Positions 1-64,000 of a stretch of 64,000 nt of DNA are shown one piece after another; positions within the stretch are counted from its first letter, which is position 1; every line of letters begins with the position of its first letter. The notes under the pieces were generated by a model that had not been told where the DNA came from, did no database searches, and was given only the letters and a program-made list of their open reading frames with translations. The position numbers and the translations under genes are program-made. The DNA lies in the NCBI GenBank assembly GCA_029762535.1, contig JARVGK010000010.1, forward strand, positions 1 through 64,000. The letters run 5' to 3'. The stretch is from Thermoplasmatota archaeon. Its GTDB lineage: Archaea; Thermoplasmatota; Penumbrarchaeia; Penumbrarchaeales; Penumbrarchaeaceae.

Positions 1-1959
1 GAACGATGTAATGATGGGAACCGCCCGGTTCCCGTACGGGTCCTGTGCGTTCGCCGTGACCATATGCTCCCCCAACTGCATATGCTCCGTCCTGATCGTG
101 GTGGCGTACTCGAGGGTATTCGGGTTCCTGTAGGCGGCGTGTTCTGTACCGGAGACGGATAGCCTGACCGAGAGAGGGTCCTCTTTCTGAGGGTCCGAGA
201 TATTCACGGCAAAATAGAGCATGTCCCCCCTCTCGAAAGTATCGGCCTCGACAGGTCCTATATACATTCTCACCGAGAGCAATACGGGAGGGGTGGTATC
301 GATGATGGAGAGCGTGAGAGCGTTCTCGTCTAACGCCGTGTTCCCGCACGGGTCGGTGAGGGAGACGTTTAATGAATAGTTCACATAGGCCTTGAGCGAG
401 GTCGTGTCCCAGTAGGCCTCATACGTCCCGTTTTCCTTCAGATCCAATTCGACATAGTATCCGTCGGAGACGATCCTCGCCTTCCCTGAAAGGCCCTGCT
501 CGTTGAACTTCTCACGAACGCTCAACCTCACTATCGATCCCTTCTCAACGGATGTCGTCTTCGTATCCCCCACGAACGCCTCCACCGCTTCGATGACCGG
601 TGGTATGGTCTCGATGAGGACGAAGCTCGCGTTGAGATATTTTCCTTTGGGGATCGAGACCGTGGTGTTGTTGAAAAGGCCTCCTGGGGCGCTGATGTTG
701 ACCATGTATAACCCGTCCGGGAGATGGGCGGAGAACGATCCATTGCTGTCGGTTGTCAGGTTCGCGTTGCGGTATGTTCCGGTCAACGTGACGGTGGCGT
801 TGGCCACCGGATCCCCCTTGTAGTCCGCAACGCTGCCGTTGATGCCAGACTGGAATACCGAGAAGGGGTCGGACGCCAGTTTCGCCATCAGCAGCGACAC
901 CTCGATGTTGAGGTGAACGTCCTCGCTGATCCTCGATATCTCGGGAATGAACCTGGAGTTGCGGTGGTTTATCTCAACAGTGAAGGTCGGGATCCCGAAC
1001 GTGCCATAGAAGTAATCGGTGAAATCCCCCGATGTGGTGTAAAGCTGGGCCCCCGACTGGGGGGTGTAGCCGTTGTGATCGGTCATCCTGGATGCTATCG
1101 CGTGTAGCAGTTTCTGATCGGGGGCCGCCGCTAGTGTGTGGCCCCATGGATAGAGGTTCAGCCCGGAGAACGAATGGTAGGAAAGGGCCATGGTGAAGTT
1201 GACCGCGTAGGAGAGGTCCCGGAGTATCTGGTTCTCCACCTCCGAGAAGGCGGATGTCCCCCTGTAGGTGGCGGCGTTGGGATTTGTGGATGAGCCGGTC
1301 TGCCCCCATTTGTAACCAAGGTTGCGGTTGAGGTCCACGCCGTCGCCCTGGGCCGAGCCGTAGTCCTGGAAACCATCCACCCCGTTGCTCTCGTTGGTGT
1401 TCTTCCTCCAGCCGTATATCCCGTAGGAATTGTTGAGATCATCCTTGTCGATGGAGTGCTGGAACCCGTCGGGGTTGAGGACGGGGATGATCCAGATCTC
1501 GGTCCCGTTGACGATATCGTCGATCGTCCCGTTGAGGCCGTAGTTACGGAGTATGTAGTTGATGGTGAACATCGCCACCTCGTTCGAGATCCACTCCCTG
1601 GCGTGGGTCATGGCGACTATGATGATATCGGGCTCGTCGGATTCGTTCAGATGCGGGTTATCGGAGACCTTCAGCCCCCAGAGAGTTCTGCCCCCTACCG
1701 TGAGGCGGGGGGTCCCGTTCGGGTATGGGAACATGGATGAGAGGTTGAAGAGGGCGCATATGGAACTGAAATCCTCCGAGAGGACCCTCAGTTCGTTCTC
1801 GGTATCGTTGAGGTTCCGATAGCGGGTGAACGTCGTCTGATCCCATCCCGATACGGGCCCATCCTCAAGGATGAGATCGATCGGAGGGGGATCCCCCTCC
1901 GGGAGATGGATCCCTGTGGATATAATAAGGAATACTGCTAGGACCTGGACGAGCGCCAT
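1..1959 (-). CDS. Secreted M14 zinc carboxypeptidase (carboxypeptidase T-like) with C-terminal carboxypeptidase-regulatory/Ig-like domains; 3' end runs off the window
   Basis: Not in the ORF track (no stop inside the window). Manual translation from ATG at 1959 gives MALVQVLAVFLII (signal-like), THAREW (HxxE Zn motif), PVLNPDG, WRKN, GVDLNRN, YHSFSG and FTVEI; the frame is open in the segments checked and at position 1. Confidence 0.9.
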   Translation of the reverse strand, partial: MALVQVLAVFLIISTGIHLPEGDPPPIDLILEDGPVSGWDQTTFTRYRNLNDTENELRVLSEDFSSICALFNLSSMFPYPNGTPRLTVGGRTLWGLKVSDNPHLNESDEPDIIIVAMTHAREWISNEVAMFTINYILRNYGLNGTIDDIVNGTEIWIIPVLNPDGFQHSIDKDDLNNSYGIYGWRKNTNESNGVDGFQDYGSAQGDGVDLNRNLGYKWGQTGSSTNPNAATYRGTSAFSEVENQILRDLSYAVNFTMALSYHSFSGLNLYPWGHTLAAAPDQKLLHAIASRMTDHNGYTPQSGAQLYTTSGDFTDYFYGTFGIPTFTVEINHRNSRFIPEISRISEDVHLNIEVSLLMAKLASDPFSVFQSGINGSVADYKGDPVANATVTLTGTYRNANLTTDSNGSFSAHLPDGLYMVNISAPGGLFNNTTVSIPKGKYLNASFVLIETIPPVIEAVEAFVGDTKTTSVEKGSIVRLSVREKFNEQGLSGKARIVSDGYYVELDLKENGTYEAYWDTTSLKAYVNYSLNVSLTDPCGNTALDENALTLSIIDTTPPVLLSVRMYIGPVEADTFERGDMLYFAVNISDPQKEDPLSVRLSVSGTEHAAYRNPNTLEYATTIRTEHMQLGEHMVTANAQDPYGNRAVPIITSF

Positions 1960-2095
1960 GGATCATATATCATGTTGATGATATTTATTCCTTCCAGCGA
2001 TATTATGCCTATGAAGCACATGCCGAATAGTTATATACAATTCATTCGATACACCCCTGAAAAGGATTAATAATCGTTACCGATTCCAATATGCA

Positions 2096-3292
2096 ATGAC
2101 CCTGGAGAGGTATTCGCCCGATATTCTGAGGATGATATACCATCTGGCCACGATGAGGAGGAAGCTCTTCGGGAAGGAGCTCGAGGAATACCTGTCCATA
2201 AGGCTGGGCGGGACCTCCCCAAGGACTATCCACAGATGGCTGAGGTTCACCAAGGGCCTTGAGCCCGGGGAGAGGACGTTCGACTACTACCCACAGATCA
2301 ACCCCTCCTCCTTCGGCCTCATAAGATGCGAGGTCCTGTTCCGGCATCCAAAGGACGTGAACATACTAGGAGCGATCCCGCATCTCTACTGGGCCGGCAT
2401 CGTCCGGGATTCGGCCTTCGACGAGTATCTGGTCGCCCACTATCTCATACCTTCGGGGAGGATCGACGGCCTGCATCGCGTACTGGAGGCGATGTCAGAA
2501 CTCGGTATGTTCTCCGGATACGATGCCTGCGTCCTGCGGAGCGGTCTGTTCATACCCTCTCCCTTCTTCGACATGATCGGGAGGGACGGGCGCGTGAGGC
2601 TGGACGGGAACATAGACAACTCGGCCTTCGTCAACGCCCAGACGGTGAACGAAGGTCAGGGGAACATGCTGGATGAGATCCGACGAAGGCCGATCCTGGT
2701 ACCTCTGATATTCGAATCGGACAAGGAATCCCCCCCGTATCAGCAGATCTGGTCGGAGATCGGGAACAGGCTGGGGGGCAGGCTCGGCAGCTACTTCAGG
2801 GGGCCGAAGGACAGCATCCCCCTCGACGAAGAGCACGGGGCGGCCTTTGTGAGAAGGGCTTTCAACGAGATCAACAGGTCCTTCGACCTCTACTACGAGA
2901 ATATGAGGGTCTACTACAAGCCCCTTTACGACATCCCCGGCCTCGTAATGGCCAATATCTCCCTATCCTTCGATTCGGAAAACACCAGGGAGATGCTGGA
3001 GGTCATAACCCGGATCAGTGAGAGATGCATATACACCACCAGCTATTTCACGGACGGGAACGGGGCCCGGCTGGGTCTGCTCACGTCATTCGAGCAGCTC
3101 TTCATCGTCCTGAAATGGCTGAAGCACACCGGGATCGATTTCAGGCATTTCTTCATCGACAGGCCCAAATCCTGGGCGCTCTGGGGCAGGAGATACTCCA
3201 AGCTCGCCTACTGGGAACTGTTCGATCCGGAAACTGCCTCATGGTCCTTCGATACTGAGGGTTTGATCAGGAGGTTGGAAGGGGCAGGTTGA
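2096..3292 (+). CDS. Hypothetical protein, possible transcriptional regulator with N-terminal HTH, divergent from the M14 peptidase
   Basis: 398-aa ORF with HTH-like GGTSPRTIHRWL, followed by YYPQINPSSFGL, which resembles the Lrp/AsnC linker; AT-rich intergenic region upstream. Confidence 0.5.
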   Translation: MTLERYSPDILRMIYHLATMRRKLFGKELEEYLSIRLGGTSPRTIHRWLRFTKGLEPGERTFDYYPQINPSSFGLIRCEVLFRHPKDVNILGAIPHLYWAGIVRDSAFDEYLVAHYLIPSGRIDGLHRVLEAMSELGMFSGYDACVLRSGLFIPSPFFDMIGRDGRVRLDGNIDNSAFVNAQTVNEGQGNMLDEIRRRPILVPLIFESDKESPPYQQIWSEIGNRLGGRLGSYFRGPKDSIPLDEEHGAAFVRRAFNEINRSFDLYYENMRVYYKPLYDIPGLVMANISLSFDSENTREMLEVITRISERCIYTTSYFTDGNGARLGLLTSFEQLFIVLKWLKHTGIDFRHFFIDRPKSWALWGRRYSKLAYWELFDPETASWSFDTEGLIRRLEGAG

Positions 3293-3345
3293 TGTCAATT
3301 TTTTCGATATTGTGTCACGTTCATTACTTATAATGTGGGGGTCGA

Positions 3346-6300
3346 ATGATGAGGTATCGCTTGGGCTTGGGGTTAAAGATGAGGAACGTATGCTCGGCGG
3401 GGGTGATACTGCTTCTCGCAGTATCCTTCTTCCCCTTGCATCCTTTAGATGGCAGGCTCGAGAATGACCTGATCCCTGCCCCTCCCGGAGGGATCGTCTT
3501 CGTCGAGAACCTGGGGCAGTTCCAAGGCGGCCTCGATCTTTTTGCCGTGACCCCCTTCGGAACAGCGGGATTCGGCAAAGGGGAGATCTACTACGATATC
3601 AAGGGAGATGGCAGGGGGGCCGTTGTCAGGATCGGTTTCGGCGGAAATGCCGTGCCGGAGGGCATCGATGACCTGGGCTATCCCTCCAACTACTTCCTGG
3701 GGAACGACCCCGAAAGGTGGGTCATCGGCGCAAGGAGCTATTCCCGAATAAAATACGAGGATGTATGGCCGGGGATCGACATCGTATTCGGTTCCGGCAG
3801 GGGGTCGTTAAAATACGATCTAATCCTCGCTCCCGGCGCCGATCCCGATGATATCCGCTTCCGGGTGGATGGGGCGCTCGGCATCAGGAGCTCCGGCGAC
3901 GGTCTCCGAATGGACACCGCTGCCGGTCCGCTGTTCGACTCAGGCCTCATCGCCTATCATACAACGGGTGGCCGTATAGAGTGCGGCTTTGAAACGATGG
4001 AGGACGGGTCCTTCGGATTCCGCCTATCCGAATACGACAGGACAAAGGAGATCGTCATCGATCCCTTCGTCTCATCGATCATAATAGGGGGATCGGAGAA
4101 GGAGGAGACCATGGGAGGCTTGGCCCTGGACGCGGACGGCAACATTTTCATGGCCGGCAGCACGACCTCCATCGATTTTCCGGTCACACCAGGCGCTTAT
4201 GATACTTCCCTCGATGCGGAGGACGCCTTCGTGATGATGCTCGACCAGAACGCTTCAAGGGTGCTTTTTGCTACCTACATCGGGGGCAGCGGCGGGGAGA
4301 TCCTGAAATCGGTGGACATAGGTCCGGAGGGGAACATCTACGTTACCGGATGGACCGGATCCTTGGATTATCCGACCACCGCGAACGCTATCTCCGGATC
4401 GCTCAGCGGTACCGACGACGGCATCGTCTCGGCGCTCGATCCCACCGGGTCCTCGCTTCTCTTCTCGACATATATAGGCGGGGGGAGCCTGGATTCCGTG
4501 CACTATGTCACCGCCTCCTCTGACGGGATCATATACGTGGCCGGAGAGACGTATTCGAACGGATTCACAACGACGGAAGGTGCGTTCCAGGGAAACTTCG
4601 GAGGTTTATCGGACGCGTTCGTCATGAAGATGGATACGACAACGGGAGATCTCATCTATTCCACCCTGATAGGAGGCGATCTTTGGGACGGGATACACGA
4701 TATGATCGTTGACGAGCAAGGCTGGGTGTACGTCTGCGGCGGGACCTACTCCTCGAACTTCCCGACCACTCCGGGGGCATACTCCCGTTCACGAAAAGGG
4801 GAGACGGACGCATTCGTCCTGATCCTGAACGAAAACGGCAGCGACATCATCCACTCGACATTGGTGGGAGGATCGACGCATGACCGCTTCTACGGTATCC
4901 GCAGGAACAGGGAGGGTAATGTCATCGTTTCGGGACACGCCGAGGACAGCGATTATCCGACAACGCCCGGAGCCTTCGACCGGACCTATGCGGGAGGGGG
5001 AGATATCGTCGTTACCATCCTGGACCCCGAGCTTTCGAGCATCCTCTTCTCCACCTACGCCGGGGGCGCCGGCCGGGAAGCCGTCGAGGCGATCGATATC
5101 GACTCCCTGGGGAACATATACCTCTGCGGTTTCACCGATTCCGACGATCTGCCGACGACCTACGGGGAATACGATACCTACGGCGGGAACCGGGACGCCT
5201 TCTTCATGGTCTTCGAACCCGATCTTGGCTCGCTCAAGAGGTCGACCTACATCGGCGGATCCGACATCGATGAGGCAAAGCATGTGGCGCTGGACGGATA
5301 CGGCTCGGTGATGGTATCCGGGATCACGCAGTCATCTGATTTTCCCGTTACGGGATCGGGTTTCGGCCCCGGCGGAGGACGGGACCTCTTCCTGAGTGTA
5401 TTCAGGGACGAGATAGGCACGAATCCCATCAGGTTCGATCCCGCCATCCCCCGAACGGGAGAAGAGCTCAGGATCTCCCTGGATGCAGTGGACATCGATC
5501 CGGATACCGCCCTGTTCCACTACAGCGTCGATGACGGTCCGCTCAGTACGATCGAGGCGATCAAGGTCGGAGAGGGCCGGTTCCGCCTCCGCTTCGACGT
5601 TCCCAATGATGCCGTTCTCATTGACCATTATCACGAGTACCTGATAGCCGGAAATGTCGTGAGGCGCTCCTCGGTCGAAATGCTGCCGGTTATTGACGAT
5701 GAGCCTCCCATCCTCGTCGCCGATCGATCGGACCGGATCGCGAGCATGGGCTCACACTACGCTTTCGAGTTCACCGTATCCGACAACGTTGGGATCTCGT
5801 CCGCCAGCGTCGAATACAATCTGGACGATGGGACGCCAAAGACGATGGCCCTGACGGGAAAGAACGACCTTTCCGGCAGCATAACGATACCCTATGCCGC
5901 AAGGACCCTCGCCTATCGTTTGATCGCATCGGACGCCTGGGGCAATCATGCCCGGGTCGATACCATTCGTGTTGAGGTCGTGCCCCCCAGCTACGAGCTT
6001 ATCTATTCGGCGTACATGGATGATGATCCCGAATGGCGCAGGGAGGGTGACGGCTTCTTCTGGAGCGGAAGCTCATACCGAATTGAGGGCGGATACGGCT
6101 ATGCCGGCGCCGATGTGGATGGCATCGAGGGATCGTTCGTCCTCGAGTACGATATCGGGATCGATGTCCTGGAGATGGGCTCATCGCTTTCTTTCGGGCT
6201 GCGGGACGCAGATATGAGCGGGGCCGGCCAGATGGCGGAGATCGCCTTCGGTTCCGGATCCTTCACGGACTACGTCGAGCTGAGAACGATCGACGTGAAT

Positions 6301-8298
6301 GGGAAGTCAAAGGAGGTGCGTGCGGCTCTGGACATCCCTGAAGGGGAGCTCTACAGGTGCAGGATACGATACGACCCCCAAGTCGAGGCGGTGTATGGTA
6401 CCGTGATAAAGCTCGATGGCTTTACGGAGGCTTCGTCCTTGGTTATTGAGGACGTGAAGGCTTTCGATGACCTGTCCACCGTATGTTCCTCGAACCTCGG
6501 ATCCGATGCCACAGGAGAATCGTCCGGTCGGATCGACGACGTACTGTTGTTCAAGGAGCGAAGGACCGCCCTTATAGCGAGGGACCTCGGCCCGGATAAC
6601 GCGACCACTGGCGACCCCGTGTACCTCTCTGCGCTGCTATCCGATCCCGCGAGGATCTCCTCCGCAGTATTGGAATACGGTTTCGATGACGGAACACCGA
6701 TGAGGACTGCGCTCGTCGTCGATCAGGTGGTCGGCCTGCATGTCGCGGTTCCTCCCAACGCCTTGGAGATAAGCTACCGCTTCCTTGTCACGGACCTTTA
6801 CGGGATCGGTGACGCCTCAGCTCTCAGGGCCATACCCGTCATGGACAACGATCCACCCGAGATAATTGAGGACAGGACCGCGGAGATGGCCCAAGCGGGT
6901 GCGAACCTCAGCATATCCGTGATGGTCGAGGACAACATAGGCGTGGAGGAGGTATGGGTCGAATACAGCATCGACGGTTCAGCTCCTTCAATTGTGGCTC
7001 TCTCCGGAGATCGCGAGTTCTATGGGCAGATCCGGGTCCAGGGCGGATCGCTTCTCCGATACGGTATCCATGCCAGGGATACATCGGGTAACGTCGGGAA
7101 GGGGCCGCTGCGCACACTCGAGATCATCGATGCGCATCCACCGTTCCTTTCAAGGGACAGAACACCTGTAAAAGGAGTTGTCGGGGAGGTCTTCAGGTTC
7201 GAGATCGAGGCGAACGACAACAGCGGGGCCTTCACCGCCTGGGTCGATCTCAGCCTCGGAGGAAGGGACAGGCAACGCATCATCATGGATGGTGAGGGCG
7301 GGATCCGCTATGCGGAAGTATCTATATATGCATCCCTCGCCCGATCGATCAACTACACGATATTCATATCGGATATGAGCGGCAACTCGATCTCGATCGG
7401 ACCGAAGTTCGCGACATTGGAGAACCCTTTCATCAACGCCCTGCCTTCGGGTTCGGTCATGCTTTACGAGGGGGAGAACTTAGAGGACCTGATGCGCCTG
7501 CCGCCCTTCGTCGTGACATCCTCCCTCTCGCACATTAGAGGAGGGCGCATTGTCCAGGGCGTGCCGTCGGATCCCGGGTTATATACGATGCATGTAAGAT
7601 TGACCGACGTGTACGGGATCGAACACTCTTTCTCTCTTCAAATGACGCTGCTCCCCGAGGAGCATGATTCGGACGGGGACGGTATGCCCGACCTGTGGGA
7701 GAGGCGATACGGCCTGGATCCCCTTGACCCCCTTGACGGTTCGGAGGACTCCGACGAGGACGATCTGACCAACTATCAGGAATACCTCAACGGGACCGAT
7801 CCCTTCGATCCGGACACGGACAAAGACGGCATGCCCGACGGTTGGGAGGTCAGGTACGGGCTGGACCCGCTTCGGTTCTCCGCCCTGGACGATACGGACG
7901 GGGACGGCAGAACGGATCTCGAGGAGTACCTTTCAGGGTCGGATCCCACGGTCAAGGACGTCGCAAGGTCCAGAGGTATCAGGATCTCATTTGCCGTCGT
8001 CGTTATCGTGGCATTGCTATTCCTCATCCTCATCGCTGTAGTGATGTCGCTCGCCATGAGCCTTGGAAAGGTCAGCAGGAGGATAGTTGATCCGAACGGT
8101 GAAGGGGAAATGGACATCAAGAACGGGGACAACGGGATCGCTCAAAACGGGGTCAGATACATGGATCCCATGGACCCCATGAACATGGGTATCCCGATCC
8201 CCGACGTCGAGGAGAAGGCGATCCAATCTGATGTAAAGGACGGCGAGGTAAATGGGAGAAAGCCACCTCAGAAGAGATACCCCGTCTATGTCCTTTGA
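3346..8298 (+). CDS. Large cell-surface protein: signal peptide, conserved N-terminal domain, SBBP beta-propeller repeats, Ig-like stalk, Ca-binding DxDGDG repeats, C-terminal TM
   Basis: FVENLGQ and NYFLGNDPERW; repeated STYIGG...GxTxSxDFPxTxGA units; DSDGDGMPDLWE and DTDKDGMPDGWE; hydrophobic C-terminal helix. Confidence 0.85.
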   Translation: MMRYRLGLGLKMRNVCSAGVILLLAVSFFPLHPLDGRLENDLIPAPPGGIVFVENLGQFQGGLDLFAVTPFGTAGFGKGEIYYDIKGDGRGAVVRIGFGGNAVPEGIDDLGYPSNYFLGNDPERWVIGARSYSRIKYEDVWPGIDIVFGSGRGSLKYDLILAPGADPDDIRFRVDGALGIRSSGDGLRMDTAAGPLFDSGLIAYHTTGGRIECGFETMEDGSFGFRLSEYDRTKEIVIDPFVSSIIIGGSEKEETMGGLALDADGNIFMAGSTTSIDFPVTPGAYDTSLDAEDAFVMMLDQNASRVLFATYIGGSGGEILKSVDIGPEGNIYVTGWTGSLDYPTTANAISGSLSGTDDGIVSALDPTGSSLLFSTYIGGGSLDSVHYVTASSDGIIYVAGETYSNGFTTTEGAFQGNFGGLSDAFVMKMDTTTGDLIYSTLIGGDLWDGIHDMIVDEQGWVYVCGGTYSSNFPTTPGAYSRSRKGETDAFVLILNENGSDIIHSTLVGGSTHDRFYGIRRNREGNVIVSGHAEDSDYPTTPGAFDRTYAGGGDIVVTILDPELSSILFSTYAGGAGREAVEAIDIDSLGNIYLCGFTDSDDLPTTYGEYDTYGGNRDAFFMVFEPDLGSLKRSTYIGGSDIDEAKHVALDGYGSVMVSGITQSSDFPVTGSGFGPGGGRDLFLSVFRDEIGTNPIRFDPAIPRTGEELRISLDAVDIDPDTALFHYSVDDGPLSTIEAIKVGEGRFRLRFDVPNDAVLIDHYHEYLIAGNVVRRSSVEMLPVIDDEPPILVADRSDRIASMGSHYAFEFTVSDNVGISSASVEYNLDDGTPKTMALTGKNDLSGSITIPYAARTLAYRLIASDAWGNHARVDTIRVEVVPPSYELIYSAYMDDDPEWRREGDGFFWSGSSYRIEGGYGYAGADVDGIEGSFVLEYDIGIDVLEMGSSLSFGLRDADMSGAGQMAEIAFGSGSFTDYVELRTIDVNGKSKEVRAALDIPEGELYRCRIRYDPQVEAVYGTVIKLDGFTEASSLVIEDVKAFDDLSTVCSSNLGSDATGESSGRIDDVLLFKERRTALIARDLGPDNATTGDPVYLSALLSDPARISSAVLEYGFDDGTPMRTALVVDQVVGLHVAVPPNALEISYRFLVTDLYGIGDASALRAIPVMDNDPPEIIEDRTAEMAQAGANLSISVMVEDNIGVEEVWVEYSIDGSAPSIVALSGDREFYGQIRVQGGSLLRYGIHARDTSGNVGKGPLRTLEIIDAHPPFLSRDRTPVKGVVGEVFRFEIEANDNSGAFTAWVDLSLGGRDRQRIIMDGEGGIRYAEVSIYASLARSINYTIFISDMSGNSISIGPKFATLENPFINALPSGSVMLYEGENLEDLMRLPPFVVTSSLSHIRGGRIVQGVPSDPGLYTMHVRLTDVYGIEHSFSLQMTLLPEEHDSDGDGMPDLWERRYGLDPLDPLDGSEDSDEDDLTNYQEYLNGTDPFDPDTDKDGMPDGWEVRYGLDPLRFSALDDTDGDGRTDLEEYLSGSDPTVKDVARSRGIRISFAVVVIVALLFLILIAVVMSLAMSLGKVSRRIVDPNGEGEMDIKNGDNGIAQNGVRYMDPMDPMNMGIPIPDVEEKAIQSDVKDGEVNGRKPPQKRYPVYVL

Positions 8299-8403
8299 TC
8301 GCTCCCAGGTGCGACAGGGAACAGGCAATATCCCTGAAATACTTCAGGTGTGATACCACGGATCACCATGCGATTGATATATCGAAGGGACATATCAGGT
8401 GAG

Positions 8404-9021
8404 ATGGCCCCGAAGAAGTACTACGTCGTGTGGATCGGGAGATCCCCCGGGATCTACGCTACCTGGAGCGAATGCCGGGAGCAGGTCCATAACTACAAGG
8501 ATGCCAGATACAAGGCCTTTCTGGGCCTTGAAGAGGCACGAGAGGCGTTCTCCGAAGGTTGGCAGAAACACTACCGACGGGGATCGAATGTCAAAAAGAT
8601 GCCCTTGACGGGCAGCGGACCCGTTCCCGACAGCATCTCGGTGGATGCGGCCTGTTCCGGGAATCCTGGGCCTACCGAGTACAGAGGAGTGCATACTAAA
8701 AGCGGGGATCCCCTCTTCGAGGGGAGGTTGAGATTCGCGACGAACAACATCGGGGAGTTCCTCGCCATTGTAGAAGCGCTGAGGATCCTCAAAGGGAAGA
8801 GATCGGATATGCCGATATATTCCGATTCGGGAACCGCCATAACATGGGTCCGGAAGAAAAGGTGCAACACCGCCCTGAGGGGATCCGCTTCGACTAAGGA
8901 GGCCTTCGAAAGGATCGAGGGGGCCGAGAGATGGCTCGAGGAGAACGACTACCCCAACCCGATCCTGAAATGGGACACCCGGCGCTGGGGGGAGATCCCC
9001 GCGGACTATGGGAGGAAATGA
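8404..9021 (+). CDS. rnhA: Ribonuclease HI with N-terminal hybrid-binding domain
   Basis: KKYYVVWIGRSPGIYATWSEC (hybrid-binding domain), SVDAACSGNPG, TNNIGEFLAIV, IYSDS, WGEIPADYGRK. Start refined to ATG 8404, which follows a GGTGA RBS. Confidence 0.93.
   Translation: MAPKKYYVVWIGRSPGIYATWSECREQVHNYKDARYKAFLGLEEAREAFSEGWQKHYRRGSNVKKMPLTGSGPVPDSISVDAACSGNPGPTEYRGVHTKSGDPLFEGRLRFATNNIGEFLAIVEALRILKGKRSDMPIYSDSGTAITWVRKKRCNTALRGSASTKEAFERIEGAERWLEENDYPNPILKWDTRRWGEIPADYGRK
8989..9020 (+). repeat. 32-bp direct repeat, copy 1 (3' end of rnhA)
   Basis: ggggagatccccgcggactatgggaggaaatg; 31/32 identical to 10505-10536. Confidence 0.95.
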
Positions 9022-9101
9022 TCGCATGTCGATCCATCCCCCCCTTCTATCCCAGCGGGATCTCTCCTTCGGATCATTCGTTATTCCTGTGGGAAAAATA
9101 A

Positions 9102-9134
9102 TATACCATATCGGTTATAAACCATAATGGTGTA
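9102..9134. promoter_or_regulatory. Imperfect palindrome (candidate operator) in the promoter region of the ATPase gene
   Basis: tataccat-atc-ggtt-ata-aacc-ata-atggtgta, centred on 9118; 11 of 16 symmetric positions are complementary; ends 2 bp before ATG 9137. Confidence 0.5.
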
Positions 9135-9136
9135 AT

Positions 9137-10501
9137 ATGTCGTTCTTCGACAGATCGGACGAATTGGAGATAATTGGAAAGGCCCTTAAACGCCCATATT
9201 GTTTCGTCGTAATTACTGGAAGAAGGCGTATCGGCAAGACCAGGCTCGTGCGGGAGGCCCTCGCCGGGACCGATCACATCGAGCTGTTCATCCCCAGGAA
9301 GAGGAGGAGCCAGGTCCTTGAACAGCTGAGGTCATCCATAGCAGAGCAGACCGGATTCTCCCCGGACTTTTCCGATCTCGGGACACTCCTGGAATATCTT
9401 TTCAGAAAGGAGAAAAGACCGGTCTTCATCGACGAGATCTCGAATGTACAAAAGGTGGATCCTGGATCGTTCTCCGACATACAGAGGATATACGACCGTT
9501 ACAAGGAGGAATGCGGAATACACCTCATAGTCGACGGATCGTATGTTGGCGTTATGAAGAGGATATTCCAGGACAGGAAGGAGCCACTCTTCGGCAGGGC
9601 GACGGATGTCATACAGTTGAGGCCGCTGCCCATAAAGGATTCCATTGGAATGGCCATGGAGCAGGGTTTCGGTCCCGTCGATTCCCTCGAGGCCCGATCC
9701 ATCCTCGGGGGAGTACCTCGTTACCTCGAACTGATCCACGGATACAGGGACATGAGGGATCTCAAGGAGAGGGTATTCGATCAGGGTTCCATCTTTCCAA
9801 CCGAACCGGAGAACATTCTCATTCAGGAGTTCGGAGCATCCTGGGAGACGTATTTCTCCATACTCGAGGTGATAGCCGCAGGCGCGACCGGGCCCTCGGC
9901 GATCGCCAACGAGCTCGATATGAACGCACAGATGGTGCCGAAGTACCTGAACAGGCTCATCGGGATCGGGATATTGATGAAGGAGAAGCCGCTATTCGGA
10001 AAGAAGAAACAGGTCCGATATTCTATATGCGACCCCTATCTTGATATCTGGTTCGGGGTTTACTATCCGAGGATAGAACTCTACAGGGAGGGGGTGTCCA
10101 GGGTTCCGCTGGAAACGATCGATTCTGCCATCGGCCGGGCCATGGAGCGAACGATAAGGGAGATCGTCTCATTAGGTGGGGTTGTGCCTTTTAATATCGA
10201 CGGGATCGGATCATGGTGGAATCGCTCAGGAGATGAGATAGATATCGTGGCCTTCAACAGGAAAGGGAGCCATATTGCCTTCGGGGAGGTGAAATGGGGA
10301 TCGCACATTGTAGGACCCGATGTCGTATCCAAGCTGATCGAGAGATCGGCGATGGTGCAATGGAATCAGAAGAAGAGGAGCGAAACGTTGTTCATCGTCT
10401 CCAGGTCCGGTTTCAACAAGAAAGCGATGGAATTGATGGAGCAACACGGTATAGCCGGCATGGATACGGCTCGATTGATGAGGATCGTGCTTAATCCGTA
10501 G
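9137..10501 (+). CDS. Archaeal ATPase (AAA+/STAND-like) with wHTH and C-terminal DUF234-type PD-(D/E)XK nuclease-like domain
   Basis: FFDRSDEL, Walker A GRRRIGKT, Walker B FIDE, PLFGR, GGVPRYL, EIDIVA...FGEVKW. Confidence 0.88.
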   Translation: MSFFDRSDELEIIGKALKRPYCFVVITGRRRIGKTRLVREALAGTDHIELFIPRKRRSQVLEQLRSSIAEQTGFSPDFSDLGTLLEYLFRKEKRPVFIDEISNVQKVDPGSFSDIQRIYDRYKEECGIHLIVDGSYVGVMKRIFQDRKEPLFGRATDVIQLRPLPIKDSIGMAMEQGFGPVDSLEARSILGGVPRYLELIHGYRDMRDLKERVFDQGSIFPTEPENILIQEFGASWETYFSILEVIAAGATGPSAIANELDMNAQMVPKYLNRLIGIGILMKEKPLFGKKKQVRYSICDPYLDIWFGVYYPRIELYREGVSRVPLETIDSAIGRAMERTIREIVSLGGVVPFNIDGIGSWWNRSGDEIDIVAFNRKGSHIAFGEVKWGSHIVGPDVVSKLIERSAMVQWNQKKRSETLFIVSRSGFNKKAMELMEQHGIAGMDTARLMRIVLNP

Positions 10502-10504
10502 GGC

Positions 10505-10536
10505 GGGGAGATCCCCGCGGATTATGGGAGGAAATG
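10505..10536 (+). repeat. 32-bp direct repeat, copy 2 (duplicate of rnhA 3' end)
   Basis: ggggagatccccgcggattatgggaggaaatg, starting 3 bp after the ATPase stop codon. Confidence 0.95.
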
Positions 10537-10615
10537 GGGGGAATGAAAATTGTATTTTCCTTCGTTGCATACCCAACAGTCACGATTTAATATATCCTCG
10601 CGTTGAGGGGGGTCA

Positions 10616-11980
10616 ATGGCGGATCCCGTCTTCGCGATACTGTTGATATCATATCTTTTAGTCCTTCTGTTCATAGGATACAGGAGCCGGACGAAGAGCG
10701 GGGACGCCCACTTCTTCATCGCCGACAGGAAGCTGGACCGAAGGTCGGTGGCGTTCACATTAGGGGCGACCGTCGTAGGAGGATCCGCCGTCATCGTGAC
10801 GGGATCCCTCGTCTTCGAGCACGGGACCTCCGGGCTATGGTACGATATCGGTGGGATCCTGGGGCTTATCTTTCTGGGCATCTTCGTCGCCCCGAGGATC
10901 AGGAGGACCAGAGCCCACTCCCTACCGGACCTCATCGGGATCCACTACGGCGAAACGGGGAAGGTCGCCTCGTCCTTGGTCCTGGTCCTTGTGGAGATCG
11001 GATGGATCGCGCTGCTCCTGCAGGCGTCCAGATATGTCCTCTCAGAGGCGGCGGGAATATCCCCCGAGATCGCACTGCCCCTGGCAGCGGCGGTGTTCAT
11101 AGCATATACCATTATGGGGGGGCAGAGGGCCGTCGTGATGACGGACAAGGTGCAGATAGTATTGTCCATTCTCGCATTGATATTGATATTCTTCGGCATG
11201 GCATCCCGGGGCGGCGGGATCGATCCCTCATCGCTCTCATTCCCAGTATCCAAGGGGATCGGACCAACGCTTGCGATCTCGGCGTTCCTCATAATGTTCC
11301 TGTCGCACGCGGTGGGACCGGACATCTACTCGAAAGTATTCTCCTCCCGTTCAGGGACCGAGGCGCGCTGGGGCGTCATAGGAGGTGGGCTCCTGAAGCT
11401 GTTCGCCTCGGTACTGGTGGCCTCCATCGCCCTTCTGGGGATCTCCATGTACGGGGATTCGATCTCCGGCGGGGCTCTTATACCGACCGCTGCGAAGGAT
11501 GTGCTGCCTGGGGCCCTGTTCTATGTCGCTATGATCGGCCTTCTATCCGTTATGCTATCCTCCGCCGATTCCTGTCTGTTATCCGGGGCCACGTTCATAT
11601 CCTGGGACCTCCTGAAGGCAAAGGACGGCAGATGGACCCGCTCCATATCCATAGCAGTCCTGGGGATCGTCTCATACATTGTGGCTTTTCACAGCCCCGG
11701 CATATTGGAGACCCTCACTTTGACATATACCTTCTTCTCGGCCAGCATGGTCCCCTCCGTGATCGCGATCCCCTGGAAGGATAGGCTGGGGATCGACAGG
11801 AAGGGTGCGATCTCCTCCTTCATCGTTGGTGGAGGAGGAGTCCTCCTCTTGTATATCTTGACAACTATGGAGATCTGGAGCGGAAGCCTTCTGTTCCTCC
11901 CGCTGACACTCTCCTTCCTGATTCTCTTTGCTGTGTCGAGGATCCCGACAGGGAACCACGGGATCGGAAATTCTATCTGA
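10616..11980 (+). CDS. Sodium:solute symporter (SSS family, PutP/PanF-like)
   Basis: About 13 hydrophobic helices; FFIADRKL, YTIMGGQRAVVMTDKVQ, MLSSADS motifs. Confidence 0.9.
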   Translation: MADPVFAILLISYLLVLLFIGYRSRTKSGDAHFFIADRKLDRRSVAFTLGATVVGGSAVIVTGSLVFEHGTSGLWYDIGGILGLIFLGIFVAPRIRRTRAHSLPDLIGIHYGETGKVASSLVLVLVEIGWIALLLQASRYVLSEAAGISPEIALPLAAAVFIAYTIMGGQRAVVMTDKVQIVLSILALILIFFGMASRGGGIDPSSLSFPVSKGIGPTLAISAFLIMFLSHAVGPDIYSKVFSSRSGTEARWGVIGGGLLKLFASVLVASIALLGISMYGDSISGGALIPTAAKDVLPGALFYVAMIGLLSVMLSSADSCLLSGATFISWDLLKAKDGRWTRSISIAVLGIVSYIVAFHSPGILETLTLTYTFFSASMVPSVIAIPWKDRLGIDRKGAISSFIVGGGGVLLLYILTTMEIWSGSLLFLPLTLSFLILFAVSRIPTGNHGIGNSI

Positions 11981-12000
11981 GCAACTCATTTCTGCGTTGT

Positions 12001-14859
12001 TCATTCCTCGGCTTCCCATTCGGAGGATCCCTTAGATCTCCTAATGACGAACATTATAAGGACAAGGATAGCCAGGATGACCATCACCGCAGCGAGTATC
12101 ACGAAAGCTATCCATGGATCGCTGCTCTCTTTCTTGTCCGACACTCCCGGATCCGTCCCTTTCAGATACTCCTCCAGATTGGTGTATCCATCCCCGTCGG
12201 GATCGAGACCTGCATCGTCGGGATCGGAATCGGATAACCCGTATCTCTCCTCCCAATCCATGGGGATCCCGTCGCCGTCGTGGTCCTTCGTTCTATCGAT
12301 CCCCACAAGAATGGTCCAGTTCAACACCGTTATGCCACCCTCCCCGTCATCTGCGCTGAGGGTTATGAAATAGGAACCGGCCTCGTCGAAGATCATCGAG
12401 AACCCCTCATCGGTCCTGGTGACCTGCGCTCCCTCGGCGGATATGGAGACCTCTACCTCATCCGAAGGGTCAGAAGCCTCATCTATCTTCACTAGAAGCG
12501 TCTGGTCCTCGAGCATGGTCCCATCGGAGTTTGGATAGACGAGAGACGCCCTGAGAGTCGGTTCGACGTTATAGGCGATCAACGTGAGGTTGGAGTAGGT
12601 CATGCCTCCGTCATCATCCCTCACCGCTGCATGAACCGTATAGTTCCCATCGTTCGGGAGAACGAATGCATACGAAGAATTCTCCAATGTCAGGTTCGAC
12701 CACTCCGAGAACACACCATCCAATGACCATGATATCATCATCGGATCGTGAGGAGCATCGGTCGCTTCCACGCTGATGATGACAGTATCGCCCTCGTTCA
12801 CCTCGACCGCGCTCGCCTCGATCGACACCACGGGTGCCCTGTTGAGGACCGAAACGATCGCATTATATGAGACGGTCCTTCCGAACCCGTCATTTACCGT
12901 TACGGAAACGTTGTATTCCCCGTCATCCATGAATGTGTGTTCGATAGATGAGGACGATGTGTTGATACCCGAACCGTCGATCATCCAGGAGAACTCATAA
13001 GTGTTGTCCGGGATATGGTCGAGTATGTTGGATGTGAACATCGCGCTCTCGTTCTCGAATATGGTTTCCGGGCCCGTGAAGTTAACTGTGAGCTCATCCT
13101 TGTAAAAGACCAATGTCACGAACTCCCCTGTTACATCATCGTCGGGGTCCGGGTCCTGTCCGGGCATCATGGTAACGGTCCCGTTCTCATAGGAGACAGT
13201 GACGTTCTCGGCTTCATATCCCGTCATCATCCACCCTCCCGGTATTACTGCGCTGCCTATTGTTTCCTCGAACATATCATCGTATGTCATATTGAATACA
13301 AGGGAGCGTAATGCCGAGTCATCCAAGGTTCCGTTCAGCACATATCTACCGCCGACCCTCAACTCCATCGGGACCATGAGGTCCACAGGGCCCGTGAGGT
13401 TAATGAAATCGAAATATCCATCGACCCTGTCATAGTAAAGGCCGTCAAGGGTGATGTTCCCGGTGGTATTGAAGCCGAAAGGTGCCGATGCCATCTCATC
13501 GTCATCCTCCATGGCCATCGCGAGGAAATCCTCCAATTCCTGATCGTTGAGAACCTGATCACCATCCCCCATCATTAGGTCCATGAACAGCCTCATGTAC
13601 CTGGTGGAGTTGACGTGAGTTTTCATCACACCATCCACTTCGAACGCCTCCCAGCCATCGAAGGATATGATGTTGGTGGCCGTGCTGTTCTTCGAATCCC
13701 TCAAAGAAATCTCGAGTTCCATGTCCTCATCAACGGTAATGGGTGCGAAATACGTCTCGTACTCCCAGCCATCGAACGGGTCCTCCCCGCCGATGATGAG
13801 ATGGCCCGGCACGTCGGACACGATCATGGAAAAGTGTCCCTTATCATCCGTCCTTAATGCGTTCTGGTCCGGGAAAACCTTCGATTGAATGAAGTTCACA
13901 GCGATGTCCTCGAGCGGATCCCCGGCTTGGTCCGTTAAGGCCCCCGACAGTTCATACTGCCTGTATCCAAGTGTGATATTGTACCAGAATACCCCCCCTT
14001 CCGGGATATCGACCCTGGAGAAGTGGAAATCATAGTCATCCGACATGGTGATGATCATATGCATCCCTTCCCAGAACTCGAACTCGTAATATCCAGCCTC
14101 ATCGACCATGGCCATGAGCTGGAAATCCAGGTACTGGTCGAATATTATGACGAGTATCTCCTCAAGCGCTGAGGCCCCGTCGGTGACGTATCCTTTGACC
14201 GTTGTCCTCATCTCCGGGATCATGGGGATCCCTATGTCGAGTTCATAGGGGCTCATCTCCTCCTCGAAGGATGAGTATTCCTCATGAACGATCAGTCCCC
14301 TGAAAAAAAGGCGGAAAGAGTAGAATGCCGGGAATATCTCAAGGGAGAACTCTCCCGATGCATCGGTCATGGCCTCGTATTCGTAATGGTCGGATCCTGA
14401 GAAAGAGGCGTATTCGAGAACGACCCTGACCCCCTGGGCGTCATCCCCGCCCTGGACGAAATGAACGTGTCCATTGATCTCCACGGTCTCGTTCGGGCGG
14501 TTGGACAAAGTGACGTTGTGAACGTTGGTCCCAACATCCAGTATCAGGCCCTTGCTCCGATAGAGCAGGTAGCCGTCCTTCACAACCTCGACGATGACGT
14601 GGCTCGTCATATCGAGGTAGAACGAGTAATGGCCGGTCCCGTTCGTGATCGTGCTGTTGAGGAATTCCATGTCGGTACTCATGACCCTTACAGAAGCTCC
14701 CTCAACAGGCGCTTCGGAGGCGTAAGTGATGTAACCTTCGATCCAGTATTGGGGTTTTCTTGTATATCCCTCCGCTTCCGAAGATGCGAAAAGGGGGAAC
14801 AACAAGGCCAAGGCGATCGCTATACCGATGGTTGATCTGAGGATAGAATTCCCATACAT
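12001..14859 (-). CDS. Cell-surface protein with carboxypeptidase-regulatory-like repeats, PKD domains, Ca-binding DxDGDG repeat and C-terminal TM
   Basis: Signal peptide; GxVTD...P..G..V repeats; [15 protein letters not shown]; [12 protein letters not shown]; TM followed by RRSK...WEAEE. Confidence 0.8.
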
Positions 14860-14986
14860 GGAGGGGAGCAGTTTTTCTACCTTTATTTATCTTTATTGCG
14901 GTCCTTTCTATTTAATAAAATTCATGGACGATCCCCGGATCGATCCATATCCTTTAGAATCGTGTATCCAACCCCTTATCCTCAGG

Positions 14987-17900
14987 TTACTCTTCCCATA
15001 CCTCGTTGGTCCTATCCGTTCTCTTGTTCCGATTAAATATAAGGATTATCATAGCTGCGATGATGATGATCAAGAGAATGATCGATGCGAGGGCAATAAA
15101 GGGCATCATACTGTGACCTTTATCATATGCCGAGATATCGAAGCGAATGGATCGGTTCACATGCTCGGAGGAGGCCTCAAAGATCAGAACATGGATCCCG
15201 GCCTCCCCCTGGGGGACCTCCACCTCGATGATGACCGATTCGGTCCCACCCGGCAGGATCTCGAGCCGCTCGACGCTCAGACCGCACCAGGAAGGGGGCA
15301 GGCCATTTATCTCCAGCTCCACGACGATGGGGATGTTGCCCTTATTCGTCACATTGACGATGAACTCGAACTTCTCCCCCGTTCTGACCCTGCTCTTGTT
15401 CTCCGAAGGGCTCAGATCAAAGTCGTATAGAGTGAGGACGGTCACATTCACGGATCTTGAGATCACCAGCTTCCCGTCGTTCATATCGACCTCGAACAAG
15501 AGCGTATCGACGACCCCCGGAGGGATCCCCTCCGGGATCCTGATTGATATGCCCATGGCAGCGCTCCTACTGGATCCTATCCAGCCCCTTTCACCGCTCA
15601 ATATCCTTATGGATAGGTCCACGGATGATGATGCGCTGAGGCGATAGTCGAACGGCATGTTCCCGGCGTTGATCAACTCGAGGTCCAACGTCATTTCCTT
15701 ACCGGGCGGACCGGAAACGATCATCGGATAGAGCAGGTCCGCTCTAAGAATTTCCAGGATATTCAGATCTATCGACAAGGAGGCCGAAGCGTTGTTCAAC
15801 GACATGGCCCTCAGAATGAACGCAACGGATGAGGGAGGCAGGGCCTCGTTCAAAGCTACGTTCAAGGTAGCTGTCCTCTCCTCGAACGGCGCCATACGAG
15901 AACCGTTGAAGGATATACCGAACTCCCACTGACCAACGGGCTCGACCGTATCGAAGACCACATCGTCAATGATGTTGCCCGTGTTCCGCACCGATACGCT
16001 GATCGTGATCGTGGAATACGGCTCGATCCCGACCTCCTCCTCGGGCCCTTTCAGAGATATACCGTGGATCGATCTCGCTATCAATGTCAGGTTGATCGTG
16101 TCCAGAAGCCCCTCTGACGTGAAGGCACCGAGGACAACGCTGCACCATTCTCCGGCGAGAGTCGTTGGCGGGGCGGTCATTTTGAACGATATGGAGGCCT
16201 CCTCACCATACTGTACCTGTGTGCTGTTGACGAAAGAATGGTCCCAGATCGTTCCTTGTACGGACAGGACCTCGATCGACGTATTCAACATCACATTGCC
16301 CGTGTTCCTCAACAGAACTGTGAAAGGGATCTCCTCCCCCGGATCGGCGTGAAGCGTCACGACCTCCGATATGAACTCGGCCCTGAGGACGTTCCCAACC
16401 AATACCGCAGCCTCCGTTTCAGCTGATATATATGGATCCCTCAAGGAGAACGCAGTGATGATGAGGTCGTATGCATTTCCCCCTGAAGCGTTCTCGGGAA
16501 CTATGAAATGCAAGAGGGCCCATCTTTTCTCATTCGCGATCATCTTAGAGCCGTTGAACTCGATCGTGATGGGAGACTTCAAGGATCCGCATACGGCCTG
16601 GATGCTGATATCATCGAGGTCGTTCCCGGTATTGGTGATGTTAACATCGATCAAAGTACGCTCGCCAGGGTCATAGGATGATCCCCGAACCGTCGCATCG
16701 ATGAGGATCCCTCTTACCGTCGATGCGATGGTTTCGACCTCGATCTCGGTGAATATCGAGGGATCGCCTTCCATCTCTAATCTTACCAGCAACACCATGA
16801 TGTCTCCGGATAGGGCATCATCGGGAACAATGACGCTCAGTGATAGATCCCTCTTGATGCCGGGTTCGATCCCTGTCCCGTCGAAGGAGGCGTTCCATAC
16901 CCATGACGGATCGTCCGATGCGATGATGACATCGAGATCCGATTCTGAGCTTCCATGGAACAATACATCGATCAGATATCCGACGCTCTCTCCGGGATCG
17001 GCGTATCCGATCCGGTTCCCCCCCGGGACCTCTATTCTATCCGGGGGGGTCCAATGCTCGGACATCCCTATCAGGAACTGCCCGATCCCGGCCGCCCCCC
17101 AGTACCATCCGGGGCAGTATTCGGCGGTATCATCGATATCCTCCTTGTAATTCCATCTCCTGACCCCGGGAGAGATCTCCTCCGACATGTTCATGACCCA
17201 GTTCGCGGACCTTACGGCGTGGTCAAGATAGGTCTCGTTGCCGGCCATCTCATAAGATGTCATGAAGGCGTATCCTATGCCGGAATTGCCCATGAGAAGC
17301 CCGGTAATGTATTCGCTTCCTCCTATAAGGTGCGGCCATTTGAGCTCGTCCTCGTTCACCTCGACCCGCTGGTATATTATCCAATTCATTATCCTCTCGG
17401 CCGCATCAAGGTATTTCGGATCACTCGTTGCCTTATGGAGCGAGAACAGAACGATGGCATGGCTGGGATCCCCGTGGCAGAGGATATTGGTATGATCTAT
17501 GCTCATCATCCCCTCCCCCATCATCGTCCCCTGACCTACGGTCCAATTGGCCCCGGCCATGGCATTCTCGAGGTATGTCGAGTTACCGGTAGCCTCCCAC
17601 ATTCGAATGAAGAACTGGACGATCCCGATGGTGCCCCCGCACCAGGACCGGTCCGGGTCCGGATCCCCCTCCACTCTCACCCACGCCTTCTCCCCCGGAC
17701 CCATGTCCATTCCCATCGAGATGAGCCATCCGGCGCCTCCAAGGGCGTAGTCGAGATAAGCCGTGTTTTGAGTGTCCGAGTGGATCTCCATAAGGACATG
17801 GGACAGCCCAGCCGTGCCGTGGTACCATCCCGTCATGTTGTGATCTATCGTCGAGAACGACTTCCATTTGTAACCCCCTGGCGCGGGCACGGCCTGATCA

Positions 17901-18433
17901 ACGAGCCAGTTGGCGCCTTTTACCGCATAGTCAAGATATGTGGAGTTCCCGGTGGAGCGATACAGCATCGAGAGGTATTCCATCGTCGAGCCTATGCCCC
18001 CTAAATAGTCGGGGTCGTATATGCCCCATCCCTCATATTTGGACCATCTGCATGAGTTCGGACCAACCCCCTCGGCAATGGATATGAGCCATCTGCCCGT
18101 TCCTTCGGCAAACTCCAGATATGTCCCGTTCCCGGTGGCATGATAGAGCTCCAGGAAGAACTTGCCCACACCGACCGCGCCCATGGACTGCTCTGTCATG
18201 AAACGATCGCTCTCGAGATCGGAATTGTACCACTTGTACTGCCCGGGAGCGGGCTCCATCGCGATCGACATCAGCCATCTGGCCGCGGATTCGGCATGGT
18301 TTAGGTATGGATTGTCGTAGGGTTCGAGAGCTGGCGCGTCCCTGGTCGGCTCGACCCATCCGGAAGGCACCTGGATATGGAGCGTGAAGATCAATGAAAG
18401 AACAACAAGAGAGGTGGCCCATCTCACGTTCAT
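14987..18433 (-). CDS. Secreted, membrane-anchored LanC-like (lanthionine synthetase C-like) alpha/alpha-barrel protein with NEW3/CARDB-type Ig-like stalk
   Basis: Seven GxxG-type barrel repeats including GWYHGTAG, RSWCGGTIG, ILCHG, GLLMGNSG; repeated NTGN Ig-like domains; signal peptide and C-terminal TM. Start refined to ATG 18433 (ATGA overlap with upstream stop). Confidence 0.85.
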   Translation of the reverse strand: MNVRWATSLVVLSLIFTLHIQVPSGWVEPTRDAPALEPYDNPYLNHAESAARWLMSIAMEPAPGQYKWYNSDLESDRFMTEQSMGAVGVGKFFLELYHATGNGTYLEFAEGTGRWLISIAEGVGPNSCRWSKYEGWGIYDPDYLGGIGSTMEYLSMLYRSTGNSTYLDYAVKGANWLVDQAVPAPGGYKWKSFSTIDHNMTGWYHGTAGLSHVLMEIHSDTQNTAYLDYALGGAGWLISMGMDMGPGEKAWVRVEGDPDPDRSWCGGTIGIVQFFIRMWEATGNSTYLENAMAGANWTVGQGTMMGEGMMSIDHTNILCHGDPSHAIVLFSLHKATSDPKYLDAAERIMNWIIYQRVEVNEDELKWPHLIGGSEYITGLLMGNSGIGYAFMTSYEMAGNETYLDHAVRSANWVMNMSEEISPGVRRWNYKEDIDDTAEYCPGWYWGAAGIGQFLIGMSEHWTPPDRIEVPGGNRIGYADPGESVGYLIDVLFHGSSESDLDVIIASDDPSWVWNASFDGTGIEPGIKRDLSLSVIVPDDALSGDIMVLLVRLEMEGDPSIFTEIEVETIASTVRGILIDATVRGSSYDPGERTLIDVNITNTGNDLDDISIQAVCGSLKSPITIEFNGSKMIANEKRWALLHFIVPENASGGNAYDLIITAFSLRDPYISAETEAAVLVGNVLRAEFISEVVTLHADPGEEIPFTVLLRNTGNVMLNTSIEVLSVQGTIWDHSFVNSTQVQYGEEASISFKMTAPPTTLAGEWCSVVLGAFTSEGLLDTINLTLIARSIHGISLKGPEEEVGIEPYSTITISVSVRNTGNIIDDVVFDTVEPVGQWEFGISFNGSRMAPFEERTATLNVALNEALPPSSVAFILRAMSLNNASASLSIDLNILEILRADLLYPMIVSGPPGKEMTLDLELINAGNMPFDYRLSASSSVDLSIRILSGERGWIGSSRSAAMGISIRIPEGIPPGVVDTLLFEVDMNDGKLVISRSVNVTVLTLYDFDLSPSENKSRVRTGEKFEFIVNVTNKGNIPIVVELEINGLPPSWCGLSVERLEILPGGTESVIIEVEVPQGEAGIHVLIFEASSEHVNRSIRFDISAYDKGHSMMPFIALASIILLIIIIAAMIILIFNRNKRTDRTNEVWEE

Positions 18434-21400
18434 TCCTCCCATATCGAGGTCTCCTGCCTCCGTTTAAGGACGAATGCGGCACCTGCGATGATCACAGCGA
18501 GCACGAGGATGATCGCTATGACCACCAGAACGGGCGATAGCCCCCTCTGGTTCGAGTCCCGTTCGACAACGTTGAGCTTCAGGAGGATCGTGCTGGTGGA
18601 GGACCCGTCCGATGCGCTGACCTGTATCGTATGAGGGCCGGGGGCGAGGTCCTGGGTCGGCACCGAGAGCGTCAGGTCCCTTGATGAGTAGGGGCCCATA
18701 TCTACCGGGGACGGAGGGTCCACCTCGCATTCGATCCCTGCGTATACCGAGGCGGATACAACGCCGTTCCCCGCATTCTCAAGGATCAGCCTGAATACGG
18801 CAATGGAGCCGCTCTTGACTTCCACATCGGTGTTATCGCAGGTCAATTCCAGATCGGAGACCCTCTCCGGGGACACCTTCATGGACAGGTATGTCGCCGG
18901 ACCGCCGTCCACAACGGACACCGCCCTCAGCATGACCGCCTCTTCGGACCCCAAGAGCATCGATCGCGGCAATTTGACCTGGAATATGTGCCATTTGGTT
19001 TCCCCGGGACCGATCCGGACCGTCGAGTTCGGGGACAGTATAACCAGAGCGCTCCCGGATGAGACATTGACGGAGATCTCGTCCAATCCGTTACCCGTGT
19101 TCACTATCTCCACCTCGACCTCGACCGTCGATCCGGGGAGCGCCGAGATGTTAGAGGGGAGGTGGCACTCGAATCCAGGCATCCGGTCCACGGTGATGTG
19201 TATGCCGAGATCGGATCGGCTCGACGGATCCCCCGCGGATATGCAGCTGACGTTGATCTGCTCGGTATCCCCCTCGAGGGAATCAACAGGGACCGAGATG
19301 TTAAGGTGGAGCATCCAGCTCTCTCCCGGGAGGACGCTCGCGCCCTCCGTGAAAAGGACTGCCTCCCAACCCGATCGGTTCTTCAACACGAGTTCCAGTT
19401 CGTCGGGGGCGTTCCCGGTGTTGACCACGGGGATGGCAAAGGATAGCATCTCTCCGGGTTTGGCGAAGGCGCGCACCTCGTCGTGGACCACGGTCAGCGA
19501 ATGGAGAGCCCCGACGCTAATGCGGACCTCGAGCGGGTCCGAGGCGTTCCCTGAGGATGATGCCATCAATGAGACGAGGTCCGTTTCGCCGAACGCAGCA
19601 TCGTCCGGGACAAGTAAGGTCACCGCTCCCGCCCTTTTCTCTGCCGGCACCATGCCCGTCCCGTTGAAATCGATATCACCGCTCCAGTTCACGAATGCGG
19701 CATCCAGTGTGATGTCGTCCATGCCGTTGCCCGAGTTCTCCACGGTGATCATTATTTCCACGATATCGCCGGGTAGGGCATTCCGGTGAACATCATCCTC
19801 AAGTATCCTCACGCCGAAAAGGTGCCCCACTTCTGTCTCTATCGCGACCGTGACGCTCTTTTCGGGATCGCTCGCGGAGGTGAAGGACAAGAGAGCGGTG
19901 AACGTCTCGTGATGCATGGAACCGTTCGGCGTCCTCACGATGACCTCAACCGCTCTGCTCCCTCCCGGTGGGACATCGGACCCGTCAAGGTCAAGGCTCA
20001 GATCCCATCCTTGGGGAGGCGTGGCGTGTTCGAGGACTATGTCATCCACGATATCGCCGGTGTTGAACACATCGAATGAGTAAGAGGCGCTCTCCCCGGG
20101 AAGGGCGATCCCTTTGAGTTCCGATGCGGAGGATCCCACGCCAAAGGTAGGGTTCCGCGTCAATCTGATGGTCAGATTGTAATATGTCACATCGTACATC
20201 GATACCTCAGGGAGGCTGGCCTGGATGTGGAGCCTGGTCTCGCCGTCGAAGCGCTCCAGCACGTGAAAGACCCCGAGCGAGGGCTGCTCCTCAAAAACCA
20301 ACTCAACGCTGAGCGGATCGGTGTAATCGTGAGGCAGGACGATGGGCTCGTAGAACAGGTCCTCTCCATGATGGTACATATCCCAGTTGGGGAACCACGT
20401 GTCCACGGAAGGCGGCCGATGGTAGCTGATGTTGAGCTCCATGGTCGCCCCATCGACCCTTTCGAACTCTACCCTTGTCAGGTTCAGCCCAGGGTCATGA
20501 TCGTTCCTGAAAGGGTCGTGCATAGGATCCCCATAATAGACCCTATTGGATTTACCCCCAAGCATGGCGGCCGCGGAAGGCCATTCCACGGGATCGAAAT
20601 CCCCGGAGGGCAGTATGTCCGGAAGGTAGGCGCTCTCCCCCTCATTGTAAAGGCGTAGGTTCGGGCTGTTTCCCATGAACCCCATCACGACCTGGTCCAG
20701 GGATCTCTTGTATATGTCGCCCATGGGCTCATGGTATCTAAGAGCGTTCCACTGGTCGAAATAGCTGTTGTATCCGTGGTTCGCCCCGATGGGTGCAAAA
20801 TATCCCGTGGCGTTGTCACCCAAAATCCTGTTGAAGAAAGCGAAATCATCTGACATCTCGTAGAATCTCACAACCCCTTCCGTGTTGCCGAAGGTCGCTG
20901 CGATATCCCCCTCGACCAGGGCCCTCTTGGGCACTCCTGAATGGCATGTCCCCGCGAACACGACCGCGGGGTAGAGATCTATCCCGCTCAGGTTCTCGGG
21001 TGTCAATCCCATCCGGGCATGGGCGGGATCCTCGATCTTCGCAGGGTCGTAGGTCCATACGGGCGGGTCAGGGTCGAGGTTCCCTCCTTTGAATAGCCAT
21101 GTCATATGTGGATCCCCGTCCCCGCTGATGGTAACCATCCTCGATCCTTCGAGGTCCGCCGCGTTATCGAGGAAGAAGTCCCTTCCGGAACCAGTGTCGT
21201 TGACCTCCATATACAGGTGGACCTCCGAGTCCCTCACGATCTTGTGGAAGCTGTTCGAGCCGGTCACCCTCCAGTTCAGGGAGCTTGCGGAATATCCGGA
21301 CACTTTCATAGGGAGCAGATGAGCCTCTTCCTCCTCCGCCCTGATGATGTTCTCGACGAAGGAGAGGGCGTCAGCGGGCGTCGCCCCGGTTATGTATCCC

Positions 21401-21789
21401 CATGAGAAGTCAGGGAAGGGATCGTCGTCCAGCGTTGTCGAGTTCATGACGAAGGACCTGTGGAAGTTGATGTCCATCTCCAGGGGTCTGACGACCACGG
21501 CGACGTATCTGGCATCCATCTCCTTCAGGCCCTCCATGAGAGATGGGAGATCGTCCACGGAGAACTCGATCACGGTCCCGCCCCTGAATAGCGCCAATGC
21601 CTCGGCGGCATCCCTGTAGGGATCCGTCGAGTTCGCCGTTGTCGCAATGACGTACGTCGATGGCACATCCAACACATTAGGCGTCCCTTCGACGTTACCG
21701 CCTGAGATAAATGAATAAGGAAAAGAGGGGCCTGCTATGAGGAGAAGGACGACGATCGAGATCATACCAGGAACGTTTAGAGAATGCAT
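18430..21789 (-). CDS. Secreted C25/gingipain-like (caspase-hemoglobinase fold) protein with NEW3/CARDB Ig-like stalk and C-terminal TM
   Basis: PDFSWGYI, ISGDG (at the HG position), FAGTCHSG (catalytic Cys position), ATGYFAP and YYGDP parallel the C25 motifs of the 60538 protein; NTGN repeats; TM + KRR. Confidence 0.6.
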   Translation of the reverse strand: MHSLNVPGMISIVVLLLIAGPSFPYSFISGGNVEGTPNVLDVPSTYVIATTANSTDPYRDAAEALALFRGGTVIEFSVDDLPSLMEGLKEMDARYVAVVVRPLEMDINFHRSFVMNSTTLDDDPFPDFSWGYITGATPADALSFVENIIRAEEEEAHLLPMKVSGYSASSLNWRVTGSNSFHKIVRDSEVHLYMEVNDTGSGRDFFLDNAADLEGSRMVTISGDGDPHMTWLFKGGNLDPDPPVWTYDPAKIEDPAHARMGLTPENLSGIDLYPAVVFAGTCHSGVPKRALVEGDIAATFGNTEGVVRFYEMSDDFAFFNRILGDNATGYFAPIGANHGYNSYFDQWNALRYHEPMGDIYKRSLDQVVMGFMGNSPNLRLYNEGESAYLPDILPSGDFDPVEWPSAAAMLGGKSNRVYYGDPMHDPFRNDHDPGLNLTRVEFERVDGATMELNISYHRPPSVDTWFPNWDMYHHGEDLFYEPIVLPHDYTDPLSVELVFEEQPSLGVFHVLERFDGETRLHIQASLPEVSMYDVTYYNLTIRLTRNPTFGVGSSASELKGIALPGESASYSFDVFNTGDIVDDIVLEHATPPQGWDLSLDLDGSDVPPGGSRAVEVIVRTPNGSMHHETFTALLSFTSASDPEKSVTVAIETEVGHLFGVRILEDDVHRNALPGDIVEIMITVENSGNGMDDITLDAAFVNWSGDIDFNGTGMVPAEKRAGAVTLLVPDDAAFGETDLVSLMASSSGNASDPLEVRISVGALHSLTVVHDEVRAFAKPGEMLSFAIPVVNTGNAPDELELVLKNRSGWEAVLFTEGASVLPGESWMLHLNISVPVDSLEGDTEQINVSCISAGDPSSRSDLGIHITVDRMPGFECHLPSNISALPGSTVEVEVEIVNTGNGLDEISVNVSSGSALVILSPNSTVRIGPGETKWHIFQVKLPRSMLLGSEEAVMLRAVSVVDGGPATYLSMKVSPERVSDLELTCDNTDVEVKSGSIAVFRLILENAGNGVVSASVYAGIECEVDPPSPVDMGPYSSRDLTLSVPTQDLAPGPHTIQVSASDGSSTSTILLKLNVVERDSNQRGLSPVLVVIAIILVLAVIIAGAAFVLKRRQETSIWEE

Positions 21790-22015
21790 CGAATGAGAAC
21801 AACACGTTAGAGATACTAATATTATTCTCGATAGATATCGCTGGGACGGACTGGTACGGATGTGAGATATGGGGTCGATTCAGCCCATACTCGGCCATTG
21901 TATGGATACCTGACCTCTTGCCGATCCTGCTCCGATCGATCGAATCTTGCTATGCTATGGATCTGAGAACGAAGGAGGTTGAAAAACCTTTAGGCAGGCA
22001 CGACCTATTGTCGTT

Positions 22016-23470
22016 TCACCTGTTCCTCATCATCGAGTAATACCCGATCACGTCACCGTCATATCCAAGCCTGTTGAGGATCTCCCCCTTCAGCTCGAGC
22101 GACCTCTTGAAGAAAATGAAGTTATCAAGGATCCAACCCGCTGCTGACTCCGTCAGGCCTCCCTGAAGCCATCTTTTTAGGAAGAATCCTTTCGATGTCA
22201 GATAATATTTGTAGTACTTCTCGGCCTCCTTCCTCTTCCCTGGGGTGGAATACAGCATCATGGTGAGATTGATGTAGCTCTCGGGATAGTCCGGGTTCCT
22301 GTTTATCGCCTCCAGAAAGGCCTTGATCGCTTCAGGGTACTTCCCTTGAGAGGCGAGTACCTTCCCTCTCTCGTTGAAGGCGATCTCGTATTCCCCCGGT
22401 TCAAAGATGATCTCCCTGAGGGACCTTCCACGATCCATTTTAAAGAGGATGTTGTCAGAACCGCTGGACATCCCGAACCCGTTCACTGGATTCAATTCGA
22501 TGGCACGATCCACTTGTTGCAATGCATAGTGATCCTTACCGCTCCTGTGCATATCATCCGCCCTGATCAACGCTCTGCTGACCGCTTTGAGTTCGTGCTG
22601 CATCTTCAGGTCCAGCGATCTCAAGGATACGATCGACCCCATGCCAGCAATGAGCAATAGAATTCCTGCCGCAGCGGAGATCTCGAACACCCTTATCGGA
22701 CCTACAATTCGAAGAGTGCACAAAGATACCGCTGAAACCAAGACCCCTGAGGACCAGATAAGAGAGGGCATCGATCTCCTCAAGGGGAACGCCGAAGAGC
22801 TCATATTTATCGCCATGATCGAGAAGGTCATCACCATCCCGATCAATAATAGGGTCTCATTTCGGAGCATCCAGTGATCGACGATGTCGGGTTTATCCAA
22901 CATTATACGTGTGAGCCCGAAAAAAGAAGGCATGAATCCCAAAACGGGCAGAAAGAGACGATCTATCCGCACCTTCTTTATACCCAGGGCCGAAGCTATG
23001 ACCGCGGCCAAGCCCGATATGAGAAAGATTATGGCGATGGTCGAACTATCGGCCCGCGGCTTCGCGTTCAAAACATAGGATAGCGATGACGATACGACAA
23101 GCATGCCCATGATGAAGGAGAGAGTGAGCATAGGCTCCTTTCCAAAAGAAAGGGCCCTCGTCTGATAGATGATCGCTCCCGAACCCAGTAGGGAGAGGAA
23201 TAGCATAGGGAACACCATCCATGATGACCTCTCCATCGTCTCCGAATAGTGATCTCCCATTATCGGACCCGACGCATGGATGAAAAGAGATATCGCCATA
23301 CAGAATGTGGCGATCAGGAAGATCGTGTTGATGCTCGTCAGGTCATCCCTGGGAAATTTCCCCACACACCCCTCGCAAACAGGTCCGGAAGGGCTACTTG
23401 AACCGCACATAAGGCATCCTCCTCCCTCCTCAAAGGGGGGATCCTTACGCGATGTCCTGCCGCCCTCCAT
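22016..23470 (-). CDS. Multi-pass membrane protein with N-terminal CxxC..CxxC finger and C-terminal TPR repeats
   Basis: CLMC...CEGC; about 8-9 TM helices; TPR-like AFNERGKVLASQGKYPEAIKAFLEAINRNPDYPESYINL. ATG 23470 follows a GGAG RBS (alternative GTG 23521). Confidence 0.75.
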   Translation of the reverse strand: MEGGRTSRKDPPFEEGGGCLMCGSSSPSGPVCEGCVGKFPRDDLTSINTIFLIATFCMAISLFIHASGPIMGDHYSETMERSSWMVFPMLFLSLLGSGAIIYQTRALSFGKEPMLTLSFIMGMLVVSSSLSYVLNAKPRADSSTIAIIFLISGLAAVIASALGIKKVRIDRLFLPVLGFMPSFFGLTRIMLDKPDIVDHWMLRNETLLLIGMVMTFSIMAINMSSSAFPLRRSMPSLIWSSGVLVSAVSLCTLRIVGPIRVFEISAAAGILLLIAGMGSIVSLRSLDLKMQHELKAVSRALIRADDMHRSGKDHYALQQVDRAIELNPVNGFGMSSGSDNILFKMDRGRSLREIIFEPGEYEIAFNERGKVLASQGKYPEAIKAFLEAINRNPDYPESYINLTMMLYSTPGKRKEAEKYYKYYLTSKGFFLKRWLQGGLTESAAGWILDNFIFFKRSLELKGEILNRLGYDGDVIGYYSMMRNR

Positions 23471-23490
23471 TGTACGCTCCTTCAAGAGGT

Positions 23491-24870
23491 TCAATGGACC
23501 ACCACCCTTCGATGACCCCACCGCAGCTCGATCCCCCTGCGAGTAACGTACATGAAATATAGATATGCAGTGTGGAATCCATTGATCAGATCGTAAACGG
23601 TCTTAAGTGGCAGATACTGGACGAGGCCCCTAGTCTCTTTATACTGGACGAGGATCAAGACCCTCATAAGGAAATAGAACGCTACGAGAATGACGCTCCG
23701 CAATGCGATGAACTCGAGGAGCGAGTGATAGGACAAACCCGTAAAAAGCAACGTTATGGTAAGTAAGAACGATACAAGGAAAATAAGGGCGGACAATGTC
23801 GTGGAGATCCATGTGAAATAAGTGTACAACGCCCAGGGATTTCGCCAGAGATGCCATTTGTTCTCCCTCCACGCCTGGAACTGACCGAAAATCCATCTCC
23901 TTCTCTGATTGAACCATCCGGTCCATGAGACCGGCGCTTCGGTATACGACCTGGCACCCGGTGCGGCCCTCGTCGTATATCCGGTGGACAGGATCGACAT
24001 GGTCAGGTCGCAATCCTCAACGACCGTTCTATCCAAAGGCGGATACATACGAGCAAGGTCCGTTCTCATGCCGAATATCGGGCCAGGGGCTATAAGGACG
24101 GACCCATCCTCGCTCTGGCACGTCCTTATCACATGCTGGGTGATTATGTATTCGAGCTGCTGAAGCTTCGTTAGGGTTCCGGCAAAGGTGTTCCTTATCG
24201 TCACGAAACCGCCAACAATCCCGGCGTCCGGGTATGCCCTGAAGGTCTCTACTATCTCGGAGACGGCGTTCTTGTCCATCGTGCTGTCCCCGTCGGTCAT
24301 AAGTACGATAGGCCCCGTGGCTTTTTGGATCCCGTAGGTGAGGGCCGAGGCCTTGCCCCCGTTCTCTTTATGATATATCTTAAGGTCCCTGCGTCCCGAT
24401 CCGCCCTTGAATATACTGGATACAGACCATGTATTGTCCCTGGACCCATCGTCGATCACCAATACCTCTATCTCTCCCCGATAGGTCTGATCGTAACAGT
24501 TCAGTATCGCCCTGCCCACGTTGAGCCCTTCGTTGTAGCAGGGAATGATGATTGATACCTTTGGATATCTCGATCGGGCGAAGGGATCCGGTCCTGAACC
24601 CGTTCCTGTCCTCTTTCGGAACTTCCCGGAAAACGCCTTTGAAATGGTCGAACGTACCGCCAGATATGTGAACGGGAAGACGTTCGCTAGAATGAAGAAC
24701 GTGTAGTATAGGTCCAAAATGAGATAGAGGGGGCCCCCTTGATGGATCTCCTCGGCGTCAAGGACCAATTTTCCGTTGCCTATGGAAAGACCCAGATGTG
24801 CGGGGATAGCGATAAGGGGCAGTGTCAATACCATTGCAAGCATTAGGCATACAACGATGGATATCCTCAT
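23491..24870 (-). CDS. Processive GT2 glycosyltransferase (PgaC/IcaA/cellulose synthase-like)
   Basis: IIPCYNE, DDGS, GGKASAL, TDGD (DxD), VVED, QRRRW; flanking TM helices; ATGA overlap with upstream gene at 24867-24870. Confidence 0.9.
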   Translation of the reverse strand: MRISIVVCLMLAMVLTLPLIAIPAHLGLSIGNGKLVLDAEEIHQGGPLYLILDLYYTFFILANVFPFTYLAVRSTISKAFSGKFRKRTGTGSGPDPFARSRYPKVSIIIPCYNEGLNVGRAILNCYDQTYRGEIEVLVIDDGSRDNTWSVSSIFKGGSGRRDLKIYHKENGGKASALTYGIQKATGPIVLMTDGDSTMDKNAVSEIVETFRAYPDAGIVGGFVTIRNTFAGTLTKLQQLEYIITQHVIRTCQSEDGSVLIAPGPIFGMRTDLARMYPPLDRTVVEDCDLTMSILSTGYTTRAAPGARSYTEAPVSWTGWFNQRRRWIFGQFQAWRENKWHLWRNPWALYTYFTWISTTLSALIFLVSFLLTITLLFTGLSYHSLLEFIALRSVILVAFYFLMRVLILVQYKETRGLVQYLPLKTVYDLINGFHTAYLYFMYVTRRGIELRWGHRRVVVH

Positions 24871-27800
24871 GGAAGGACCACCCCGTCCGACCATTCGATA
24901 TCCTCCTCGAGTAACTCCTCGAACTCCACTTCTTCGTCCCAGATGATCTCCTCTTCCAGCTTCGGGGCCAGCTCATCGGGCGTGTCGATCATGTCCATGA
25001 CGGGATCGTCCACATCTTCCGGGGCGGATATCATGGACACGTATTCGTCCAGGTCCTCGTCCATCTCCATAACATCCTCGTAGAGAGAGCCGTGTATCGT
25101 TCGATGCGAACTGCCATCGTTCACGCGAGGGACGCTCATCGAAGGGTATCTCGACATCAAAGGAAGGGGTCCGCCGCCCATGTTACTGGAGAGGATCCTG
25201 AGCCTACTGCCCATATCCGCAGTCCCGGATGGGTACAGATCACCACATGTATCGATGCAGAATTCATCATCTTCTGCGTCGGCAGGGTTCTTGGGCCCTC
25301 TCCTATATCTTATGATCAGGATCGCGATCGATGCTGCCGTGACAAGGAATGACATTACCAAAAGGGAGAATATGGAGGCCAGTAAGAGGGACGAGGCGGT
25401 CTGTACCTCCTCGATAGAGGTCCGGTTGGCATCATCGGGCGGTGCGATTATTACGACCTGGGTCACCGTAACGTTCTCTATCGGCGGAAGGAATACATCC
25501 ACTTTGGAGAGGTCCGTGAGATCCCTTGCCAATCCGGTGTTGAGGTCCGTCGAAACGGTCGCATGCGTCTCCGCGTAGGAGAAAATGCCGTGATCGTCGC
25601 TTACCCAAAGACCGATCCGATAATGACCCGGATCAAGGGTGAGCGAGATCGATGGAAGGTTCGAGATGTTCACACCATCCAGGGACCATGTCGTTCCCAT
25701 CACCCATCCGTCCGCATCGAACGAACCAGAGGATGAGAGTTCTAAGGATCCCCCACGATAACAATCGATATTACCCGTGATCACGGGGATAGGGGCCATG
25801 TTGCTCGATGATATCTCAGCGGAGAAGCCCCCGACATGCCCAGCCCTATCCACGGCCCTAACTTTTATACTGATGGTGCGTCCGGGGTCCCTTCTCATCC
25901 AGGTCCAGTTCCGATCGGTCGTTCCCGTCATTTCCCAATACGGACCTCTGAGGGACCATACCTCGTAATGGTCTATGCCGGAACCGGGGAGGTCCATGGA
26001 CCGCTTCCAACTTATGTTGTATTCGAGGTTGGTATTATTCCTCACCGATATCATGGTTTGAGATGGGGCGGTCGGGGCATTGAGGTCCACCAATACTGGA
26101 ACGCTATCCTCTTCTGTGCTCAGACCCGCGTTGCTCTCAACGGTTAGCTTCAATGTGTATCGGCATCCCTCGGTCAGTGACCCCTGGTAGGTAAAAGATG
26201 TGCCGTTGACCATAATATTTTTGAAGACCACGCCTCTGTTTCCGTTACCCGCATCGTATAACAGTGTCGCGAGGGAACCCTTGATCCCCGAAACCGGAAC
26301 GAAGGTCTCCTTCCATCTCCATGTGATTTGTTCCTGAGTGATGATGGAGGATCCCGCATCTGGCGTGGATATCCTTGGATTGGACCTGTCAAGGCACAGT
26401 TCGACCCGCCCGAACTCGCTTCGCGAACCGAACTCATCCACCGCTCTAACCTCGATCAAGTGTTCTCCTTCAACGAGTCCCTCCATCGTAAGGACTGTCG
26501 AATCTGTGACGGATATATCCCCCCCGTTCAACCTCCATTCGTAGAACGAGATCCCCGCCAGACCCTCGATCGGATCCCAGATGATATCGACCGGATCCGA
26601 GGAGGTCCAACCTTCAGGTGCACCATACGGCTGCGGAGTTGATGGAGGCGGTATATCGCTGTGATATCGAAGGTCCTCGACCGTCCTGTTATTCTGTGTG
26701 GTGAACCGGAGGAAGAATGACATGTCGTGATCGAGCACCACGATCTTCAGCAGCACCCTGTTGATGCCATGCTTCAAACTCACCATTGTGGTGTTCTGGT
26801 CCGGTCCGACATCCCGTTCTTCATCGATGACAAGTGCGACCTCTCCGTTGATCCACACTTTGATCGCATCCGAGCTCCCTATCCTCATTTGGACATCCAT
26901 ATCACGAGGGGATATGACGAACATATGGGAATACGCGACCGAATAAGATGTGTGACCGTACACAAGGTCCAGGTCGATGAGGTCCCTGTCCATGGTGGCG
27001 TCGGTCCACGGCCTTCCTCCGGTTATCGTTCCCGCTCGGGGCACTATTTCCGCCTCGTTCTCGAAGAACGTCCTTTCGAGAAGGCCCTTGGAATGACCTG
27101 TAAAGAACGTTCCTGCGGAAAGCCATGTCCTGACGCTGTAAGGCATCCATGAAAGGTGTATGGACCCAATGGTTATGTTCGATGCATCTTCGAACCTGGG
27201 GACCACCCGGATGTATCTTATGTTCCCCAACCATTCGGGATGATCGTCGAGATGGATCGAAACTATGCCCCACCTGGCCTCCTTCATGACCTCTGTACGG
27301 ACCATCATCGGCTCCGAAAAACGCGTATGATCGTTGGACCAGTAGACATCGATGAAACAACTCTCATCATCTATGGCCGCGTCGATCTCGATAACGTTGA
27401 TATCCTTCGCATTGATGCCCAATAGCGGCGACATAAGCCCGGCTTCCTTGGAATTCGCTATCGTCCATCTACCGCCTCGGGGGTAATGATGGCCCGAATC
27501 GGTAAGCCTCCAACCTTCCCTGTCTTGGTCATGCTCGAAATCCCATTTCAGATCGGTCACTGCCGTGGTCTGGTTCTTGAGCGGACAACTGGCATATTCC
27601 TCAAAGGGGTCTCCGACGAGGGCCTGACCATAGGACGGATAGCTCCTGAGGAACTTGTAAGAGAAGAGACATACGCCCAATGCGTTGCTGGACAGTGCGT
27701 AGTTGACCTGCGCGTTCATGGTCTCGATCCCGACGGTCTCGTTCGGGACCGAGCCATGGGCGGTGTTCCCAGGCACATATACGTAAGTGCCAGCAACGAC

Positions 27801-28739
27801 CGGGCAGGAATGTTGATCGATGTTGAGATCGATCAACTGTCTATAGGTATCAAAAGAGGTCGTATATGTCATGGGGGTCACGAAATCGACCAAGCCCGTC
27901 TGCGACCAAAGCTCAGAATCCTGAAAGATGGAGTACTGCCTGCTGTAGCTGTTGGTGAATATGTCGGCTCCTATCCAAGCATAAGGACGAACCTCATTTA
28001 TCGCGTCGGATATTGCCATCATGCACTCCGTTATCTGCTGCCTTCTGAAAGCGTTGAAATCCGTCCAATTCTCCTCGTAGTAGATCTGGATGGAATACTC
28101 ATCGTAGCCGTAGTTCGATCCGGGATAACGGATCGTATCCAATTTTATCCCATCCAAGGGGTAATCGGCCATGAGCTGTCCGGTGACGTTTGCGAGATAA
28201 CTCTGGACCTCGGGCAGGGTGGGATTGAGCCACGAGGGGCTCCGATAACCGCTGCTGCTGACGCATCCCCATTCCGGGTGTTCTCTCAAGACTATGGGAT
28301 CGATCAAGGTATGGAACCAGGGCATCACATGTATACCGTACTTGTGAGCCTCTCTTATGAGGTCCATGAGAGGATCGAAATCCCAGGCGAGCTCGCTGAA
28401 CCTCGGGTGATAGGACGAATTGTAGAAGACACCGAGATAGTTGCCGTTTATCAAGGGGCTCAGGCAGTTCACGTTGGAGCTTCTGGCGGTTTCGACGACC
28501 TTCAATACCTCGGAATGGTTGATGATCTGATATCCCTCGAGCCACATGGACCGATACTGGAACAGCCTTGTATCGTTCCCGCCGTCCTGCTGGCCGTAGC
28601 CTCCCGGGGAGAAGGTATCGTGGACGGGTTCGTCCCTTTCTGCATCGGCGAGTGATGTGAAGGGGCCGATGAGCGAGGACAATGACAACAATACGATCGT
28701 GAACTGAAAGCACATCGCCCCCCTCATTCTATCTCTCAT
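24867..28739 (-). CDS. Secreted GHL10/YddW-like glycoside hydrolase with FN3/PKD stalk, TM and acidic cytoplasmic tail
   Basis: FDPLMDLIREAHKYGIHVMPWF, WLNPTLPEVQ, YPLDGIKLDTIRYP, VDFVTPMTY. Confidence 0.85.
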   Translation of the reverse strand: MRDRMRGAMCFQFTIVLLSLSSLIGPFTSLADAERDEPVHDTFSPGGYGQQDGGNDTRLFQYRSMWLEGYQIINHSEVLKVVETARSSNVNCLSPLINGNYLGVFYNSSYHPRFSELAWDFDPLMDLIREAHKYGIHVMPWFHTLIDPIVLREHPEWGCVSSSGYRSPSWLNPTLPEVQSYLANVTGQLMADYPLDGIKLDTIRYPGSNYGYDEYSIQIYYEENWTDFNAFRRQQITECMMAISDAINEVRPYAWIGADIFTNSYSRQYSIFQDSELWSQTGLVDFVTPMTYTTSFDTYRQLIDLNIDQHSCPVVAGTYVYVPGNTAHGSVPNETVGIETMNAQVNYALSSNALGVCLFSYKFLRSYPSYGQALVGDPFEEYASCPLKNQTTAVTDLKWDFEHDQDREGWRLTDSGHHYPRGGRWTIANSKEAGLMSPLLGINAKDINVIEIDAAIDDESCFIDVYWSNDHTRFSEPMMVRTEVMKEARWGIVSIHLDDHPEWLGNIRYIRVVPRFEDASNITIGSIHLSWMPYSVRTWLSAGTFFTGHSKGLLERTFFENEAEIVPRAGTITGGRPWTDATMDRDLIDLDLVYGHTSYSVAYSHMFVISPRDMDVQMRIGSSDAIKVWINGEVALVIDEERDVGPDQNTTMVSLKHGINRVLLKIVVLDHDMSFFLRFTTQNNRTVEDLRYHSDIPPPSTPQPYGAPEGWTSSDPVDIIWDPIEGLAGISFYEWRLNGGDISVTDSTVLTMEGLVEGEHLIEVRAVDEFGSRSEFGRVELCLDRSNPRISTPDAGSSIITQEQITWRWKETFVPVSGIKGSLATLLYDAGNGNRGVVFKNIMVNGTSFTYQGSLTEGCRYTLKLTVESNAGLSTEEDSVPVLVDLNAPTAPSQTMISVRNNTNLEYNISWKRSMDLPGSGIDHYEVWSLRGPYWEMTGTTDRNWTWMRRDPGRTISIKVRAVDRAGHVGGFSAEISSSNMAPIPVITGNIDCYRGGSLELSSSGSFDADGWVMGTTWSLDGVNISNLPSISLTLDPGHYRIGLWVSDDHGIFSYAETHATVSTDLNTGLARDLTDLSKVDVFLPPIENVTVTQVVIIAPPDDANRTSIEEVQTASSLLLASIFSLLVMSFLVTAASIAILIIRYRRGPKNPADAEDDEFCIDTCGDLYPSGTADMGSRLRILSSNMGGGPLPLMSRYPSMSVPRVNDGSSHRTIHGSLYEDVMEMDEDLDEYVSMISAPEDVDDPVMDMIDTPDELAPKLEEEIIWDEEVEFEELLEEDIEWSDGVVLP

Positions 28740-31467
28740 TCGCTACCCCCTCCTCCATGACGGCTTTGTCGTTCCTCCTCCTCCTTTTGATAAGGGTCAC
28801 GGTCTCCGCAATGGCGATCAGGACAATGACGACGACACAGGCGGACATCGCATAAGGCAGCCAACCCCAGTCCTTTCCCTCCGGCTCAACGGTCACGTTC
28901 TCCTCGTAAGGCACGGTGACGTTCTCGATGATCTGGATGTCCTCATATGTCCGATGTTCGATGATCACCGTCTCAAAGGTGGGAAGGACAACGATCGATA
29001 TTTCCTGTACCATGATGTTCCCCCAAACATCGGTGATGGTCAGGACCACCTTGTAAACACCGACGGACCCGTAACTGTGATAGACAGACTCGCCCTCGGC
29101 GCGACAGCCGTCCCCGAACGACCATGAGATGCCGAAAATTCCGGAATCGTCATTTATATCGCATGCGGAAAACCTTATTGTCTCGTTAACGAGATAGCAC
29201 CCTATCAGATCGTCGGGGATCGACATCCTATCGAGCAATTCCGTCCCCGCCAGATACGTCTCGTTGAGGGGGAGCGGATCGGGATCGTATGATATCGAAC
29301 ACGTAGGGGGGGTGATATCGAGTACGTCGACATGGACGGTCGTGGAGTTCGAGTTTCCCTCGAGATCGAATAACTCCAATGTGAAATAGTGCCTTCTTGC
29401 CCGAGGCTCCCCGATGACCAGGACGCTCTCTCCGATAACCAACGTGTCATCATCCAGATGCCACAGTATCCGGTCCAGACCGACATTGTCGCAGGATGCG
29501 GAGGCATCAAGGACGATATCCTCACCCAGAACGATACTGTTCTCGTATTCGATCATCAGGACCGGAGCGGTCCTGTCCCTGACGGTGACGTTCACGACAT
29601 CGAAACCCCGGTTCCCGGACCTGTCGGTCACCGTGAGATGAACCGGGTAGAACCCCGGGTCCTCGAAAACGTATCTGAGATACATCCCGTAAAGTGTCCT
29701 CTCCTCTACCCTCCAGGTGTAGTTAAGGCCGAGATCGTTATCGTGGCTTTTCGATGCGTCCAGATAGACGATGCTGTCCTCCCATACGATCATATCCTCT
29801 CCACCGATGGCGACCGGGGGCATATCGTCCTTGATCACGACCTGCATTTCTGAAATGTCGCAAAAACCCAGGCTGTTGATGACGGTCAGGGTCACCTTGT
29901 AGATCCCGGGATAGAGATAAGTGTGCTCGGCGATCGGCGTGTGATGGAACAGATATGTCCCGTCGCCGAAGTCCCATGAATAGGAGACGATCCCGTGAAT
30001 ATCCCAGGATCCCGATCCGTCGAACGTTATCGGCTCACCCTCCATCGCCTGAATGGTGCCCGAAAGCGATGAGAACGGAGCGACCCTTACGGTCTTCGTC
30101 CTCATCACGACCGATCCTGCGTCATCGGTGACCTTGAGGGATACGTTGTAATATCCGCCCCTCTCATAGACATGCAACGGGTCGATCTCATTGGAATGGG
30201 ATCCGTCCATTAGGTCCCAATCTATGGAGGCGATATGTCCATCGATATCGTAGATATATGCTGGCCCAATCCTAATAGCGGTCCCTATCATGCCCTGGAC
30301 ATCGTCACCGATCCTCACGAAGGGGGGGAGATCGCCCACGGGCCCATCCCTGACCAGATCCACGTAGGATCGGGACAGGGGGTCGTCCTCTCCGAGCCTC
30401 CATATGCTTATCCCGCCGATCATATGCCTCCTGACGATATCCATCTGATGGAGAAGGCTCTCCGAATCGGTGTAATGATGGGCCCTCAGGGACCCGGACC
30501 TGTCCCTGTACACGAAGTAGGGCGTTCTCGATGTCACGTTCCACGATCGCTCGATATCAAATTCCCGAATCAAGTTGCGCGTCGATCTGTATGTGTGGTT
30601 CTCCGCCGTTCCGGTAGTGGTCCCGTCGTTATTTATGGGCCAATCATAGCCGAACTGCGCTATGCCGAGTATCAGTTTTTCCGGGTCGATAACGGAAGCG
30701 GCATAGGAAACGACCTGGTCCATCCATTCGTAGGAGGTCACCGGGCCCGACACCTCACATGTGGACCAGTGCAGGTTGTAGGCCATCAATCGGATGAAAT
30801 CCGCCCTCTCCCCCAGACCCGGATAATCGTATCCGGCAGGACCGTATCGATCATCGGACCCTGAGGTCTTCGGGAAGACCGAAACGTGAAGGACCTTGCC
30901 ATAGATGTGCATGGCCTCCGTCAGGTTGCCTATGAAATCGACAAATGCGTCGCGGTCCTCGGTGTAGAGGGATTCGTAGTTGATCTCGAGTCCGGAGTAA
31001 CCATTTTCCAGGGTGAGCCGGACCAGATCGTCTATGTGGGCCGTCCGTATCGATGCGTTCCTGACGATGTTTCGGACCGTTTCGGGATCGTGCAGGTTCG
31101 AGACCAGGGGGATCACTTCGATATCGTTCTCATCACAGAGGTCCATGTATGCTTCGTGATGTGACGGGGTGAAGACCCGAACGATGCTACCGTCCTGCAT
31201 TGTCCGATACCAGAAAGGGGACAGGGAATCCAGAGTGTCCGCCCATTCCTCCATTCCCGACCAGGACGATGCCTCCCATGGAATGGTCCATCCGGATACC
31301 GTGAATGGGGGATCCCCGGCCCTTGTCAACAATTCATTTTGATCTTCATTTAGACCGGTGACATCCACCATGGACGATATGAGGATCAAGGCGAGCAAGG
31401 TATATGTCAGGGATAGGACGACTTTCTCTCTTTCTCTGAAATTCTTCAGGAGTCGGATTCGGGACAT
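28729..31467 (-). CDS. Secreted GH18 chitinase-like hydrolase (YdhD/YaaH-like) with multiple PKD domains and C-terminal TM
   Basis: LSPFWY, GYSGLEINYE, LMAYNLHW, KLILGIAQFGYDW, GGISIWRLGEDDP; PKD WDFGDG repeats. Start ATG 31467 preferred because a TTATATA box lies about 32 bp upstream; the track start is 31524. Confidence 0.87.
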   Translation of the reverse strand: MSRIRLLKNFREREKVVLSLTYTLLALILISSMVDVTGLNEDQNELLTRAGDPPFTVSGWTIPWEASSWSGMEEWADTLDSLSPFWYRTMQDGSIVRVFTPSHHEAYMDLCDENDIEVIPLVSNLHDPETVRNIVRNASIRTAHIDDLVRLTLENGYSGLEINYESLYTEDRDAFVDFIGNLTEAMHIYGKVLHVSVFPKTSGSDDRYGPAGYDYPGLGERADFIRLMAYNLHWSTCEVSGPVTSYEWMDQVVSYAASVIDPEKLILGIAQFGYDWPINNDGTTTGTAENHTYRSTRNLIREFDIERSWNVTSRTPYFVYRDRSGSLRAHHYTDSESLLHQMDIVRRHMIGGISIWRLGEDDPLSRSYVDLVRDGPVGDLPPFVRIGDDVQGMIGTAIRIGPAYIYDIDGHIASIDWDLMDGSHSNEIDPLHVYERGGYYNVSLKVTDDAGSVVMRTKTVRVAPFSSLSGTIQAMEGEPITFDGSGSWDIHGIVSYSWDFGDGTYLFHHTPIAEHTYLYPGIYKVTLTVINSLGFCDISEMQVVIKDDMPPVAIGGEDMIVWEDSIVYLDASKSHDNDLGLNYTWRVEERTLYGMYLRYVFEDPGFYPVHLTVTDRSGNRGFDVVNVTVRDRTAPVLMIEYENSIVLGEDIVLDASASCDNVGLDRILWHLDDDTLVIGESVLVIGEPRARRHYFTLELFDLEGNSNSTTVHVDVLDITPPTCSISYDPDPLPLNETYLAGTELLDRMSIPDDLIGCYLVNETIRFSACDINDDSGIFGISWSFGDGCRAEGESVYHSYGSVGVYKVVLTITDVWGNIMVQEISIVVLPTFETVIIEHRTYEDIQIIENVTVPYEENVTVEPEGKDWGWLPYAMSACVVVIVLIAIAETVTLIKRRRRNDKAVMEEGVANER

Positions 31468-31669
31468 ATACCCTCGTAATTTTATAGCTCTGGGTATGTA
31501 TATAAGAGTGCCGTCCTCTTTCAACCCTTTATATAATAATAATAATCAAAGCATCACGTTCCCTTGATGCGGGATTGTATAGGGATCGGACGCTTGCCGA
31601 TGAAATACCCTCCGGCCGCCTGGAGGATCACCAGAAGGATGACCAACAACGATCGTTCATTTTACAGGG

Positions 31670-33133
31670 CTACTTCCTCTCCGGGGGAGGGATCTCCTCC
31701 TTGATGTTGGCGACCTTCCTCGCCAGAGCTATCAGCGACTCTATGTCCGATGTCGATCCAATCACCAATTTGGCCCCGTCGGGGGATCCTCCTCCGTGCA
31801 TGCACCCCGGGACACCCGCCCCTATTGTGAGCCACTCGATGAGCCTCGCGATCCTGGCCCGGGTCTCACCGGAGCATTTGGCGCTGAGGTATTTCTGCAA
31901 GAGCTCCCCGTAAACGGGGGAGTGGATGTCCTCGCAGGAGGGCATGCACCCCGTCTCTGCGATCCCTCCGGCGATGTCCTGGGCGAGCCTCTTGGTCTCG
32001 TAGGGCAGTGTCGCGACATGCACCTTGTTCACGTTCGAGAGCTTCCCGTCGGGGATCCAAACCCCGGAGGGGTGGAGCTTTCCAAGTACCGAGGCGGCGA
32101 TCCCCATGCCGAAGGTGGTCTCGTTGTTTATCGTCATCTTGGTCAGCTTATCTCGAAAGACCTTCTCGCTCAGGCCATTGGCTCTGGCCATAAGGGCGGA
32201 CGCGCCCATTATCACATCGCCCTGGCCGGCGACGCATCCTCCGATCGCTGAACGGTACGGGGCTATGAAGTTCAACACCGCCTTCATGGAGTATTTCCAC
32301 TCACCGGCCATGAACACCCTGTCCGCCGGGATATGCACGTCCTGGAACAGCAGGTATCCCTGGGTTATGCCCCCGTAGTCCACCGGGTTGTCGAAACCGC
32401 ATTCCGCGTCTCGTCCGTCGGAGGGATGCCTGGCCTCGATCACGGTGAGGCCCTCGATGTCCCGCGGCACTGCAAAAGATAGGGCGTAGTCCGCATCCGG
32501 CTCCTTATAGCCGGTCCCCGGAAGTATGAACACCTCGTTCGCGGCGGCGACGCCCGCTATCATCACCTTCGCCCCCCTGACCACTACCGATCCGTCGTCG
32601 TTCCTCTTGACGATGCGCAGGGACAGGTCTGGATCACTTTGTTCGGAGGGTCGCTTGGACCTGTCCCCTTTGGGATCCGTCAGCGCCCCGGCCACGGTTA
32701 TATCCTCCTTCTGGGCTTTCCTGAGCCATTCGGTAAGCCTTTGATGATATTTCGTCCCGAATTCCGCGTCCATGTCGTAGGTGGTGGCCCACATGGAGTT
32801 CAGGGCATTGAAACCGACGCATCTCCCACCCGTGCACGTGCCGGTTATGTTGAACATCAATCTCTTCATCCTGACATTCTTGACCATGTCCTCGGCGGAT
32901 CCGACGATGGAGAGGTAGCGGGAGATCCTCTCCCCGCTCAGATGCGAAGTCGTCGTTAGAAGGTCCTTGTGCTCCTCGGTCCGGGCGGCGTCGAAGATCT
33001 GGGCGTGGCCCTCCACCGTCCTTCTGGTGGACGGATGCATCGTGACGTCCTCTATCAGCTCGCCGAACTTGTAGACGTTCGGCCTCATTTTCCTCAGGCT
33101 TTCCCTGTAATCTTCAGATGTCCTCAATATCAT
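31670..33133 (-). CDS. 4-hydroxybutyryl-CoA dehydratase / 4-hydroxyphenylacetate 3-hydroxylase family flavoprotein (divergent AbfD-like)
   Basis: EDYRESLR, TGTCTGGRCVG, ALTDPKGDRS, VVRGAK, QDIAGG, MHGGGSP; ATGA overlap with upstream gene. Confidence 0.85.
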   Translation of the reverse strand: MILRTSEDYRESLRKMRPNVYKFGELIEDVTMHPSTRRTVEGHAQIFDAARTEEHKDLLTTTSHLSGERISRYLSIVGSAEDMVKNVRMKRLMFNITGTCTGGRCVGFNALNSMWATTYDMDAEFGTKYHQRLTEWLRKAQKEDITVAGALTDPKGDRSKRPSEQSDPDLSLRIVKRNDDGSVVVRGAKVMIAGVAAANEVFILPGTGYKEPDADYALSFAVPRDIEGLTVIEARHPSDGRDAECGFDNPVDYGGITQGYLLFQDVHIPADRVFMAGEWKYSMKAVLNFIAPYRSAIGGCVAGQGDVIMGASALMARANGLSEKVFRDKLTKMTINNETTFGMGIAASVLGKLHPSGVWIPDGKLSNVNKVHVATLPYETKRLAQDIAGGIAETGCMPSCEDIHSPVYGELLQKYLSAKCSGETRARIARLIEWLTIGAGVPGCMHGGGSPDGAKLVIGSTSDIESLIALARKVANIKEEIPPPERK

Positions 33134-33660
33134 ACCTCCCTCATCCTGAAGACCCATTCGCACCATTTGCCTTCCTCGAGATCGTCAGGAGGACACTGGA
33201 TGCAGTCCACGACTATGTCCTCCGAGAACTCCTTCGCGAAGGATTTGAGGAATCCGTAGCGGACCTTCTTGCATGGGAACACCGGGAGATCGTCTTTTTG
33301 GCGGGTGTTCTGCACCCTGCATTCCACGTTCCGGAGAAGGACCCTTCCGGGATGGTATTCCCATTCCTTGTCCTCTAGGTCCATTGCCCATCCGGACATT
33401 TTCAATCCCCTCACCATATCATCCAGGGATCCCGCGAGGCCGAATAGCTTCTTGATCTTGCGGGCCTCTATCTTGCCCATCACTCGCCATACGTTCGCGT
33501 CGATCTCGGTGGCGGCCTCGGTCCCGAACCTCTCCTCGATCCCGAGATAGTACAATCCATCAACGGCCCACATGTTCCGAAGATGCATGAACATCAGATC
33601 GGCACGGCGTTCATCGTCCATTCCCGAAAGCATATCCCTTTCCTCCTGGCGATCGATCAT
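33130..33660 (-). CDS. DUF6125-like protein (Cys-containing, V4R/ATC-hydrolase-like fold)
   Basis: WAVDGLYYLGIEERFGTEAA...VW, CRVQ, FPCK, CIQCPPD...WCEW; start uncertain (33660 or 33735). Confidence 0.7.
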   Translation of the reverse strand: MIDRQEERDMLSGMDDERRADLMFMHLRNMWAVDGLYYLGIEERFGTEAATEIDANVWRVMGKIEARKIKKLFGLAGSLDDMVRGLKMSGWAMDLEDKEWEYHPGRVLLRNVECRVQNTRQKDDLPVFPCKKVRYGFLKSFAKEFSEDIVVDCIQCPPDDLEEGKWCEWVFRMREV

Positions 33661-33799
33661 GAAGACACCCTTGTCGGGGGTATCGCGTGATGGACCATAA
33701 TGTTTTTCACGGGATCCCCCCTCCAGTTCATTCAATGAACTGGAAAGTTTTTATACGAGTGCAGGGCCTAACACCCTTATCGGGTATGGTGGTATCAAA

Positions 33800-35113
33800 A
33801 TGGAATTGAAAGGATCGATCCACGGGATCCCCCTGATATTGATATTGATATTGATATTCTCGAATATTGGATCCCTGGCGAACGGCACCATCGAGGCGAA
33901 TTTCACAGGTACATGGACCGAATCCCTCGAGGACCGGGACGGGGACGGATCGGCGGAAGCTCTTGTCATAGGGGTCGATATCGACGTTTACGTCCCCGGG
34001 TCCTACGGCATTTTCGGGTCCGTGAACGACGGCGAGATCGTATCGAACTCGGGACTGGTCTCTCTGGGATTGGGAAGGCATCGGATCGATCTCAAGTTCC
34101 CCGGCGCCGATATCATCACCAGAGGCACCTCCGGACAGTACGACATCAAGCTCGAGCTCTACACCTCCGATCCCGGCTCCAACGCCCGGAGCAGGGAGAT
34201 AAAGACGAAGGAAAGCTACGACCCGACCGATTTCGAAAGGGGTGAGGGCTTCCCCGGCACGTCCGTCACTGTCGAGGGCCCCGAGGTCCTGATCAACAAC
34301 CCCCTGGTCGAGATAAGGATCAACACCACCAGGCCCCTTCTCGTCTTCTCGTATCCCGGCGAGCTCTCGAAAACGACGAGGGCCGCCCTCGAGTGCATCA
34401 GCCTTGTAGCGTACGACGATCAGGACGGGAACACGGCCTACGACCCCGGGGTGGACACCGTGAAGTACAGTACCGATCTGGCCCGGGACGTGGACTGGAA
34501 AATGAACCTGGACCTCTCCAGGGGGTTCAGGATCGACCTCCAGGGCATGGCCCCGATGCGCAGGACCGGTTCCCCATCCCTCGTCGCCTGGGCGTCCCTG
34601 ACCATCACCATGGACTCGACGACGATAGATCCCCAGGGAAGCTCTCAGAAGTTCGACATAGACATAGAGCTGTTCCAGCCACTCGACTCCGACGGGATCG
34701 CCATAGTCCAGGAGCTCCGCGACGAGAGCGGCGGCCATGAGTTCCAGTATTCGGAATCCGATCCCTACAAGACCATCTCCCTCGTGGACCCATCGGGCAA
34801 GGTCAACGGCATGTACACCTGGGTGGACGAGATACTCATAGGGGAGGCGTCGGCGGACACCCTTTCATCCGCCAAAACTGGCCACAGGCTCGATGAGGAC
34901 ACCGCCATGGTCGTTTTCAGCTATCCGCTCAACGGGGACACGCTGCAGGTGTTCCACGATCCAAGGGTGGGCATGGACCCTAAGATGCCCGAAATACGGG
35001 GCGAGGACCCGTTCCTCTCGAACAGGCCATTGCTGATGGGCGCGGGCTTTCTGTTGGGGGCCTCTCTGGTCATAGGGGCCGTAATCATAACACGATTGCG
35101 GAGGAGGTGGTGA
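33800..35113 (+). CDS. Secreted, C-terminally anchored hypothetical protein
   Basis: Signal peptide, QKFDIDI and VFHDPRVG segments, C-terminal TM + RLRRRW. Confidence 0.7.
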   Translation: MELKGSIHGIPLILILILIFSNIGSLANGTIEANFTGTWTESLEDRDGDGSAEALVIGVDIDVYVPGSYGIFGSVNDGEIVSNSGLVSLGLGRHRIDLKFPGADIITRGTSGQYDIKLELYTSDPGSNARSREIKTKESYDPTDFERGEGFPGTSVTVEGPEVLINNPLVEIRINTTRPLLVFSYPGELSKTTRAALECISLVAYDDQDGNTAYDPGVDTVKYSTDLARDVDWKMNLDLSRGFRIDLQGMAPMRRTGSPSLVAWASLTITMDSTTIDPQGSSQKFDIDIELFQPLDSDGIAIVQELRDESGGHEFQYSESDPYKTISLVDPSGKVNGMYTWVDEILIGEASADTLSSAKTGHRLDEDTAMVVFSYPLNGDTLQVFHDPRVGMDPKMPEIRGEDPFLSNRPLLMGAGFLLGASLVIGAVIITRLRRRW

Positions 35114-35116
35114 GAC

Positions 35117-35422
35117 TTGGACTGGGTGGAGACCGCATCCATACTCAAGGACGTCCTCGTGGGGATACTGATCATTCTCTCCATGGCCCTGACGACGATA
35201 GGAGCCCTGGCATGGAGGAGGAAAAGGGCGACGAGGCTTCTCTGGGTCACGATCGCCTTCGCGCTGTTCCTGGTCAAGGGGGTCTCCCTTGCCCTTGGGT
35301 TGTACGTGCTGGGGATGATCTCGGTCCCCAGGGGTTTCGCGGGGACCTTCGACCTGATGCTGATCCTCGATGTGCTGATACTGGTGATACTCTACCTCGC
35401 CCTCTTCAGGAGGACGGGCTGA
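35117..35422 (+). CDS. Small three-TM membrane protein of the type found next to archaeal wHTH regulators
   Basis: 101 aa hydrophobic, ALAWRRKRATRLLWVTIAFALFLVKG; TTG start after GGAGGTGGTGA. Confidence 0.7.
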   Translation: MDWVETASILKDVLVGILIILSMALTTIGALAWRRKRATRLLWVTIAFALFLVKGVSLALGLYVLGMISVPRGFAGTFDLMLILDVLILVILYLALFRRTG

Positions 35423-35440
35423 AAAAGGGCCGGACTGATC

Positions 35441-35962
35441 GTGATGCGGGAAAAGGACCCGGACCTGGACATGAAGAAGAGGATCTTCGACCTCATCTCC
35501 CAGAGCCCGGGCGTTCACTTCAGGGAGATCTCGCGAAGGCTCGATGCCCCCACCGGCGCCCTGGAATACCATCTGCATCAGATGGAGAAGCGCGATATGA
35601 TAGTCGCGAAGCAGGAGGGCAAGTACAAGAGGTACTACGCCGAGGGCAAGGTGGGGTCCGCCGAGAAGCGCCTGCTGTCCTATCTGAGGAAGGACATACC
35701 GAGAGGGATACTCATCCATCTGATGCTGCACCCGGGAGCGAGGCATCGCGATATCAAGGAAGCCCTCTCTGTCGGTGGGCCCATACTCTCCTTCCACCTG
35801 CGCAAGATGGTCAGGGACGGGCTGGTTAGGGAGGTGGATGAAGGCACGAAGAGGCTCTTTGTCGCGGACCCTGACGCGGTCTCGAAGAGCCTGATAATGT
35901 ATAAGAGGTCCTTCATGGACGATCTGGTGGACTCCTTCGCCGACACATGGCTCGACATGTGA
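35441..35962 (+). CDS. Tandem winged-helix transcriptional regulator (ArsR/MarR-like)
   Basis: RIFDLISQSPGVHFREISRRL...LEYHLHQME; second wHTH HPGARHRDI...LSFHLRKM. Confidence 0.85.
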   Translation: MMREKDPDLDMKKRIFDLISQSPGVHFREISRRLDAPTGALEYHLHQMEKRDMIVAKQEGKYKRYYAEGKVGSAEKRLLSYLRKDIPRGILIHLMLHPGARHRDIKEALSVGGPILSFHLRKMVRDGLVREVDEGTKRLFVADPDAVSKSLIMYKRSFMDDLVDSFADTWLDM

Positions 35963-35964
35963 GC

Positions 35965-36426
35965 TCATTCGCGGCCGAGCTTCTTCATGGTCCTGTTCAC
36001 GCTCTTTGACACATCGTCCTTCGTCGATCCCGTCCCATTGAAGAAACGCTCCCAGGTCGGCGTGTCCCAGTAAGGGCTGTCGAGCGGGTCCCTGTCAAGG
36101 GCATCCAACATGTCTTTAACCTTTTGGGCGCCACCCTCCCCGAATCGAAGCCTGAATATGGACCTGAACGTCGAGCCGCCGGCCCATACCGCCTCCATGT
36201 TCAGCTCGATCTCACCCTTCAACCTGGCGTTCCACGGATACGGCAGCCTTACGTCCCTCAGTTCTATATCTCCTCCGTCATTCAGGTGAGGGACTATCAG
36301 GGCCTCGCCGACATCTGTGAGGTTGAGGCGGTCCAGCCCGTTAAGTGGCCTCTTTACGCTCCCCTTCCTCAGCATCTCGTAGGACACCACGGGAGCGACC
36401 CTCAGGGGCATTATCCACATTGTCAT
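35965..36426 (-). CDS. Hypothetical protein downstream of nadE
   Basis: 153-aa ORF 12 bp downstream of nadE on the same strand. Confidence 0.6.
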   Translation of the reverse strand: MTMWIMPLRVAPVVSYEMLRKGSVKRPLNGLDRLNLTDVGEALIVPHLNDGGDIELRDVRLPYPWNARLKGEIELNMEAVWAGGSTFRSIFRLRFGEGGAQKVKDMLDALDRDPLDSPYWDTPTWERFFNGTGSTKDDVSKSVNRTMKKLGRE

Positions 36427-36438
36427 CTCGCCCAGATC

Positions 36439-37278
36439 TCACCACCTCTCCCTGAGATCGATCCCCACGGTCCAGGCCCCCACTTTGGGTATTATCAGCG
36501 GGTCCCTCTTGTGCCTTGAACCCTCGATCATCGAGAAGATCCGCTCGACGGAGTCCAGGGTTAATCCGCCGGGGCCGCCCGATGCATCGTCCTCCAATTC
36601 CCCTTCCATCATATCGAACACCTTCCGGGGCGCATACCCGGTGAGATACCCAATGACGACCCGATCGATGAGGGGATATGGAAGGCCTATGTCGCCCTCG
36701 TCGGTCTGGCCCGGGATGAGGCCTGCGGTCGGGACCCTGTCGATCAACGGCCTGGGCACTCCCAGTTCCGACGCGAGCGCCCTGACCTGGGTCTTGTAAA
36801 GGTCGCCGATGGGGCAGATATCGGAGCCTCCGTCGCCGTGCTTGGTGAAATATCCCAGCATTATCTCGGTCTTGTTCGAGGTTCCGAGGACCAGCAGGTC
36901 CTCCTCGTTGGCTATCGCGTAAAGCACCGCCATCCTCATCCGGGCCTGCAGGTTCGCGTTGGCGGACCTGCCCAACTCGAAGGGGAACGCCTCGATTAGA
37001 GGTGATATGTCGTGCTCCCTGAGATCACAGCCCGCGTCCCGGGCCGACATCGATGCGAGATCCCTATCCGGGGATGATAGTTCACCGTAGGGTAGGAAAA
37101 CAGGAAGCACACGGTCGCTGCCAAGGGCGATGGAGGATAATTTCAGGACGAGCGCGGAGTCCAGGCCTCCGGAGAGCCCCAGGACACAGCCCCTGCAGCC
37201 CGATGATGCGAACCTCTCCCTGATGAACTCCGATATTATCGTGCCCGTCTCGGGCCTCAGGCGAGGAACGGCCATCAT
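36439..37278 (-). CDS. nadE: NH3-dependent NAD+ synthetase
   Basis: LGLSGGLDS, NLQARMRM, GTSNKTE, GYFTKHGDG, DLYKTQV, PTAGL. Confidence 0.95.
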   Translation of the reverse strand: MMAVPRLRPETGTIISEFIRERFASSGCRGCVLGLSGGLDSALVLKLSSIALGSDRVLPVFLPYGELSSPDRDLASMSARDAGCDLREHDISPLIEAFPFELGRSANANLQARMRMAVLYAIANEEDLLVLGTSNKTEIMLGYFTKHGDGGSDICPIGDLYKTQVRALASELGVPRPLIDRVPTAGLIPGQTDEGDIGLPYPLIDRVVIGYLTGYAPRKVFDMMEGELEDDASGGPGGLTLDSVERIFSMIEGSRHKRDPLIIPKVGAWTVGIDLRERW

Positions 37279-37362
37279 CTGCACACCCCGAAGGTTCAAG
37301 GTTGATTATCTTTGAAGGTAACGGTCGGCAAAAGATTAAATTATCCCCGGCCCACTCAAGTC

Positions 37363-37728
37363 ATGGGTATCATCTTGATCAGCTACAAGATAGAGAACAT
37401 AATCGCCTCGGCGAAGATCAACACACCCATAGACCTGGATGCTCTTGCGGCCAAGCTCGAGAACGTCGAGTACAAACCGGAGAACTTCCAGGCGGCCATA
37501 TGGAGGCCCTCGAACAGCTACGGGGTGGCCCTGGTCTTCAGCGACGGGAGGCTCATGTGCACCAACATGAGAAGCGTCCAGGACGTCGAGAACATATTCA
37601 AGAAGCTTGTCAAGAGGCTCGAGGAGCTCGAGATGATCAACCCCAGGGTGGCTTGCCCGCACTGCGGCGCCGCCATAGATACCGAGGATATGGTCTGTAT
37701 CGAATGCGGCGGCCTCATAAACAAATAG
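37363..37728 (+). CDS. Single-repeat TATA-binding-protein-like domain fused to a C-terminal zinc ribbon
   Basis: KIENIIAS...IDLDALA...VEYKPENF...ALVFSDGRLMCT forms one TBP repeat, followed by CPHC-x10-CIEC. A TATA-like AAAGATTAAATTA lies about 25 bp before ATG 37363. Confidence 0.8.
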   Translation: MGIILISYKIENIIASAKINTPIDLDALAAKLENVEYKPENFQAAIWRPSNSYGVALVFSDGRLMCTNMRSVQDVENIFKKLVKRLEELEMINPRVACPHCGAAIDTEDMVCIECGGLINK

Positions 37729-37734
37729 GCCCTT

Positions 37735-39060
37735 TCACAGGTCCTCGAGGACCCTCGATGCGGCATCGCGGACCGGTGCCACCTTCTCCTCGGGGCAGGA
37801 TATCATCATGCACCAGGGGACCGTGGGCCTGTGCTGCAGGCTCCTGGCTATCGATGAGAGCTTGGACAAGGGGGTCGGCCTCTCCGACATAACCTTTATA
37901 TCCGTCCTCTTGAGCCTCGGCTCCGAGAGCGTGAGAGCCGGATCGGGGACGTCGATTATCACCTGTCCCTCCTTGACCCCTGCCCTTCTGGCTATCCTGT
38001 CCTCCATTACCGTCCTCGCCCTGTCGTCGGATGCCTCCCGGACGATCTCCCTGGTCCTCAATGAAAGCTCGTCATCCCCCAGGGCGTCCTCGGATTCGAT
38101 CCGGAACGCGGCCTTGAAGAGCCTTCTCATCCTCAGCCTTCTTACGATATCTCCGGTCAGGCCCTCCTCCTTCCTCAGGGTGAACAGGACCTCGGCGTCC
38201 GAGAGGTTCCAGATCCCGAGGAGCCTGTCATCGTTCAATCCCGAGACCGCCCTGCAGAGCATGGATTCCGCAATTCGGGCCGTCTTGTGGAAGTACACGG
38301 ACGAATACATCAGTGATCGCGCCACGAGCATGCCCTCAAGGGCGGAGATCCCCCTCTTGTGGATCATAAGCTCGCCGTTTACGAGGACCGCCGTCTGGAC
38401 GATCCTGTCGATGTCTATGGTCCCGTGGGCGGCCCCCGTGTAATGGGAGTCCCTGAGAAGGAAGTCCAGCTGGTCCGCGTCCAGGGCCGAGTGGATTATC
38501 TGGCGCATGTACTGCGGCGTATCATCCCCCGCCTCCACCTCAAGAGGGAGCCTCAGTTCCACAATGCCCCCGTTCTTCTCCTGGCATACGAGAGAGGCGA
38601 TGTATCCGGGGTCCAGCCCGTGCCTCTCGAGTATGTCCGGGATCCTCCGCGCCTCCCAGGACGGGTCCGTCCACTCGCTGAGGTCCAGGTCCACCATGCC
38701 TGTTATCAGGTCCCGGGTCAGCTCCATGTGGTCGAGCCCGATCCTGTCGTGGAATATGCCCTCCAGAGTGTGCGAGAAGGGGCCGTGGCCCACGTCGTGT
38801 AGCAGTCCAGCCGCCCTGAGTATCGCGGCCTCCTCCTCGCCAAGGCCCAGCTCCCTAGCGAGCAGCCCGGCGACGAAGGATACGCCCATGGAATGCTCCA
38901 ATCGCGTGTGCTGTGCCCCCGGAAACACCAGATAGGCCAATCCCAGCTGCTTTATCTGGTTCAGCCGGATGATCTGAGGGGATCCCAGAAGCTCGAGAAG
39001 GGCTCCCTCGAACCTGATCGTCCCGTGGACCGGGTCGTTTATGGTCTTGATCTCTCCCAT
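37735..39060 (-). CDS. HD-domain phosphohydrolase (SAMHD1/dNTP triphosphohydrolase-like)
   Basis: INDPVHG, RLNQIKQLG, HTRLEHSMG, LLHDVGHGPFSH, DADQLDFLLRDS, VYFHK. Confidence 0.92.
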   Translation of the reverse strand: MGEIKTINDPVHGTIRFEGALLELLGSPQIIRLNQIKQLGLAYLVFPGAQHTRLEHSMGVSFVAGLLARELGLGEEEAAILRAAGLLHDVGHGPFSHTLEGIFHDRIGLDHMELTRDLITGMVDLDLSEWTDPSWEARRIPDILERHGLDPGYIASLVCQEKNGGIVELRLPLEVEAGDDTPQYMRQIIHSALDADQLDFLLRDSHYTGAAHGTIDIDRIVQTAVLVNGELMIHKRGISALEGMLVARSLMYSSVYFHKTARIAESMLCRAVSGLNDDRLLGIWNLSDAEVLFTLRKEEGLTGDIVRRLRMRRLFKAAFRIESEDALGDDELSLRTREIVREASDDRARTVMEDRIARRAGVKEGQVIIDVPDPALTLSEPRLKRTDIKVMSERPTPLSKLSSIARSLQHRPTVPWCMMISCPEEKVAPVRDAASRVLEDL

Positions 39061-39127
39061 GGAAAGGGGTCATGCGACGGAAGGGTATATGATTTTTCAC
39101 TTCAGGTCGCAAGATCGAAGACCGCGT

Positions 39128-40336
39128 TCATATGGACCCGAACTCGATCGCTATCTTTTTGCCGTATCCCCTGCATTCTTCGAGGGAGGCCTCATCGGGG
39201 TTCCAGAGGGCCTTGACGCCGTCGTCGATCACTTCGAGACCAGCATTCTCAAGAAGGCCCTTGAGCATCGACGGGGATTCCCCGCTCCATCCGTAGCAGC
39301 CGAACACGGCCGCCTTCTTCCCCTTGAAGCCAAGGCCGCGTACCTCCTCCATTATCCCGGCGACCGCGGTGAGGATCCCCCTGTTGATGGTCGGGGATCC
39401 CACAACGACCCCCTTGGACCTGAAGATCTCGGTTATCACGTCGTTCTTGTCGCTCTGGGAGAGGTTGAACAGCTTCACCACAACCTCCGGGTCCTCCAAC
39501 GTCGCTCCCTTGGCGATCTCCTCGGCCATCCTTCGGGTCCCGCCCCACATGGTGTCGTACAGGATGGTTATCTGGTCCTCTTTGTAGGCCTGGGACCATT
39601 CCATGTATCTATTGACGATCTGTATCGGGTCCTTCCTCCAGATCACCCCGTGGCTGGTGCATATCATATCGAGGGGGACGTTCAGAGATACGAACTCCTC
39701 GATCTTCCTCTTGACAAGGGCGGAGAAGGGCGTGAGTATGTTGGCGTAGTATTTCATGCACTCCGTCCACAGCTCGCAGGGGTCAACGAGATCGTTGAAC
39801 ATCTTCTCCGAGGCGTAGTGCTGGCCGAAGGCATCGTTGCTGAAAAGAACGTTGTCCTCCGTCATATAACAGAACATGCTGTCGGGCCAGTGCAGCATCG
39901 GGGCCTCGATGAAGATGAGCTTCTTCCCGTTGCCCAGATCGAGGGTGTCCCCGGTCTTGACCGGATGGAAGTCCCAGTCCTTGTGATAATGACCCTTAAT
40001 CGATCTGATCCCGTTCGCAGTGCAGTATATCGGGACGTCGGGGATCTCCTCCATGAGCCGGGGTAATGCCCCGGAGTGGTCTATCTCCGCGTGGTTGGCT
40101 ATGATATGATCTATCCTCGAGAGATCGATCTCCTTCTTCAGGTTCTCTACATACTCATCGGCAAAAGGAGCCCATACCGTATCGATGATCGCCACCTTCT
40201 CCTCCTCTATCAGGTAGGAGTTGTAGGTGGATCCCTTGTGGGTAGAATATTCGTCACCGTGGAACTTCCTGAGCTCCCAGTCTATCTTCCCGATCCAGCT
40301 TATGTTGTTCTTTACCTTGAGCCTCATTTCGGCCAC
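39128..40336 (-). CDS. fprA: Flavodiiron protein (FprA / NO or O2 reductase)
   Basis: GSTYNSYLI, NHAEIDHSG, LHWPD, SNDAFGQH; flavodoxin domain YDTMWGGT, GCYGWSGE. Confidence 0.93.
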   Translation of the reverse strand: MAEMRLKVKNNISWIGKIDWELRKFHGDEYSTHKGSTYNSYLIEEEKVAIIDTVWAPFADEYVENLKKEIDLSRIDHIIANHAEIDHSGALPRLMEEIPDVPIYCTANGIRSIKGHYHKDWDFHPVKTGDTLDLGNGKKLIFIEAPMLHWPDSMFCYMTEDNVLFSNDAFGQHYASEKMFNDLVDPCELWTECMKYYANILTPFSALVKRKIEEFVSLNVPLDMICTSHGVIWRKDPIQIVNRYMEWSQAYKEDQITILYDTMWGGTRRMAEEIAKGATLEDPEVVVKLFNLSQSDKNDVITEIFRSKGVVVGSPTINRGILTAVAGIMEEVRGLGFKGKKAAVFGCYGWSGESPSMLKGLLENAGLEVIDDGVKALWNPDEASLEECRGYGKKIAIEFGSI

Positions 40337-40623
40337 CTTCTGATCAAAGGTATATATTTTATACTATATCACATGTGGAGTTTCAAATTGTATAGCGAGG
40401 GCCGGATAAGATAGCATTTGGCCTTGATCCCGGCGCTCCCAAAGCATGGAGAGGATATGGCGGGGTAGGAAGCACTTCTTCTTTACAGTGATCCGATCGA
40501 TCTTCCGTGATGTCCGTACTTCTATGGATCCCTCGTAAAGTTAATTACGGTGTAAAGGGCCTTAAGGTAGTGTTCCTATAGGGAACATGACAGCTCGGAA
40601 GCGGGCCTTGAGGAGGCAGAAAA

Positions 40624-43600
40624 ATGGGATCGTCGTATGCCAGGGCATTGATGGCCGCGATAGCGATGACGCTGTTCTTCGTCCCATCGGGGATGATCAG
40701 CGGCTCGGAGGATGATGTGTACGAGGCGCCCTTTGATGTTATCCAACTTACCATCGAAGGCGGCCTCGATGCGGTCTTCATCGAGAACAGGGGACAGTGG
40801 GATCCCGAGGTCATGTTCGTGGCGAGGACGGGATATGGCCAGGTCGGATTCACGAAAGACGGAATATACCACAACGTTGTGATTGTCGAGAGGACCGAGC
40901 CTGAACGAAGGGGCATGACCGGGGCGGCCTCGGCCGACTCATGCCTGGTTGGCATCGGGTTCTCGGGATCCAACCCCGCGACCCCAGTGGGCGTCGATGT
41001 TCTCCCGACCGAATACAATTACTTCCTCGGGTCCGATCCCTCAAGATGGGCCTCGGGGGTAAGCGCCTACTCGTCCATTGTTTACAGGGATCTCTGGGAC
41101 GGGATCGATCTGATATACAAAGGGGGTCCGGACGGCCTCAAGTACGACATCGTCCTTCGCCCGGGGGCGGATCCCGACTCCGTCCGGTTCGAGGTGGATG
41201 ATTCGACCCTCCTCTCGGTCCGGGGAGATTCCCTCCACATAGGTACCCCTCTCGGAATGGACCTCGTCGATGGCGGGCTCAGGACATTCTACATGGACAC
41301 CATGGAGCCGATCCCTTCCTCATTTTCGTTGGATGGGGGCCTCTTCGGATTCTCGCTCTCATCCTATGATAAGGACAGGAGCGTCGTCATCGATCCGACC
41401 GTGAACCTCCTGGCCCTGAACTTCTCCACGTTCATCGGAGGAAGTAGTAGCGACTACCCTTACGAGATGGACGTGGACGCATCGGGGAACGTCTTCGTGT
41501 GCGGAGCGACATACTCTACGAACTTCCCCACCATCAGGGGGCAGTCTTACCAGGAGAGGATCAATGGATACGGCGACGCCTTCGTACTCAAGCTCGATTC
41601 CGCCGGCAGGAGCCTGCTCATCTGCACCTACATCGGAGGCTCCAGCTCTGATGAGGCCACGAGCATCAAGGTCGATGATAACGGCGACTGCTACGTCGCC
41701 GGTGTCACGACCTCGGAGGACTTCCCCACGACGAAGGACGCCTACAACGACACCCTCTACAGCAGTTCACTGGACCTATTCATACTCAAGCTCAACAGCA
41801 GGGGCAGCGATCTCATTTACTCCACGTATCTGGGCGGAGCGGATTATGATTATTTTCCCAGGATCGATATCGATGATTCCGGGAACGTCTACCTTGCAGC
41901 CTCGACAATATCCGATAATTTTCCCATTACCTCAAATGCTTATCAGAACACGCTCATCCCCGACCCGTGGGGGGGGTGGGCCTGGGACATGGTGTTCCTC
42001 AAGATGGACCTCTCGAAAATGGATCTGATCTATTCCTCTTACCTCGGTGGCGAAGGTTCCGACATCTCCACTTCGATACGATACGACGATGCCGGCAGCG
42101 TGTACATGGGTGGCTACACGGATTCCTCGGACTTCAATGTTACCAGCGGAGCTTATCAGGGAACAATTAATGGAAGGACGGACGGATTCGTCTTCAAGTT
42201 CGACATGACGGCAAAAAGCATGACCTACTGCACCTACTTCGGAGGGACCAGCGGTAGTACATACATCAGCGACATGGACATCGACGAGTCGGGAAACGTC
42301 TATGCATGTGGTGAGACAGATTCTCAAAACCTCCCCGTTACCATCGGTGCGTACGACGCCCAGATGGACGGAGGGGCTGACGCGTTCGTCATGCGCCTCA
42401 ACTCCGCAGGGAGCGGGCTAGTATTCTGCACCTTCGCCGGCGGTTCGGGATACGAAAGCTTCCAGGGCATAAGCCTGGACGATGAACTGGACATCCATCT
42501 CTCGGGGTATATCTACGACACCTTCGATTTCCCCATGCCGAACGGCGTGTTCCAGCCTTCGGCCGGTGGCGGATTGCAGGAGGGTGTGTACATGAAGCTC
42601 TCGAACGACGGCAGCGAGAACCTCTACTCAACGTACGTCGGGGGGGTCAGCTATGATGAATGCACGGATGTGGTAGTGTGCCCGAACAGCCAGGAGCCGA
42701 TCGTACTCGGGTCCACATCTTCCTCCGACTTCCCGACCAAGGGCGGGTCCTACGACACCACCCACAACGGGGCCGACGATATCTTCGTGCTCAAGCTCAT
42801 ACTCTCCCTGCCCCCGGACCCGCCGGGGACCCCTGTCGCGTCAGCGGGCGATTCCTTCGTCAACCTCTCATGGGATCCCCCCGCCATCGACGGAGGGGCT
42901 CCTGTCACCGATTACGAGGTGCATCGAGGGACCAAGTCCGGATCCCTCTCGAGGATCGCCTTCACGGAAGGGAACAGCTCGTACAACGATACCTCCGTCA
43001 CCAACGGGATCAAGTACTACTATGCCGTCCTCGCCGTTAACAGGATGGGGCCGGGAAAGCTCTCCGACGAGATCATTGCCCTGCCGGCGACCGTTCCCAC
43101 GCCTCCCCGTAACGTCGTGGCAAGATACAGCAACAGGTTCGTCAACCTGACGTGGATCGCTCCGGAGGACGACGGAGGCCTCGTGCTTCAGGGCTTTTAT
43201 CTCTACAAGTTCACCGGGTCATCGCAGACCCCCGAGGTCTCCACGATAGAGCCCTACATCAAGACCTATTCCGACGAATCGGTCACGAACGGCATCAACT
43301 ACCGCTATTTCCTCACCGCCTTCAATACCATGGGGGAATCCCCGCCCTCGATCGAGGTAAACGCGACCCCGAGGACAAGGCCGGGGATGGTGGAGGACGT
43401 GGTCATAAGTACGGGACCTGAGTTCATCAGCCTGAGATGGAGCGCCCCTGAATGGGACGGCGGCAGCCCGATCCTGAACTACACCATATTCAGGGCGGTC
43501 CAGAGCGGGTCCTTCGCGAGATACGTCACCCTCCCGGCGATGCCGAGGATCTTCAACGACACGGGGCTGGAGAACGGCCTCAGATATCGATACAAGCTCA

Positions 43601-45258
43601 TAGCCCTCAACTCGGAAGGGTCGGGCGATCCCACGGACGAGGTCTCGGCCGTTCCTCTTGATCGGCCCTCCATGCCAACGAACTTCGAGGTGGAGGCGTT
43701 CTCCAACTCCGTCAAGATAACGTGGGGGCAGCCGTTGAGGGATGGTGGCACCCCGGTGCTGGGCTTCAACATCTACCGCGCGGAAAAGAGCATGATATGG
43801 AGCAACATTCGAGAGCTAGACGTACTGGACGAGTCCTACACGGACAACAGCGTCATCAACGGAAGGACGTACATCTACAGGATGACGGCCCTAAACGATG
43901 TGGGCGAATCGGAACACACCGAAGAGATCAACGTAACGCCCCTCGGCAGGCCCGGATCGCCGATGGGTTACAACATAGAGGCCGGGGACAGGTTCGTTAT
44001 CCTGAGCTGGGAGACGCCCCTCGACCACGGAGGGACCCCCGTCACCGGATTCAAGGTGTTCAGGGGCGAGTCCTCGCAGGAGATGGGGCTATACGCAACC
44101 ATTGAAGGCCCGGAACACACCTACAACGACACAAAGGTCAAGAACGGCCTCACATATTATTACAAGGTAGCGGCGACGAACGCCGTTGGCGACGGGCCCT
44201 TCACGGAAGCGAAGAGCGCAAGGCCCGCTTGGGTCCCGTCCCCTCCGTCGAACGTTCAGGTGACACCAGGGGACGGATTCGTGGACATATCCTGGGGACC
44301 TCCCATGAACGACGGCGGTGACCCGGTCACCGAGCTCAGGATTTTCAGGGGAACTGACCCGAACTCAAGCGTCCCCCTCCTTACATCCAGCGTCCTAACC
44401 GGATCCTACAGGGACACGACGGTGACCAACGGTGTGGAGTATTATTACAGCATGTCCTCATCTAATTCCATAGGGGAGAGCATCAGGACCACTCCGGCTC
44501 CCGCGATGCCCTCGGGCAAACCCACTGCGCCCAGGAACGTCATCTCGACCGCAGGTTCCGGGTCAGTTAGGGTGACCTGGGATGCGCCATCCAGCACGGG
44601 CGGTCTTCCCCTCACTGGCTACAATATATACAGGACATCGACCACGAAAGGCAGCATTCTCATCGGGGACGTCGGCCCGGATGTTCTGGAGTACAGCGAC
44701 CGCAACGTTGTCTCCGGTGGGACGTATCTTTACAGGATCTCCGCGGTGAATGCGAACGGCGAGGGCCCGCAGTCAGAGTCCGTAGAGGCCTACATCACCG
44801 AAAAAGCGGACCACACTCTGGTCATCGTCGTCGCTTCCATGATCGTCCTGGTAATGATCATACTCGCCATCGCGCTCGCGGTCTTCCTATCGAGGAAAAA
44901 GAAGAAACAACAGCAGATGCCGCAGCAGGCCCCTGCCCCTGGCATGATGGCGCCTCCGCCTTACCCGCTCGCCGCGGGCCAGGCGTACCCGGGGATGATG
45001 ATGCCCGCCCCGTCCACGCCCCTCCCGCCCGGCACCCCGCAGGAAGGGCTGCCTCCCAGCGAACCGCGGGTATCCCTGCCCGTGTATCAAAATGAGGAGG
45101 CCCCGGTGGAGGACGAGCCTGAGAAGAGCGATCCCGGGGAACATGTCCAACAGGAAGAGAACGAGGGAACATCCGTCGAACCTCCGATCGATGCATCGCC
45201 AGAGCCCGAGGTCCAGGACGACGACCCGTTGAAGGGTTTCTACAACGAGGAGCAATAA
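40624..45258 (+). CDS. Large surface protein: SBBP beta-propeller, 7 FN3 repeats, TM and Pro-rich/acidic cytoplasmic tail
   Basis: FIENRGQW, NYFLGSDPSRW, STYLGG repeats; seven P..P..V...LxWxxP..DGG...YxYxVxAxN FN3 units; TM followed by RKKKKQQQ and a Pro-rich tail. Confidence 0.88.
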   Translation: MGSSYARALMAAIAMTLFFVPSGMISGSEDDVYEAPFDVIQLTIEGGLDAVFIENRGQWDPEVMFVARTGYGQVGFTKDGIYHNVVIVERTEPERRGMTGAASADSCLVGIGFSGSNPATPVGVDVLPTEYNYFLGSDPSRWASGVSAYSSIVYRDLWDGIDLIYKGGPDGLKYDIVLRPGADPDSVRFEVDDSTLLSVRGDSLHIGTPLGMDLVDGGLRTFYMDTMEPIPSSFSLDGGLFGFSLSSYDKDRSVVIDPTVNLLALNFSTFIGGSSSDYPYEMDVDASGNVFVCGATYSTNFPTIRGQSYQERINGYGDAFVLKLDSAGRSLLICTYIGGSSSDEATSIKVDDNGDCYVAGVTTSEDFPTTKDAYNDTLYSSSLDLFILKLNSRGSDLIYSTYLGGADYDYFPRIDIDDSGNVYLAASTISDNFPITSNAYQNTLIPDPWGGWAWDMVFLKMDLSKMDLIYSSYLGGEGSDISTSIRYDDAGSVYMGGYTDSSDFNVTSGAYQGTINGRTDGFVFKFDMTAKSMTYCTYFGGTSGSTYISDMDIDESGNVYACGETDSQNLPVTIGAYDAQMDGGADAFVMRLNSAGSGLVFCTFAGGSGYESFQGISLDDELDIHLSGYIYDTFDFPMPNGVFQPSAGGGLQEGVYMKLSNDGSENLYSTYVGGVSYDECTDVVVCPNSQEPIVLGSTSSSDFPTKGGSYDTTHNGADDIFVLKLILSLPPDPPGTPVASAGDSFVNLSWDPPAIDGGAPVTDYEVHRGTKSGSLSRIAFTEGNSSYNDTSVTNGIKYYYAVLAVNRMGPGKLSDEIIALPATVPTPPRNVVARYSNRFVNLTWIAPEDDGGLVLQGFYLYKFTGSSQTPEVSTIEPYIKTYSDESVTNGINYRYFLTAFNTMGESPPSIEVNATPRTRPGMVEDVVISTGPEFISLRWSAPEWDGGSPILNYTIFRAVQSGSFARYVTLPAMPRIFNDTGLENGLRYRYKLIALNSEGSGDPTDEVSAVPLDRPSMPTNFEVEAFSNSVKITWGQPLRDGGTPVLGFNIYRAEKSMIWSNIRELDVLDESYTDNSVINGRTYIYRMTALNDVGESEHTEEINVTPLGRPGSPMGYNIEAGDRFVILSWETPLDHGGTPVTGFKVFRGESSQEMGLYATIEGPEHTYNDTKVKNGLTYYYKVAATNAVGDGPFTEAKSARPAWVPSPPSNVQVTPGDGFVDISWGPPMNDGGDPVTELRIFRGTDPNSSVPLLTSSVLTGSYRDTTVTNGVEYYYSMSSSNSIGESIRTTPAPAMPSGKPTAPRNVISTAGSGSVRVTWDAPSSTGGLPLTGYNIYRTSTTKGSILIGDVGPDVLEYSDRNVVSGGTYLYRISAVNANGEGPQSESVEAYITEKADHTLVIVVASMIVLVMIILAIALAVFLSRKKKKQQQMPQQAPAPGMMAPPPYPLAAGQAYPGMMMPAPSTPLPPGTPQEGLPPSEPRVSLPVYQNEEAPVEDEPEKSDPGEHVQQEENEGTSVEPPIDASPEPEVQDDDPLKGFYNEEQ

Positions 45259-45284
45259 GGGCTTCCTCCATCTATTTATCCGAA

Positions 45285-46169
45285 ATGGGCCATACATGTG
45301 CCATGACGGACCTGACCGATGAGGAGCGAACCCTGCTCCGCTCCTATCTGACATACGATTCCGGCCGAGGGGATCCCTCGACGATGCCCCTTGAAGGCCT
45401 CTCGGGAAAGGCGATGGTCCTGGCCGAGGGTGACTGCTTGCTCTCTGGGCTGGAGGCGGCCGTTCACCTCTTCGAGATCTCGGGCTGCGAGGTCATTGTT
45501 CCAGAAGGCATGGAAAGCGGCGGAAAGGTGGTCGATGGGTGGACGGTCCTCGAGGTGAGGGGGCCACTGCCGGGGATGCTCCGGTGCGAACGGACGGCGC
45601 TAAACGTCCTTTCCAGGATGTCATCCATAGCGACATACGCCTCCGAGCTGGTCGATATGGTCCGTTCCTCTGGGTCCGACTGCCGCCTGGCTGGAACGAG
45701 GAAGACCACCCCGGGCTTCGGACCATTCGAGAAGCGCGCCCTCATCGACGGCGGTGCACTGCCGCACAGGATGACCCTCTCCGATGCGTGCATGTTCAAG
45801 GACAATCACATTGCGTCCCTCAAAGTGAACGGTTCGAGCCTGAAGGAAGCTTTGGAGGCCGTTCGAAAAATGCGGGGTCCCTATCTTCTCATCGAGGCGG
45901 AGGCCGAGGATGGGGAAACGGCCATGGAGGCTCTCACATCCGGTGCGGACGTTATCATGATAGACAACGCCACTATTGCGTCCTTCACAGACCTGGCAAT
46001 GGAACTAAGGCAGAGGGCGCGCGAACTCGGAAGGAGCATCGTCATCGAGGCATCGGGAGGGATCGATGCTTCGAACCTGCTGGAATATACCCCCCACGCC
46101 GATGTCGTTTCAATGGGCGCCCTAACCTATCCCCCGGTCCATGTCTCGTTCAGAATGGAGATCATCTGA
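45285..46169 (+). CDS. nadC: Nicotinate-nucleotide diphosphorylase (quinolinate phosphoribosyltransferase)
   Basis: ERTALN, GTRKTTPG, HRMTLSD, KDNH, IMIDN, EASGGI; start may be 45303. Confidence 0.93.
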   Translation: MGHTCAMTDLTDEERTLLRSYLTYDSGRGDPSTMPLEGLSGKAMVLAEGDCLLSGLEAAVHLFEISGCEVIVPEGMESGGKVVDGWTVLEVRGPLPGMLRCERTALNVLSRMSSIATYASELVDMVRSSGSDCRLAGTRKTTPGFGPFEKRALIDGGALPHRMTLSDACMFKDNHIASLKVNGSSLKEALEAVRKMRGPYLLIEAEAEDGETAMEALTSGADVIMIDNATIASFTDLAMELRQRARELGRSIVIEASGGIDASNLLEYTPHADVVSMGALTYPPVHVSFRMEII

Positions 46170-46204
46170 GCGCTCATGTGCACAAAAGTATTATTAAACA
46201 GTGC

Positions 46205-46310
46205 GTACATATTTCATCAGCGGCGGAGCGCAGAATGACTTCTTCATCCCCCAGAACCCCCCCTAATCACCCGCGCTCCGTCAAGGCGGGGAGAGGTCTC
46301 CCCGCCGTAC
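46205..46310. ncRNA. Candidate small structured RNA (two GC-rich hairpins), strand unresolved
   Basis: Stem 46224-46231/46273-46280 and perfect inverted repeat 46285-46294/46297-46306 in an intergenic gap with TATA-like boxes on both sides. Confidence 0.4.
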
Positions 46311-46362
46311 CCTCCTCTTGGCAAGGGTTAAGTTTTTATGCCTTTTCGCTTTGGGCGGGCAT

Positions 46363-46860
46363 GTGAAGGCACTCGTCGTCTATTACACCCGAACGGGAAG
46401 GACCCAAGCAGCTGCGAGACAGGTCTCCGAGATCCTCAAATGCGATGTCGAAGGCATCAGGGAGGGTATGTCAAGAAAAGGGCTTCTCGGCTATCTTCGC
46501 TCGGGGATCGACGGCCTGTTGAAGAGGCGCTCACCGATAATCCCTCCCAGAAAGGACCCCTCCAAATACGATCTTCTGATACTCGGGACCCCACTCTGGG
46601 CGGGAAGGATATCCTCCCCGGCCCGCTCGTATCTGGCGGGATTCGCCAGGTCCCTACCCCCTACGATACTTCTGTGCACATCCTCGGGGACAGCGACGAA
46701 GGATGTATCCAGCGATTTCGAGGCGGAGGCCGGGAACGAACCTCTCGACGTCCATTTCGTAAGCGAGGAAGAGGCATCGGATCCAAGGACCATCGTCGGG
46801 TTGAGGATATTCCTCGACCGGGTCCTCGAAAGGTTCTCCACTGGTACGATGCCGGCATGA
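46363..46860 (+). CDS. Flavodoxin-like protein
   Basis: (M)KALVVYYTRTGRT, YDLLILGTPLWAG, CTSSG; GTG start at 46363. Confidence 0.85.
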   Translation: MKALVVYYTRTGRTQAAARQVSEILKCDVEGIREGMSRKGLLGYLRSGIDGLLKRRSPIIPPRKDPSKYDLLILGTPLWAGRISSPARSYLAGFARSLPPTILLCTSSGTATKDVSSDFEAEAGNEPLDVHFVSEEEASDPRTIVGLRIFLDRVLERFSTGTMPA

Positions 46861-46907
46861 TAAGGTTTATCACCCAACAGGGCCTTCATGAGACCCGGGG
46901 GAATCAA

Positions 46908-47309
46908 ATGGCCAGGAGACGGACGTTCGGAAATTTCTTCACGTTCAGATGGATGATCACTCCGGGGATCATCAGAATATTCTACGTCATAGGACTGATA
47001 CTTGACAATCTGCTTCTGCTCGCGGCCACGATCGGAGGCATAGCCGCGATGATAATCATCGGAAGGGACCTGGAACTGGATACGCTCATCATCGTCGGTT
47101 CCATCGTTGGCATCCTGGTGCTGTCCCTCATCACGTTCATCATTATGAACCTGTTATGGAGGATGTTCTGCGAGCAGATCATACTCTTCTTCTCGTTGCA
47201 CGAGATGCTATCGACCATCGAGGGGGATGTCAGGGAGCGGATCAAGGAGCGTAAGAGAAAGGAGAAGGAGGAAAAAGAAGAAGAGGTCGCCTCCTCCGAC
47301 GAAGAATGA
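46908..47309 (+). CDS. DUF4282-like membrane protein
   Basis: FFTFRWMITPGIIRIFY...WRMFCEQIILFF; C-terminal part of track ORF 46338..47309, real start likely ATG 46908. Confidence 0.75.
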   Translation: MARRRTFGNFFTFRWMITPGIIRIFYVIGLILDNLLLLAATIGGIAAMIIIGRDLELDTLIIVGSIVGILVLSLITFIIMNLLWRMFCEQIILFFSLHEMLSTIEGDVRERIKERKRKEKEEKEEEVASSDEE

Positions 47310-47385
47310 ACGCCCTTCGCTTGCAAAAAAGGTTTTAACGGGCTTATCTTCACCCCATGGTACCGCTCGTCAAAGGTGATATGAG

Positions 47386-50283
47386 ATGGACGATCTCGAT
47401 TCCGCCGCATTGGAGGCAAAATGGCAGAGGATATGGGAGGAACGCTCCGCCTTCAGTCCTAGGGGGCCCAACCCAGATGCCAATGGCAAGTTCTTCATGA
47501 TATTCGCCTATCCAGGGATCTCCGGTTACCTCCACGTCGGTCACATGAGGGGGTTCACCTACACCGATGTGATGACGCGTTACAAGCGTTCCAGTGGCTA
47601 TGACGTCCTTTTCCCGGTAGGTTTCCACGCTAGCGGGATCCCCGCCATATCTCTGGCCAAACGCATCGAGAGGGGCGATGAGAGAACGATGGAGTACATG
47701 GTCAAGAACGGCGCCCCCAAAGACATCATCCCCACGCTTTCCGATGTCGATAATTTGATCGGTTTCTTCTCTAAGGTCTATATTGAAGATTACTGGAAGC
47801 GCTTCGGGTTCGGGATGGACTTCACCAGGTGCATGAGCACGATCTCCCCCGGCTACAACAGGTTCATCTCCTGGCAGTTCCGCAAGCTCAGGGACAGGGG
47901 CCTTCTCGTGACAAAGCCACATTATGCCCCTTACTGCCCGAGCTGCGGCCCCGTCGCAGTGGATGCCTCCATGACGGACATCCAATCCGGCGGTGGCGCG
48001 GAGATCCTGGACTTCACCGTTCTCAAATTTCGCCTCGAGGACGGCACCGTCCTCCCCGCCGCGACCCTGAGGCCCGAGACAGTTTACGGTGTCACGAACA
48101 TGTGGCTGCACCCCTATGTCGATTACGTTCTCGCCTCCGTCGGCCCCGAGAAATGGCTGATGTCGCGGGAGGGCATGGAGAAGCTTCTCCATCAGACCAA
48201 AGGGGAGATGGATGTCCGATCCATCTCAAGAGGCAAGGGCTCCGACCTGATCGGAAGAACATGCACGACGCCGCTTGGAAGGGAAGTGCCCATTCTTCCC
48301 GGGGATTTCGTCGATCCGGCCGTGGCGACGGGGGTCGTCATGTCCGTTCCGGCCCACGCCCCCTTCGACTGGATCGCCCTGAAGGACCTTCAGGGCACGG
48401 ACGTTGCGATCCCTGGCATATCGAGAGAGGAATTGGAGGGTATCCGGCCCGTCACCCTCATTAGGTCGGGGGCAAAGGCCCTCGAGGATCCCGCAGGGGT
48501 CCTGTGCCGGGAGATGGGCGTCCAGACCCAGCATGACTCCGGGAAGCTCGAGGAGGCCACCAAGCGCATCTACAAGGACGAGTTCCATTCCGGGATTCTC
48601 CTCGATATATGCGGCGAATACTCAGGCATGAAGGTGTCCCTTGCCAAGGACGCCCTCAGGTCCGACATGATCGCAAAAGGCGATGCCTCCGGGTTCCAGG
48701 AGTTCTCCGAGCCCGTCATATGCCGCTGCGGAGCGAAGGTGGTAATATCCAGGATACCCGACCAGTGGTTCATTCGCTACTCGGACGCTGATCTGACGCG
48801 AAAGGCCGTGGAGCACGCCTCCGAGATGGAGATCCTTCCGGATGAGTACAGGAAGGAGCTCCCATCCGTCCTGGAGTGGTTCGGCGACAGGGCCTGCATA
48901 AGACAGGGTTCCTGGCAGGGAACCGAGTTCCCATTCAAGAAGGGCTGGATAATCGAGCCCATATCCGATTCCACCCTGTATCCGGCCTACTACATCATAT
49001 CCCCCTACGTCAATGACGGCTCCCTGCCGCTCGAGGACATGGACGACGACTTCTTCGACCATGTCCTTCTGGGGATCCCGCCCGGCAAGGACATCGATCC
49101 CCGGAGAAGGGAGCTTCAGGAGAAGATAAGGAAGGATTTCCTCTACTGGTATCCACTGGACTTCAACTTAGGGGGCAAGGAGCACAAGACAGTGCATTTC
49201 CCCGTGTTCCTGATGAACCACGTCGCCATCATGGATAGGGCGCACTGGCCCCGCGGGATCTACGTCCACTGGTGGGTCACTATGGGGGGCGGGGACAAGA
49301 TCTCCAAGACCAAGGGAGGCGCGGAGCCCATACCCGAGGCGATCGCCAAGTACGGCGTGGACGCGATGAGGCTATACTACTGCCACGTTGGATCGTCCAA
49401 TATGGACGTGGAATGGGTCGAGGAGACCGTCTCCCATTACAGGGCGAGGACGAGAAGGATATTCGAACAGTTCCAGGACCTGCTTCGCCTCAAGGGGGGC
49501 CCGTCAACAATGGACGGGTACCTCAAAGCCGCGATGTCGAGAAGGACACAGGAGATCACCGCTTCCATGGAGAAGGGGGCCTTCAGGGACGCTTCCAACA
49601 GCGCCTATTTCGCGATCCCCGCAGACATGAGATGGTATGTCAGAAGGGGAGGGAACGACCCCGAGGCCGTGAGGGAGGCCCTCTCCGTATGGGCCAGGCT
49701 GTTACAGCCCGTCACCCCGCATATGGCGGAGGAGCTGTGGGAGATGATAGGGGGAGAGGGGCTGGTGTCGCTCGCTCCCTGGCCGGAGCCCTCTGACGGC
49801 CCGGAACTCGAAACGGCCTGGCTGAGGGAAGGTTACGTGTCCCAGCTGTTGGAGGACGCATCCAATATAATGAAGATGACGGGGATCGAAGCAAAACGCG
49901 TCTGCCTCTACGCTGCGCCCGATTGGAGATGGTATATGCTATCGGAGATGGTAGCGAAGGCGAGGGAGGGGGACGGGAGGCTCAACGTCGGCGACGTGAT
50001 CAAGCATCTCATGGGCATCGAGACGATGAGGGCTCATGCCAAGGAGATCCCCAAGCTGGTGCAGAGGCTGGTAAAGGACGTGGTCAAGATGGGCGATGCC
50101 GAGTTCAGGAGGATAGAGCTCCTGCGCGACGAGGTCTCCCTCCTCAAGGGCATCGCGCCTTTCATGTCCGGGGAACTCGGCTGCCCCGTATCCGTCTTCG
50201 GCGAGGACGACCCGGACATATACGACCCCACGGGCAAGGTCAGGGGGGCCATCCCCCTCAAACCGGCCATCTACATGGAGTGA
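47386..50283 (+). CDS. leuS: Leucine--tRNA ligase (archaeal type)
   Basis: AYPGISGYLHVGH (HIGH), ATLRPET, TGVVMSVPAHAPFD (CP1 editing domain), IEPISDSTLY, KISKT (KMSKS variant). Confidence 0.96.
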   Translation: MDDLDSAALEAKWQRIWEERSAFSPRGPNPDANGKFFMIFAYPGISGYLHVGHMRGFTYTDVMTRYKRSSGYDVLFPVGFHASGIPAISLAKRIERGDERTMEYMVKNGAPKDIIPTLSDVDNLIGFFSKVYIEDYWKRFGFGMDFTRCMSTISPGYNRFISWQFRKLRDRGLLVTKPHYAPYCPSCGPVAVDASMTDIQSGGGAEILDFTVLKFRLEDGTVLPAATLRPETVYGVTNMWLHPYVDYVLASVGPEKWLMSREGMEKLLHQTKGEMDVRSISRGKGSDLIGRTCTTPLGREVPILPGDFVDPAVATGVVMSVPAHAPFDWIALKDLQGTDVAIPGISREELEGIRPVTLIRSGAKALEDPAGVLCREMGVQTQHDSGKLEEATKRIYKDEFHSGILLDICGEYSGMKVSLAKDALRSDMIAKGDASGFQEFSEPVICRCGAKVVISRIPDQWFIRYSDADLTRKAVEHASEMEILPDEYRKELPSVLEWFGDRACIRQGSWQGTEFPFKKGWIIEPISDSTLYPAYYIISPYVNDGSLPLEDMDDDFFDHVLLGIPPGKDIDPRRRELQEKIRKDFLYWYPLDFNLGGKEHKTVHFPVFLMNHVAIMDRAHWPRGIYVHWWVTMGGGDKISKTKGGAEPIPEAIAKYGVDAMRLYYCHVGSSNMDVEWVEETVSHYRARTRRIFEQFQDLLRLKGGPSTMDGYLKAAMSRRTQEITASMEKGAFRDASNSAYFAIPADMRWYVRRGGNDPEAVREALSVWARLLQPVTPHMAEELWEMIGGEGLVSLAPWPEPSDGPELETAWLREGYVSQLLEDASNIMKMTGIEAKRVCLYAAPDWRWYMLSEMVAKAREGDGRLNVGDVIKHLMGIETMRAHAKEIPKLVQRLVKDVVKMGDAEFRRIELLRDEVSLLKGIAPFMSGELGCPVSVFGEDDPDIYDPTGKVRGAIPLKPAIYME

Positions 50284-50329
50284 TAGGAGCGCGGAGAACG
50301 GCCCAAATTTAATATGCGCAGGCATCCTT

Positions 50330-52846
50330 ATGGAGCCCATGCGGGACAGGGGCTCCGGATCCTTCAAAAAGTTCTGTATCGCGTTATATGCCCTGCTGCT
50401 GATCGTCACCAGCCTGCCTTTTGAGAGCGGGGCCGAGCCCGAGGCCGCCTGGTCGTATCATACGTCCTACGAGATCGATTCGATACTCACCGACCTGGCA
50501 TCGAGCAGGCCTGACATCGCCATGAAAACGACTGCCTGGGAGCTTCTAGGGATCCCGGACGCCGAGGGAGGGCGCTCGATCCCCATACTGTTCATAGGCA
50601 ACATGTCGGACCCCTCTCGATCGAACCTGATGTTCATCGGGGCCCATCACGGCAACGAGCCCGACTCCGCCGAGGCGGTCCTGGCCTTCGCGAGCTACAT
50701 CCTAGAAGGCGAGAACGACAGGGTCCGCTACGTCACATCAAGGCTGAACCTGATCGTCCTCCCGGTCGTCAACCCCTACGGTCTGGACATGGGCACCCGA
50801 TACGATGAAACTGGCGAGGACCCGAACAGGGACTACCCGTTCATGGCCTCATCTTCCTCGGCATACTCGGACGGTATCCCCCTCAACACCGCCGGTGCGA
50901 GGACCGTCCATGAACTTGCGAGGATGTATCCAACGGATATCGCCCTGAGCTTCCATACGGGCTCCTTCGGAATATTCACGCCGTGGGGAGCGGCCTCCAC
51001 CGGGAACATGACCCCGGACCATGTATGCTTCATGGAGCTCGCCTCCGCCATTTCCAGGGCGTCGGGCCTGAACATGCCCTACGGCCCAGCGAACGATTTC
51101 AAGGGCGTATCCTACCTGATGGGTGCCTTCGACGACCATCTCTACGGTTCATCCGTGTTCCCTGACCGCCTCTATTCCCAGGACATGATATTACCCTGGT
51201 CCTCGGCTTCCTTCACGGTGGAGCTCCGCACGGGTCTGGGAGAGGAGCCGGAAGGGCTCGGAACGCTTCATGGCGTGGACTCGGAACCCCCCTCGCTTCA
51301 GGTGATCCCCTCGGCCGTGAGGATGTGCCTGGCCGCGTGCATGATGGCGCGGGTCGATGCCTCCTATGATCTGGAGGTCACCGCGGGCGGGTCGACGGCG
51401 TCCTTCGAGGTGCGCGGCGTATCATCCATCGATGGATTGAACCTCGGGACGGACGAGGGCGAGGCCCTCGACCCGGACGATCTCAGGACCCATCCCAGGT
51501 ACCCGGAGATATCATTAAGCGCCACGCCTCCGGAGGGCGCGAAGGGTGTGAGGCTGTTCGGCGATCCGCGCGCCTCCTGGAGGGCCCACCTCGAGGGTTC
51601 ATACCCCAACGTATCCCCCAGATCGCTCCTGTCCGCGAGCTCGGTCGGCGGCATCGACGCTTGGGTCGGGCTCCCGTCGAGGGAAGAGGAAGCCCATATC
51701 GAGATAGTTGGCATAGATCCCATGATCGCGCAGGTCGGGAGCGGGGTCGAGGTCACGGTGATCATAGAGATGCCGGAGGGCGAACACATCAGCGGTCTTG
51801 ACCTCGTGACCATATCCAATGGCTTCGAGATGGCCCTTCCCTACACGGCTTGGGAGATAGTGAGCGGCGAGAACGTCCTTGAGGCATCCGCTGGCATCGT
51901 GGAGGGGTCGACCCGGCTCGAGGCGAGACTGCATACCAACAAGGGCACACATGTCAGGAGAGCGGCGTTTCACACGGCCCCCTGGATAGCTGTATCGGCG
52001 GAACACTATCCTGTCGATCACTCTCTCAAAGTGATCATGGGCCTCGAGGGTGCGAGGAAGCCCGCCTACGCCCATTTGACGCTATCCCCCGCCGGCGGCT
52101 GGGAAGGCCCCGTACTTGGGCCCTTCACCAGGCTCCTTCCCCAAGACGGTATAGAGATGTTCGAGATCGATGTATCCATGCTCGATGGAGAATACGAAAT
52201 GCTCTCATGGACCGGAACTTTCGAGCCACGACCATACGACCGGTTCTTCTTCTATCCCCGTATTAGGGCATCGGAGCTGCCCCTGCGGATCGTCGGCACG
52301 ACGCTGATATTGGGCCCCCTCACGGTCTTTGAGGGGGATAGATGCGTGGAACACCAGGGAGCCGTCAGAGCGGTCGTTGTCCGACCCGACGGCTTCGAGA
52401 CATGGATCGATATGCCTTTCGTCCCGTTCGAATCTTTGAACCCGGAGGACGCCCTGATAGCCCTGAACCAGGCCTCGAGGGCGGGTGTCACTGGCGAGAT
52501 CGCGGGAGCCTACCTCCTCGCGATCGACCTGCCGTGGCCTGGAACATACGAGGTTATGGGATATGTTACCGGTCCCAACGGCCCTGTTCCATTCGGATCG
52601 GGGATCACGCCTCCGCAGATGGAGGCGCTCCGTTACGGCTCGTTCGAGGTCATGGAGACCAAAGAGCAGGAAAGGGGCTTCCCCTTCGCGCTCATAGCTC
52701 TTTTCACCGTTCTCATAATCATAATATCCGTTGTTACGTATCTCAGGTATCCGGCCAGGATGAGGCAGATAGCCGAAAGTATGTCCGAGAGACCAGATGG
52801 GCGTTCGAGAACGGCTTACGAAAAAAGAAGAGGTGGGAGGAGATGA
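50330..52846 (+). CDS. Membrane-anchored M14 zinc carboxypeptidase
   Basis: GAHHGNE, PVVNPYG, DPNRDY, LSFHTG, FTVEL; N-terminal signal and C-terminal TM. Confidence 0.85.
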   Translation: MEPMRDRGSGSFKKFCIALYALLLIVTSLPFESGAEPEAAWSYHTSYEIDSILTDLASSRPDIAMKTTAWELLGIPDAEGGRSIPILFIGNMSDPSRSNLMFIGAHHGNEPDSAEAVLAFASYILEGENDRVRYVTSRLNLIVLPVVNPYGLDMGTRYDETGEDPNRDYPFMASSSSAYSDGIPLNTAGARTVHELARMYPTDIALSFHTGSFGIFTPWGAASTGNMTPDHVCFMELASAISRASGLNMPYGPANDFKGVSYLMGAFDDHLYGSSVFPDRLYSQDMILPWSSASFTVELRTGLGEEPEGLGTLHGVDSEPPSLQVIPSAVRMCLAACMMARVDASYDLEVTAGGSTASFEVRGVSSIDGLNLGTDEGEALDPDDLRTHPRYPEISLSATPPEGAKGVRLFGDPRASWRAHLEGSYPNVSPRSLLSASSVGGIDAWVGLPSREEEAHIEIVGIDPMIAQVGSGVEVTVIIEMPEGEHISGLDLVTISNGFEMALPYTAWEIVSGENVLEASAGIVEGSTRLEARLHTNKGTHVRRAAFHTAPWIAVSAEHYPVDHSLKVIMGLEGARKPAYAHLTLSPAGGWEGPVLGPFTRLLPQDGIEMFEIDVSMLDGEYEMLSWTGTFEPRPYDRFFFYPRIRASELPLRIVGTTLILGPLTVFEGDRCVEHQGAVRAVVVRPDGFETWIDMPFVPFESLNPEDALIALNQASRAGVTGEIAGAYLLAIDLPWPGTYEVMGYVTGPNGPVPFGSGITPPQMEALRYGSFEVMETKEQERGFPFALIALFTVLIIIISVVTYLRYPARMRQIAESMSERPDGRSRTAYEKRRGGRR

Positions 52847-53526
52847 TCAGGATAGCCCCGTCGATACTGTCGGCGAACATGTGCAGGCTGGAGGAGGACG
52901 TGAAGAGGGCCCTGTCCGCGGGGGCCGACATGGTGCACGTGGACGTGATGGACGGGCATTTCGTCCCCAACATAACGATCGGCATCCCCGTGGTCAGATC
53001 GCTCAGGGAATGCTGCGATGCGGAGTTGGATGTGCATCTGATGATAAGGGATGCCGAGAGGTACGCGCCATCCTTCGTCGAGGCGGGGGCCGACATCGTG
53101 ACCGTGCATGTCGAGGCCGCACCGCATCTGAACAGGGTACTGACATCCATACGCGAATCCGGGGGCCAGTGCGGCGTTGTCCTCAACCCGGCGACCCCTA
53201 TCTCATCGGTGAGCGAGGCATTGGAGATATCCGACATGGTCCTCCTGATGAGCGTGAACCCCGGGTTCGGTGGTCAGCGGTTCATAGGCCGTTCACTTGA
53301 GAGGATCTCGAAACTCAAGATGATGATCGAGGAGAGGGGTCTTGACATCCCGATCGAGATAGACGGGGGCATAGACCCGGGCAACGCGGCCGAGGTCGTC
53401 GAGGCTGGCGCGGACGTGCTCGTCGCCGGGTCATCGGTCTTCACCGCCAACGGAGGCGATGTGGAGAACAATATCGCGGCACTGAGGTCGGCGGCTATGC
53501 TGGGATCACAACGTAGGGGCCGATGA
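52843..53526 (+). CDS. rpe: Ribulose-phosphate 3-epimerase
   Basis: IAPSILSA, HVDVMDGHFVPN, DVHLM, MSVNPGFGGQ, IEIDGG, VAGS; start ATG 52843 (ATGA overlap). Confidence 0.96.
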   Translation: MIRIAPSILSANMCRLEEDVKRALSAGADMVHVDVMDGHFVPNITIGIPVVRSLRECCDAELDVHLMIRDAERYAPSFVEAGADIVTVHVEAAPHLNRVLTSIRESGGQCGVVLNPATPISSVSEALEISDMVLLMSVNPGFGGQRFIGRSLERISKLKMMIEERGLDIPIEIDGGIDPGNAAEVVEAGADVLVAGSSVFTANGGDVENNIAALRSAAMLGSQRRGR

Positions 53527-55117
53527 GGGCCGTGTAATGTCCCGATGCTGTGAGTATCGAGAGCACTCTTCCGTTCGTCCCGTCCACAACGACGGCATGG
53601 ACCGTCTTGGGATCCCTCGCATCGTTGACGGAGGAGACGAAGAGGTCCGCGCCCTGGGCCCTGCTCAAGCCCAGAACGTTGAAGAGGAGGACCGAGGTCA
53701 CGTTCGCTCCGAGGCTGCGGGAAACGACCCTTAGCTCGTATGATGCGGCGTACTGTCCGCCTGCGAAGAACCTGCTCGAGTGAGGCGATGATCGAAGGAC
53801 GGATTCATGGTCCTTGAGCGATATCAGGTCCCTTCCCCGGACCCCGTATTCGTTGGATGTGTGCCTGGCCGCAGATAGCAGACCGAGCCTTTTCATATCA
53901 AGACGGTCCCCGCCTGCTTGAGAGGCGACCTCGAAATTCACGGCGGGATGGTGATAGCCCGTATCCCTTCCGGAGGTAAGGGTGATGTTCCAGATCATCG
54001 ATCCGGAGGGACCGCGGCTCTCGTTGCGGTAATATCTCATATCGGTGAACGTCACGCCGGGCTCGTCCCGGACGAAGGCATCGATGAGGGGGCTGTTGGA
54101 CCTGGCGTGCTCAAGGGTTTCTTTTGGCGTGAACCTCAGGGAGGTCTCACCTCCGTCCCTGGGCACCTCAGCGACGGGGAGCGGGACCGTTGCCGTTGGG
54201 CGATCATCCCTTACGCTGGTTATCGTAGAGAAGCCAACGGGCGCCCCCTGACCAACGGTCCAATCGATGAGCCTTGTTCGCAGGGTCATATGAAAGCTCA
54301 GTTCACCCTCCGTGCTGGGATACGCACCGCTGCATTCCAGGTAATACTCCTCGGGCCATGGGGCCTTCTCCGTGAAGGCCGCGCTCATCACAAGGTGTAA
54401 GTTCGTATGGTTGGCCTTGGTACTGAACAGGATACTAGGGACGGGGCCTTCATAGGAGGTCCGGACCGAGTACTCCAACCTCGCGTCCTTTATGTTCAGC
54501 CCCAATTCGTCCAGGGACAGGTCCATATCGGTCTCGCCTGATACCCAGGACCCATCCCCCGAGTATAGTTCCGCCATCCTCATCCATATCATATCGGTCC
54601 AGAGCCCTCCGTGGTCCAGCAGTTCCAGATGTACCGATGATGCCGGGTAGGAACCAGAACCTGGCCGGTCCACGCTGACCTTCGTGTCCAATGTGGTGCC
54701 TTGAAGCGACGCTTCAGGATAACTTATCAGCCTCGACCTCTCTATGGACCCCGACAGGGGTTGTGAGGGTTTGGAGGAGGTTTCGTATCTGGTCTTGAAG
54801 GTGCCCGAGAGCGTCTGTTTGTATGCGTCACCGTATACCATATTGGTGGCCCTGGCATCCATCGAATACGATCCCGAGCTCGTTGTATCGGCCCTGCCGA
54901 TATCAAGAGTTAGATTTTGCTCGGCTATGAAAAGCGATCCCGCCCTGAGATGGGGTATCTGAGGGAGATAAGGACCTCCATCTGGCATGCTTCCCTCCAT
55001 CCAGGGTGGGACCGGGCCCTCGGTCAGATCGTTCTCGTACAGGGTCAGGGCTGCGTTTATCAGCACCGCGGCCGAAAGGAGTGCGTATATGGCGACCCTG
55101 GTTTCCAGTAGGACCAA
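53495..55117 (-). CDS. N-terminally anchored extracellular hypothetical protein (paralog of 55153-56943), PepSY-like C-terminus
   Basis: N-terminal TM; shares PRDG, WNITL, GAD and VDGTNGRVL motifs with its neighbour. Confidence 0.7.
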   Translation of the reverse strand: MVLLETRVAIYALLSAAVLINAALTLYENDLTEGPVPPWMEGSMPDGGPYLPQIPHLRAGSLFIAEQNLTLDIGRADTTSSGSYSMDARATNMVYGDAYKQTLSGTFKTRYETSSKPSQPLSGSIERSRLISYPEASLQGTTLDTKVSVDRPGSGSYPASSVHLELLDHGGLWTDMIWMRMAELYSGDGSWVSGETDMDLSLDELGLNIKDARLEYSVRTSYEGPVPSILFSTKANHTNLHLVMSAAFTEKAPWPEEYYLECSGAYPSTEGELSFHMTLRTRLIDWTVGQGAPVGFSTITSVRDDRPTATVPLPVAEVPRDGGETSLRFTPKETLEHARSNSPLIDAFVRDEPGVTFTDMRYYRNESRGPSGSMIWNITLTSGRDTGYHHPAVNFEVASQAGGDRLDMKRLGLLSAARHTSNEYGVRGRDLISLKDHESVLRSSPHSSRFFAGGQYAASYELRVVSRSLGANVTSVLLFNVLGLSRAQGADLFVSSVNDARDPKTVHAVVVDGTNGRVLSILTASGHYTALIGPYVVIPA

Positions 55118-55152
55118 CTCCTTGAGTGAAGATGCATATCATTTATTATTAA

Positions 55153-56943
55153 CTATCCTCCGAATACAGCTGCGAGCTGCGAACCCTCAACGGATGTGAC
55201 GTAGAGCAGCTGCCCCGTGTTCGCGTCCACGGCCGCGGAGAAGGTCGATCCCGTGGTCCATACCTCGCCGTACTGCATCCCGAAGGCGTTGTCCGCCCCG
55301 GGGGTGGTGATGCCGAGTATCTGTTCGACCAGGGCAAGGGACGGTATCGCGTTCCGGGAGATCCCTACTATGCCGTAGTAGTACTTGACCCCCTCGTTGA
55401 GGGTGTTCCCCGTATAGGCGTTGGCCCTGACATCGGCATCGAGCTTGATGATCCTCTCAGAGGCGGTGAGCGTCAGGATCTCCCTGTCCAGGTTCATGCT
55501 GTCTATATCCAGGTAACCCCTGGTCCTGCCGTGCCTTTCATCGCCCTCGTCCCTTGAGATGAACGTCGATACAACGCTCCCCGAGAGCTTCTGGTCCACG
55601 GAGCGGGCAACGAGTATCCTGTACCTCCACTCGGGCCACTCCTCGGTCTCACGATAATGGTCCCTGGCCTCTTCCCCGGATGCTACCAGGGAGAACGTGA
55701 GGTTCCACCACTGCGTGGTGTTCCTGCCGAGCCTGTCCTCCTTGGAGATGTTGAATACGGAATCCTCTATGACGATCGATCCCTTGGACCCGTACTCGTC
55801 CATGAAGGCGTTCAGTTCCACAGAGCGGTCCAATGCGAAATCCATCGCCTGGTTCAATGTCCATCCGCTGAACGATGAGCGGTCCACGGCGGACCCGTCC
55901 CGGGGAGCGATATCCCATTCGGCGAACTCCCCACCTCCGTGCCTGTCGACATACCCTTCATCGTTCGATGCGTCGCCCCATGATATGGCTCTGTCCCCTC
56001 TTATGAGTGACCGATCCCCCGGATAGAGGTCCATCCCGAATTCGAGAACGATGTAGAAGGTCTCGTCCTCGTCGCTGAAGCTGGTGTTGCTCCTGGTATT
56101 TCCCTTGATGTAGAATGGCGAATCACCGGAGACGTAGATCGATCTCTCGAAGTTGAAGAAATCCCAGAATCGGGTGGTGACGTTGATGAGGTATGTGTCG
56201 TGTTCGCCCACCCTGTACGCCCCGTCCACCTGCCAGTCGTATATCCAGGAGGTCTCCTGGGAGCTGGCTGGAGGTATATACTGGCCTTTGGAGCTCTTGT
56301 ACAATACCTGCCCGCTGCCGTATATGGCGTCGTCCATTGATACCGCAGCATCTGCATTCGGGTCAGGATACGTCCTGAGGTCGGCTATATACGAGACGTC
56401 GGCCGGGATATTTCCGAACGAGGACCCGAGGCCATTGATGCTCAGGGAGCCGCTGTTCGTCGCCATAAGCTGATGCCCGTCGAGCAGGTTGACGAAATCC
56501 GATCGGTCCACCTCGATGTTCCCGGGTATGACCACGGTGTCCTTGTCGTTGCCCTCTATCCTCATCTGGAAATTCGCCCTCGTGGAATAAACGGTCTTTA
56601 TGGACATATGCGACTTGAGGAACCCGTCCTTGACGGTTTCCGGTTCGTCGATATACTGTAGGAACTCCCCCTCGCCCGTTAACGTGTACCGCTGCCACTC
56701 GCCGCTGGTGCGGTTCTCGTAGAACATCTGAGCGAATAGCTTGTAGGTGTACTTGGCCTGGTCGCCTATCATCATTTCCGGCACGGTAAGTGAGGAGGGC
56801 CCTTCTATGCTCACGATGGAATCCCCGCCTCCGCCACCGGGCCCGTTCCCGTGATCATCTCCGAATATCACAACGCCTGTCAGAACTATCCCCAGGTTAG
56901 CAAAAAGGGCTATGATCGCGACGATGATGGCCAGGAACCTCAT
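55153..56943 (-). CDS. N-terminally anchored extracellular hypothetical protein, PepSY-like C-terminus
   Basis: N-terminal TM, Gly linker, PRDG, WNLTF, VDANTGQLL. Confidence 0.75.
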   Translation of the reverse strand: MRFLAIIVAIIALFANLGIVLTGVVIFGDDHGNGPGGGGGDSIVSIEGPSSLTVPEMMIGDQAKYTYKLFAQMFYENRTSGEWQRYTLTGEGEFLQYIDEPETVKDGFLKSHMSIKTVYSTRANFQMRIEGNDKDTVVIPGNIEVDRSDFVNLLDGHQLMATNSGSLSINGLGSSFGNIPADVSYIADLRTYPDPNADAAVSMDDAIYGSGQVLYKSSKGQYIPPASSQETSWIYDWQVDGAYRVGEHDTYLINVTTRFWDFFNFERSIYVSGDSPFYIKGNTRSNTSFSDEDETFYIVLEFGMDLYPGDRSLIRGDRAISWGDASNDEGYVDRHGGGEFAEWDIAPRDGSAVDRSSFSGWTLNQAMDFALDRSVELNAFMDEYGSKGSIVIEDSVFNISKEDRLGRNTTQWWNLTFSLVASGEEARDHYRETEEWPEWRYRILVARSVDQKLSGSVVSTFISRDEGDERHGRTRGYLDIDSMNLDREILTLTASERIIKLDADVRANAYTGNTLNEGVKYYYGIVGISRNAIPSLALVEQILGITTPGADNAFGMQYGEVWTTGSTFSAAVDANTGQLLYVTSVEGSQLAAVFGG

Positions 56944-57089
56944 TCTTTATCACCAATGGCTTTCATAAGGTTCCATTATTATATGATATTTTAGGGTGAA
57001 ATGTGATGTTCTATCCCGTTGAGCGTCCATCAACTGTTCGGGAAACCATATATCTACGTTCATTTCTCTCCCCCTGAAAAGGTGATGAG

Positions 57090-58013
57090 ATGACACAGGA
57101 ATTCGATCTCGCGATAATCGGGGGAGGACCGGCCGGTATGACCGCCGCCATATATGCGGGCAGGTCGGGGTTGAGGGCGGCGGTCCTGGAAAAGGCGATG
57201 GCCGGGGGCCAGATTGCGCTTTCGTATCTTATCGAGAACTGGCCAGGGGACGCCGAGATCTCCGGAGCGGACCTTAGCGCCAGGATGAGGGGCCATGCGG
57301 AGCGATACGCCTCCATCATCGAGTTCTCGGAGATCACCTCGATAGAAAAGGAGGATGTGTTCGTGATAGATACTCCCGAGGGGAAGCTGAGGGCGAGGGC
57401 GGTCCTTATCGCCACCGGGGCGGAGCACAGGAAGCTTGGGGTTCCGGGCGAGGAGGGGCTTGGCGGAAGGGGGGTAAGCTACTGTGCCACCTGCGACGGG
57501 TTCTTCTTCAAAGGGAAGAGGGTGCTCGTTGTCGGAGGCGGCAACACCGCCGTCGAATACGCCATATATCTGCACAACATCGGATGCGACGTGTCCCTGG
57601 TCCACCGCAGGGGCGAGCTCAGGGCCGAGATGAAGATGCAGGAGGAGCTCGGAAAGAGGGATATCCAGGTCATATGGAACAGCGTTGTCCTCGAGTTCAG
57701 AGGCGATGGAACTCTGAAGGAGGTCCTGCTCAGGGACAAGTTATCTGGCGTGGAGAGGACCGTTGAGGCGGACGGGGTGTTCGTAGCCGTAGGTGAGGTC
57801 CCCAACAACGAGATCCCGAAGAGGCTGGGTCTCGACCTCGACCCTGATGGATACGTGATCGTGGACAGGATGATGAGGACATCGATCCCGGGGATATACG
57901 CTGCAGGCGATGTTACCGGGGGATTGAAGCAGGTCGTGGTCGCCGCCGGGGAGGGGGCCATAGCCGCAACGACGGCCTTCGAGGACCTCAGGGAGCCTTA
58001 CTGGATAGGATGA
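57090..58013 (+). CDS. trxB: Thioredoxin reductase
   Basis: IIGGGPAG, SYCATCDG, VVGGGNTA, HRR, YAAGDV. Confidence 0.96.
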   Translation: MTQEFDLAIIGGGPAGMTAAIYAGRSGLRAAVLEKAMAGGQIALSYLIENWPGDAEISGADLSARMRGHAERYASIIEFSEITSIEKEDVFVIDTPEGKLRARAVLIATGAEHRKLGVPGEEGLGGRGVSYCATCDGFFFKGKRVLVVGGGNTAVEYAIYLHNIGCDVSLVHRRGELRAEMKMQEELGKRDIQVIWNSVVLEFRGDGTLKEVLLRDKLSGVERTVEADGVFVAVGEVPNNEIPKRLGLDLDPDGYVIVDRMMRTSIPGIYAAGDVTGGLKQVVVAAGEGAIAATTAFEDLREPYWIG

Positions 58014-58346
58014 TCATTCCTCGTCCTCTTTGCCGCCGTCCATGAGGCGCTCGCCGAAGGCGATGGTCTCCAGCGTCCTTGCGACCCAAAGCCTGTTGGA
58101 ATGCCGGTCCACATCCTCCCTCATGCGTATCTCGGACTCGATCTGCATCCGCACCAGATGGTATCTGTACTTCTCGATCTCGGTATCCTCGACGATCTCC
58201 TCGACCATCATCGGAAGCGAATGCGGATCGTCCATGACCCGCGCTATCTTCTGAAGCAGGGGAGGGATCTTGGATGGTACCTCGCCTGCGCACAGGACCC
58301 GCAGGGTCCCGTCCTCGTTGGACCTCTTTCTTGACTGGGCATCCAT
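58014..58346 (-). CDS. Small helical hypothetical protein
   Basis: 110 aa with GGTGA RBS upstream of ATG 58346; stop abuts the trxB stop. Confidence 0.7.
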   Translation of the reverse strand: MDAQSRKRSNEDGTLRVLCAGEVPSKIPPLLQKIARVMDDPHSLPMMVEEIVEDTEIEKYRYHLVRMQIESEIRMREDVDRHSNRLWVARTLETIAFGERLMDGGKEDEE

Positions 58347-58634
58347 GTCATATCACCCGGGAACCATGTAATGAAAAGGTCGTATAACATACTTGGCATG
58401 GACCCATTTGCCGGCTTGTAAAACATCGCCTCGGCCCTCCCGGAAAAGGCCGAAAAATCAATAGGAATAAATATGCGAACCCCCGCATTTCCGATGGAGA
58501 CGCCGTCCTCCCAAGTGCCCTTCGCGCTCGGATAGGACCCTGGACTTGGACCAACCCTTCCTCATACTGGCTGCGGTGTATGATGCGGCGATCCCCCTGA
58601 TATGGAACATGGTTTCCATTTCCATTGGAACATC

Positions 58635-58652
58635 CGAAGAACCGTTATATAG
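58635..58652 (+). promoter_or_regulatory. Archaeal BRE + TATA promoter for the candidate large ncRNA
   Basis: cgaagaaccg-TTATATAG; standard spacing predicts a start at about G58675; TGGAACAT direct repeats at 58603 and 58626 just upstream. Confidence 0.7.
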
Positions 58653-58674
58653 CACCGGTTCCTCTACCATCTTT

Positions 58675-59315
58675 GCCTGGGACGGGTGAACTCCAACGGT
58701 CCACGTTGTCCGGATCGGAGCGACCCAACCCAACGCTATCAGGCACCCATCCGACCGGATCCCTTGGGGTCCAAACCGATGGGATGCGAAGCATACCAAA
58801 GACCTGGGCTTCTGTCCTTGTCCAAGGTGATGCGAGGAAGTGCAGGGCCCCTTCGAAGCGCCCGCAAAATGATGCCTTCGGGCAACCTGATGCGAAGCCC
58901 TTCGATACCTTCCCTCCGGGGAAGGAGGCGCTGCCGCAGAGGCATGATCCCTCCGGGATCATTTCCCCCCCTGGGAAATGGTCACCACCGGAGATCCTCC
59001 CCGCAAGGGACGGATCACGGGATCCAAAGCGACCCAAAAGGAAGGAAACCTCGGTTTCCCGGACCTGGATCGAAAAGAAATGCAGGAAAGGTCGGCCCCG
59101 CCGATCCTCCTCTCTCCAACGATCCATCTTCGCGGGCCTTAAAAACCCGAACCCTATGGAAAGCTCGGATCCCTACGGGTGAAATACCTCATCCCGCATT
59201 CGCTTTCGCTTCCAGACCCCGTCTGGAACGCCTGGGGCTGTTCACACGGCCCGGAGCGTAGGGAGACCAGGCCGTTGGGGGAGGCGTCCTCGGACCCTCC
59301 CCCAACGTCATTTTT
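58675..59315 (+). ncRNA. Candidate large (~600-640 nt) highly structured non-coding RNA of unknown class
   Basis: More than 12 stem-loops including cUUCGg and cGCAAg loops; possible 5'/3' closing helix GCCUGG/CCAGGC; own promoter and terminator; overlapping ORFs are not protein-like. Confidence 0.7.
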
Positions 59316-59325
59316 GGACGTTTTT
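59273..59325 (+). terminator. Terminator-like hairpin followed by oligo-T tracts
   Basis: Perfect 12-bp stem cgttgggggagg (59273-59284)/cctcccccaacg (59296-59307), then T5 at 59311-59315 and 59321-59325. Confidence 0.7.
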
Positions 59326-59365
59326 CCTTGAACATCTATTAATATATAATCATGATACATGCCCG

Positions 59366-60535
59366 GTGATCTCGACGTTCTCCAAGAGGATCCGGGAGCT
59401 CGCTCCCTCCGGTACCGTGATGCTTGCGAACAGGATTAAGAAGCTCAAATCCAAGGGAGTGGACATAATCTCCTTTAACCTGGGCGAGCCGGATTTCGAC
59501 ACGCCACCCAAAGTGGTGGAGGCCGCGAAGCATGCTCTGGACCGCGGCGATACACATTACACGCCCTCCCTCGGGACAAACGAGCTGAGGTCCGCGGTGG
59601 CGGACCATGTATGGAACAAGAACGGGATCCCGGCAAAAGTTGACAATGTCATGATAATGCCGGCCAAGTTCGCCCTTTACGCGGCACTGCAGGCGCTTGT
59701 GGACGTCGGTGACGAGGTCATATACCCCGACCCTGGTTGGGTATCGTACGGCCCCATGGTGCAGCTGGCGGGAGGCGTCTGCCGTCCGGTCAGAATGATA
59801 AACGACGGATATTGGCACTGGAGGCCAAAGGACATCGAGGACGCCATAAACGACCGGACCAGGGCCATCATCATCAACACGCCCTCGAACCCAACGGGCA
59901 GTGTGATGTCCTTGAAGGACCTGGAGCAGATAGCGGCCATCGCCAAGGACCACGACCTCTACGTCATATCCGATGAGATATACGAGGACCTGATCTACGA
60001 TGGCAAGCACTGCTCCATCGCATCTCTGTTCGGTATGGCCGATCGGACCCTCACCGTATCGGGTCTTTCGAAAAGCTATGCCATGACGGGTTGGAGGTTG
60101 GGGTGGCTCATCGCCGACAGGGAGATCATAAAGATGGTGAACAAACTGCAGCAGCATTCCCTCACTTGCCTTCCCGGATTCATCCAGCAGGCGGCGGTGA
60201 CCGCCCTTTCGGAGAGCGAGAGCGTGGAGGCCATGCGAAAGGAGTTCATGGAGAGGAGGGACATGCTCGTGCCGCTCATCAACTCGATACCCGGCCTCTC
60301 ATGCGAGACCCCCCAGGGCGCCTTCTACGCCTTCTTCAAGGCGGACCTCGGATACGATTCCATGACGCTCTCCGAGATGCTGATAGACAGGGCCAACGTC
60401 GCCCTTACGCCCGGATCCGCCTTCGGAGAGGGAGGGGAGGGTTACCTGCGCATGTCCTATGCCGCCAGCCGCGAGGACATAGCGGAGGGAATGAGGCGTA
60501 TCAAGGAGGTCGCTGAAGGTATAATGTCCGCTTGA
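59366..60535 (+). CDS. PLP-dependent aminotransferase class I/II (aspartate aminotransferase-like)
   Basis: LGEPDF, NTPSNPTG, SDEIY, GLSKSYAMTGWRLG, GAFY, YLRMSY; own TATA box (attaatatata, about 59338-59348). Confidence 0.93.
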   Translation: MISTFSKRIRELAPSGTVMLANRIKKLKSKGVDIISFNLGEPDFDTPPKVVEAAKHALDRGDTHYTPSLGTNELRSAVADHVWNKNGIPAKVDNVMIMPAKFALYAALQALVDVGDEVIYPDPGWVSYGPMVQLAGGVCRPVRMINDGYWHWRPKDIEDAINDRTRAIIINTPSNPTGSVMSLKDLEQIAAIAKDHDLYVISDEIYEDLIYDGKHCSIASLFGMADRTLTVSGLSKSYAMTGWRLGWLIADREIIKMVNKLQQHSLTCLPGFIQQAAVTALSESESVEAMRKEFMERRDMLVPLINSIPGLSCETPQGAFYAFFKADLGYDSMTLSEMLIDRANVALTPGSAFGEGGEGYLRMSYAASREDIAEGMRRIKEVAEGIMSA

Positions 60536-60537
60536 CC

Positions 60538-63500
60538 TCAATCGATCTCGTATGCCTCGACCGAAGCCCGATCCGCTGTATCCCTCTCCCTCCTCCTGAT
60601 GATGAAGAAGGCGGCGGAAGCGGCGGATGCTAATAAAAGGACCCCTGCCAGGACGAATATCCAAACCCGGCACTGTACCGAGAACGTCACGGATGCGGTT
60701 TCACGGTTCCCGGCGGCATCCCTCGCCTCCACCGTGAGATAATGCTTTCCTGTCCCTGCCTCGATCGTCCTTTCGGTCGCCGGCGACCAGTCGGAGAGGA
60801 CACGTCCACCTTCGACCACCCTGTATTCCACGGGGAAAGCGTCATCGGTCCCGGCCATTGAGAGTATTAAGACGTTTCGCCCGACGCGGGACGTCTTCAC
60901 CTCGAGTCGGGGCGCTAACACATCGTAGCGTATCTCCGAAAGACCTACCTCGCCCGCGTTCCCGGCCAGGTCCACAGCGAAATAGTTCAATAGGTATATT
61001 CCCTCCTCCCCTGGCATCGGGACGCTGCCTTCATAACGAACGGGATCCCCTCCGAAGTAGTAGAACAGTTCCACGTCCTCATCCGAGGACAAGGAAATGA
61101 CTGGTGCGGTCCTGAATATGCCGTTGGTCATATCCCCTGAAAGCTCCATTATAGCAATCGGGGGGTTCGTATCGACCTTGAGGGTGCGCCGGAACATCGG
61201 GCTTTGCCAACCCGCCGGATCGACGGCGTAGGCCTCCAGCTCGTGCTCGCCCTCATCGATACGTATGGAGGAGAAATATCCGGTCCAGGGGCCCTGATCG
61301 ATGCGGTACCGGACCTCGGAGGCGATGTTGTCGTAAGCCTTCATCTCGACTCTCGGGGAGGTGACGTGTATCCCGTTCCTGCCGTCCGGTTCGTCCGGAT
61401 GGACGAATGCCTCCAGAACTGGCGGGGATGCGTCCACGAGAACGGGATAGGTGTGGACCAATCCGATGTTCCCTGCAGCGTCGAAAGCCCTGTATTGCAG
61501 CGTGTGGGAGCCTTCCGGCAGCCTTATGGGCGCAGAATACGGCTCGAAATCCGATCTCGGATCTAGCCTGAACTGAACTGAAGCCCCATCCTCCGAGCTC
61601 TCGAGGACCAGCAGGGGCCTCGTCCTGTACCAGCTGTCGAGGCCGTCCGGTGAGACGGGGGACAGCAGATGCGATGCCTCGGGCGGCGTGGAATCGATCA
61701 GGAAGGAGGTCTCGGTGACGTTCGATGACCTCCCCGAACCATCGACAGCATAAACCCTCAGGACATGGGACCCATCCGGTACGTAGAACGGACCGTCATA
61801 TTCTCGGTAAGGCCCCCCGTCAAGGGAGTGTAACGCCGCCACGGGCGCCCCCTCGTCATAAACCGGAGTTATCGTTATCATGGGCTCGGAGATATAATGT
61901 CCTCCCTTACCGTCCGGGGTCTCGGGGCTTGTATACATCTCGAAGGCGGGATCCTTCAGATCAATCCTTATCGTGTGATGGCGCTCCTGTTCCAGGTTCT
62001 TAGCTATGTCCTCCGCGAAGTAGTGCACCTGGAACTCACCCTCCTCCTCCAGAGTGAACGTGAAATCGTTCGTCTCGTTGAGCTCTATCGTCGTTCCAGC
62101 GCCTATCCTGGCATGGACCACCCCCTTCTCGTCGGGGGCGATCCTGACCGAGACAGGGGAATGGAACCATCCGTTCTCCCCTTCCGGTTCAGAGGGATCG
62201 GTCGTAAGGAACGATGTGGGAGGGATCGTGTCCGCCACTCTGAATGCCGTGACAACTGGCCTGTGATCGTGCTTGCGTGCGCTCACGTTGATCTCGCAGA
62301 ACCAGCGGATGGACAGGTCGAACGCCGCCTCCCCGAACTGATCGGTCACTCCGTTCGCGAATACCCCCATCTGGAAGTTCTCCAGCGTCACGTTCACGCC
62401 TGGTACGGGAAGGTTATCCCGGTCCCTGACCTCTACTATGACGTGAGGGTCCAGGTCGTTCTCGTGCCTGATCTCGACATCGAACGAATTTACCGGCCCG
62501 GTCCATAGCTCGAGTGCGGTCTCACCGAGCATGTTGTACTCGAGCCAGCACATCGACACCTCTGAGTTGCCGCTGTTCTTGAACTGTCCCCCCCAGACCT
62601 CGGCGTAATGACCCTTGGCGTCCTTGAACGCCCTGCCCATAACGTACTCGCCAAGGCTTCCGACCTGCCTCGCGAGATCCTCCTGCAGCCCGTTGACGTA
62701 GGGAAGATACCTGTTCATACCTATGATGCCCACCGAGGTCCTCGATGACCCGGCGTAACCCGCGGCCCCTCCGCGGACGTTCTCTGTAAAGGATTCACCT
62801 ATGCATTCCCCGAACCACTGGTCGCTGCCGGAGCTGTCGTCGAACCAGGTCGTCAGACATGCCAATGTGGAGACCAGGGGCATCATCGCATCGTTCTCGA
62901 GCTTCGAGGCGTCACGGTCCCTGTATATCACTCCAGAACCGTAATTGTCGCACCAGACCGTCGGTCCACCGTGGTCGATGAACTGCACGAAACCCGCCCC
63001 GGGAGCGAGCGCTGAGTCCACTGCATTGATGGTGAGGTCCATATCGCTCTCGTATAGCTCGACCTTGTCGCCGTAGTGCCCTGATAGATGTTTGTTCCAG
63101 AGGTATTCGGAATGTGCGGGCCCGTCACCCTCGCTGTGGGTGTGTGCCGCGATGAGTACGGCCCTATCGGACCATGCCAGATCGCCAGGCCCCATCTCGT
63201 ACTCGATGATCTGCTCCACCTTGGCCTCCCATACTGATCCCTCGTTGATCGCGAGCCTGGACACGGATATGTCCGGGACTATGTCCTCGAGATCGCCGAT
63301 CTCCGCGAATATCCCGTCCCCGTCCAGGTCCCAGGTCCCGTCCAGGCATGCAAAGTAGAAGTCCGCCGGAAGGTATCCGTCGTCCCAACCCGGATAAGGG
63401 TTGGCATCCTGGACCCTCTTTGTCGGGACGATGTCCCAGTCCCCGGCCAGAAGGACGTGCTCCAGCACCCCCCATCCGTAGTGAACGTCGCGAAGGTATT

Positions 63501-64000
63501 CCCTTATCGCGTCGGCGGGATCCTCTCGTCCGGGATACGCTACAAGTATGTCCTCGACGGCTATTATCGAGGTCGGCAGGCCCCTGCCGCTCCTCCACCG
63601 GGCGAGAGGCTCGAGGGAACCTCTCAGGTACTCGCCGGTGACTATGATGTATGACGGAGGGACCTCCATATATGGGGTGACGGAAACGGTCCCGGGGACC
63701 CCCTCCGGGGACCCGGAGGACCGGGCCGGGATCGGGTCCTCTTCCCAGTCGATGTGTACCTCTGTCGTTGGGTGCGCCGTCGCCTCGCCGGACGAAGAAA
63801 GTGTCATCGGGCATATCCAGAGGGAATAGACGCTGAGGAGACGCCCCCCTTTCAATCGGTGACCGATATGGGAGAGGCGCAGCGGATCCGCGGGATAGGT
63901 TCCACTGCCTCTCCACGGTAGAATGGGATCCGCCTCCTCGTAGGGGGAGACGGCCCTGATCATTCCCATCACCGGGCGATCGAGCATCACTGTCCTGCCC
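60538..64000 (-). CDS. Peptidase C25 (gingipain family) with Ig-like stalk repeats and C-terminal TM; 5' end outside the window
   Basis: YIIVT, VLLAGD, ADFYFACLDG, PDISVSRL, FIDHGG (His), TLACL (Cys), GGAAGYAG, YNMLGE; frame open to the window edge. Confidence 0.88.
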   Translation of the reverse strand, partial: GRTVMLDRPVMGMIRAVSPYEEADPILPWRGSGTYPADPLRLSHIGHRLKGGRLLSVYSLWICPMTLSSSGEATAHPTTEVHIDWEEDPIPARSSGSPEGVPGTVSVTPYMEVPPSYIIVTGEYLRGSLEPLARWRSGRGLPTSIIAVEDILVAYPGREDPADAIREYLRDVHYGWGVLEHVLLAGDWDIVPTKRVQDANPYPGWDDGYLPADFYFACLDGTWDLDGDGIFAEIGDLEDIVPDISVSRLAINEGSVWEAKVEQIIEYEMGPGDLAWSDRAVLIAAHTHSEGDGPAHSEYLWNKHLSGHYGDKVELYESDMDLTINAVDSALAPGAGFVQFIDHGGPTVWCDNYGSGVIYRDRDASKLENDAMMPLVSTLACLTTWFDDSSGSDQWFGECIGESFTENVRGGAAGYAGSSRTSVGIIGMNRYLPYVNGLQEDLARQVGSLGEYVMGRAFKDAKGHYAEVWGGQFKNSGNSEVSMCWLEYNMLGETALELWTGPVNSFDVEIRHENDLDPHVIVEVRDRDNLPVPGVNVTLENFQMGVFANGVTDQFGEAAFDLSIRWFCEINVSARKHDHRPVVTAFRVADTIPPTSFLTTDPSEPEGENGWFHSPVSVRIAPDEKGVVHARIGAGTTIELNETNDFTFTLEEEGEFQVHYFAEDIAKNLEQERHHTIRIDLKDPAFEMYTSPETPDGKGGHYISEPMITITPVYDEGAPVAALHSLDGGPYREYDGPFYVPDGSHVLRVYAVDGSGRSSNVTETSFLIDSTPPEASHLLSPVSPDGLDSWYRTRPLLVLESSEDGASVQFRLDPRSDFEPYSAPIRLPEGSHTLQYRAFDAAGNIGLVHTYPVLVDASPPVLEAFVHPDEPDGRNGIHVTSPRVEMKAYDNIASEVRYRIDQGPWTGYFSSIRIDEGEHELEAYAVDPAGWQSPMFRRTLKVDTNPPIAIMELSGDMTNGIFRTAPVISLSSDEDVELFYYFGGDPVRYEGSVPMPGEEGIYLLNYFAVDLAGNAGEVGLSEIRYDVLAPRLEVKTSRVGRNVLILSMAGTDDAFPVEYRVVEGGRVLSDWSPATERTIEAGTGKHYLTVEARDAAGNRETASVTFSVQCRVWIFVLAGVLLLASAASAAFFIIRRRERDTADRASVEAYEID

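What the first reader, a model, noticed from the sequence alone, without database searches (positions are those of the whole stretch)
58635..59325. Candidate novel large structured ncRNA (~600-640 nt) with dedicated promoter and terminator
Seen: a ~1-kb gap with no credible protein contains a BRE/TATA (58635-58652), a predicted start at G58675, and a dense run of helices: caacg/cgttg (58694-58708) nested in gggt/accc; gcacccatc/gatgggatgc (58743-58787); tgcc-UUCG-ggca (58873-58884); ccttccc-UCCG-gggaagg (58908-58925); atgatccc/gggatcat (58944-58962); catttccc/gggaaatg (58960-58980); a GCAA-capped helix (58993-59016); ggaaac-CUCG-gtttcc (59044-59059); tggatcg/cgatcca (59066-59126); tccctacg/cgtaggga (59170-59264); ttccagac/gtctggaa (59210-59228). 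A 12-bp stem plus T tracts closes the unit. The 5' GCCUGG can pair with CCAGGC (59267-59272), though an internal GCCUGG at 59230 competes for it. Established: UNCG and GNRA tetraloops are hallmarks of functional RNAs, and here they read correctly on the + strand. The downstream aminotransferase has its own TATA box, so this is probably not its 5' UTR. I could not find the diagnostic motifs of RNase P, SRP, 5S or group I/II intron RNAs. Inference: a stand-alone large RNA of unknown class (scaffold, RNP or ribozyme).
Basis: partly seen in the sequence, partly recalled or inferred. Interest (0 to 1): 0.9.

Follow-up and report, generated by a model that had tools for sequence, protein, structure and literature searches.

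The report
New large structured archaeal RNA gene
The "empty" 1-kb gap holds a real, independently transcribed gene for a roughly 640-nt, heavily folded non-coding RNA that is present once in every genome of one family of uncultured Thermoplasmatota archaea, matches no described RNA family and has no known function.

Summary
Window 58675-59316 (+) is a stand-alone gene for a large structured non-coding RNA.

- **Known families:** there is no Rfam hit. RNase P and SRP RNA lie elsewhere in the genome.
- **Distribution:** a covariance model of the 5' domain finds one copy in 23 of 24 genomes of the family (all 7 genera). It finds none in 134 genomes of other Thermoplasmatota families.
- **Position:** the gene always sits behind the same promoter (TTCCAnTGGAA palindrome, TATA at -30 to -23, T|G start). 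It is usually upstream of an aspartate-aminotransferase gene that keeps its own promoter.
- **Architecture:** P1 joins the 5' end to the segment just before a 12-16-bp 3' hairpin. P2 carries an invariant 9-nt loop. P3 is a long-range helix. This clamp encloses a hypervariable array of stable hairpins, and total length ranges from 637 to 1538 nt.
- **Covariation:** it supports the clamp across genera. It also supports the window's own interior: 30 compensatory pairs against 4-9 in controls.
- **Not coding:** substitutions against a 92%-identical congener show no codon bias.

Function is unknown. My best guess is a stable ribonucleoprotein scaffold. Expression could not be tested directly, but four public contigs bounded by the RNA's ends look like transcripts.

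The parts
58620..58630 (+). Upstream promoter palindrome TTCCATTGGAA (about -55 to -45)
   Evidence: It is conserved at the same ungapped distance in all genera as TTCCAnTGGAA or TTCCnnTGGAA. The combination palindrome + 8-16 nt + TATA is unique in the genome.
58645..58652 (+). TATA box TTATATAG with an A-rich BRE-like stretch upstream
   Evidence: TTAtATAt lies at -30 to -23 in every genus. It is identical in the congener L174.
58675..59316 (+). The RNA gene: predicted transcript of about 640 nt, from G58675 to the first T5 run
   Evidence: The 5' G follows T at the canonical distance from the TATA box. P1 starts at +1. The gene is 92% identical to L174 with no indels, against 76% for the upstream spacer and 79% at aminotransferase third codon positions.
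58675..58680 (+). P1, 5' strand (GCCUGG); pairs with 59267-59272
   Evidence: It covaries across genera: GCCCGG/CCGGGC, GCCCAG/CUGGGC, GCCUGG/CCAGGC. RNAalifold recovers it independently.
58684..58726 (+). P2 hairpin: GGGU/ACCC, CUCC/GGAG, AAC bulge, GGUCC/GGAUC, and the invariant 9-nt loop ACGUUGUCC (58703-58711)
   Evidence: 93.7% of cells are paired and 5 pairs carry compensatory changes, against 0-2 in slid controls. G-U pairs fix the strand as +. The GGUCC/GGAUC helix becomes GAUUC/GAAUC in L157. The loop is identical in almost all genomes.
58729..58737 (+). P3, 5' strand (CCCAACGCU); pairs with 59255-59263 (AGCGUAGGG)
   Evidence: The sequences differ completely between genera yet stay complementary. 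Cognate duplexes average -15.5 kcal/mol against -10.3 for non-cognate pairs; permutation 0/20000. There are 2 compensatory pairs within the g1-like trio.
58738..59254 (+). Variable interior: a spine of nested long-range helices (58740-44/59230-34, 58786-91/59204-09, 58829-34/59195-200, 59019-25/59167-73) with hairpin branches capped by UUCG, UCCG, CUCG and GCAA
   Evidence: On the window's own MFE there are 30 compensatory pairs against 4-9 in slid controls. Disruptive substitutions against L174 number 9, against 20.7+-2.5 expected.
59255..59272 (+). 3' strands of P3 (59255-59263) and P1 (59267-59272)
59273..59307 (+). 3' terminal hairpin CGUUGGGGGAGG...CCUCCCCCAACG (-30.8 kcal/mol)
   Evidence: It is present in all genera (-23 to -35 kcal/mol) with a conserved GGGGGA/UCCCCC core and a covarying base: CGUUG/CAACG, CGAUG/CAUCG, CAACG/CGUUG, CGAAG/CUUCG. 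It is missing only in G010.
59308..59326 (+). UCAUUUUU tail and a second T5 run: oligo-T termination signals
   Evidence: Sequence. (G/U)UCAUUU is conserved after the hairpin in most genera.
59338..59348 (+). Separate TATA box of the aminotransferase gene (start GTG 59366); not part of the RNA
   Evidence: A TATA box lies about 25 nt before the start codon in all genera.

Best explanation
**What it is.** Window 58675-59316 (+) is the single-copy gene of a previously undescribed large structured non-coding RNA. The RNA is restricted to one family of uncultured Thermoplasmatota, probably in GTDB class EX4484-6 / Ca. Penumbrarchaeia.

**How it is made.** It is transcribed from its own regulated archaeal promoter (an upstream palindrome plus TATA) and ends at a strong 3' hairpin followed by oligo-U.

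**How it folds.** The molecule folds into a closed shape. The 5' end pairs with the segment just before the 3' hairpin (P1). A second long-range helix (P3) stacks next to it. A hairpin (P2) presenting an invariant 9-nt loop projects from this three-way junction. Inside this conserved 'clamp' lies a spine of nested helices carrying many very stable tetraloop hairpins. The number and sequence of these hairpins change freely between genera, giving lengths of 637-1538 nt.

**How it most likely works (inference).** It is a long-lived ribonucleoprotein scaffold.
- The invariant P2 loop and junction are the docking site for a conserved partner.
- The clamp plus the 3' hairpin protect both ends.
- The expandable hairpin array acts as a rigid spacer or a multivalent platform.

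**Odds.** I put about 0.9 on 'a genuine stand-alone structured ncRNA with this architecture' and about 0.4 on the scaffold mechanism.
For: **Shown**
- No Rfam family matches the window or 8 relatives.
- RNase P RNA and SRP RNA are elsewhere in the genome.
- There is one copy in the own genome.
- The 5' model R1 finds one copy in 23 of 24 family genomes; the one without a hit is 62% complete. It finds 0 of 13 in other families of the class and 0 of 134 in a phylum sample.
- Promoter elements sit at fixed distances in all genera.
- Gene order is conserved between a 110-aa gene and the aminotransferase, which has its own TATA box.
- Covariation supports each part:
  - P2: 5 compensatory pairs against 0-2 in controls.
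  - P1: U-A/C-G and G-C/A-U swaps.
  - P3: cognate -15.5 against non-cognate -10.3 kcal/mol, 0/20000 permutations.
  - Whole RNA in genus g6: 69 compensatory pairs against 14-27 in slid and 28+-4 in shuffled controls.
  - Window's own MFE against L174 and L179: 30 compensatory pairs against 4-9.
  - Against L174 alone: 9 disruptive substitutions against 20.7 expected.
- It is not coding. Substitutions fall 16-19 per codon position in all six frames, with synonymous to non-synonymous about 11:31. The aminotransferase control gives [24, 11, 81] and 72:32.
- Purifying selection acts on it: 8% divergence against 21-24% at neutral sites.
- G-U pairs, the promoter, the T-runs and the z-scores all place the RNA on the + strand.
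- RNA G+C exceeds that of the flanks in every lineage.

**Suggestive of expression**
- Four JGI contigs begin at RNA nt 7-17, end at nt 1324-1500 of 1538, and carry no flanking DNA.

**For a scaffold rather than a catalytic core**
- Only the clamp (about 45 nt) is conserved across genera.
- The interior varies 2.4-fold in length.
- Genus g2 carries 12 GGGGCAACCC hairpins spaced about 77 nt apart.
Against: - The sample type of the four transcript-like contigs could not be checked.
- No partner protein was identified.
  - The adjacent 110-aa protein also occurs in families that lack the RNA, and it was not found in two genera that have the RNA.
  - The genome has no TROVE/Ro protein.
- The repeated hairpin loops differ between genera (YNCG against GCAA). 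This argues against one conserved loop-reading protein and leaves 'spacer' and 'platform' unresolved.
- Tetraloop enrichment in this copy is modest.
- One genome (G010) lacks the 3' hairpin, so that element is not strictly indispensable, or the assembly is faulty there.
Confidence: 0.7

Rival explanations
1. A large ribozyme or RNA-only machine. The conserved junction and the invariant loop would form a catalytic or ligand-binding core, and the hairpin array would be peripheral stabilisation, as in group I/II introns or RNase P.
For: The RNA is large, its fold is heavily constrained, the P2 loop is invariant, and the whole 640 nt is under purifying selection. Large ornate bacterial RNAs have long been suspected ribozymes (PMC11332333).
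Against: Only about 45 nt are conserved across genera. No conserved internal loops or junction nucleotides are shared by all lineages. No pseudoknot partner for the invariant loop is found consistently. Length varies 2.4-fold.
Confidence: 0.1
2. A protein-titrating 'sponge' or a precursor that is cut into many small hairpin RNAs. The repeated stable hairpins would be the functional units, and the clamp would only ensure stability or processing.
For: Genus g2 has 12 near-identical GGGG(C/U)AACC(C/U) hairpins at a period of about 77 nt, and L170 has 3. Other genera have many CC-YYCG-GG hairpins.
Against: The repeated motif is not conserved between genera. The window copy has no periodic motif. 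Its GAUGCGARG repeats are not conserved in L174 or L179. The four transcript-like contigs are near full length, not fragments.
Confidence: 0.1
3. A cis-acting leader or attenuator of the downstream aspartate aminotransferase gene.
For: The RNA sits directly upstream of the aminotransferase in most genera. G010 lacks the terminal hairpin, so read-through is possible there.
Against: The aminotransferase keeps its own TATA box about 25 nt before its start codon in all genera. The RNA ends in a -31 kcal/mol hairpin plus T-runs. In G013 and G020 other DNA lies between the two genes. A 640-1540-nt hypervariable leader would be unprecedented. The similarity of the RNA's 5' domain to the mRNA's 5' end is not significant.
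Confidence: 0.04
4. A protein-coding gene (gene callers annotate 185-240-aa ORFs here) or a decayed gene.
For: Long ORFs overlap the region. Public annotations call a 240-aa and a 215-aa 'hypothetical protein' on the sense strand in L174 and L180.
Against: There is no codon-position bias in any frame, and synonymous to non-synonymous is 11:31 against 72:32 in the neighbouring gene. The frames that are open in L174 carry stops in the window. There is no Pfam hit. Relatives differ by many indels and by 2.4-fold in length. The region diverges less than the neighbouring genes' third codon positions and the upstream spacer, which rules out a decaying pseudogene.
Confidence: 0.01
5. A mobile repeat (MITE/REP-like) or other selfish element.
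For: It is rich in hairpins and G+C.
Against: There is one copy per genome, at the same chromosomal position in all genera. The second BLAST match in the own genome is merely the terminal hairpin matching its own reverse complement.
Confidence: 0.01

Closest known systems
OLE RNA (ornate, large, extremophilic; Bacillota; Rfam RF01071)
   Same: It is about 600 nt, intricately folded and single-copy. It is confined to anaerobic or extreme-environment lineages, its function is unknown, and it acts as a ribonucleoprotein (PMC9723947, PMC11332333).
   Different: There is no sequence or structure match. OLE is bacterial, lies inside an operon with its partner genes (oapA and others), and has long stretches of highly conserved nucleotides throughout. 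Here only the two ends are conserved, the interior is hypervariable, the gene has its own promoter, and no partner gene is adjacent.
GOLLD, ROOL and raiA large bacterial RNAs (RNA-only assemblies seen by cryo-EM, bioRxiv 10.1101/2024.12.08.627333; PMC12968392)
   Same: They are large, ornate, lineage-restricted RNAs of unknown function. The regular GNRA-hairpin modules in genus g2 would fit a self-assembling architecture.
   Different: There is no Rfam match. Those families have conserved multi-domain cores and are often phage- or plasmid-associated. This RNA is chromosomal, inherited vertically, and varies 2.4-fold in size.
Yeast telomerase RNA / RNase MRP-type 'flexible scaffold' RNAs
   Same: The logic is the same: small conserved protein-binding elements held on long, rapidly evolving helical arms whose length changes freely between species. 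(This comparison rests on my own knowledge.)
   Different: There is no homology, no template region, and no telomeres in these archaea. This is an analogy of design only.
CsrB/RsmZ-type sponge RNAs
   Same: They carry many repeated hairpins presenting the same apical motif, as in genus g2: 12 GGGGCAACCC hairpins.
   Different: There are no GGA motifs. The repeat motif is not conserved between genera and is absent from the window copy. The RNA is much larger and has a conserved clamp.
Lineage-specific ~645-nt RNA of Poseidoniales noted earlier in this scan (e1-890561)
   Same: It is another unannotated large structured RNA with its own promoter, at a fixed locus in a Thermoplasmatota lineage.
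   Different: It is not detectably homologous. Model R1 found nothing in 134 genomes of other Thermoplasmatota families.

Membership tests
Archaeal RNase P RNA (RF00373) | Match to the covariance model (P4 and conserved core) | tested here: not met
   There is no hit in the window even at E<=10. The genome's true RNase P RNA is at C91:43322-43635, 182 bits.
Archaeal SRP RNA (RF01857) | Match to the covariance model (Alu and S domains) | tested here: not met
   There is no hit in the window. The true SRP RNA is at C14:12999-13322, 132 bits.
Any of the 4227 Rfam 15 families (including OLE, GOLLD, ROOL, HEARO, raiA, group I/II introns, C/D and H/ACA sRNAs) | Score at or above the family's gathering threshold | tested here: not met
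   There are zero matches for the 64-kb window and for 8 relatives' loci. At E<=10 only two chance-level hits appear, both on the opposite strand.
Y RNA / Ro60 RNP | A TROVE-domain (Ro60) protein in the genome | tested here: not met
   PF05731 was not found in the own genome, which is 93% complete.
Protein-coding gene | Third-position excess of substitutions, synonymous bias, and a frame kept open between relatives | tested here: not met
   Substitutions fall 16-19 per codon position in all frames, with synonymous to non-synonymous 11:31. Controls give [24, 11, 81] and [6, 5, 35]. Stops differ between the window and L174.
MITE / REP-type dispersed repeat | Many copies per genome at varying sites | tested here: not met
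   There is a single copy in the own genome and in 22 relatives, at a syntenic position.
cis-regulatory leader / riboswitch | No terminator-independent promoter for the downstream gene; a conserved aptamer next to an expression platform | tested here: not met
   The downstream gene has its own conserved TATA box. The RNA ends in a strong hairpin plus oligo-T. In two genomes other DNA separates the two genes.
Structured ncRNA (generic criteria) | Compensatory base changes above controls, a strand-specific G-U pattern, own promoter and terminator, and purifying selection without a codon signature | tested here: met
Structured ncRNA (generic criteria) | Detected as a discrete transcript | tested here: inconclusive
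Four JGI contigs bounded by the RNA's ends in g2-like organisms look like transcripts, but their sample type is unknown.

The most novel reading that the evidence does not exclude
This would be a founding example of a large 'ornate' RNA class in Archaea, together with the non-homologous Poseidoniales RNA the scan noted earlier: an essential, abundant particle-forming RNA invented in one family of Ca. Penumbrarchaeia. A tiny conserved clamp would recruit a lineage-specific partner. The freely expandable array of tetraloop hairpins (periodic 77-nt GNRA modules in one genus) would build a higher-order RNA or RNP assembly of a kind not yet described.
Probability: 0.3. Interest if true: 0.85.

Novelty: categorically new. 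Interest (0 to 1): 0.78.

Why it matters
Apart from rRNA, RNase P and SRP RNA, almost no large structured RNAs are known in Archaea. The few large RNAs of unknown function in Bacteria (OLE, GOLLD, ROOL, raiA) have each opened new biology.

- **Strength of the case.** This family is universal and single-copy in its lineage, and strongly constrained (8% divergence against more than 20% at neutral sites). It has an unusual design: a conserved clamp around a hypervariable hairpin array.
- **Tractability.** A 90% enrichment culture of the class exists (PMC12220078), so transcript mapping and pull-downs are feasible.
- **Annotation.** Public annotations currently place spurious 'hypothetical proteins' of 215-240 aa on this gene, and these should be removed.

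Tried and rejected
- **Known RNA families.** Rfam at gathering and at E<=10 gave nothing. RNase P and SRP were excluded by finding the real genes elsewhere.
- **First model of P1.** I first paired the 5' end with the segment right after P2 and built that into model R1. I later rejected it in favour of distal P1 plus P3. RNAalifold and cross-genus covariation support the distal pairing, and in genus g5 only the distal partner matches. R1 remains valid as a search tool.
- **Genome contigs pattern scan.** The 18-nt degenerate pattern gave mostly chance hits in bacteria. Only two Thermoplasmatota MAG contigs were real.
- **110-aa neighbour as specific partner.** Rejected: it occurs class-wide, including families without the RNA, and was not found in genera g4 and g5. 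In family f2 the gap next to it is only 118 nt.
- **Promoter palindrome as a regulon marker.** Only chance-level extra copies exist in the genome.
- **Pseudoknot partner for the invariant loop.** The best internal complements are not at homologous positions.
- **Trans pairing of the loop.** There is no excess complementarity to 16S, 23S, SRP or RNase P RNA over shuffled probes. No rRNA-like mimic sequence is present either.
- **Origin from, or mimicry of, the aminotransferase 5' end.** The local similarity is not significant in most genera.
- **C/D-box or K-turn reading of the GAUGCGARG repeats.** Two of the three copies are not conserved in L174 or L179.
- **Tandem repeats in the g2 RNA.** TRF found none. 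The periodicity concerns only the 10-nt hairpin motif.
- **Ro/Y RNA.** The genome has no TROVE protein.
- **Literature.** Nothing on this RNA was found.
Full report
**1. What is in the sequence**

The stretch 58347-59365 lies between two genes. One is a 110-aa gene on the minus strand (58014-58346, no Pfam family). The other is a class I/II aminotransferase (59366-60535).

Three ORFs of 160-191 aa overlap the gap, and none has a Pfam hit.

- TATA (TTATATAG) at 58645-58652.
- A G at 58675, preceded by T, 23 nt after the TATA box.
- A dense set of hairpins.
- A 12+3-bp stem at 59273-59307.
- Two T5 runs.

As RNA, 58675-59315 folds to -297.6 kcal/mol. That is z = -5.5 against dinucleotide shuffles, compared with z = -4.0 for the opposite strand.

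Three are displaced by competing, better-supported pairings.

The tetraloop argument by itself is weak for this copy. It has three YNCG-capped hairpins, and 1.3% of 640-nt genome windows reach that count.

**2. It is no known RNA**

cmscan against all 4227 Rfam 15 families finds nothing in the 64-kb window at gathering score. It finds only two chance-level hits on the other strand at E<=10. It finds nothing in the loci of eight relatives either.

The genome's RNase P RNA (C91, 182 bits) and SRP RNA (C14, 132 bits) are elsewhere.

The element is single-copy in its genome. Literature searches found no description of it.

**3. Relatives**

BLAST against related genomes showed a 28-nt core, TCCAACGGTCCAYGTTGTCCGGATCGGA (window 58692-58719). 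The core is nearly identical in other genera of the same family.

A covariance model of the first 78 nt (R1) gave these counts:

| Genomes searched | With the RNA |
|---|---|
| Same family (7 genera) | 23 of 24, one copy in 22 of them; the miss is 62% complete |
| Other families of the class | 0 of 13 |
| Other Thermoplasmatota families, phylum sample | 0 of 134 |

Further copies came from three sources:
- Metagenome contigs.
- A congener, L174, which is 92% identical and was found through the neighbouring protein.
- A sister lineage, L179, with an RNA of 637 nt that is 58% identical.

One relative's aminotransferase is named 'Thermoplasmatales archaeon ex4484_6', and that locus carries the g3-type RNA. 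The family therefore probably lies in GTDB class EX4484-6, proposed as Ca. Penumbrarchaeia (PMC12220078). This placement is an inference.

**4. A transcription unit of its own**

The 75 nt upstream of the RNA align without gaps across all genera. They show four elements:
- AAATGTTAC at about -65.
- The palindrome TTCCAnTGGAA at about -52 to -42.
- TTATATA at -30 to -23.
- A T|G start.

The RNA's first six bases form helix P1, so there is no leader. After the 3' hairpin comes (G/U)UCAUUU.

Then, in most genomes, comes a second TATA box about 25 nt before the aminotransferase start codon.

In two genomes other DNA separates the RNA from the aminotransferase.

**5. Architecture and covariation**

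Lengths of complete copies:

| Lineage | RNA length (nt) |
|---|---|
| L179 | 637 |
| Window, genus g1 | 639 |
| L170 | 738 |
| g5 | about 800 |
| g3 | 864-1008 |
| g4 | about 930 |
| g6 | 962-997 |
| g7 | 1095 |
| g2 | 1538 |

Only the ends are conserved in sequence across genera.

- **P1.** It joins nt 1-6 to the six bases just before the 3' hairpin. It switches between GCCCGG/CCGGGC, GCCCAG/CUGGGC and GCCUGG/CCAGGC.
- **P2.** It is a roughly 10-bp covarying stem, an AAC bulge, and GGUCC/GGAUC (GAUUC/GAAUC in one genome). It caps the invariant loop AYGUUGUCC. On the alignment, 93.7% of cells are paired, five pairs carry compensatory changes against 0-2 in slid controls, and many pairs are G-U, which fixes the strand.
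- **P3.** It pairs the segment right after P2 with a segment 3-5 nt before the 3' strand of P1. The sequences are unrelated between genera yet remain complementary. Cognate duplexes average -15.5 kcal/mol against -10.3 for non-cognate ones, and 0 of 20000 permutations reach this.
- **Genus g6.** RNAalifold on seven g6-type RNAs independently returns P1, P2, P3 and a spine of nested long-range helices with hairpin branches. It predicts 305 pairs, 69 of them with compensatory changes, against 14-27 for slid partners and 28+-4 for shuffled columns.
- **The window's own interior.**
  - *Against the 92%-identical L174:* the 52 substitutions (no indels) avoid paired positions of the window's own MFE. 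There are 9 disruptive changes against 20.7+-2.5 expected (0 of 5000 randomisations), and three compensatory pairs against 0.7 expected.
  - *With L179 added:* the window's own MFE carries 30 compensatory pairs against 4-9 in slid controls. These are spread over P3, the spine helices, most hairpins and the 3' hairpin.

**6. Not coding, and under selection**

| Region (window vs L174) | Substitutions by codon position | Synonymous : non-synonymous |
|---|---|---|
| RNA, each of six frames | 16-19 at each position | about 11:31 |
| Aminotransferase | [24, 11, 81] | 72:32 |
| 110-aa gene | [6, 5, 35] | 26:14 |

The two sense frames that are open in L174 each carry a stop in the window.

The RNA has diverged by 8%. 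Aminotransferase third positions have diverged by 21% and the upstream spacer by 24%.

RNA G+C exceeds that of the flanks by 2.5-10 points in every lineage.

**7. Expression**

Four JGI contigs from g2-like organisms lie wholly inside the RNA. They begin at nt 7-17, end at nt 1324-1500 of 1538, and carry no flanking DNA. Three other contigs run on into the neighbouring genes. That pattern is what assembled transcripts would give, but I could not verify the sample types.

**8. What it does**

This is not established. I searched for a partner or target and found none.
- The 110-aa neighbour has the wrong phyletic pattern.
- There is no Ro protein.
- No consistent pseudoknot partner exists for the invariant loop.
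- The loop shows no excess complementarity to rRNA, SRP or RNase P RNA.
- There is no significant similarity to the aminotransferase 5' end.

Three observations point to a design in which a small clamp is the specific functional site and the interior is an expandable scaffold or platform:
- Only the clamp is conserved across genera, while the interior is hypervariable.
- All lineages use exceptionally stable tetraloops, but different ones: YNCG in most, GCAA in g2 and L170.
- Genus g2 has 12 GGGGCAACCC hairpins spaced about 77 nt apart.

I rate the options as follows:

| Reading | Odds |
|---|---|
| Stable RNP scaffold (best) | about 0.4 |
| Ribozyme | about 0.1 |
| Sponge or small-RNA precursor | about 0.1 |
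| cis-leader | 0.04 |
| Protein-coding gene | about 0.01 |
| Mobile element | about 0.01 |

**9. Verdict**

This is a new, family-specific, large structured RNA with a defined architecture. It matches no known family. Lineage-specific large RNAs may therefore be a recurring feature of Thermoplasmatota.

Noticed in passing
L167, L168, L169, L172 (JGI contigs Ga0126368_12608, Ga0126368_11370, Ga0182065_1099419, Ga0316593_10049837): Four contigs of 1.3-1.4 kb lie entirely within the g2-type RNA. They start at RNA nt 7-17, end at nt 1324-1500 of 1538, and have no flanking DNA. They look like assembled transcripts.
   Followed up: partly
L159:37-1574 (-), genus g2; also L170: The 1538-nt version carries 12 hairpins with the near-invariant apex GGGG(C/U)AACC(C/U), a GNRA loop. 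Spacing is about 77 nt (72-79, with two gaps of about 149 and two of 61). L170 has three such hairpins.
   Followed up: partly
L174:2002-2724 (-); L180 and L181:1638-2285 (+): Public gene calls place 'hypothetical proteins' of 240 and 215 aa on the sense strand of the RNA gene. These are spurious ORFs in G+C-rich structured RNA.
   Followed up: yes
L162 (G010, genus g5), RNA 3' end: This genome lacks the conserved 3' terminal hairpin. After CUGGGC the sequence runs straight into the TTTTTT of the aminotransferase promoter. This is either a natural deletion or an assembly fault.
   Followed up: no
window 58366-58405: A 39-nt block (CATGTAATGAAAAGGTCGTATAACATACTTGGCATGGAC) is 100% identical to the congener L174 within a spacer that is otherwise 76% identical. 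It is probably the promoter or 5' end of the divergent 110-aa gene.
   Followed up: no
window 58014-58346 (-) and 57090-58013 (+): The 110-aa protein has no Pfam family. It is found in most families of the class searched, but not in genera g4 and g5 of this family nor in families f7 and f9. It sits next to a thioredoxin-reductase-like gene (Pyr_redox_2) in the three g1-like loci (window, L174, L179) and in family f2. This may be a functional pair.
   Followed up: partly
G000 C91:43290-43321 versus window 58648-58668: The RNase P RNA promoter of this genome shares TATAGCA-N6-CCTCTAC with the new RNA's promoter. This may be a stable-RNA promoter-proximal element.
   Followed up: no
window 60538-63990 (-): A 1150-aa secreted-type protein has a peptidase C25 (gingipain-like) domain plus Ig-like domains. 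It is conserved next to the aminotransferase in L174 and L181. This fits the protein-degrading lifestyle proposed for the class.
   Followed up: no
window 58783, 58829, 58889: The GAUGCGA(A/G)G motif occurs three times. Only the middle copy is kept in L174 and L179, so a repeated K-turn or box-C module is unlikely.
   Followed up: yes
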